DNA of 64,000 bases from positions 190,340,001-190,404,000 of the forward strand of contig OZ024743.1 in assembly GCA_964016885.1 (NCBI GenBank). The letters run 5' to 3'. Position 1 is the stretch's first letter, and each line of letters starts with the position of its first letter. The position numbers were made by a program, and so were the translations under genes. Positions 1-64,000 of the stretch are shown one piece after another. Source of the DNA: Eledone cirrhosa (lineage: Eukaryota). A model generated the notes under the pieces. The model did no database searches and was not told the origin of the DNA. It saw only the letters and a program-made list of their open reading frames with translations.

Positions 1-559
1 TATTAATATTGATTCAAAATATTAACAAAAATAGACATTCGTGTGATCAAGTATATTTTATACGCCATAACATATACAATAAATTGTATATGTTATGGCG
101 TATACTTTTTTATATATTCTGGTACATATGGTTTGGTTATGTGTATACGGGAGTTTTGCGTCTGTGTGAGTATGCAGGTTCGTACGTATGTTGGGTGTGT
201 GTATATGTGTACTTCATGTTTCGGTTGACTTATGTCTCCGAACATTTGTGTAGGTATGTGTGTGCGCTTGTTATATACGTATTTATTTATTTAATTACGT
301 TTATTTAATTATTTATTTATTTGTATACACGCACACACACACACACATATTTATATGTGCGTGGTTTTGTATACCTATGGCAAGTGTTTTCGCGTATGCT
401 TGTGTATGTACGTATTTGCATGCGTGTATGTATTTATTTAATTTCTATTACCTGTGTATTGTATTTTATTTACTTTATTCTTAACTCTGAAGCGGAGATT
501 CATTCGGTTTCCTAGTTAGAATTTTATTCTGCGACTTCTGCTATACCATTTACGTGGTT

Positions 560-938
560 TTGTCTTTGCGTGCAATTGTTCTCCACGCTCAACATACGAC
601 GTATTATCTTCGTTTTTTCCGTTCATTGCCAGAGAACCTCTCTATGAACCACCTAAGAGAACATTAGTCTACGACTTCTTTTATACCATAAAAGTTGTTC
701 TGTCTTTGCGCGTAATTGTTTTTCACCGCTCCTATTAATGACGTATTATATTCGTTTTTTCCCGTTCTTTGCCAGGGAACGTTTCCACGAACCAAAGTAT
801 CGTCTTCCTGTCTTCCTCCGGTTGCAACGTTTTTTGAAATGTCCACTTCTGCGTTTACAGATTGACTTTGTTAGTTTTAGAAGATCCCGTTAAGGCTGAA
901 AGCCACGATTCTTGCTTAAACTTTAATCTGTTATTTTA

Positions 939-945
<7 letters not shown>
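560..945 (+). mobile_element. Solo PLE pseudo-LTR-like segment (same family as 29005-29280 and 30107-30405) with degenerate HHR at 873-922
   Basis: 774-945 is nearly identical to 30231-30403. HHR-like fold: AGUUU / UAGAAGA / UCCCGUUAAGGCU / GAAA-GC..GC-UU / AAACU. Internal ~140-bp duplication (560-638 vs 698-780). Confidence 0.7.
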
Positions 946-1004
<59 letters not shown>

Positions 1005-1094
1005 GCATACATATATATATACACATACATACATACATATATATCTATATATCTATATCTATCTATCTATATATATATATATATATATATATAT

Positions 1095-1703
1095 GGTGGC
1101 TGCCAACTCGTTTTCGAGTACGGCCAATACTTTATATCCATGTAGGAGAAACCTTACCGATGCGCTGAACGAGTGTGAATTTTAGTCCAGCCAGCGACTT
1201 GAAAACTCTGGTAAAAACATTACACTTGTAACAATTATTGACACATAGTGCTGGGCCCATGGTACCATGTGACGACAAGTGCAGAGAGATCTCCAGATAT
1301 AAAGCAATGCCTGTGCCGTGAAGCTTTTATAGTGAGCAAAGGCAGTGCACAAAGCCAGTCCCACTCTCTTAACCAAGATGATATTTACCAAAAAGAAGAA
1401 CAAGTCAACATCATTGGATACCATCAGGGTTGCAGGTGTTATATCAGAGTTTTCCTTCTCCTAGAATTCTGCCTTGACAAAGGCTAAGGGGTCATCTCTC
1501 CCGGTGATTTTGGATGGCCATTGACTCTTAAGAGCTCCTTTGCCCTTTGACAGGTTTTGATTTTAGTCCTGCAGGATGTCCAAAGTCACCCTCCTCGCAA
1601 AGAAACCTTCGTGGAGTTGCCAGTTTAGTTGTCAACGACCCGACCACGAGACAGGTTGTACTGGGATACATGTTACCAGTAGCACCAACTGGTGACCTGA
1701 CAT
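1095..1703 (-). mobile_element. Non-autonomous RTE-derived element (5'UTR plus 3' tail, no ORF)
   Basis: 1430-1506 (gcaggtgttatatcagagtt..ccttctcctagaa..ggctaagggg..ctccc) matches the RTE 5'UTR at 62171-62265. 1095-1126 (ggtggctgccaactcgttttcgagtacggcca) matches the RTE 3' terminus at 57898-57929. Confidence 0.7.
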
Positions 1704-1788
1704 AATACATACATACATACATACATACATACATACATACATACATACATACATACATACATACATACATACATACATACATACTTAT

Positions 1789-2725
1789 GTATTTACACTT
1801 TAATTTATATTTTTTATTATCGTTTGTCTACCCTGCCTTTCATAGGTTATAGATTCCATACACTGGTGGTTTTCCCCTGTTTTATTGATGGCGCACTATC
1901 TCTCTCTAGTGTGTTACCTTTTCAACATATTGTATTTTAAAGAGCTCAGGATTCCTTCTCCTTTAAAGATATATATATATATATCACGATAAATTAACGG
2001 ACCCATAGACTCTCGCTATTCCCTGTCAATAATGTGCTTAAAGGAGAAGGAATCCTGAGCTCTTTAAAATACAATATGTTGAAAAGGTAACACACTAGAG
2101 AGAGATAGTGTGTCATCAATAAAACAGGGAAAAACCACCAGTGTATGGAATCTATAATCTATGAAAGGCAGGGTAGACAAACGATAATAAAAAATATAAA
2201 TTAAAGTGTAAATACTTGCCTCTATAACTATATAACACACGCGTACAAATCCAAAGAGATCTGTTTCGCCAATAAGTTGTTGACAGAAATGAAATAACCC
2301 ATGGTTCATCAGCGTGTGTAAGGCTATACAATTCAGACAACTCTTAGAGAATTTAAAGCAACCGTCCAGCTACACGTGGGAGAGAGGTGTCACAGCGTGT
2401 TTGGGGCAGTGAACCAGTGGTGTCTGAGGGACGATCTGCTAGAAAGGGTAGCCCAAAACCACTCAGAGAAGTCTGCTCAACCAAACAGACAGAGAGGAAA
2501 GACTGTTATAAAGAGCGAAATATCACGATAAATTAACGGAGCCATAGATTCTCGCTATTCCCTGTCAATAATGAGCTCAAAGGAGAAGGAATCCTGAGCT
2601 CTTTAAAATACATGTTGAAAAGGAAACACACTAGAGAGAGATAGTGTGCCATCAATAAAACATGGAAAAACCACCAGTGTAGGAATCTATATCTCTCTCT
2701 AGTGTGTTACCATTTCAACATATTG

Positions 2726-2730
<5 letters not shown>
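1789..2730 (-). mobile_element. Non-coding HHR-bearing element: ~538-bp unit, ~1.3 tandem copies, with inverted partial copies on both sides
   Basis: Direct repeat 1982-2160 vs 2520-2690. 1789-1977 is the reverse complement of 2038-2215. 2689-2730 is a further short inversion. Flanked by microsatellites. Confidence 0.8.
2235..2320 (-). ncRNA. Type I hammerhead ribozyme with full stem III
   Basis: Minus strand: ACACACG-CUGAUGA-A-CCAUGGGUU..AACUUAUUGG-C-GAAA-CAGAUCU(CUUU)GGAUUU-GUA/CGCGUGU. Core intact; stem I has one mismatch. Confidence 0.85.
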
Positions 2731-2757
<27 letters not shown>

Positions 2758-2758
2758 G

Positions 2759-2815
<57 letters not shown>

Positions 2816-3431
2816 TGAGAGAGAGACAGAGAGAGAGAGAGTGGTCTAGTAACTTTACTGTATATGGAAATAAATTAGCTTTATAACAAACAAAGTAAAC
2901 CCATCAGTATGCTGTTAATCATAATTGGAAGAGGCCCTATATGTCACTGACATGATGTATGGTCCTCTCCCAGATAGAGAACAGATTTTCAATATAATCT
3001 TCAACCGGCCCCTAACAACAATCTATTGGCCTCTTCAACTAAACACACATCTCGAACTAGACAATCGTTCTACTAAAGACGAAGTAGCAAAAACCATTAA
3101 AAATGTGCGAAACGCAAAGCTTCTGGGTTGCTAGTTTAGACGCAATCCCAACAAAAATTTATAATTATGAAGCACACCTGCTCCACCAAAGGTTGACAGT
3201 TCTATTTCAATGCATCTATGACAAGCTGAACCGCCATATGAAATAAAGTTTGCATCGATTGACCCCCATACATAAAAGCAATAAAAACAGACTGTCCTCC
3301 ATGTCAACCACCGGAAACATGAAACATTACATTTGATGGACAATAAAGTTGTCCGTAACCATAATCACACAGTATTTAGCATTATATTTTATGTGTTTCT
3401 GTATGGGTGTCTGCTCACTCGCATATGTTTG

Positions 3432-3527
<96 letters not shown>

Positions 3528-3542
3528 GTATATAAAAAATAA

Positions 3543-3897
3543 GAAAGAGTCGAGATCCCGACAGCTGAGCTCCTGCTGTTTCAACAGCTAGTTCGAAACT
3601 AGCTGTTGAAATGGTGGGAGCTCAGCTGTCGTGGTCCCGACTCTTTCATATTACCACATCCTACTACCAAAAGTATCGAGTATTCTGGCAAGTAATGGTC
3701 TAACAGGTATTTACTGCATCCATTCCTATATATATATATATAGTAAAATAACGGATATACATGTATATATATATATATATAGGAATGGATGCAGTAAATA
3801 CTTGTTAGACCATTACTCGCCAGAATACTCGATACTTTTGGTAGTAGGATGTGGTAATATGAAAGAGTCGGGACCACGACAGCTGAGCTCCCACCAT
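3543..3897. repeat. Fold-back element: ~50-bp-stem hairpin (3543-3647) plus inverted repeat 3610-3730 / 3779-3897
   Basis: Direct reverse-complement matches; hairpin centred on ttcgaa at about 3592-3597. Confidence 0.85.
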
Positions 3898-3906
3898 TAT
3901 ATATGA

Positions 3907-4097
3907 AGCGGTGGATTGGCAGTATCGGTAGAGGTTCGGACGCCATGCTTTGACGCATAGAGTTACGGCCCTTGCCATTCTGAGTTCAAATCCCGCCGAG
4001 GTTAACTTTGCCTTTCATCCTTACGGGGTCGATAAAATAAAGTACCAGTAATGTACTGGGTAATTTTCTGGCCTTGTGCCAATAGTAGAAACAATTA
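3907..4097 (+). mobile_element. tRNA-derived SINE
   Basis: A-box-like tggcagtatcgg, B-box gagttcaaatcc, conserved core gcctttcatccttacggggtcgataaaataaagtacc (resembles the Meta-SINE domain), tail agaaacaattat. Multiple copies in the window. Confidence 0.85.
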
Positions 4098-4159
4098 TAT
4101 ATATATATATATAGTAAAATAACGGATATACATATATATATATATAGATAGAGAGAGAG

Positions 4160-4920
4160 ACCCCACCACAAAGTTATATATATATGGACAATGGGGGAGA
4201 ACCCTCTCCGACGTGCAGAACCACAGGCGCATGACGCCTTACACCAGGTATGTTGATGACATATATAGCGCAACAAATATATATAAAGAGACTGACAGCC
4301 TTACAGATGATTTCGAGAATAATTCCTTTCTTATATATACAATGCAATACATTTCTAACAGATTATATTACCATTATATTCTTAGATATGGACAGTGGAT
4401 TGGGCGGTGGATTGGCAGTATCGGTAGAGGGTCGGACGCCATGCTTTCCAGCATAGTTACGTCCCTTTACGTTCTGAGTTCAAATCTCGCCGAGGTTGAC
4501 TTTGCCTTTCATCCTTACGGGGTCGATAAAATAAAGTACCAGTAATGCACTGGGTAATTGCTGGCCTTGTGCCTAAAGTAGAAACAATTATATTCTTAGA
4601 CATAGAAACAAGGAACATCACACATAACATCTCGCTATGCCCAGAAAATATAAAAATCCGTTGATAAAAAATATCTATAGTGGCATCGTTACATAGACGG
4701 GATTTATATTTCGGTCAACAAGAGAAACCTTAAATAAGGAAATCTTGTGTATAGAACAAACTTTAGTTTTGTAATAGAGTAGTATATCAGGACAGAGAAG
4801 TATACAATAACGAACATTGATACAACAGATACAGAAACCATGTAAAAATCCCCCTCAAACCATGCTCATTGTATATTACTAGAACCAAATGTACCATTGT
4901 TAAAAATTGGATTAATGCAT
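4160..4920 (+). pseudogene. Degraded PLE-like RT fragment interrupted by a SINE
   Basis: TRYVDDIY motif at about 4240-4266, preceded by a degenerate MG..LS motif. Confidence 0.4.
4403..4591 (+). mobile_element. tRNA-derived SINE
   Basis: Same A/B boxes, core and tail as 3907-4097. Confidence 0.85.
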
Positions 4921-5006
4921 CATTAAAAGAAAAACGCAAGTAAGAGCAATCATAATTTCAATAAGCGCTCCCCTTTATCTGTCGTACATCTGTTTATGTG
5001 CGTACA

Positions 5007-5246
5007 TGCGTATCTGATAATATTATGAGTAGGTATGAGCTTGCGGGTAGATGTCTATATGTGCGTGTAAATATATGTACACACACACGTACTTATACAT
5101 ACACACAGACACACACACACACACAAACATATATATATAGGTAGAAATAAAATCCTGCGTATCTGATAATATTATGAGTAGGTATGAGCTTGCGGGTAGA
5201 TGTCTATATGTGCGTGTAAATATATGTACACACACACGTACTTATA

Positions 5247-5310
<64 letters not shown>

Positions 5311-5339
5311 TATATAATGTAGGTAGAAATAAAATCCTG
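5007..5339. repeat. Tandem duplication of ~150-180 bp containing (CA)n
   Basis: gcgtatctgataatattatgagtagg..gtagaaataaaatcctg occurs twice and ends at the 5' truncation point of the PLE ORF. Confidence 0.8.
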
Positions 5340-7352
5340 GACGAATTCTGTGAACACATCACAAACTCCCCTTACCAACACTTGCACAGACAAAAACACA
5401 AGCCAAACCTCAACAAGAAAGAATGGGAAGAATTAAATAGATTAAAAACCGACAGAACCATTACAATTAAAGAGGCTGATAAAGGGAGTACAGTAGTCCT
5501 AATGGAGACAGAATTCTATATCAACTTAGCACTCTCCACTTTGGAAAACGAAACATACTACGAAAAGGCTGAACACTACAATCAACAGAAAATTATGAGA
5601 AACCTAAAAACTCTAATCAACCAATACAAAGAAGGACTCACTAACAAGGAATTCAGCTTCATCACAGACTTCACAAGTAAATCCAGCCTTTTCGACGGTA
5701 TCCCTAAAGTACATAAAAGCGAATCAATCAGTAAGGCATGCAAGGAAGCCACAGACATAGTCATCAATATCCCCTGACCCAATGATCTCAAATTAAGACC
5801 TATAATAGCAGGCCCCGCTTGCGAAACGCACCGTCTTAGCAACTTCATTGATACCCTTCTCAAACCCTTCCTCAAGCACATCAAAAGCTATATAAGGGAC
5901 GACCTAGATATGCTCAATCACCTCCCTAATATGCCACTTTCTGAACAAACCCTACTAGTGACGTTCGATGTAGTCAACCTATACTCCAACATCCCCCACA
6001 ACCTAGGAATAGAAGCTATCCAATTCTGGCTGGATAATTTCCACAATGAACTCCCACAACGCATCAAAAAAGAATTCGTGATAGAGGGACTCAAATTTAT
6101 CTTGGAGAACAATTACTTCGTTTTCAATAACAAACACTACAGGCAGAAATCTGGGACCGCTATGGGAACGAAAACAGCCCCTACTTATGCCAACCTAGTC
6201 ATGGGATACCTGGAAATCACCCTCTACACTAAAGTCCTAAACAAATTTGGAAACACCCTCCACTTACACATTGAAAGGAACTGGAAGCGATATCTAGATG
6301 ACTGCTTCATCCTTTGGCACGAAAACATCGAAAAACTTAAAGAATTTCACGCCCTTATAAATGGTCTCAACACAAATATTAACTTCACGATGGAATACAG
6401 CCATCAACAACTCCCCTTCCTCGACATCCTCATTAAGATCCATAACAAAAAAATAGAAACAGACATATACTACAAGCCCACAGACACCAAGCAATATCTC
6501 CCCTTCAACTCTTGCCACCCTAGACACGTTAAAATTAATATTCCCTACAACTTAGCCAAGAGAATCTGTACTATAGTCTCCAATAAAAACATCTGCTACT
6601 TACGGCTACAAGAACTAAAGGACACACTCATAGGCAGGGACTACCCTGCATCACTAATTGACAATGGAATCCAACGTGCCCTAAAACTCAGTACCCAGGA
6701 CCTTAGACACCCTAAAGTAAATCAACCAAAACTAAAAGCTCTTCCATACATCTCCACACACAACCCCCTCAACAATGAGGCCTTTGACACCATCCTCCAG
6801 AACATACCTGTATTGAAAAAGGACCATAGAATGAACCAAATTCTACGAACACACGATATCATAAAGAGCAAAAGACAATCCAAGTCAATGAAAAACATCT
6901 TAACACATGCCAAAGTACTGCCAACCACAACAACGAAACCCACAGTAAAAAAATGCGATAGACCCAACTGTGGCATTTGCATCAACCTAATAGATGGTTC
7001 GGAATTCTATTTCAAAGATGGACAACGTTTTATAGTAAAACACAATTTCACATGTGCATCTGAAAATCTAATATATTTATTAACTTGTTCAGGTTGTCGA
7101 GAACAATACATAGGCCAGACCAAAAACAGCCTCCGCCAACGCATGACTGTCCATAGATCCCAAATTAAAATACGGGAATACAGGAAAATACCACTGAGTG
7201 AACACATTGATACCTGTGCCGCCCAAAATCATCCCAACTTCAGAATCTTTCCCCTCTACAAATTTAAAGATAATGCCACCCACACCCAGCGCATCAGCAA
7301 GGAATCTTACTTCATTAACAAATACGGACCCCGTCTAAACACCTCTCCCTAA
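5337..7352 (+). pseudogene. Penelope-like element ORF (RT plus C-terminal GIY-YIG, Neptune-like), 5'-truncated, with one in-frame TGA
   Basis: ORFs 5382-5777 and 5910-7352 are in the same frame, split by TGA at 5775. Motifs: ADKG, LRPI, FDVVNLY, GTAMG, RYLDDC, PFLD, linker C-x4-C-x2-C (CDRPNCGIC), NLIY..C..C..YIGQT, R..HR, E.YFI..Y...LN. Confidence 0.92.
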
Positions 7353-7972
7353 GACGAACCCACAACATACACACGTCAACATACATACCTACATCGGCAC
7401 ACATCTCTACCCACATATAAACACAATGACACACGTAAACACACATGCTCTATGGTGCAATACAAAAAAATATATGTGCATATATATGTATGTATATATG
7501 TATATATATATATATATATGTAGTGAATATATGTATCTGTATATATATATAGTGAATATCATTTCACACCTTTTATTGTTAAGATTTTTGATGTTCTATT
7601 AAGAGAACCGATTTTACTGAAAAAATCGAATAATGTACACCATTTTACCAGGGGGAAAACATACTGGTCCACCCACACACACACACATACACACACACAC
7701 ATATACACAAACACATACACACGCGTACATCAACATACAAAGAGACTTATACACACACACACACACGCACTTCTCCGTATAAGACAAAAGCTGAAAAATA
7801 TCTTTTGACATGCTAAAATACCCCCATTGCTTTCAGACACATTCTTACTGACCATCGAATTACTCTGCTATACACACACACACAAACACACACACACACT
7901 TATCTTAATAGCCATTTGACACACATCGCTGCTGGCCATTGTCGCAGCATCGAACACCTTACTACTACTACT

Positions 7973-8019
<47 letters not shown>

Positions 8020-8403
8020 TACACACACACACACACATATTTGTTGTGAAAGAGTCATTTCTCAATCTTGGCGCAAAACCAATTTTTTATCCACATGACC
8101 TCTACCGACCAATCAAAATTGTTTTGACCACAAGCATTTTTGCAACACAAAAATAACGCTGGAGCCACTTTTTTAACATAAAAACAGGTAGAATTCCCAA
8201 AACTAATCAGATCAGAGCAAACAGCACGGATACACTATCTCAAAATTATTTTTGAAAAGCATTTAGAAATGCGCAACCGGTAAAAACTTAAAAACTTAAA
8301 ACCACAACTGAATACTAACCCATACAATCACTAATACTCTTTTATTCCTAATTAAACCATTTTTCAACTGTGAACAATTTGTCAGCATTTTCTATTCCGT
8401 TTA

Positions 8404-8460
<57 letters not shown>

Positions 8461-8464
<4 letters not shown>

Positions 8465-8641
8465 GTTACTATTTTAGGCACAAGGCCAGCAATAACCCAG
8501 TACATTACTGGTACTTTATTTTATCGACCCCGTAAGGATGAAAGGCAAAGTTAACCTCGGCGGGATTTGAACTCAGACTGTAAAGGTACGTAACTATGCT
8601 AGAAAACATGGCGTCCAACCCTCTACCGATACTGCCAATTC
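8461..8641 (-). mobile_element. tRNA-derived SINE
   Basis: Reverse complement of the 3907 family. Confidence 0.85.
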
Positions 8642-8699
8642 ACATATATATATATAATCATCTATAGCTACCATCCTTTGGATTTTGAGTTGCTCGTTA

Positions 8700-9520
8700 A
8701 ACTATTCAGTTAATTTATCTCCATCATATTAACTATTATCTCTTTAGATCTTACTCTTCAGTCTATGCCAAAATTATGAAAATTTCTCATCGTCCAATTA
8801 TTTTACAAACTCCACCATATTTGCTGATGTTTTCATTTTTTTGTAATATTCTCTTTATATTCTCTTAGTTTCTTTTTGAAGCCCAACACTCTCGTTCATA
8901 CGTTGCTCTTGGGAATATCAAAGTATGATGCAATTTCATCTTTGTTTTATAATTATCGATAGGATTTTCGAAATACGGTTTAAACAGATAACAAAGAAGT
9001 TTGCTAAAGCATTTCTTCGTTGTATCCTTTTTCTGTCATCGCATTGGTTTGTAGTAGTGTTTTCCATGAGACAGAACCCATACATTACACTGGTGCTTTG
9101 ATTATTAATTATTGTCGGATTATATCATCTCCCTGATATAATCGTTGATTCATTGATTCATTTCTGGTTTTATTTCTCTTTTTCCTAAAGACAATGTCAT
9201 CGATATACCTGAAATTGGTGGCAATTTCCATCAATATTAACTGAATCTTCGAACCTTCAAGATTTCCCCGTGTTGTCCTCCCCCGTAGATGTTAAATAAT
9301 GACAAAGAGACATTAGATCCTTGTCGTATCTCATGCGCAATCTCAAACTCCTGAATGACGTTCACATTCATTTTGACACTTGCCGTTTGATGAAAATAAA
9401 GTGATTTTAATAAATCTATAAAATATTGATTTCTGCCATAGTGGAGGAAAATCTAGATTTTGGTAGTCGATAAAAGAAATAATTAATTCTTCATTATAAA
9501 CTCCAAATGGACGGAGAACA
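8700..9520 (-). pseudogene. Old non-LTR (RTE-like) RT remnant
   Basis: Minus-strand FIDYQ (~9465-9480) and NFRYIDDIVF (~9188-9217) in the expected order. Confidence 0.45.
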
Positions 9521-10391
9521 ATATTTGTTATTAATTCAGTAGGAAATTCGAAAGAAATGTATTGCACCTAGTGTGAACCGGCCCCAGAATCGTTAGGTTG
9601 TCGTATTATTTGCAGTATCTTATCCATCTCTTTACATTTCAAGTTTAAATACCAATCTCAAACAGTTTAACATCACCAACTGGTTCTTGGGTGAATTTGG
9701 CAGATTCGACTCTTTTGCAACCAATTGGGCCAGATCACTGCAATAAGAATACATTTGACACATGTCAATCGCGAAGGATCCCAAACGGGTCAAAACAAAA
9801 AGCACTCGATTGGTTTTCTTTTCATATTTGAATTTAATTCCATCATCCATAATTTAAGTTTGACTTCACTAGCAAGATTAATTTCCCAACACGATTGTCT
9901 GGTTGTTTCAATGGGATAAAATATTTACATCAAACTTTTGGCTATTATTTTGCCTTCCATATATTTATGTACAGCATAAGTTCACTGATGCTTCGACACA
10001 CTTATCTAATGATGCTCTGCGATCTGTATCCGGACATTTATTGTTTTCAGAATTTTCATAGAGCAGAGGGCTTCATATTTCTGTAGCATAATTTTCACAT
10101 TGCTCATTTACATTATTATATTTATGTTTTATTATAATAAATATTATGATAATTATCAACAACAATATGGACGAAGTGTTTTTCAATAATATAAACTTAA
10201 TACAGTTACACTGAATACATACGCTCTCTCTGTATAAATATAAATATTTATATATATGTGTCTGTGCGTGCGCGTGCGTGTGCGCGCGCGTGTGTCTGTG
10301 TGTGTGTGTATGTGTGCGTGTGTGTCAGAATCAATTATGCGCAGAATCTAGCCAGCTCATAAATTCTTCCGTTCTCGCTATAACCATACAC

Positions 10392-10427
10392 GAGTTAAAG
10401 ATTCCTTCGGGTGAAACACGTGTCCTC
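10392..10427 (+). ncRNA. Degenerate minimal HHR relic
   Basis: GAG-UUAAAGA-UUCC(UUCG)GGU-GAAA-CACGU-GUC/CUC. Palindromic stem III ACACGUGU; core mutated. Confidence 0.55.
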
Positions 10428-10507
10428 ATATATGTTTTATTAACTTGGACTGAGTTCTCCATAAACGTTTGGTATATCTTCCCGTTTCCTAACTATACTA
10501 TATTATG

Positions 10508-10547
<40 letters not shown>

Positions 10548-10691
10548 GTATTTGGGGAGGGTCATATTGTTATAATCTTGCCAGAAATATATAATATAAC
10601 ATACTCGATGTTTGGTTTGGGTATTTTATATCCCCATAGTTAATTTAGATGGTAATCAATGTTTATCATAGATTGACCAACAGTTTTATAT

Positions 10692-10773
<82 letters not shown>

Positions 10774-10832
10774 TACTAATAATAAATATATTATATATAA
10801 ATATATATAGTCTCTTTCGTCACCTGTGATAT

Positions 10833-11080
10833 TGCCAAACGTAGAAACAATTATATAAATACCTACGATTGGTTGCTGGGAACATTATCAGTGATACTAT
10901 TATGTTTCCTCCCATGTAGTGTAATATTTACTTATATATATATATATAAAATATTTAAATAAGAATTAGAAAACGTAAACATCACACTACAACTACAGCG
11001 AGGTGAAACATAATAGTATCACTGATAATGTTCCAAGCAACCAATCGGAGATATTTATATAATTGTTTCTACGTTTGGCA
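10833..11080. repeat. Inverted repeat (~100-bp arms) that includes the tail of the adjacent SINE
   Basis: 10833-10931 is the approximate reverse complement of 10976-11080. Confidence 0.75.
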
Positions 11081-11181
11081 CAAGGCCAGTACATTAGTGG
11101 TACTTTATTTTATCGACCCCGTACGGATGAAAGGCAAAGTTAACCTCAGCGGGATTTGAACTCAGAATGGCAAGGGCCGTA
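11061..11181 (-). mobile_element. tRNA-derived SINE, partial
   Basis: Core and B box of the 3907 family. Confidence 0.8.
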
Positions 11182-11240
11182 TCTAGGCCGGGATTCTATC
11201 TCGCGTCCTACGGATGTGTTTTGAAACTCTTAATGAGGTA

Positions 11241-11333
11241 TCCTCTTGATAAGTCGGCAGACCTAACAAAAATTCTATATCTCTGTGATGTAGTGTTTTT
11301 GCATAATATGCCACGAAACTACGTAGTCGAGGA
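11241..11333 (+). ncRNA. Degenerate HHR relic
   Basis: UCCUC-UUGAUAA-GUCGGCA..UGCCAC-GAAA-CUACGUA-GUC/GAGGA. Perfect stem I and palindromic stem III; two transitions in the core. Confidence 0.65.
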
Positions 11334-11398
11334 GTAATGGAGTAATTTAGGTATGGTATATCTTATTAATTATATCTAATGTTTCTTCTCTCTTTATA

Positions 11399-11466
<68 letters not shown>

Positions 11467-11522
11467 GCGTTTAGATACGTTTAGATACGTCGTACGGAGA
11501 TATTGTTTACATTTATCGTGTA

Positions 11523-12458
11523 CTAGCAGTAAAGCCCGGCGTTGCTCGGGGTCGCTCAGTAGCTGTGTTAAAGTTACAATGTTAAGTTTCTTTTTTGGCT
11601 TAAAAACTGTAGTGTCTACGGTGCAGACTTGCATGTGGTGTTTTTGATTAATATTCCCTCAACCAACAATATGCCTTATGAAGTTAAGAAAACATAACGA
11701 TAACCCGAATGTTATAACAAAAGAGGATGTTGGGGATAAAAACTGCACTGGTTATTTATTAACAAAGATCGAAAATGTAAACACTGCAACGCAGAGAAAA
11801 ACATTAGCGTAACCAAATTATCAGTTATGTCTGTCTGCACGCCTATATCACCTCTCTGCACGACTGTCTGTCTGCACGCCTATATCACCTCTCTGCACGA
11901 CTGTCTGTCTGCACGCCTATATCACCTCTCTGCACGACTGTCTGTCTGCACGCATATATCACCTCTCTGCACGACTGTCTGTCTGCACGCGTATATCACC
12001 TCTCTGCACGACTGTCTGTCTGCACAACTGTCTGTCTGCACGCCTAACGACGAAATATTTGCTTGTTTTACGTAGTCTTTAAATAGACTTGTTTTCAAGT
12101 AAAAATATTGTTTTAAAATGCTTTTAAATGGAAATGAAGCAAAACGGAAGCTTAGTGTTCGTGTATTGTGTTAATGTCATTTTAAACGCTGAGAAAGCCA
12201 GCGTAATTTTTTACGTAAGACGCTCAATGTAAACAGAACAAAGGGAAATAACTGATAACTTACGCTCAAAAATCGATACATTATATTCGATTTCGTCACA
12301 TAGGGTGGGTCAATTTGAAATATTTTTTTTCCGATGTCTTCGCTAGGGCTCAATGTACAAGTATAGCAATTTCGGTGCAATTCTGTGAGAGATTCTAAGA
12401 GGAGATGTGTGCCAAAAATCGATAGACAGACAGACAACCACAGTTTTATATATATAGA
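11523..12458 (-). mobile_element. Non-autonomous Helitron
   Basis: Minus strand starts TC(tatatatataaa) and ends with hairpin cccgagcaacgccggg followed by CTAG; inserted between A and T. Confidence 0.8.
11828..12045. repeat. 37-bp minisatellite, ~5.5 copies, inside the Helitron
   Basis: Unit tgtctgtctgcacgcctatatcacctctctgcacgac. Confidence 0.9.
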
Positions 12459-13239
12459 TAAGGTTCGTTTTATCTAAATTGAGTAATAATCTGTATTTAA
12501 CTTGATTTATAGTATTGAATTCAGTAAAATTTGGTTGAATCGAAATATTAATATTCTCAAGTGTAAATATAACTAATTATTTATCATATATGTAATTGAC
12601 AAATATCGATTTAAATAGTATTGTTTATATAAAATGCTTATACAGATGCTAATATCTAAGAAAGTTAAGTTTAATAATATCATATTTACTAAATTTGTAA
12701 GCACCATTGTTAGTTAATATTATTTTGAACTTTGAATTTTATAACTTAATTATTGAATGTATTTACTAATTTAAATTTGCTCCAGTTTATCTTTGAAAAT
12801 ATGTTATATTATGTTATATTACTTTATATTGTTTTAATTTTGATATAATATAATAGTATAATTTCTTTAAAATATTATAGAGTATAAATTTCACGGTATT
12901 TAATTGATCGTTTCTACCTTTATTAGTATTTGAAAAAAAAACGGTCACGCATCATATACCTCTATTGTCCTTATGTAATTACTTTATACCATCTATGTCT
13001 CCCCTTCTTCGTTTTTATCTTCATCTCTCTATCTTATAAATACTAACAATAAAACTTTAACATACACCATATATAAAAACCCTTCGGTGGAGACCGAAGG
13101 GAAAACTTTTACACACTCCTCGGAGAATCCTAATCTTAAAATGATTAGGACTTTCATGGACACACATAAACTGTTAAAACAAAAATGTCCTAACGATGTA
13201 GGTAACCCCTGCGTCAAACCTTACAATCAAGTCCTGTTA

Positions 13240-16200
13240 AAATGTCCCCCCCCATCCCACCAGACACCCCCTCCCCACCAAACATCTCCGTTCCCACCCC
13301 GCCAGAGACCACGACCCCCACCAAACAACCCCTCCAACACCCCCATGGAAATTGTGCAGCCTGGTGCCCAGGAGACGAAGAGGTGAGTGATTTCTTTTCC
13401 TCTTCTTTTAAATTTTCAGCAATAACATGGCCAATATAAGAGTTGGATGTGTGAATGTACGCGGCCTGTGGATGCTCTGGAAACAGCGAATACACTTAAA
13501 CGACCTCAGGTCGCACAGTATGGATGTAGTAGCCATTTGCGAGTCCAGGATCCACAGCGAGCGACAACTGGCCCCATCTTCGACGACTTTGAGATCTACG
13601 CATCTCTGTGTCAGCCGGGAGGTGGGGGTGGGGTTGCCGTTTTGCTGTGGAAACACCTGCACCTCGTAACACAGACGGTACATCTGGACCCTGAGGGTCG
13701 ACTGGTGGTCCTAGACGTTGACGGTAGTGAGGGTGGAGCCTTCAGGCTGGTGGCCACATATGCCGGTCAACCGCGGCCAGACTTCTTCAAACGTCTAGAG
13801 ACTTTTCTGGGAACGTCGCGCTCCCTGCTTTTAGTGGGGGATTGGAATGGAATCATAGATACACGTTGGGACTATGTGGGAGCATGTCCCGATAGAGGAG
13901 GTGTAACAGTCTCAAACAGTTAATCGGCCGATTTGACCAGGCCGATAGATATCGACTAGATATCGACCAGATTTTCCGACTGTGCCACTGTGGACGTGGA
14001 CTAATAATAGCGGAACATCTAGATCGTACCTAGATAGGGTTCTAGTTAGAAAGAAGGATAGGGTCATGTTAACCTGTCCACAAATGTTTATGGTTGCCTA
14101 TTCAGATCACAAATTAGTGACCTGCTTAGTCAACCTTGACAAAACCCATAGACAGGGACCCGGCTACTGGAAGCTGAACTTGTTACCGACATGCAAAGCC
14201 TACAGTAGACGGATTAGCACTTTAGTTAAGCAGCACTTGACGGGGTCCATTGTCAACAATAGATGGTGGTACTCTCTCAAGAGGGCAGTTAGATTAGACT
14301 CGATAGGTTTTAGTAAAGAATTAGTGGTAGATAGAAATAAGACCGAAAAGGAACTGGTAGATAAAGTAGAAGAGGTACTTAGGAGTGGCAACGTAGCCAG
14401 CGTGCTAGCGACGAGAACGGCCTTGGACCAGTTCTTCGACGCAAAGCATGAAGACTGCGTTGTCAGAAGTAAAATACGTGCTCTGGAAAACGAGGGAGCC
14501 AAACTGTTAGCTGGCCCGAGTTACGGAGGCAAAGCAGATCTGCGCGCCCTTTCAGCGGCACTTTGCTCAACTATTCGGGTAAGCCGGCGCGCCGGGAGGG
14601 GCTATGGATTACGGTCCATACCTCGACGGCCTACCGCGACTCTCGGAGAGCGAGGCGAAGGTCTGCGAAAGGCCGATTTCGGCCGCTGAGATAGGGGACG
14701 CGCTGAGCCAATGCGACAAACGCAAATCTCCAGGTCTCGACGGTCTACCATACGAATTTTACGTAGCAATGCCGGACTTGTTCTCCGGTCTCCTGGAAGC
14801 GGTCTACTGCAACTGGCAGCAGAAGGGGAGAATTCCCAGTTCTGTGACCAAGGGCGTAATCACGTTAGTCAGGAAGGACGAGAATAAGGGGGATGACATA
14901 TGCAACTTCTGCTAAACATAGAGTTACAGATTTTGGCCAAGGTGTTGGCAAAGAGGCTGGCGCTTGTCGTCGAAAACCTGGTGGGAGAAGCTCAGACATG
15001 CGCAATCCCGACCAGGTCCATACACGACAACCTACACCTCCTGCGATACATCATGGAGAGGGTAGGGTGTAAACACAGCTTCGGTGGGGCCCTGATCAAC
15101 TTGGATCAGTCTAAGGCTTTCGATAGGGTTGATCATCGTTACCTGGATGCGGTGATCGAGGCGGCAGTCTTCGGTCCCGTGTTCAGGGGCTGGATTGCTG
15201 CAATGCACAACAGCAACATCTGCTCAAGGGTCAAGGTGAACGGCTACCTCCCGGAGCCTTTCCATATCACACGATCCATCCGACAGGGATGCCCTCTCTC
15301 CTCCCTTCTGTACGTACTGACTCTCGAGCTACTACTGCGGAAGTTTGAGCTATTGCAGAGCATCCCTTTGGAACCGGGACTGTGAAAAGCGGCGTCGGCC
15401 TACACCGACGACGTGACAGTAATGGTGTCGAGCAACTCGCAAATCGGGGAGGTCAGCACCTTACTGGAGGAATACGAAAGGTTCACAGGAGCGAAGCTGA
15501 ACCGGGAAAATCCGTCGGTTTGCAACTCGGAACGTGGAGAGGCAAACCGATGCCTTCCGATGGCGTCGTCGGACGCTGGACGGTAGGACCGGTAAAGCTG
15601 CTCTGGGTCTGGTTTGATCCGGACCTCCAGGTGGAGAAGATCTGGAACGAAGTTACGGCCAAGGTGTTTGCGCTCACCCAGAAGTGGGCCGAGTGCAAAC
15701 TACCCTTGAAAAGTCGAGCGGAGGTGGCGAACACTTTTATAGCGTCCGTCATCTATTACCGCTTGCCCGTCGTGCCTAGTCCAGCCAAAACGCTCACCAA
15801 AATGGAGCGTTCGCTCTTCCAATTCCTTTGGAAGAAACGGGCTCCTTTGGTGAGAAGATCCATCTGCTGCCAACATCCTTCAAACCGAGGGCTGGGTATG
15901 CCGTGGCTGGCGATGCGCAAACACGCGCTCAGGCTGCGGCACCACCACGTATTCCTCACCGGACAACCGGTGTTGGCCCCGTTCGTGAGGAGAGCCTTCC
16001 CACGACTCGTCTCGCTGACCGAGCTGCAGTCCTGGATCAAGCAAAGACCGAGAAAATGGGCGACTGGCACATCGAATGTGCTCAGGCGCTGACAGTCCTC
16101 TGGCAAACGGACCCGGCAATCAGTGGAGACTCCACTTCGACATTCTATAGAGGGTTGGTCCGCAGCTAGTGCGACGACGCGTTCGGAGAAACTCTAGGTG

Positions 16201-17017
16201 TAGAGGAGGACGAACTGGCCAGTCTATTCGGTGTGACCTTCCGCCCGGGACCAATGGACAACTTCCAAAAGTCCCTGGCCTGGCAGTACTACCAAGGAGC
16301 TCTACCAGTTCGAGACAACCTATACAGACAGAGGCGCCCGGGCAGGGACCCTTCGAAAAAGATTAGTCCGAGATGCGTGCGCGACGAGGAAACCGTCGCA
16401 CACGCATTTGTACACTTCCCGGGCGTTACCGACCTGTGGGCTATGTACAACGACTATTGTCGCGGGTGGGACCAATCCAGTTGACCACCGAGTCTATTGT
16501 CATGATCAAACCGCCACCCTCCTTCAAAAACGAGGGAGAGGCGGTTTTCCTATATGTTATGGCTATGGTGAAAGAGGTTATATGGTGGACGATGTTAAAA
16601 GGTCTGAGGTCAGACACCTTTCTCTCCGGCGAGCAACTGATTCAGTTTTTACAAATATCATTTTGGAAGAAGAATCAGGATGGAGAGAGAGGTGCTGTAC
16701 CCCAGCAAATGTTATAAATGGTGGGTGAATGTGGCAAAGATGGCCAGAGTGGTTGGGCCTTCTCTCTATATAAGCCTGTAGGTTGAGGAAAAAGAGGAAG
16801 AGAGGAAGGGAGTACTCACTGTTGGTGCTCCTGGAGTTGAGGGTTGTACATTTTTTCGGGGTGTGTACAACCCTTGTGTGACGCCTACTCCTATTGGGGA
16901 TTTCAATTGTTATTTGTTATTTTATTAATAGTTTTATTTTCATATACCTGTATGTAAACTCCCCATTTGTATTTGTCCCCTTCTTCTGTGCCCCTGTGGC
17001 TAATAAAGAAATTTATC
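13240..17017 (+). mobile_element. Tx1/L1-clade LINE, ORF2 (APE-RT-Cys domain) broken by frameshifts; 5' boundary uncertain
   Basis: MANIRVGCVNVRGL (13427), GDWN, SYLDRVL, SDH, GPGYWKLN, KSPGLDGLPYEFY, LDQSKAFDRV, RQGCPLS, AYTDDV, C-terminal PRC..EETVAHAF; 3' aataaag end. Confidence 0.9.
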
Positions 17018-17360
17018 TTTTCCTTTTCTCCTCTATTTAACTCTCTCTCTCTCTCTCATTTGTTTTTTCTCTAATACGGATATTTACATATTTAATTATT
17101 TAAATATTTAACAGTTATGTACTGATGTGTTTATGTATTTTACTTATCTATATATGTATTTATTTTATTTTTTCTACACATTTTCCTACGTACCCTCTCA
17201 ATTATATGTAGTTTGTCATGTTACTACTTATGGTATATAAATATTGAGTTTTGTAATAACTAATCACTGGCAAGCCTAGAATTGAACCATCAGCACAGTT
17301 GAGGTTGAGGTATGTCAGACAGTTGAGGTATGTCAGACATCAATTTATGTCAGACATCAA

Positions 17361-17426
17361 TTTATTTATCTGATGAGGACGTACTGAGGAAACAGCACAG
17401 TACCTCTGAAATATATATAATAAAAT
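17361..17426 (+). ncRNA. Type I hammerhead ribozyme
   Basis: UUUAU-CUGAUGA-GGAC-GUACUG..CAGUAC-CUCU-GAAA-UAUAU-AUA/AUAAA. Confidence 0.7.
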
Positions 17427-17713
17427 ATATTTGATCACATTAATGTCTATATTTATTAATATTTTGAATATATATATATATATATATATAAACAATTAAG
17501 TTAAAGTGTACATCTACATATGTATACGGAAGTATTAGTATGCATATAAATACACATATGTATACATATGTACATGTACCGAGCTTTTCACTAGACACTT
17601 TGCAGTGAGTGTCCAGCTAGTCTGTATGTAAACACACAGACGAACCGGGTTTTAAAGTCATACGGGTTTTCAAGGAAACACACTTCCTCTATTCTCCAGA
17701 GAGCCAGACAGGA

Positions 17714-17756
17714 ATATTGGACTAGTTTCGATGTTATTACATCTCATCAGCAATAT
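17714..17756 (-). ncRNA. Minimal type I hammerhead ribozyme (canonical)
   Basis: AUAUUG-CUGAUGA-GAUGU(AAUA)ACAUC-GAAA-CUA-GUC/CAAUAU. Confidence 0.95.
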
Positions 17757-18183
17757 ATACCTATCTTCTGGCTTCTCCGGAGAATTGTAAAAGCACATAT
17801 CGTTATATGCTTTTTCTATGAAAATCAGTAGTGGGCAGACTAATTTGCATAGAACGTGAGTCATTGTACGCGCCGGTTCAGCGGAAACGATAAAAACAAA
17901 TAACGAAACGAAATTAAATTTCGTTTCGCTTCTAACTCACTTTTGTATGACTGACGCTTAAACAATTAAGTTAAAGTGTACATCTACATATGTATACGGA
18001 AGTATTAGTATGCATATACATACACATATGTATACATATGTACATGTACCGAACTTTTCACTAGACACTTTGCAGTGAGTGTCCAGCTAGTCTGTATGTA
18101 AACACACAGACGAACCGGGTTTTAAAGTCATACGGGTTTTCAAGGAAACACACTTCCTCTATTCACCAGAGAGCCAGACAGGA

Positions 18184-18226
18184 ATATTGGACTAGTTTCG
18201 ATGTTATTACATCTCATCAGCAATAT
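18184..18226 (-). ncRNA. Minimal type I hammerhead ribozyme (second tandem copy)
   Basis: Identical to 17714-17756. Confidence 0.95.
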
Positions 18227-18496
18227 ATACCTATCTTCTGGCTTCTCCGGTTGAAAACCCGTATGACTTTAAAACCCGGTTCGTCTGTGTGTTTACATAC
18301 AGACTAGCTGGACACTCACTGCAAAGTGTCTAGTGAAAAGCTCGGTACATGTACATATGTATACATATGTGTATTTATATGCATACTAATACTTCCGTAT
18401 ACATATGTAGATGTACACTTTAACTTAATTGTTTAAGCGTCCGTCATACAACAGTGAGTTAGAAGCGAAACGAAATTTAATTTCGTTTCGTTATTT

Positions 18497-18547
<51 letters not shown>

Positions 18548-18887
18548 GACACGGCAGAGACTGGTTTATTCATAACAGACTTTCTCATTACTATACCATA
18601 TAGTCTATTAAATTATGCATACATATTATCACTAGCTTGGAAATAAAAACTAATCTCTGCCATGGATATACTGATGGAACAGATGGCGCCATAGCTTTAA
18701 TATTCAAGATTGATAGTTTTAAGTTTGAACTTATTGTAGAACTTGTCGGTCATTCTAATCGAAATATTACTACAGCTTGTAATGAAGATTACTCAATGCT
18801 GTGAAGAAAAGAATATATGCTTTGGAAGTTGTTGTCATTTAAACTACATTATCATACAGATTTTAATGCCGTATTGATTACCAGAAT

Positions 18888-18918
<31 letters not shown>

Positions 18919-18956
18919 CACCCACACACACACACACATACGCACACCGCACACAC

Positions 18957-19025
<69 letters not shown>

Positions 19026-19029
19026 ATAT

Positions 19030-19150
19030 AATTGTTTCTACTTTTGGCACAAGGCCAGCAATTACCCAGTACATTACTGGTACTTTATTTTATCGACCCC
19101 GTAAAGATGAAAGGCAAAGTTAACCTCGGCGGGATTTGAACTCAGACCGT
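19030..19150 (-). mobile_element. tRNA-derived SINE, partial
   Basis: Tail, core and B box of the 3907 family. Confidence 0.8.
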
Positions 19151-19574
19151 AAAAGGATATATATAATATAATAATACTAAAACGAATCTGTTCAAAAATG
19201 ACCGATACACCTTCGGTCGTTTCCCCACGCACTCAATGATTTAATTAAGTCAGTATCATTAAGACACCAACTCAAGGAAATTAGAGTGGACACTTATAAG
19301 TTATATAAAGAAAAATTACCATGTGCGGGTAGAACATTTGATTTTTTGCTTCCGGACCAATGCATTAGTTTCTGCGACAGTTCAAATGGAACTACCGTAC
19401 ACAGAAATTAGGCAATCCAATCAAGCGTTATGTTATTGTCAGTTCGGAAGAAACTTAGCAGGTATGAAAATACCGTCAGCCGGGTTGTCCGAGATGCGTG
19501 CAGGGCAACTAAACCATCCTGCACGCAATCGTCGATTATCAGAGCGTTAGTGTGTTGTGGATATAAGTAAAACA

Positions 19575-19920
19575 CCTGTTTTCACGTGTCGAAGAGATCC
19601 GTCTAATTTGCCCCACCGCCTTCCTTTAGCCGAGAATGGCAGATAGTGTTTATCTGCTTGATGGCCATGGCGAAGGAGATCATATGGTGGGCATAGGTGA
19701 GAGAGACGAGCATGCCCGAATGAATCCCCTGCTCACTCTTTGCGCCTATAGATCGAAAGAGGGAAACTAGATTTGGGCACGTTCCCTAGCGGTCAGGATG
19801 ACCGTAGAATATTATGGGATTTCTCCAGGTGCGAGCCTTGGAAGTAACCCTATTGGGGTATTTATTTTGTTTCAATTCTTACGTGTTTTCCTTTTTTGTT
19901 AAACTCTTTTTACACTCCCA
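19575..19920 (+). pseudogene. Tx1/L1 3'-end remnant
   Basis: 19612-19693 translates PPPSFSREWQIVFICLMAMAKEIIWW, homologous to PPPSFKNEGEAVFLYVMAMVKEVIWW at about 16511. Confidence 0.7.
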
Positions 19921-19994
19921 AAGCAACACTGTAGCCGTCCTTATATTTTCTTAACGTGAGACATGCTTAGATAAAATAGAAATCAATATCTAAT

Positions 19995-20195
19995 GTCGGT
20001 AGAGCATCGGAAACATGCTTTTCGGTATAGAGTTACGGCATTTTACATTCACAGTTCAAGTCCCACCAATGTTAGCTTTGTCCTTCAGCCTTACAGAGCG
20101 TTAACATAAAGTACCAGAAACGCCCTGGGATCCATTTAATTGACTTTTCCCCACCAAAGATTGTTGGACTTGGGCCTATATCAGAAACTATTATC
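19995..20195 (+). mobile_element. Diverged SINE
   Basis: tcggtagagcatcgg, agttcaagtccc, ccttcagccttac, aagtaccag, agaaactatta. Confidence 0.6.
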
Positions 20196-20579
20196 ACAAT
20201 CCGAAATATATTTATTCGTTTTCCTGAGTCGAAATCGCATTAAGCAAATACTGCACATATGATAAATATTGTAATTTAAATGTTACGACAGTAGCTTAAA
20301 AAATGTGAGGATCATCAATGAATATAATTGACGTCAAATCCACATAATCTGCGTTGGAAACCGGAAACCAATTTGTGAGAGTTATCTAAATAATATAATC
20401 AACAGAATTAAAAGTTGTCAAACTAAAGATTTCCGAAATTGGACAATTTCTGAAAAGCCAAATCATTGCTGGTTTTTAATTAATTGACAGACACATATCA
20501 CCAAAAATGCCTCATCCGATTCTCTAAAAAATAAAAAGTTGATTATAATTATTTGTCACATGGCTTTTTTAATATTAAT

Positions 20580-20700
20580 TTCTAATTTTGGCAAAGGGCA
20601 CCAATTTTGAGGGAGGCGAAAGAAGATTATATCGACCCCTTGTACTTGATTGGTACTTTATTTCATCAACCTCGTAGAAAGCTGAAAGACAAATTTGAAG
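20580..20700 (-). mobile_element. Diverged SINE fragment
   Basis: tggtacttttatttcatcaacc..gaaag core. Confidence 0.5.
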
Positions 20701-21506
20701 TTAGAAGGTAACAATGTCTTGGACATTTTTTACACAACTGATTTATTCAAAAAGAGGAGAGAAAGAATTAGAAAGAGAGATAGGATAATGAAAAAGATAT
20801 ATAGAGGAAGAATCGATCCCAATATTTGACTCATATGTTCTGTTCAATTAGTAAGGCCGAAAGATAGAAATTACTTATTAAACTTTGCATAAAACAAATC
20901 ATCTCATATATGTTTGATGAAATTATTTTTTAAAACGTTGAGGCAATTTCTCTTTCCAATACAATTTTGTCAAGTAATATTAACCATATTAACATAACTT
21001 ATTTCTTGGTTACATGGTTATATTCATGTAACAGGTTATACATCGTTGCTAAGCTTATTATTTTTTTACTTGAGTTTATTATTTTTCAATGGAATATAAA
21101 GTAATTTCTTCATTACATCGTCCATTGCTGTTAATTTTATAGAAGTGCCTGAGGGCATGTTCTCCATGTACGGTATTTATACAAATGGAGTCCCGCATTT
21201 TAAATATCCCACTCGGGATATTTAGATGAAGATATGAAATTCATTAGATCCTTTGGACTCACTACTGTATGTGATACGATATAGAAACCCATTGGTTACA
21301 TATTTCATTAAGTTTTTCTTATGGTATATGCATTTTATGATAAGCTACACAACTAGGTCCGAAACTGTGCAAATTTATATGTATACTTACGCAGTCTCAG
21401 TTAACTTTATTTTGTATATATACTAATAGAAATTTATCGAACACTACAAGTGCTTATCACGAAACCTAATATATATATGTATATACTTGTGTGTGTGTTT
21501 GTGTGT

Positions 21507-21597
<91 letters not shown>

Positions 21598-23009
21598 TGA
21601 TAGAAAATGTTGCTAGGTTACATCTATTATATTCTAAATGAGGTTGAAAAGTCCCTTATATGCATTTTAGACAGCATATTTTTATCAATTTTATTTGAAT
21701 GCCATTCATCTTTTTCTGCCTTAAGAAGAAGCATTTCGCCATGCATGCTTCCGTTACTGTAAATATGTATTTCTATTCGGATTAACGATATAAACTGGCT
21801 TATATTATTTCGTTTGTAATGATAAGTTCATTGCCTCCAGGCACAACAGAATTGGAGGATAACTCAAACTTGATAGAAAATGAAAAAATAATTATATTTG
21901 GGTTAATGCTGGTTGTTTGTTAACAATTTTCTTTCTTTGAAGTGTAATCATTAGAATTACATTACAAAAATAAATCGTATATGAATAGAATTTATTTTTC
22001 ATCTTCTACGAAGCGTTTATTTATTTCAGAATGTCTCATTACCTACTTTGATTTCCGTTTTAAAGGCACAGAAAATTTCTTTCAAGACAGCGCTCACATT
22101 TTCCCTAATTCATAATTTCAATTTGATAATTATTTCACAGCCGAGTAATCATATTTTTTCGATTTACTTCTTCGCCATATCTCGTCTCTTTCTTCGGCTT
22201 CTTGTTATTATTATTGACAACAATAGATGTTATTTACTAATTAAGATAACTTTTTGAACTTAATGAAAGACCTCTCGCATTTATGCCTATTCCAGTCGTA
22301 TCATCATATCTAAAGGTTTCTGTTAATGAATGTTAACAATTCAGCGTATGTTTGATGACTAAATGTTTAGTACCTTTTTCTTTCTTTTACATAACAGAAT
22401 AAAGTTCCATTCTTATTAAATAATCAATAAAATATATATTATTTTGATTGGAAATTCTTGTGTATTTTTTTTTTCTTTGTATTTCTATTTTAACTAACAT
22501 CTATGCAAAAATGAAACCATTTAAAATATCATAAAGCTAAATTGACAAGGAATATACCACAAAATTACTTAATTCTATGCATAATAATATATATTTCTTC
22601 TTGGTGTTAAATAATCCTTGCGTTAATATCCTTAGAGAAACAACCAAATATTTCAATTGTAATACAGTTGGAGTGATCAGTTAGAATTTCCACTATATCG
22701 AGGATATTTATCATCTTTCATTAAGTGTTAGATCAGTAATAAATGTGTTAATATTACAAAATTATAATTCATTGTTCTTTACCTTGAGGAACAGCAATAT
22801 CCTTCAACAAATTCTCAACTCCATACATCGATGACGGAGAACAGGTGTATCAACCTTCTTATACTTACTGCTAGGAATGTATTGCTTTTGTACCAGACCA
22901 AGATAAACTCGGGCTGATAAAAGCTAAGGCAATAAAGCAACGGAGCGATCAACTAGATATGTTTGTTTGAACATCGGACAAATAATTATATGTTTTCTCC
23001 TACCAGAGC

Positions 23010-23310
23010 CGATAAAACTAGTATCAGTCAAGTACTAAGGTCGATATAAACAACTTTACTTTCCCCTAAGTTACTGGTCTCGTACCTAAATGAGAAACTA
23101 TTATTATGGTCAAGTAGCATTGAGAAAATGCTTGGCGGAATTTGTTTCTAATCTTTACATTTGGAATTTCAAAACGCCAAGTTCAAATTTGCCTTTCATC
23201 CTTATGAGGTCTACAAATATAGTACTAGTTCATCATTAGGATCGATTTCATTGACTTTCTTTTCCTCCACATCTGCTGGCCTTTTGGCAAAATCTGAGAC
23301 TATTATTTTA
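23010..23310 (+). mobile_element. Two adjacent diverged SINE pieces
   Basis: gcctttcatccttatgaggtc core and two gagaaactattatt-like tails. Confidence 0.55.
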
Positions 23311-24740
23311 AATGTAGAGTATAATCGAGTATGATCTGGGGAGATCACTGGGCGTGGATGGGGACGGTTTACGTAAACTATTTCGGAAGACGTTTATGTT
23401 AGTTAAATAGTTGTAGTATAGTTTTATTGTTGCTTTTTAACCATTTGTTCTTATACTCATCCTCCCCGTATATTACACGATTGTTTTGTTCCTCCAAAAG
23501 CGTAAGTTGCAACTTTTAAAATTTTACGTAGTGGATTTGGAAAAATTAAAAAATCATATTTTCAATGAATGATCTAGCTAAGTCAGTTTTTATTTAATTT
23601 AATACTATTTTGAATTAGGACAAGTTGATAAGTTATCGCGGAGGAATTGTTATTATGTAGTTATAATTGTAAAACATCATGGTTAATGTATTTTGACATG
23701 TATATTTTGTCGCTATCAAGTTTACAAAATGTGGGAGAATGTTTCATTTGAACTATAAAATCAAAATCGAATTTTGTCTGATATTCGCCTCGTCTTAATT
23801 ACGTTTATAGATTTTAAATCTATTGATTAAAACTAATGCATATTTTTATCGTTCTATCAAATAAAACCATTGGAGGGATACTAATGGTATTTGTAGGATA
23901 TCACTAAGCATCTGATGCATTTTCATAAAATTCTATTAGTAGAGAAGTGTTGATTTGGTTTTAGCTTAATGGAGAAGTATCACGGAAAAACCAATTTTAA
24001 TTTCCCTTCATTAATAGGAATCATTAAAATTGAAAACAATAATAGTTAAAGGGATTACTATGTGGAAACATTTTAGCTTCTAACACCAGAAATGTCTCGT
24101 TGAGAAATTCTATTGCCGATCATTTATTGTCTGTTATAGATTTTTAAACCTCATTTATAGTTTTCTGTGATAATAAAGGGTTCACTGTAACAAAACTAAT
24201 CGTTTGAAGAAAGGTAATTATTACGATGATTATAGTGATAACGAATTACAGCCATACAACTAGTGCAGAGATTCCATTAGATTATTCCTTAAAAGCACCT
24301 GGCTATTTTATATAATATTTATTCTCTATTTATGTTTGTTTATTTATTTAACAACTTTGATTGTAATTACATTTTGAAAAGAACATTTTAAGCATTTAAG
24401 AACAGATAATGTTACATTCAGTTCATATTTATTTCTAACGATGTCAAACATTTCGTTGCACATTTGCATCCAGGGCAATGATAACATTCTCTCGCAGATC
24501 TTTATGTGAAATGCAGATGCTGCAGAAATTTACTTCGTTTACAGAACATGCAAAAGTGCCTCTCAGTCACCTAACTGAAGCATTTGAAATTTTGGCGTTG
24601 TACCTATTTGACAGCAAATTGGAAGATTTATTAAAACATCAGACATTATGCCTTGCGGTATTTCTCCAGCTCAATACGGCTGATTAACTCTCCTGTCATG
24701 ATCACACTTGCCTTTAATTATTATGGTGTCTAAAAGTAAA

Positions 24741-24928
24741 TAATTGTTTCTACTTTTGGCACAAGACCAGCAAATATCCCAGTGTATTACTGGTACTTTA
24801 TTTTATCGACCCTGTAAGGATGAAAGGCAAAGTTAACCTCGGCGGGATTTGAACTCAGACCATAAAGGGCCTTAACTCTTTGCTGCAAAGCATGGTGTCC
24901 GACCCTCTACCGATACTACCAATCCACC
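24741..24928 (-). mobile_element. tRNA-derived SINE
   Basis: Full reverse-complement copy of the 3907 family. Confidence 0.85.
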
Positions 24929-25084
24929 GAAAAGTAAATAATATTCATGTGCTGGTTTCGATCCCTATCACTCGACTCTGCCTCACTACCTATTCTATCT
25001 CCCCCATACCCTCTCTCTTTCTCCCTCTTTCAAGAAATTGGCGATATTGCACTGTGGGAAGGTGTGTTGTTAAATATTTGTTCT

Positions 25085-26074
25085 TGGCCCCCTTTTGTTC
25101 CTTTTGTTTGTGGCATATATTAATGACATAGATGCCAACTTAAAGAATGTCACAGTACTGAAATATGCAGATGACATCAAGCTGTACCTTGAGATAAAAA
25201 GGACAGATTCTGTAAACTATAGATCTTGCCTGCACTCTGACCTGGACACAAGTGTACGACCATGCATTTTGGGAGTAAAACCCAGCCTCCACATACTCCC
25301 TCCACAGCACTAATATCAAGAAGTCTTCTTGTGAACGTGACCTGGGCATTACTGTCAACAGCGATTTGCGTTGGACGAAGCACGTCTCTAAAATTGTCAA
25401 GAAGGCCGAGGGTGTCTTAGCATCACTCACCAAGACCTTTGTCAGCCGCTCTCCAGCTATCTATTTAAAGCTGTATATAGCTATGGTGCGGCCACACTTA
25501 GAATTTGCATCACCAGTCTGGAACCCCTATCTTGCTCAGAACATTGACCGCCTGGAAACTGTTCAGAGACGTGCAACCAAGCGAATACCCTCCATCAGGC
25601 ATCTACCATACTCTGAACGCCTTACTTCCCTGGGCATGGATACATTGAAGCTCTGACGTCTGGCAACTGACTTGGTAAACACCCACAAAATTATTAACCA
25701 TCTTGCCAACAACAACCCTGAGTACATTTTTGATTTCCATGTGTCTAACACACGTGGGCATGCCAACAAAGTTAGAAAACAGCACAGCTCCCATGACCTT
25801 CGGAAACATTTTTTCACGCTCAGAATTGCTGAATCATGGGACAAACTCCCGGCATCAGCTGTTAACTGTCGAGACACTGCATCCTTTAAAACCTCCATGC
25901 TTCCTGAAATTCGCCAACACTACACCTAATACACCCCTCCATACACACGCACACATTTATATCATGACTCATACACTATTCACTTCCCTGACATTTGTAC
26001 ATTATTCTATGTACTATACATGATGAGTTGTAGTGCACTTGAGCACTGTACACAATAATTTCATTATTATTATT
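25085..26074 (+). mobile_element. CR1-group LINE 3' fragment
   Basis: LFVAYIND..KYADDIKLY, ERDLGITV, VRPHLEFASPVWNPY, ETVQRRATK, NTRGH, FFTLR..SWDKLP; 3' stem-loop and (att)n tail. Confidence 0.9.
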
Positions 26075-27034
26075 TGCGATGTCCTACCCTGCAGAAAATC
26101 ATAATGGAGAGGATAGCAACTTCTAAAATAAAAGCTGATATTTTACTGTAATTTTCAAATGACAGCTCAAAGGTCATTAAGCGTGGGATTAAAAGGAAAA
26201 TAATCAACACTATTTAGACAGTGGTTTCATCTGTAGCTGAAGACTGAAGGAATTACAACGTGGAAGATACAGTACAACTCAGACATTTCGAAAATGTCAA
26301 CCATATTAATAAGGAACGCTGTTTCAAGTTATGTAAAATAATATACAAATGCATGTAGAAAATTCTCTGGTTGGAGTATTTCTCATTATTTAACAAACCG
26401 CCGAACTTCTGTCAAACATTATGGTATTATTCTAAGCACATATTTCTTTTTGCATGATCAGTTTGGGAATAAACCCTTGAAATTTCTTTGACAAGCTCTT
26501 TGTGTTTGCCATTGAATTTTCCTGGAAGGAACAAAGATGAATTCCCGTTGATCTCCGTTGGGTACGTTTTGCAAAATATTTCTTGTGGACTAAATACAGA
26601 AAATGTTGCTCTATCTGTCACAATTCACGACGTAAAACTTAGAAATAATACCACTCAGAAGTCTGTCCAAATCGCTAACGATTCTAGAAATCGAAAGCCA
26701 TTTATAAATAGATTTATGTGCATTAGGGGTAATGGGAAGTGGACAATAAGGAAAAAATAAAATTACAAGAGAAATACGTCTCTCTGTGTTATTTATACCT
26801 CCCTCTTTTATTGTCTCTTCATGTATTAGCAAGTGCAAAGTGCGCTATCACCCAAAAAACATGACAATTGGATATACGGTGGGGAGTTTAACTACAAACC
26901 GTTACAAATCAACAATGAAACCACGTTACAAATATTTAACGACCATAAACATCTACCGAAATAGTTTACGTACACTGTCCTTGTCAACGCCCTGTCATCG
27001 CCCCAGTTAATATTTGATTGTACTCTACACTTAC

Positions 27035-43353: not shown

Positions 43354-44117
43354 TAAAAACAAATAACGAAACGAAATTAAATTTCGTTTCGTTTGTAACT
43401 CACTTTTGTATGTCTGACGCTTAAACAATTAAGTTAAAGATGTACATCCATATATGTATACTGAAATACTAGTATGTATATGAATACACACACGTATACA
43501 TATGTAGGTGTACCAAGTTTTTTCACTGGTCACTTTACTGTGAGTGGCCAGCTATTCTGTATGTAAACACACAGACAAACCGGTTTTTAGAGTCATACTG
43601 GTTTTTGAGGAAACACCTCTCCTCTATTCTCCAGAAAGCCAGACAAGGAATATTGAACTAGTTTCGTTGTTGTTACAACTCATCAGCAATATTTACCTAT
43701 CTTCCGGCCTCTCTAGAGAATCGTAAAAGCACATATCGTTATATGCTTTTTCTATGAAAATTAGTAGTGGGCAGACTAATTTGCATAGAGTGTGAGTAAG
43801 TACCGGTTCAACGGAGACGATAAAAACAAATAACGAAACGAAATTAAATTTCGTTTCGTTTGTAACTCACTTTTGTATGACTGACGCTTAAACAATTAAG
43901 TTAAAGATGTACATCCATATATGTATACTGAAATACTAGTATGTATATGAATACACACACGTATACATATGTAGGTGTACCAAGTTTTTTCACTGGTCAC
44001 TTTACTGTGAGTGGCCAGCTATTCTGTATGTAAACACACAGACAAACCGGTTTTTAGAGTCATACTGGTTTTTGAGGAAACACCTCTCCTCTATTCTCCA
44101 GAAAGCCAGACAAGGAA
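43351..44117 (-). mobile_element. Second locus of the 470-bp retrozyme-like family (467-bp unit, ~1.6 copies)
   Basis: ataaaaacaaataacg at 43353 and 43820; clearly homologous to, but diverged from, 17491-18250. Confidence 0.9.
43650..43692 (-). ncRNA. Minimal type I hammerhead ribozyme
   Basis: AUAUUG-CUGAUGA-GUUGU(AACA)ACAAC-GAAA-CUA-GUU/CAAUAU. Confidence 0.93.
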
Positions 44118-45525
44118 CCTCAGAGACGCAAGGAGACGCTCAGATTTGTTTTCTATCTGCCTGCATAAATTCCATAGAACTTTTCACAAAGTATACAGTT
44201 AATATTCAATTCTTTATCAATTTAGAATCTTTTCTCAAAGGCACATATACATACACCTCTTTAAAATATACCCATCTACCTTACTTTAAAGGGCATTATA
44301 CACTCTATAATACTCGTTTACTCATTACCCTCATTCTATCTTCTCGTAAAACAATAACATTTGTTTTTGACATTTTGAATATTCATCCGCAATCATTATT
44401 ATTTTTTCTCTCTATCATAAATCTTTTTAATCTCAATTTCATCCTTAATTTATTATTATATTTTTTTTAATATATACTCATATATTCTTTAAAATATACC
44501 CATCTACCTTACTTTAAAGGGCATTATACACTCTATAATACTCGTTTACTCATTACCCTCATTCTATCTTCTCGTAAAACAATAACATTTGTTTTTGACA
44601 TTTTGAGTATTCATCCGCAATCATTATTATTTTTTCTCTCTATCATAAATCTTTTTAATCTCAATTTCATCCTTAATTTATTCTTATTTTTTTCTCCCCA
44701 TCAACGAACTCATTATTAATACATATGAATTCAATATACAAACTTTAACTTCACATTATTTTTCTCAAATCCTTCTACACATAAACCTTAACATTTTTCT
44801 CTTTGCTAATTTTGAAATTCCCACAATACATACATTTCTTCTTTTGACGTTAGAATATTCACCCACAATTATTATTTTTTTCTCTCTATCTTCATACATA
44901 ATTTCCCTTCGTTAATTTTCAAATTCCTTTAATTTATACATTATCTTCCAACGGTTCCCAACCTCTCTATATTAAAACATTATATCTTTTTCTCAGTTAT
45001 AAAAACTATCTCTTTCTCTCTTTCTCTCTATCACCCATCTCTCCCTTTCCACCTTCACTCTCATCTCCTCCCCTTTTTTTCATCCTTCCCCCCCCCTCCC
45101 TAAATAAAATATTTTTTCCTCGCACATATCCTCCCTTCGTTAATTTTCAAAATTTTTAATTTATACAGTATCTTCCAACGGTTTTCAACCCCTCTATATA
45201 TAATATATATCTCCTCTCAGTTATAAAAACTATCTCTTTCTCTCTATCACCCATCTCTCCCTCTCATCTCCTTCCCTTTTCATCCTTTTCTCCCCCCCCC
45301 CCTCTCTAAATAAAATATTTTTCCCAATATCACACATCAATCTAAAACCACTTTTCATATGTTGATTTAAAACTGCACTATCAACAAGTGTTTTTTAGCC
45401 TTCATATCATGTTCTCCTGTTTTATCTGATGAAAACACAAATATTATTGTTTGATGATGTTTGTTTTTGAAATGCGCATAATAAAATATATGGAACTCCT
45501 TTAACCATCTTTTGATCTTATATTT
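44118..45525 (+). mobile_element. Pyrimidine-rich non-coding element with two internal ~229-bp tandem duplications and a 3' HHR
   Basis: ctttaaaatatacccatc at 44259 and 44488; cccttcgttaattttcaaa at about 44905 and 45133. The 3' part recurs inverted at 62711-62846. Confidence 0.65.
45418..45488 (+). ncRNA. Type I hammerhead ribozyme
   Basis: UGUUUUAU-CUGAUGA-AAACA-CAAAUAUUAUU..GAUGAUGUUUG-UUUUU-GAAA-UGCGC-AUA/AUAAAAUA; palindrome AUGCGCAU. Confidence 0.88.
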
Positions 45526-45526
45526 T

Positions 45527-46982
<1,456 letters not shown>

Positions 46983-47552
46983 AAACATTTCAGGTTATAA
47001 ATAATGTAGTGATAATATATCGTTACGTTAGAGATGAACAGCGTACGTGTAGGTTTGCTCAACGAGTATAAATTATATTCCGGAGAAAATGTAGAAAAGA
47101 TGAATATAAAATGAAAGTGCTTTTTTTAAAAAAAAGGAATCTATTAGGTATTGACATATGTTTCTGTAACAGACGGAATACCTATGTATCGCTGCTTGCG
47201 TAATCATATAATGTCAGCAAGTATTCGACAGCAAATGTACAATCAGTTATAACTTCTTCAGAGATTTTGGATAAATTGGAAAAAATCAGAAAAATTGAAG
47301 TATTTATATTAGTTGTAATAGAGGAAGAAGAGAGGGGATAGTATATGAAAGATGGTAATTCAATTTACCGCTAAACAAGTATATAAAGGGTTTCTAATGA
47401 GAATACAATGAGTAAATGGTTTATTTGATCTAAATAAGAATTTTTGGGAGTGCCTATTTTAATCTATACTTGACCAATTGAACAATGGATGGTAATTTGG
47501 GTCTTACTTGTTCCTATATATATATAGAGATATATAGATATATATGTGTGTG

Positions 47553-47601
<49 letters not shown>

Positions 47602-47704
47602 TTATTAAAATATATTAGTCTTCAAATTTATTATTAATACTATATATATGTATATATATATATATATATGTGTGTGTATATATATATATATGTGTGTATC
47701 TATA

Positions 47705-47741
<37 letters not shown>

Positions 47742-47742
47742 C

Positions 47743-47779
<37 letters not shown>

Positions 47780-47836
47780 ATATATATATATATGTGTGTA
47801 TATATATATATATATATGATTATATATATGTGTGCG

Positions 47837-47871
<35 letters not shown>

Positions 47872-47889
47872 ATATATACATATATATAT

Positions 47890-47962
<73 letters not shown>

Positions 47963-47963
<1 letters not shown>

Positions 47964-48162
47964 TGGAATAAATGCTCTGAAATAGCGATATATATGTGAA
48001 TATAGACATAGAATATTCGAAAATACTCTGTATGTTTATAATAAACATTTTGAAGACCTAATCGCTATAGAATAGAATACGTCACGTATTACAATTAGAT
48101 TCTCGATAAAAGCAAGGGAAGTAATCTACGCGTTTCATTCTCGTTAGAAATCATCAGGACCA
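47963..48162 (-). mobile_element. Inverted partial copy of the 310-bp unit, including an HHR at 48121-48162
   Basis: Reverse complement of array sequence 48493-48693. Confidence 0.92.
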
Positions 48163-48358
48163 TTGAAGTATTTATATTAGTTGTAATAGAGGAAGAAGAG
48201 AGGGGATAGTATATGAAAGATGGTAATTCAATTTACCGCTAAACAAGTATATAAAGGGTTTCTAATGAGAATACAATGAGTAAATGGTTTATTTGATCTA
48301 AATAAGAATTTTTGGGAGTGCCTATTTTAATCTATACTTGACCAATTGAACAATGGAT

Positions 48359-51300
48359 GCTATTTCAGAGCATTTATTCCAATTTCTAATTTCTGCCGGA
48401 CCGGCAACCGCTCTTTCAAACCAGTTCCTGTACACAGCTAAGTATTCTATAAGTCTCTAGCTGTGTCATTCTCGATAAAAGCACTGGATATGTGGTCCTG
48501 ATGATTTCTAACGAGAATGAAACGCGTAGATTACTTCCCTTGCTTTTATCGAGAATCTAATTGTAATACGTGACGTATTCTATTCTATAGCGATTAGGTC
48601 TTCAAAATGTTTATTATAAACATACAGAGTATTTTCGAATATTCTATGTCTATATTCACATATATATCGCTATTTCAGAGCATTTATTCCAATTTCTAAT
48701 TTCTGCCGGACCGGCAACCGCTCTTTCAAACCAGTTCCTGTACACAGCTAAGTATTCTATAAGTCTCTAGCTGTGTCATTCTCGATAAAAGCACTGGATA
48801 TGTGGTCCTGATGATTTCTAACGAGAATGAAACGCGTAGATTACTTCCCTTGCTTTTATCGAGAATCTAATTGTAATACGTGACGTATTCTATTCTATAG
48901 CGATTAGGTCTTCAAAATGTTTATTATAAACATACAGAGTATTTTCGAATATTCTATGTCTATATTCACATATATATCGCTATTTCAGAGCATTTATTCC
49001 AATTTCTAATTTCTGCCGGACCGGCAACCGCTCTTTCAAACCAGTTCCTGTACACAGCTAAGTATTCTATAAGTCTCTAGCTGTGTCATTCTCGATAAAA
49101 GCACTGGATATGTGGTCCTGATGATTTCTAACGAGAATGAAACGCGTAGATTACTTCCCTTGCTTTTATCGAGAATCTAATTGTAATACGTGACGTATTC
49201 TATTCTATAGCGATTAGGTCTTCAAAATGTTTATTATAAACATACAGAGTATTTTCGAATATTCTATGTCTATATTCACATATATATCGCTATTTCAGAG
49301 CATTTATTCCAATTTCTAATTTCTGCCGGACCGGCAACCGCTCTTTCAAACCAGTTGCTGTACACAGCTAAGTATTCTATAAGTCTCTAGCTGTGTCATT
49401 CTCGATAAAAGCACTGGATATGTGGTCCTGATGATTTCTAACGAGAATGAAACGCGTAGATTACTTCCCTTGCTTTTATCGAGAATCTAATTGTAATACG
49501 TGACGTATTCTATTCTATAGCGATTAGGTCTTCAAAATGTTTATTATAAACATACAGAGTATTTTCGAATATTCTATGTCTATATTCACATATATATCGC
49601 TATTTCAGAGCATTTATTCCAATTTCTAATTTCTGCCGGACCGGCAACCGCTCTTTCAAACCAGTTCCTGTACACAGCTAAGTATTCTATAAGTCTCTAG
49701 CTGTGTCATTCTCGATAAAAGCACTGGATATGTGGTCCTGATGATTTCTAACGAGAATGAAACGCGTAGATTACTTCCCTTGCTTTTATCGAGAATCTAA
49801 TTGTAATACGTGACGTATTCTATTCTATAGCGATTAGGTCTTCAAAATGTTTATTATAAACATACAGAGTATTTTCGAATATTCTATGTCTATATTCACA
49901 TATATATCGCTATTTCAGAGCATTTATTCCAATTTCTAATTTCTGCCGGACCGGCAACCGCTCTTTCAAACCAGTTCCTGTACACAGCTAAGTATTCTAT
50001 AAGTCTCTAGCTGTGTCATTCTCGATAAAAGCACTGGATATGTGGTCCTGATGATTTCTAACGAGAATGAAACGCGTAGATTACTTCCCTTGCTTTTATC
50101 GAGAATCTAATTGTAATACGTGACGTATTCTATTCTATAGCGATTAGGTCTTCAAAATGTTTATTATAAACATACAGAGTATTTTCGAATATTCTATGTC
50201 TATATTCACATATATATCGCTATTTCAGAGCATTTATTCCAATTTCTAATTTCTGCCGGACCGGCAACCGCTCTTTCAAACCAGTTCCTGTACACAGCTA
50301 AGTATTCTATAAGTCTCTAGCTGTGTCATTCTCGATAAAAGCACTGGATATGTGGTCCTGATGATTTCTAACGAGAATGAAACGCGTAGATTACTTCCCT
50401 TGCTTTTATCGAGAATCTAATTGTAATACGTGACGTATTCTATTCTATAGCGATTAGGTCTTCAAAATGTTTATTATAAACATACAGAGTATTTTCGAAT
50501 ATTCTATGTCTATATTCACATATATATCGCTATTTCAGAGCATTTATTCCAATTTCTAATTTCTGCCGGACCGGCAACCGCTCTTTCAAACCAGTTCCTG
50601 TACACAGCTAAGTATTCTATAAGTCTCTAGCTGTGTCATTCTCGATAAAAGCACTGGATATGTGGTCCTGATGATTTCTAACGAGAATGAAACGCGTAGA
50701 TTACTTCCCTTGCTTTTATCAAGAATCTAATTGTAATACGTGACGTATTCTATTCTATAGCGATTAGGTCTTCAAAATGTTTATTATAAACATACAGAGT
50801 ATTTTCGAATATTCTATGTCTATATTCACATATATATCGCTATTTCAGAGCATTTATTCCAATTTCTAATTTCTGCCGGACCGGCAACCGCTCTTTCAAA
50901 CCAGTTCCTGTACACAGCTAAGTATTCTATAAGTCTCTAGCTGTGTCATTCTCGATAAAAGCACTGGATATGTGGTCCTGATGATTTCTAACGAGAATGA
51001 AACGCGTAGATTACTTCCCTTGCTTTTATCGAGAATCTAATTGTAATACGTGACGTATTCTATTCTATAGCGATTAGGTCTTCAAAATGTTTATTATAAA
51101 CATACAGAGTATTTTCGAATATTCTATGTCTATATTCACATATATATCGCTATTTCAGAGCATTTATTCCAATTTCTAATTTCTGCCGGACCGGCAACCG
51201 CTCTTTCAAACCAGTTCCTGTACACAGCTAAGTATTCTATAAGTCTCTAGCTGTGTCATTCTCGATAAAAGCACTGGATTTGTGGTCCTGATGATTTCTA

Positions 51301-52068
51301 ACGAGAATGAAACGCGTAGATTACTTCCCTTGCTTTTATCGAGAATCTAATTGTAATACGTGACGTATTCTATTCTATAGCGATTAGGTCTTCAAAATGT
51401 TTATTATAAACATACAGAGTATTTTCGAATATTCTATGTCTATATTCACATATATATCGCTATTTCAGAGCATTTATTCCAATTTCTAATTTCTGCCGGA
51501 CCGGCAACCGCTCTTTCAAACCAGTTCCTGTACACAGCTAAGTATTCTATAAGTCTCTAGCTGTGTCATTCTCGATAAAAGCACTGGATATGTGGTCCTG
51601 ATGATTTCTAACGAGAATGAAACGCGTAGATTACTTCCCTTGCTTTTATCGAGAATCTAATTGTAATACGTGACGTATTCTATTCTATAGCGATTAGGTC
51701 TTCAAAATGTTTATTATAAACATACAGAGTATTTTCGAATATTCTATGTCTATATTCACATATATATCGCTATTTCAGAGCATTTATTCCAATTTCTAAT
51801 TTCTGCCGGACCGGCAACCGCTCTTTCAAACCAGTTCCTGTACACAGCTAAGTATTCTATAAGTCTCTAGCTGTGTCATTCTCGATAAAAGCACTGGATA
51901 TGTGGTCCTGATGATTTCTAACGAGAATGAAACGCGTAGATTACTTCCCTTGCTTTTATCGAGAATCTAATTGTAATACGTGACGTATTCTATTCTATAG
52001 CGATTAGGTCTTCAAAATGTTTATTATAAACATACAGAGTATTTTCGAATATTCTATGTCTATATTCA
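48359..52068 (+). mobile_element. Non-LTR retrozyme-like tandem array: 12 x 310 bp, one HHR per unit
   Basis: tatttcagag recurs at 48361+310k (k=0..11). Only three substitutions seen (49357, 50721, 51280). No ORF. Confidence 0.93.
48492..48534 (+). ncRNA. Minimal type I HHR (unit 1; repeats every 310 bp to 51902-51944)
   Basis: GUGGUC-CUGAUGA-U-UUCU(AACG)AGAA-U-GAAA-CGC-GUA/GAUUAC. Predicted cleavage after 48528. Stem I is extended by a 16-bp perfect helix 48468-48483 / 48541-48556. Confidence 0.93.
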
Positions 52069-52185
52069 TATATATATATGTATATATATATATATGTGTA
52101 TATATATATATATATGTGTATATATATATATTTATATGTGTGTATATATATATATATTATATGTGTATAAATATATATATGTGTG

Positions 52186-52246
<61 letters not shown>

Positions 52247-52939
52247 CTGTATATATATATATATATTCTGGCATGACACCCATAATTTTGATTTAGATTA
52301 AATTCATTTTGATTTATCTTAATTTTGGATATAGATATATAAATACGGCTCCTTAATTGTAGAGATAACTCTGTTGAAAGGACTTGACTGCTGTTTCTAG
52401 TTGTAGATGACCCTAGTCACGCCACTGGGACGAAGCTGGTATGATGTTTGTATTTTTAGTAGATATAGCACGTGTTACTGGCCAGTTGCTGATTTGAACT
52501 TAATGCGTAAACACAGATCGCTGGACTTCTTCCTTGTTGAGAATCGGCCTCCGTCATTTACCAATCGATTAATTGGTGAAATATATTTCTTTAATGGAAT
52601 ATATACAAGGAAGATTAATCATATTATAAGGTATCTATTTTTAAAGTTCTAGTTAACTTTATTTAGTTACCTACTTAGCTATGTGTGCTTACACACTTGT
52701 AAAAATTATCCCCTGTGATTGTTTCATATGTTTATTTATATGTTAATCAATTTCTAGTTGTTATATATATATATATATATACGTATATATGTGTATGTGT
52801 GTATATGTATGTATGTATATATATATATATATGTGTGTATGTATGTGTGTGTGTGTGCGTTTATGTATGTACCTGTACGTGTATGTGTGTGTATATATAT
52901 ATATATATGTGTATATGTGTATGTGCATGTATGTTTATG

Positions 52940-52988
<49 letters not shown>

Positions 52989-53124
52989 ATCTATATATAT
53001 GTATATATGTATGTATGCGTATGTATGTATATATGTGTGTATATATATGTGTATATGTGTATATATATATGTATATATATATGTATGTGTGTGTATGTGT
53101 GTGTGTGTGTACATATATATATAT

Positions 53125-53864
53125 ATATCATAAATCATGTCCTTAGAATTATTAGATAAAATATATACCATTTCCTCTCCCAATTAGCATAATTAACAAT
53201 ATAAAAAATCAATTAGACCAGGCTATAAGAATAAAGGCTCCTATGAAGAAATTTTCGACAAATAACCGAAAGTGGCCTCTTCGCGGTGGCCCCAATAGAG
53301 TAATTATCCAACATTTCCCACAGCATGTAGAAACTGACTAAAAAACCGTCAACCATACACAATTATGTGTAAATTCAAACTTAGAAGAAATGTGTAGATA
53401 CCGTAATTATATCTCTACTATGGTTTCGTCCGTATTTTTAGACATCCTGTTATCAGGATATATCCAGATTAACAGACTCATCATGAGAAAAACTCAAGAT
53501 TAGACATTTAATTTTCCAAAAGATGGCTAAGAATCGTGACGTGGCAGTGGTCAAGTTAGAAAGTATGTGATTAGTTGCTTACGGCGGGTAGGCTTGTTGC
53601 TAGAAAGCGCAGCCCAATATCGCCCAATTGTATCTCAACCTAACGCGAGATTATTAAATATAATGATTTACATAAAGTTATAGATATATATGTGGCAACC
53701 GGGCACGCTATTTGGGAGAGGAAATGGTATATATATTTTATCTAATAATTCTAAGTACATGATTTATGATATATTGCTCTGATTATTTAATTTATTAATT
53801 CTTCATTGAGCCAAAACGTGACCGGTTGCCACATATATATCTATAACTTTATGTATATGTAAAT
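53125..53864 (-). mobile_element. Non-coding element with inverted ends and a degenerate HHR at 53412-53489
   Basis: 53125-53189 is the reverse complement of 53707-53772; 53663-53702 is the approximate reverse complement of 53822-53864. HHR: UCUC-AUGAUGA-GUCUGU..ACGGAC-GAAA-CCAUA-GUA/GAGA (C3A). Confidence 0.7.
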
Positions 53865-54016
53865 CTTTATATTGTATGTATATATATATGAGTATATAGG
53901 TGTCCGTGTGTATATATATATATGTGTGTATATATGTATTTGTGTAAGAGTCTGTATGTATATATCTGTGTATATGTATGTGTTTATATATATGTATATA
54001 TATGTGTGTGTGTATG

Positions 54017-54049
<33 letters not shown>

Positions 54050-54058
54050 GTATATGTG

Positions 54059-54109
<51 letters not shown>

Positions 54110-54537
54110 GTATGTATGTGTGTGTGTATGTGTACACACGCATATATATATATATATACACATATATGTGTGTCTGTATATAGGTATATGTATGTGTATA
54201 TATGTATTTATGTGCGTGTGTATGTGTGTGTGTGTGTGTTTGAGGGTGGGCGCGTGTGTGTTGGCGTGAATGCATGTAACCTTGTCCTACCTACCATTTC
54301 CACAGATGTTTCGATCAACTATTTGATATATATTTTGTTCAAAATTGTACTATAGAATAAGATAGTGTTTATTTCAATTGCAACTTGCTACTAAACTTCT
54401 TCCTCTAAATAAATTTGTTTTTTCTAAGAATCCCCATCCTTTAATCCCACCATAACCTCTACCACTCCTCCCCCCAACCACTACCCTTCCCTTACCATGA
54501 CAAAATGTATAAATACCAGAAATTTACATTGTCGGTC

Positions 54538-54588
54538 GGCTTTCTGATGATTTCCTCCGAATGAAACAGTTCTAGTCCTGTAGAAGCC
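54538..54588 (+). ncRNA. Type I hammerhead ribozyme
   Basis: GGCUUU-CUGAUGA-U-UUC(CUCC)GAA-U-GAAA-CAG(UUCUAGUC)CU-GUA/GAAGCC. Confidence 0.9.
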
Positions 54589-54687
54589 ATTTCTATATTA
54601 AATTACTTTTACTCTGCTATGTATTGAGTACCTTACTTACTGTGGTTATCCCCGATTTAACCCGGGATCTACATATATATATATATA

Positions 54688-55656
54688 TAGGCACCCGTTT
54701 TACGTGTGTTGTGTTGAGGCAAATAACTATCTGGTAATGTATCTTACATTGCCCATTGAGTGCGCTGAGATACAACCGCTACTGGCATTGACAAATATGC
54801 TGGGTCCGTCAAACCTTATTATTATTATCTCCCAACGAGCAGAATATTGAGAGTAAGTTAAACAATTTTTCACTTTTTATTGTGTTTTTGTTTTGATATG
54901 TACTCTTTTTCCTGATACTAATTTTGTCTCTCACTCTTTTAAGTTGTGAATTAGACTGGTTATCTACGCACGTGGCTGACACATTTCACCTCGCTACTAT
55001 ATTGGTATATAATGGATGGTCGCATTTAAAGTCCGTTAAAGGTTCTTGGCACTACCATTGTTACCATCGCTTTCCTCTAGCCATGGGGCTTGGAGACATG
55101 AACCGAATGCTACCATTCTATTTTATATCAATGTGACTGCTATTTCTAATAGCCATCTTTTCACCCCTTGATAATTTGTGTGTGAGACACGTTGGCTGAG
55201 GGCTTCTGACAGGAACTAATAGATTGATTCTTTTTAGTTTCCCGTCCCCACGTAACATTTGTAAATCAGTGGCTAGTTGAGAGATAGAGTCCTATCGGTT
55301 GCCAGTTAATCGCTTTACCGTGTCGGTTGTCACAAACAGTCATGACCGGCAAGGGCCGGTGTTTGGATTATGTCGATCGATTGGTTATTGATTAGGCGAT
55401 ACCCGCTGATGAAGCCGCATAAGTCGATTGTGCATCGTTGCATAATATATGCAGACAGATGGTGCAGTGCACCTTACTGCTGCATTAGTGCTGCAGAAAC
55501 TCGAGTCCGGGAACCTTCTAGGCACCCGATTTACGTGTGTTGTGTTGAGGCAAATAACTATGTGTATACTCTGGTAATGTATCTTACATTGTCCATTGAG
55601 TACGCTGAGATACAACCGGTACTGGCATTGATAAATATGGTCGTGTCGTCAACCCT

Positions 55657-55658
<2 letters not shown>
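54688..55658 (+). mobile_element. Non-coding HHR element, ~830-bp unit with ~130-bp terminal redundancy
   Basis: taggcacccg..gtcaa..cctta at 54688-54818 and 55519-55658; (TA)n on both flanks. Confidence 0.8.
55402..55511 (+). ncRNA. Type I HHR with a large structured stem II insert
   Basis: CCCG-CUGAUGA-A-GCCGCA..(~70 nt)..UGCUGC-A-GAAA-CUCGA-GUC/CGGG; palindrome ACUCGAGU. Confidence 0.85.
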
Positions 55659-55687
<29 letters not shown>

Positions 55688-56499
55688 ATATGTGTTTGTA
55701 TGTAGTATATATGGACTGTAGATACATTTACATATAGGGAAGTGAATATGTGAGCCAGTATGTCCCCCCCCCCACTTCTTCTCCCAGACCAATATCAACA
55801 ACATATCTTTGACAAATGTTCCCAAACTATCCTTCTTTTCTCCTTTTCCTGTTATCCCATTCTTATCAAAAGTCATGTAACTCACACCTCATTAAAACGC
55901 AGACAAACACCCAAATTCATCTTTGATATAGAAATTTGTAGAAGATATTCTTTATGGATTTGGAAGAGTTGATTCAGCTATGCCATTATATACTCATCAA
56001 ATGTTAGATAACAAAATAAAACCAGCAGGAGAGTAGGTTTACGTTCACCTTCCCAAACACCCTTATCTTACAACCTCACCATTTACTGAGTGTATATATA
56101 TGTGTGTGTGTATGTATACTTCAATTCCTCCGGACCATCATCAACACTCACTAACACCACACGCCACATCCAAATCTCTCTTATATATAGTCACACATTT
56201 CAACACAACCTGATCTCAGTTTGAAAATCACCACAGACAGACGAATGCAAGAAAGTTCTCCAACCCAAGTTAACCAGGAATCTCTAAAATTCTTCCCACC
56301 GAAGTTAACAAAGAACTTACTGGATCTACCAACTCATAATATTATAATATTTAAGTAAGTGCCGTACTAAGAGTGAGAAATGAAATTTCGTTTTCATTTT
56401 ATTTCAACTTATAATATTATATTATAACATTAAATCATAAATTGTTTAACACTACAAGTGAAGTCATTCTTTTCCTTTTTTTCAAATATATATATATAT

Positions 56500-56990
56500 A
56501 TAACCAAAGATTAATATGGTTCGTTGATTATTCATTATTCAACGAATACAATTTTACAATAGATTAGAAGCACTCAACGTGGGATTTTCCTGGAGTAGTT
56601 AATATTATTCAAAATATTAATAAATGAAAAATATTCTCATAATCAAAATATATATTTTATTATATATATTTCAAAGGTACAATGGTGTTTAAGTACGTTT
56701 TCATCAGACAAAATATAAGATTTGATATGCGACATATCGCTACGGTTTTGATTATTCAATTCCAGTAGTGGTAGTGATTTATTTTACCAACTCTCAACGT
56801 TTTGGGGAAATAAATCACTGCCAATACTGGAATTGAATAATCAAAACCGTAGCGGTATGTCCCATATCAAATCTTATATTTTGTCTGGTGAAAACGTACT
56901 TAAAGAACATTGTACCTTTGAAATATGTACAATAAAATATATATTTTGATTTTGAGAATATTTTTCATTTATTAATATTTTGAATAATAT
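56500..56990. mobile_element. Fold-back HHR element
   Basis: 56601-56782 is the reverse complement of 56809-56990. Confidence 0.85.
56652..56716 (-). ncRNA. Type I HHR (intact arm); the inverted arm at 56876-56940 has CUGGUGA and lacks U16.1
   Basis: AUAUUUUGU-CUGAUGA-AAAC-GUAC..GUAC-CUUU-GAAA-UAUAU-AUA/AUAAAAUAU. Confidence 0.85.
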
Positions 56991-57490
56991 ATATATATAT
57001 ATATACAGATATAGATATAGATATATAATATTGAACAATGAAACAACAAATAAGATCATGTTAAGTACTAATCCATTGATTTACGTTCCTTTCAGATAAA
57101 AACACACACAAAAAAATGTTCACGGTGTATTCACTAACATAGTAGATATGCAGCCTCATTGTAATAGTGCCGAAAAGCCAATCCATTCAACAATGGTTTA
57201 GGAACTTTATTAAAAAGAGATAAAAACAGAACATATAAGGTAATCCAAAGACATCGAGGTTGTAGCTAAATAAGGAAAGAAGAGAAAAATTAAAATAAAC
57301 ATTTTTTTTAATGAAATAATAAATACATTTATAAAACGATATGGACAATAATACATATATTTACTGCTATAAATCAGATAAGGAATTGATGACATCTCTA
57401 TACAAGTATCGGATAGAGAACTGTTTTGATTTCAATGTCCACTGTAAGAAACTAGGTTGACCACCAATAGCTTAGCCAGATCATATACTT

Positions 57491-57528
<38 letters not shown>

Positions 57529-57541
57529 CATATATATATAC

Positions 57542-57762
<221 letters not shown>

Positions 57763-57763
57763 C

Positions 57764-57794
<31 letters not shown>

Positions 57795-57815
57795 CATATA
57801 TATACATATATATAC

Positions 57816-57860
<45 letters not shown>

Positions 57861-57897
57861 CATATATATACATATATATATATATACATATACATAT

Positions 57898-57963
57898 GAT
57901 GGCTGCCCCCTCGTTATCGAGTATGGCCATTGCACAATAAAAAAAAAAAATAAAAAAAAATAA

Positions 57964-58029
<66 letters not shown>

Positions 58030-58056
58030 AAAAAAAAAAAAAAAAAAAGGGAAAAG

Positions 58057-58089
<33 letters not shown>

Positions 58090-58211
58090 TATACATATAT
58101 ATATATATACACGTATATATACACACACACATACATACACATACATACATATATACACACACACATACATACACATACACTCACACATATATACACACAT
58201 ACATTAATAAC

Positions 58212-58254
<43 letters not shown>

Positions 58255-58333
58255 GCAATAATAATAATAACGACAACAACAATAATAATATACATATTCA
58301 TATATATATACACACACACGCACGCACATAAGC

Positions 58334-58381
<48 letters not shown>

Positions 58382-61300
58382 GATAGCAACTAACAGTGCT
58401 GCGATCGAATGTGGCTTTTTAGCCCAGCCAATGATCTAAAATGTCTTGCACAGAGTCGGCAACCAAAACATTTACTGGGAATAGTCGGCTGTGGTTGGAG
58501 TTCGTGTACTTTTGCATGTCGCTTGAGTCCTCCTGCTGATTTACATTCTCTACCACATGTTTGGCAAGCATGATGAGTAACATCTCCAACAGCAGCCTGG
58601 TAGTCAACCACTGGTCTTACTTTATGACTGCGAAGATGACTTTCGAGTCCAGCTTTGCTTAGGCAGAGTCTCGCACAGACGCTGCATGTCAGAAACATAG
58701 GAGGACCCTCGCCGTCTGGAAGTGCAACAGCAATACCCTTCCTCACGTCCCGCTTTACTTTCTCGTGTGCGATTCGAGATGCCTCAAAGGCAACTTTTCC
58801 CTCATATACAGTCTTTCTCCATTTATTACGATCAGCAGCAATATTTTCCCATGTATCAGCAGAGATGTTAGCGTCTTTCAGAGAGGCCTTCAAGGAATCC
58901 TTATACCTCTTTTTTGGTTTATGTGGCGGTCGTTTTCCTTTAACCAACTCTCCATAGAAGAGTTGTTTTGGTATTCTAGAATCCTTCATCCTGGCAAGGT
59001 GACCACTCCAACGGAGTCGCTGCTTAAGCACAAGAGCTTCTATACTGTCACACATAGAGCTTTCCAAAATCTCGACATCACTGATGTGGTCCCTCCAGTG
59101 AACGCCATGTATCCGTCTGAGACACATCTGATGGAAACGCTCCAATTGCTTAAGGTGGCGTCGATATGTGACCCAGGTCTCGCAGGCATAAAGAAGACAA
59201 GAGAGTACACATGCCCTGTACACCTTTACCTTTGTCCTCCTGCATATGTCTCGCCGACCCCAGAGTCGCCTTTCTAGCTTTCCGAAAGCATCACTTGCTT
59301 TCCTAATCCTAAGTGAGATTTCACTGTCAAGGTTGCCGTATCGATTGACAGTGCTTCCCAGGTAGACAAACTGATCAACCACTCCAAGTCGTTTGCCATA
59401 CACATAGATGTTTGGTTCAGTGTACTGCCTACCAGGTGCAGGTTGGTACATGACGACGGTTTTCTTGAGACTGACAGTCAAACCCAGGGCAGTGCAAGCG
59501 TCAGAAAATACATTCAAAATGTGCTGCATATCACTCTCTGTGTGCGCTACAAGATCGCAATCATCTGCATACAAGAGGTCTCTTATGACTGATGTAAATA
59601 CTTTTGTCTTCGCAGCAAAGCGCCTGATGTTAAATATGCTGCCTGAGGTTCGATATCGGATGTAAACACCATGCTCGCAATTCCTGAATGCAATACAGAA
59701 AACCATTGCAAAGTATATGGCAAACAGGGTCGGTGCTGGAATATCCCCCTGTTTCACTCCATTTTTTACTGAGATAGGCTCCGACATGTTACCTCCGACA
59801 TTAACCCAAGCCTTCATGTCGTCATGGAAAGACCTAACTAAAGCAAGGAACTTATCAGGGCAACCAAGTTTCTGGAGAACCTTCCATAATGCATCTCTGT
59901 TGACAGTATCGAAAGCCTTTGTCAGATCGACAAAAACCTGATACAGATCCAAGCCCTGTTCAATGCACTTCTCCTGGAGCTGTCTAGCTGAGAAGATCAT
60001 ATCAGTAGTGCCGCGTCCAACACGAAAACCAGATTGGCTTTCAGGAAGGACACAATCTGCAATGTGTGTCAGCAGACGGTCCAGAAGCACCCTACATAAA
60101 ACTTTCCCCACGACAGAAAGCAATGATATACCTCTGTAGTTCCCACAATCATTCCTGTTACCCTTTCCCTTGTACAAGACCACCATTACTGCATCTCTCC
60201 AGTCCTCAGGCACGGATTCATTAGCCCATATCCTTCCAAACAGAGAGTGAAGATGTTGCAGGAGTCTCTCACCACCATATTGTAGGAGCTCAGCATGTAT
60301 GCCATCCATACCTGGAGATCGTCCACTGTTCAGCTTCGAAATAGCCACTGCAACCTCCACAAGTGTCGGAGGTTCTGCGAGAGCTACTTTCACAGGACTT
60401 TCCGGAATGAGATTGAGGAAATCTTCACTGACGACAGACGGCTGATTCAAAAGATCATCAAAGTGCTCTCGCCACCTTCGTAGAATTCCCTGTGAGTCAC
60501 GAAGAAGTTCTTTGCCATCCTTGCTGCGAATCGGTGTCACCAGAGAAGAAGACGGTCCATAAACCTCACGCAAGAGACTGTACAACAGCTTTGTGTTATT
60601 GCAATCAGACGCAGTTTGTATCTCACCAGCCTTCTCACTCCACCACTGATCCTTCATCTGAGAAAGACTCCGCCTAACACGTGATTTTACATCCCTGAGC
60701 TCCTCATGCAACGTATTCCTCTCCTGTGGTTTTGCCGTCGAGTAGCGTGACAGAGCGCGCCTCTTATCAGCCAACAAGTCATCTATATGCACATCTTTCT
60801 CATTAAACCAGTCCTGATGTTTTCTCTGCACCAATCCCAGAACACGTCTGCCTACATCATAAACCGACTTTTTAAGGGTCGGCCAATCCTCACCAAGATC
60901 TGCAGCCTGCATCTCTTCTTCCAATGTCCTCTTCACATTTTTATCCTTAAGACGAGCAGCATTCAATCTTTTGGGCAGGGTAACACCAGGAGCCCGGATT
61001 TTACGTTTGGTGATTAGATTCACTTTTGCGCGTACCAGGCGGTGGTCCGTCCAGCACTCAGCTCCACGAAGAACACGAACACACTGCACATCCTGTCTGT
61101 CACGCATCCTGACTAGGACGTAGTCCAAAAGATGCCATTCCTTAGATGCAGGATGCATCCATGTGGTCTTGAATTTGTTCTTTTGTTGGAACATGGTGTT
61201 GGTAACACACAGATCCAGCTCCTCACACATCTGCAGCAAGAGCATACCATTGCTGTTACACTTTCCCACCCCATGCCTTCCGATTACATTCCATGTGTTA

Positions 61301-61974
61301 AAATCCCTACCCACTCTAGCATTAAAGTCACCAAGCACGATGACTTTGTCTGCCTGAGGGATATTTCTTAAAACACCTTTCAAGGCATGGTAAAAGGACA
61401 GTTTTTCTTCATCGACAGAATTCATAGTTGGAGCATACACACTCACCAGGGTAGCATATCTTCCCTTGTCCAGCGGAACTCTCATGGACATAAGACGCTC
61501 ACTAATCCCCACTGGGAATTCTTCTAATTTATTCACCAGTACAGTCTTAACAGCAAATCCTACCCCAGCCTCTCTTCTGGTTCCTTCATCTCTTCCTTTC
61601 CAGAAGAATGTATATTCTCCACAAAATTCCGTAAGATGACCATCTCCAGCTAACCTCGTCTCAGACAAAGCCACGATGTCAAGATCGTAACGTCGAAGCT
61701 CCTTCGCAACAAGAGCGGTCCTTCGTTCAGGACGCTCCAAAGAATCCCTGTCAAGCAGCGTCCGTACGTTCCAGCAGCCAAGACTAAATGCCCTGTTTGG
61801 CTCTATTACAATGGCACGATGACGGGCGGGCCCAGGTTGTGATAACTTGGGGCCCCTGCCCTTATTGCCAATGATCTTTTTTGTTCCAGAACCCAAATTG
61901 GCAACTATCTCGTTTACATTGTTCTGGAACATCATTGAATTGGAAAAAAAAAAAAAAAAAAAAAAGTAATAATA

Positions 61975-62005
<31 letters not shown>

Positions 62006-62315
62006 TGATACTACACTATTAATAATTATTAATGCACTCGTGCAATGCCTGTGCGTGACGAATATTTTTAAAGTGAGGAAAGAATGTGCACTGAACCAAT
62101 CCCACTCTCTGAGCGACAGTAGCTATAACCCGAAAAGAAGAAAAGATCAACATCATCGGTAACTACTGAGCCGCAGGTTTTATATCGGAGTTAACCCAGT
62201 TTCCTGAGATGCCTTCTCCTAGAAGAATACACTGACATGGGCTAGGGGTTCTTCACTCCCAGTGGTTTAACTGCGCGATCGGGCATCCAGCCCGATTATT
62301 TCTATGTCCCCGCGC
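57898..62315 (-). mobile_element. Apparently full-length RTE-clade LINE
   Basis: 5'UTR with CTAGGAGAAGG motif (62212-62223), single long ORF, microsatellite-filled 3'UTR and a terminal stem-loop at 57898-57936. Confidence 0.85.
58390..61935 (-). CDS. RTE LINE polyprotein: APE endonuclease, reverse transcriptase, three C2H2 zinc fingers (1181 aa)
   Basis: WNVRTL, ALSETR, YAPT, GDFNARVG, TDH; GRSPGMDG, NYRGISLL, FVDLTKAFD, GVKQG, LYADD, YLGS; C-x2-C-x12-H-x3/4-H three times. No stops. Confidence 0.96.
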   Translation of the reverse strand: MMFQNNVNEIVANLGSGTKKIIGNKGRGPKLSQPGPARHRAIVIEPNRAFSLGCWNVRTLLDRDSLERPERRTALVAKELRRYDLDIVALSETRLAGDGHLTEFCGEYTFFWKGRDEGTRREAGVGFAVKTVLVNKLEEFPVGISERLMSMRVPLDKGRYATLVSVYAPTMNSVDEEKLSFYHALKGVLRNIPQADKVIVLGDFNARVGRDFNTWNVIGRHGVGKCNSNGMLLLQMCEELDLCVTNTMFQQKNKFKTTWMHPASKEWHLLDYVLVRMRDRQDVQCVRVLRGAECWTDHRLVRAKVNLITKRKIRAPGVTLPKRLNAARLKDKNVKRTLEEEMQAADLGEDWPTLKKSVYDVGRRVLGLVQRKHQDWFNEKDVHIDDLLADKRRALSRYSTAKPQERNTLHEELRDVKSRVRRSLSQMKDQWWSEKAGEIQTASDCNNTKLLYSLLREVYGPSSSLVTPIRSKDGKELLRDSQGILRRWREHFDDLLNQPSVVSEDFLNLIPESPVKVALAEPPTLVEVAVAISKLNSGRSPGMDGIHAELLQYGGERLLQHLHSLFGRIWANESVPEDWRDAVMVVLYKGKGNRNDCGNYRGISLLSVVGKVLCRVLLDRLLTHIADCVLPESQSGFRVGRGTTDMIFSARQLQEKCIEQGLDLYQVFVDLTKAFDTVNRDALWKVLQKLGCPDKFLALVRSFHDDMKAWVNVGGNMSEPISVKNGVKQGDIPAPTLFAIYFAMVFCIAFRNCEHGVYIRYRTSGSIFNIRRFAAKTKVFTSVIRDLLYADDCDLVAHTESDMQHILNVFSDACTALGLTVSLKKTVVMYQPAPGRQYTEPNIYVYGKRLGVVDQFVYLGSTVNRYGNLDSEISLRIRKASDAFGKLERRLWGRRDICRRTKVKVYRACVLSCLLYACETWVTYRRHLKQLERFHQMCLRRIHGVHWRDHISDVEILESSMCDSIEALVLKQRLRWSGHLARMKDSRIPKQLFYGELVKGKRPPHKPKKRYKDSLKASLKDANISADTWENIAADRNKWRKTVYEGKVAFEASRIAHEKVKRDVRKGIAVALPDGEGPPMFLTCSVCARLCLSKAGLESHLRSHKVRPVVDYQAAVGDVTHHACQTCGRECKSAGGLKRHAKVHELQPQPTIPSKCFGCRLCARHFRSLAGLKSHIRSQHC

Positions 62316-62742
62316 AAAAAAAAAAAAAAAAAAAAATTACTTATTGACACTTATACGTACGACATACACACACACGCATACATATGCGTGCACACAGCAA
62401 CACTCACACACACAACAAACACACACACACGCTACTCTACTCACTTACACGCACACACACACATATATATATATATATTACCGTCATTACTGATACAAGA
62501 TTACCAGATTATGTCAACTGTTGACTTTCAAGAGTTTGTATAGTTGAAGCCGATCGTATTACAGTCCAGTATTACTATAATTGCTTTACAGCATAGAGTT
62601 ATGGCTCTCCACGGAGTCAACAATGTATACATATATGTATACATATATGTATACATATATATACATATATATATACATATATATACATATATATATATAT
62701 ACATATAATATAAGATCAAAAGATGGTTAAAGGAGTTCCATG

Positions 62743-62813
62743 TATTTTATTATGCGCATTTCAAAAACAAACATCATCATGCAATCATATTTGTGTTTTC
62801 ATCAGATAAAACA
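62743..62813 (-). ncRNA. Type I HHR, same family as 45418
   Basis: UGUUUUAU-CUGAUGA-AAACACAAAUAUGAUU..UGUUUG-UUUUU-GAAA-UGCGC-AUA/AUAAAAUA. Confidence 0.88.
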
Positions 62814-62846
62814 GGAGAACATGATATGAAGGCTAAAGAACACTTG

Positions 62847-64000
<1,154 letters not shown>

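What the first reader, a model, noticed from the sequence alone, without database searches (positions are those of the whole stretch)
48359..52068. 12 x 310-bp near-perfect array with one hammerhead per unit: candidate recently active retrozyme
Seen: 310-bp period and only three substitutions noticed in 3.7 kb. Each unit has an intact core (CUGAUGA..GAAA..GUA), a 16-bp helix extending stem I, and further hairpins (tgccgg-a-ccggca; acacagcta..tagctgtgt). No ORF. Established: transcription through tandem HHR units gives monomers that can circularise in retrozymes. Inference: a 310-nt circular RNA is produced, and the array may be a rolling-circle reverse-transcription product rather than a classical satellite.
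Basis: partly seen in the sequence, partly recalled or inferred. Interest (0 to 1): 0.88.

Follow-up and report, generated by a model that had tools for sequence, protein, structure and literature searches.

The report
Two-armed hammerhead retrozyme insertion
This 12-copy repeat is one arm of a young mobile element found at about a thousand sites in the genome, nearly always as two back-to-back arms of matching units, likely written by a Penelope-type reverse transcriptase running round a small, predicted self-cleaving RNA circle.

Summary
The array is real: 11.97 x 310 bp, three single substitutions, and a type I hammerhead core in each unit. An exact end pattern has 1,041 hits genome-wide. 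Of the first 100 such sites, 93 are two head-to-head arms, mostly multi-unit. In 127 of 127 two-armed loci with both ends seen, one arm stops at unit position ~300 and the other 35 nt further on. This is the Penelope-like-element (PLE) 'tail', and active PLEs in this genome end the same way. Both arms share one haplotype (63 of 65). Inner junctions are not enriched at the ribozyme cut. Array-wide variants lean A>G on the RNA strand (post hoc), while single-unit variants are symmetric. Best reading: a non-autonomous PLE-driven retrozyme, primed from both target strands, with arms likely made at insertion by rolling-circle reverse transcription of one 310-nt circle. Not shown: RNA, cleavage (stem II closes U.U, stem III is dimer-type) and the exact partner PLE. 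A few loci fit multimer templates or later duplication.

The parts
47295..47490 (+). Flanking source of the filler (itself part of another repeat)
   Evidence: 100% identical to 48163-48358; other genomic copies in run X1 differ at fixed sites such as 48217, 48224, 48237
47515..47961 (.). Left (TA)n target microsatellite
   Evidence: TRF; TA runs on both flanks in 74 of 75 loci
47962..48162 (-). Arm B: inverted 5'-truncated arm, 201 bp (unit 135-310 + 1-25), ending at the long 'tail' end (unit 25); holds a hammerhead core lacking most of stem I 5'
   Evidence: 100% match to the unit
48163..48358 (+). 196-bp templated filler joining the two arms head-to-head, 1-nt microhomology at each side
48359..52068 (+). 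Arm A: 11.97 x 310-bp concatemer ending at the short end (unit 300) in (TA)n
48468..48556 (+). Type I hammerhead of unit 1 with distal 16-bp helix: stem I 48492-48497/48529-48534, core 48498-48504, U.U 48505/48518, stem II 48506-48517, palindrome 48522-48527, predicted cut after 48528 (repeats every 310 bp)
   Evidence: motif scan and folds; no Rfam hit
48658..48693 (+). Inferred reverse-transcription initiation module (unit 300-310 + 1-25): AU repeat (end A), small hairpin, end B 35 nt downstream; repeats in every unit
   Evidence: fixed outer ends in 127 of 127 loci; shared with sister families
52069..52266 (.). Right (TA)n target microsatellite
   Evidence: TRF

Best explanation
This locus is one insertion of a young, non-coding hammerhead retrozyme family whose copies are two head-to-head arms set in (TA)n; it is likely mobilised in trans by a Penelope-like element, whose reverse transcriptase would copy a single predicted 310-nt RNA circle round and round from both cut target strands. 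Steps: (1) tandem units are transcribed and cut by dimer-type hammerheads, and monomers are ligated into circles (inferred from known retrozymes; no RNA seen). (2) A PLE GIY-YIG endonuclease nicks both strands of (TA)n (target shown, enzyme inferred). (3) Both 3'-OH ends prime on the hammerhead-sense RNA at two fixed sites 35 nt apart, one by pairing with the RNA's AU repeat and one with 0-2 nt of homology (ends shown, chemistry inferred from PMC11167929). (4) Each RT makes a variable number of turns: 0.65 and 12 here, median 3-4, often over 10 (lengths shown, circle inferred). (5) The two cDNA ends join by microhomology or through a templated filler, here 196 nt of left flank (shown).
For: Architecture: 93 of the first 100 end-B sites on C1 are two-armed, 4 one-armed, 3 uninformative. 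So are 19 of 22 end-A-anchored loci and 18 of 18 BLAST-picked loci. Both ends are visible in 127 of 128 distinct two-armed loci, and all 127 have one A and one B end. Autonomous RT+GIY-YIG families with intact 784-aa and 775-aa frames are young here and show one short and one tailed end in 3 of 3 head-to-head insertions examined. The 775-aa family carries a similar U.U/palindrome hammerhead about 125 nt before its short end and aligns collinearly with unit 112-309 (score 64 vs shuffles 33.7+-5.7). One template per insertion: same haplotype in both arms in 63 of 65 loci, against 0.08 for two random loci; 27 haplotypes among 66 loci; 3.3 differences per unit between loci vs 0.24 within. Born long: 90 single-unit substitutions vs 15 shared-variant rows in 8 of 82 loci; no relation of length to mutation load (rho -0.16, p 0.27, n 53). 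Not a linear cleaved monomer: 6 of 152 inner ends lie within 5 nt of the cut vs 5.4 expected. Mostly not a heterogeneous linear multimer: 50 singletons at an index covered by both arms are unshared. RNA imprint: array-wide variants are 13 A>G vs 4 T>C on the RNA strand, singletons 13 vs 22 (Fisher p 0.017; 12:5 and p 0.038 after re-polarising).
Against: The hammerhead lacks G10.1-C11.1, has no Rfam hit, and the dimer conformation is predicted 5.7 kcal/mol above the minimum fold. Only 1 of 9 predicted Xenopus retrozyme dimers cleaved in vitro (10.64898/2026.07.22.740005). In PMC11167929 cleavage was not needed for insertion and uncut RNA was the main substrate. L078 (outer two units of both arms carry another haplotype) and L060 (one variant at the same index in both arms) fit a multimeric template. 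L064 (about 45 units, 27-unit higher-order repeat), L041, L042 and L242 show repeated variants that fit later duplication or conversion. L020 and L024 switch haplotype inside one arm. Variants private in my sample proved to be genome-wide sublineages, so the match of 11 of 66 to a 12% expectation is only suggestive. The A>G test was post hoc, small, and could reflect tolerance of G.U pairs in stems. The exact partner PLE was not found: neither family shares the tail sequence.
Confidence: 0.68

Rival explanations
1. Same PLE twin priming, but the template is an uncut linear (or multimeric) transcript of an existing array, so no circle is needed and the hammerhead is weak or incidental.
For: Index-matched variants in both arms at L060 and L078; weak dimer-type, U.U hammerhead; unprocessed RNA is the main substrate for the anole PLE (PMC11167929); no junction enrichment at the cut is also expected here.
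Against: 50 singletons in index ranges covered by both arms are unshared, and the 5 singleton changes seen in two or more loci sit on different haplotypes. New variants are array-wide where they occur: 258T fills 3 same-background arrays and is single in one other. This needs a one-unit bottleneck. The array-wide A>G skew would need every unit edited at the same site.
Confidence: 0.2
2. Insertions are born as ordinary short PLE-type partial tandems and grow later by unequal crossover or slippage (minisatellite route, as proposed in 10.64898/2026.07.22.740005).
For: Higher-order duplication in the longest array (L064/L142), 7-unit spacing in L042, block haplotypes in L020 and L024.
Against: Singletons outnumber shared variants 90 to 15 rows. 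Both arms have 2 or more units in 49 of 75 loci. Length is unrelated to mutation load. A more diverged sister family has a second unit in only 3 of 30 loci vs 73 of 82 here. A very fast burst right after insertion is not excluded.
Confidence: 0.09
3. The inverted two-arm structure or the copy number is a long-read fold-back or assembly artefact.
For: Giant inverted repeats are error-prone in assemblies (PMC8557442 passage); 2 of 82 loci end at N gaps; copy number at this locus was not checked on raw long reads.
Against: The arms end at two different fixed sites, differ in length and have unique flanks. Contigs of run X1 hold minus-to-plus joints at 10 listed positions (X1 may be the assembly's own sample).
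Confidence: 0.03

Closest known systems
Animal non-LTR retrozymes (PMC7229834; 10.64898/2026.07.22.740005)
   Same: 150-450 bp tandem units, one type I hammerhead each, no ORF, dimer-type stem III as in axolotl; circle-to-tandem-cDNA by a PLE RT was proposed there.
   Different: The main text of PMC7229834 has no occurrence of 'inverted', 'head-to-head' or 'rolling', and the preprint parts read describe no insertion ends and favour local expansion. Here each insertion shows two arms, fixed priming sites and single-template variants. RNA and cleavage were shown there, not here.
EN+ Penelope-like elements, C-terminal GIY-YIG type (PMC8557442, PMC3846280, PMC2377424)
   Same: Head-to-head inverted 5'-truncated copy, 30-40 bp tail at one end only, (TA)n target, microhomology joins, hammerhead in the terminal repeat.
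   Different: No ORF; both arms are multi-unit concatemers of 310 bp rather than partial tandems. PMC3846280 explained head-to-head copies by self-priming on an antisense template, whereas here both outer ends behave as target-primed sites on the sense strand.
Poseidon PAc of the green anole in vitro (PMC11167929)
   Same: Both target strands cut and extended; RT starts at two adjacent internal sites that define the tail; AT-rich target.
   Different: Autonomous element, linear templates, no concatemers tested; here one start site does pair with the target through an AU repeat.
MRC1 and other non-autonomous Chlamys PLEs (PMC8557442, PMC9940879 passages)
   Same: [quoted passage not shown]
   Different: Most Chlamys lack hammerheads, target (C)n/(CA)n, and no circle is proposed in the passages read.

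Membership tests
Non-LTR retrozyme | Tandem 150-450 bp units with a type I hammerhead motif in every unit | tested here: met
   12 of 12 units
Non-LTR retrozyme | No protein-coding capacity | tested here: met
   no ORF of 120 aa or more in the array
Non-LTR retrozyme | Dispersed at many loci | tested here: met
   1,041 exact end-junction hits, reversed control 0; near-identical copies on many contigs
Non-LTR retrozyme | Self-cleavage of the transcript | not testable with these tools
   needs in vitro transcription
Non-LTR retrozyme | Expressed as linear and circular monomer RNA | not testable with these tools
   no run on record as RNA was offered
Non-LTR retrozyme | Target-site duplication longer than 4 bp when present | tested here: inconclusive
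   both flanks are (TA)n in 74 of 75 loci, so a duplication cannot be read
Type I hammerhead | Core CUGANGA, GAAA, NUH with stems I and II | tested here: met
   0 of 31 array-wide variants hit the 12 invariant positions (about 1.2 expected, not significant)
Type I hammerhead | G10.1-C11.1 pair closing stem II (highly conserved per PMC4209133) | tested here: not met
   U.U here, A-U in a sublineage; U.U recurs with covarying stems in at least four families of this genome, 28 distinct sequences
Type I hammerhead | Match to an Rfam hammerhead model | tested here: not met
Type I hammerhead, dimer type | Short stem III with palindromic loop | tested here: met
   6-nt palindrome at 48522-48527; a 6-bp inter-unit helix can be enforced
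PLE-mobilised insertion | Inverted 5'-truncated copy joined head-to-head | tested here: met
   93 of 100, 19 of 22, 18 of 18
PLE-mobilised insertion | 30-40 bp tail at one end only | tested here: met
   35 nt; 127 of 127 loci with both ends seen
PLE-mobilised insertion | Terminal homology to an autonomous PLE of the same genome | tested here: inconclusive
   distant collinear match to the 775-aa family; tail sequence not shared; no module-bearing ORF among 60 module loci
Autonomous PLE | RT + GIY-YIG ORF | tested here: not met
   arms consist of units only in the loci mapped
Classical satellite DNA | Few large arrays homogenised by unequal exchange | tested here: not met
   about a thousand short dispersed arrays; variants mostly single-unit or array-wide

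The most novel reading that the evidence does not exclude
Each insertion is a natural rolling-circle read of one RNA circle: a dimeric, telomerase-related PLE reverse transcriptase primes from both cut DNA strands on the same 310-nt circle and writes two concatemers, fixing even A-to-I edits of that molecule into every unit. About a thousand such records would be direct genomic evidence that animal retrozymes spread through circles by PLE enzymes, and would explain PLE head-to-head insertions as twin target priming.
Probability: 0.45. Interest if true: 0.85.

Novelty: new variant of a known kind. Interest (0 to 1): 0.72.

Why it matters
How animal retrozyme arrays arise (reverse transcription of a circle, or satellite-type expansion) and which enzyme moves them are stated as open in the papers read. 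So is the origin of PLE tandem and inverted structures. This family carries the PLE tail and target signature on nearly every copy, plus per-unit variant patterns that separate the models. A 310-nt RNA and two young intact PLE proteins from the same genome make a direct in vitro test possible.

Tried and rejected
Rfam gave no hammerhead hit. Sequencing runs: no RNA holder listed; not used for or against. Laid contigs of X1, X2, X3, X5, X6 are of unrecorded kind. Partner search: the 784-aa PLE has the same two-end layout but no hammerhead motif in its 3' part and an unrelated tail. The 775-aa PLE is the best but distant candidate. Four other PLE 3' ends gave no convincing match (the L095 score comes from an adjacent copy of the unit). 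A GIY-YIG frame near a sister copy (L204) proved to be an unrelated neighbour. A 'founder unit' test found 258T as a single unit in L242, but about one such recurrence is expected by chance and that unit is a truncated junction unit, so it is not counted. CpG enrichment of singletons was not seen (4 of 23 C>T/G>A). An excess of variants around the ligation site (169-174) is too small to call. Inner-end positions are off by up to about 95 nt in roughly 15 of 76 loci where a substitution stopped the walk. L263 was fetched on the wrong side and is counted uninformative. Earlier findings: three look-ups returned nothing. Seven literature searches listed no paper describing two-armed retrozyme concatemers; subscription papers and all supplements (for example the model figure of PMC7229834) were not seen and could bear on novelty.

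Full report
Observation. The array is as described: period 310, 12.0 copies, exact span 48359-52068, three single-unit substitutions and no ORF of 120 aa or more. Each unit has a type I hammerhead core with a predicted cut after 48528+310k. The monomer folds better than 100 of 100 shuffles (z -3.8). The ribozyme is atypical: U.U closes stem II and stem III is minimal with a palindromic loop, the dimer type described in PMC4209133 (passages read). Rfam does not detect it. The same U.U closure, with covarying stems, occurs in at least four hammerhead families among the fetched loci (28 distinct sequences), so it is a recurrent local form rather than decay. Activity is untested. Unit positions below count from window 48669 = 1.

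Left of the array lies an inverted, 100% identical arm of 201 bp (47962-48162), then 196 bp identical to 47295-47490, and the whole sits in (TA)n. The filler belongs to another repeat, but other copies differ at fixed sites, so it was copied from this flank. Both of its joins have 1-nt microhomology.

A family with one architecture. The 3.0-Gb genome holds near-identical copies on many contigs (339 matches from 40 of 185 candidates scored). An exact pattern for one end running into (TA)n has 1,041 hits, reversed control 0. The other end pattern has 1,224 hits, some internal, so it is not a locus count. The window plus 17 BLAST-picked loci were all two-armed (18 of 18). Of the first 100 end-B sites on C1, 93 are two-armed, 4 one-armed and 3 uninformative (two N gaps, one wrong-side fetch). 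Of 22 end-A-anchored loci, 19 are two-armed and 3 one-armed. In 127 of 128 distinct two-armed loci both outer ends are visible, and all 127 have one arm ending at about unit 300 and one at about 25 of the next unit. End A lies in an AU repeat that can pair with the (TA)n primer; end B shares 0-2 nt with it. Median arm lengths are 1,190 and 983 bp, both arms reach 2 units in 49 of 75 loci, and lengths correlate weakly (rho 0.33). Inner joins show 1-16 nt microhomology in 38 of 76, are blunt in 9, and show inserts or walk stops in 29.

PLE link. An inverted 5'-truncated copy, a 30-40 bp tail at one end and (TA)n targeting are PLE traits (PMC8557442 and PMC3846280, passages; PMC2377424, passages). 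In vitro, an anole PLE cuts and extends both strands and starts RT at two adjacent sites that define the tail (PMC11167929, parts 1-2 of 4 read). Two young RT+GIY-YIG families with intact 784-aa and 775-aa frames exist here, both with truncated copies in the window. They show short and tailed ends, one of each in 3 of 3 head-to-head insertions examined. The 775-aa family has a U.U, palindromic hammerhead about 125 nt before its short end and aligns collinearly with unit 112-309 (64 vs 33.7+-5.7 for mononucleotide shuffles, partly driven by the core and AT run; the window copy scores 48). Its tail differs, so the partner is not identified.

What template, and when did the arms grow? In 82 loci (739 unit-equivalents), haplotypes are fixed across units: 27 haplotypes among 66 well-covered loci, 3.3 differences per unit between loci against 0.24 within. 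Both arms agree in 63 of 65 loci, while two random loci agree 8% of the time. So one template, or one source, serves both arms. Variants inside arrays are mostly single-unit (90 substitutions vs 15 shared rows in 8 loci), and length does not track mutation load, which argues that arms are born long. Inner ends are not enriched at the cut (6 of 152 within 5 nt, 5.4 expected), against a linear cleaved monomer. Fifty singletons at indices covered by both arms are unshared, against routine copying of a heterogeneous linear multimer. Rare variants fill whole arrays wherever listed. Across 149 clusters, array-wide variants are 13 A>G to 4 T>C on the RNA strand, whereas singletons are strand-symmetric (13:22, and 22 C>T to 16 G>A). 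Fisher p is 0.017, or 0.038 after re-polarising by hand with a diverged copy; none of 11 sites has a 5' G. This resembles A-to-I editing of a single template (ADAR neighbour preference is recalled, not from a call), but it is post hoc and G.U tolerance in stems could contribute.

Results against. L060 and L078 share variants at the same index in both arms. L020 and L024 switch haplotype in one arm. L064, L041, L042 and L242 repeat variants in non-adjacent units, and L064 has a 27-unit higher-order repeat. Multimer templates, template switches and later duplication therefore occur in a minority. 'Private' variants are genome-wide sublineages. No RNA or cleavage was observed; only 1 of 9 predicted Xenopus dimers cleaved in 10.64898/2026.07.22.740005 (parts 1-3 of 5 read).

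Comparison and verdict. It works like, and on the testable features is, an animal non-LTR retrozyme (PMC7229834; passages and Discussion read), inserted like a PLE. That paper proposes circle-to-tandem-cDNA by a PLE RT without insertion-level evidence in the parts read, and the 2026 preprint favours local expansion. Non-autonomous multicopy PLEs such as MRC1 are known (PMC9977147 and PMC6431247 passages added nothing). Seven searches listed no description of two-armed retrozyme concatemers; supplements were not seen. My odds: PLE-mobilised retrozyme about 0.9; mostly rolling-circle on a monomer circle about 0.68. New variant of a known kind; interest 0.72.

Noticed in passing
window 17489-18504: A second, unrelated hammerhead family with the same layout: 470-bp unit, minus arm 17489-18250 with two hammerhead motifs, plus arm 18251-18504, TA runs at both ends. 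A related motif lies at 43656-43686.
   Followed up: partly
window 5220-8407 (+): 5'-truncated copy of a young PLE family (784-aa intact frames elsewhere, 98-99% protein identity), about 1-kb 3' region, two ends 35 nt apart, no hammerhead motif found.
   Followed up: yes
window 41848-42985 (-): 5'-truncated copy of a second young PLE family (775-aa frames elsewhere) with a U.U hammerhead; best partner candidate.
   Followed up: yes
L206-L235, L035:8393-8486 (oriented), L087, L091, L098: Sister families of about 320 bp share the initiation module but have other, partly degenerate hammerheads; 878 end hits; same two-armed layout in many but short arms (second unit in 3 of 30 vs 73 of 82). Ribozyme quality might set arm length.
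   Followed up: partly
runs X3 and X5 laid on window 48480-48860: Each holds the unit as one closed 340-nt contig (goes back 310) of a single haplotype, depth 13.8 and 365, unlike the hundreds of variant contigs in X1 and X2. The kind of run is not on record, so it is unexplained and not used as evidence.
   Followed up: partly
L042, L089, L242, L072 (unit 169-174): Several single or repeated variants, and fixed one-base insertions at 173, lie beside the predicted ligation site; too few to test.
   Followed up: no
L265:1599-1870: A 272-bp filler between the arms with no source in the 8-kb stretch.
   Followed up: partly
window 58390-62010 (-): Intact 1,206-aa LINE-type frame: endonuclease, RT and C2H2 fingers.
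   Followed up: partly
window 13426-16728, 31644-32639, 29410-30113: Broken non-LTR retrotransposon pieces (RT domain at 14897-15382) and a further PLE-like remnant (label recalled; no Pfam hit).
   Followed up: no
window 17370-17402, 54544-54571, 44258-44693: Further single hammerhead-like motifs and a 228-bp two-copy repeat.
   Followed up: no
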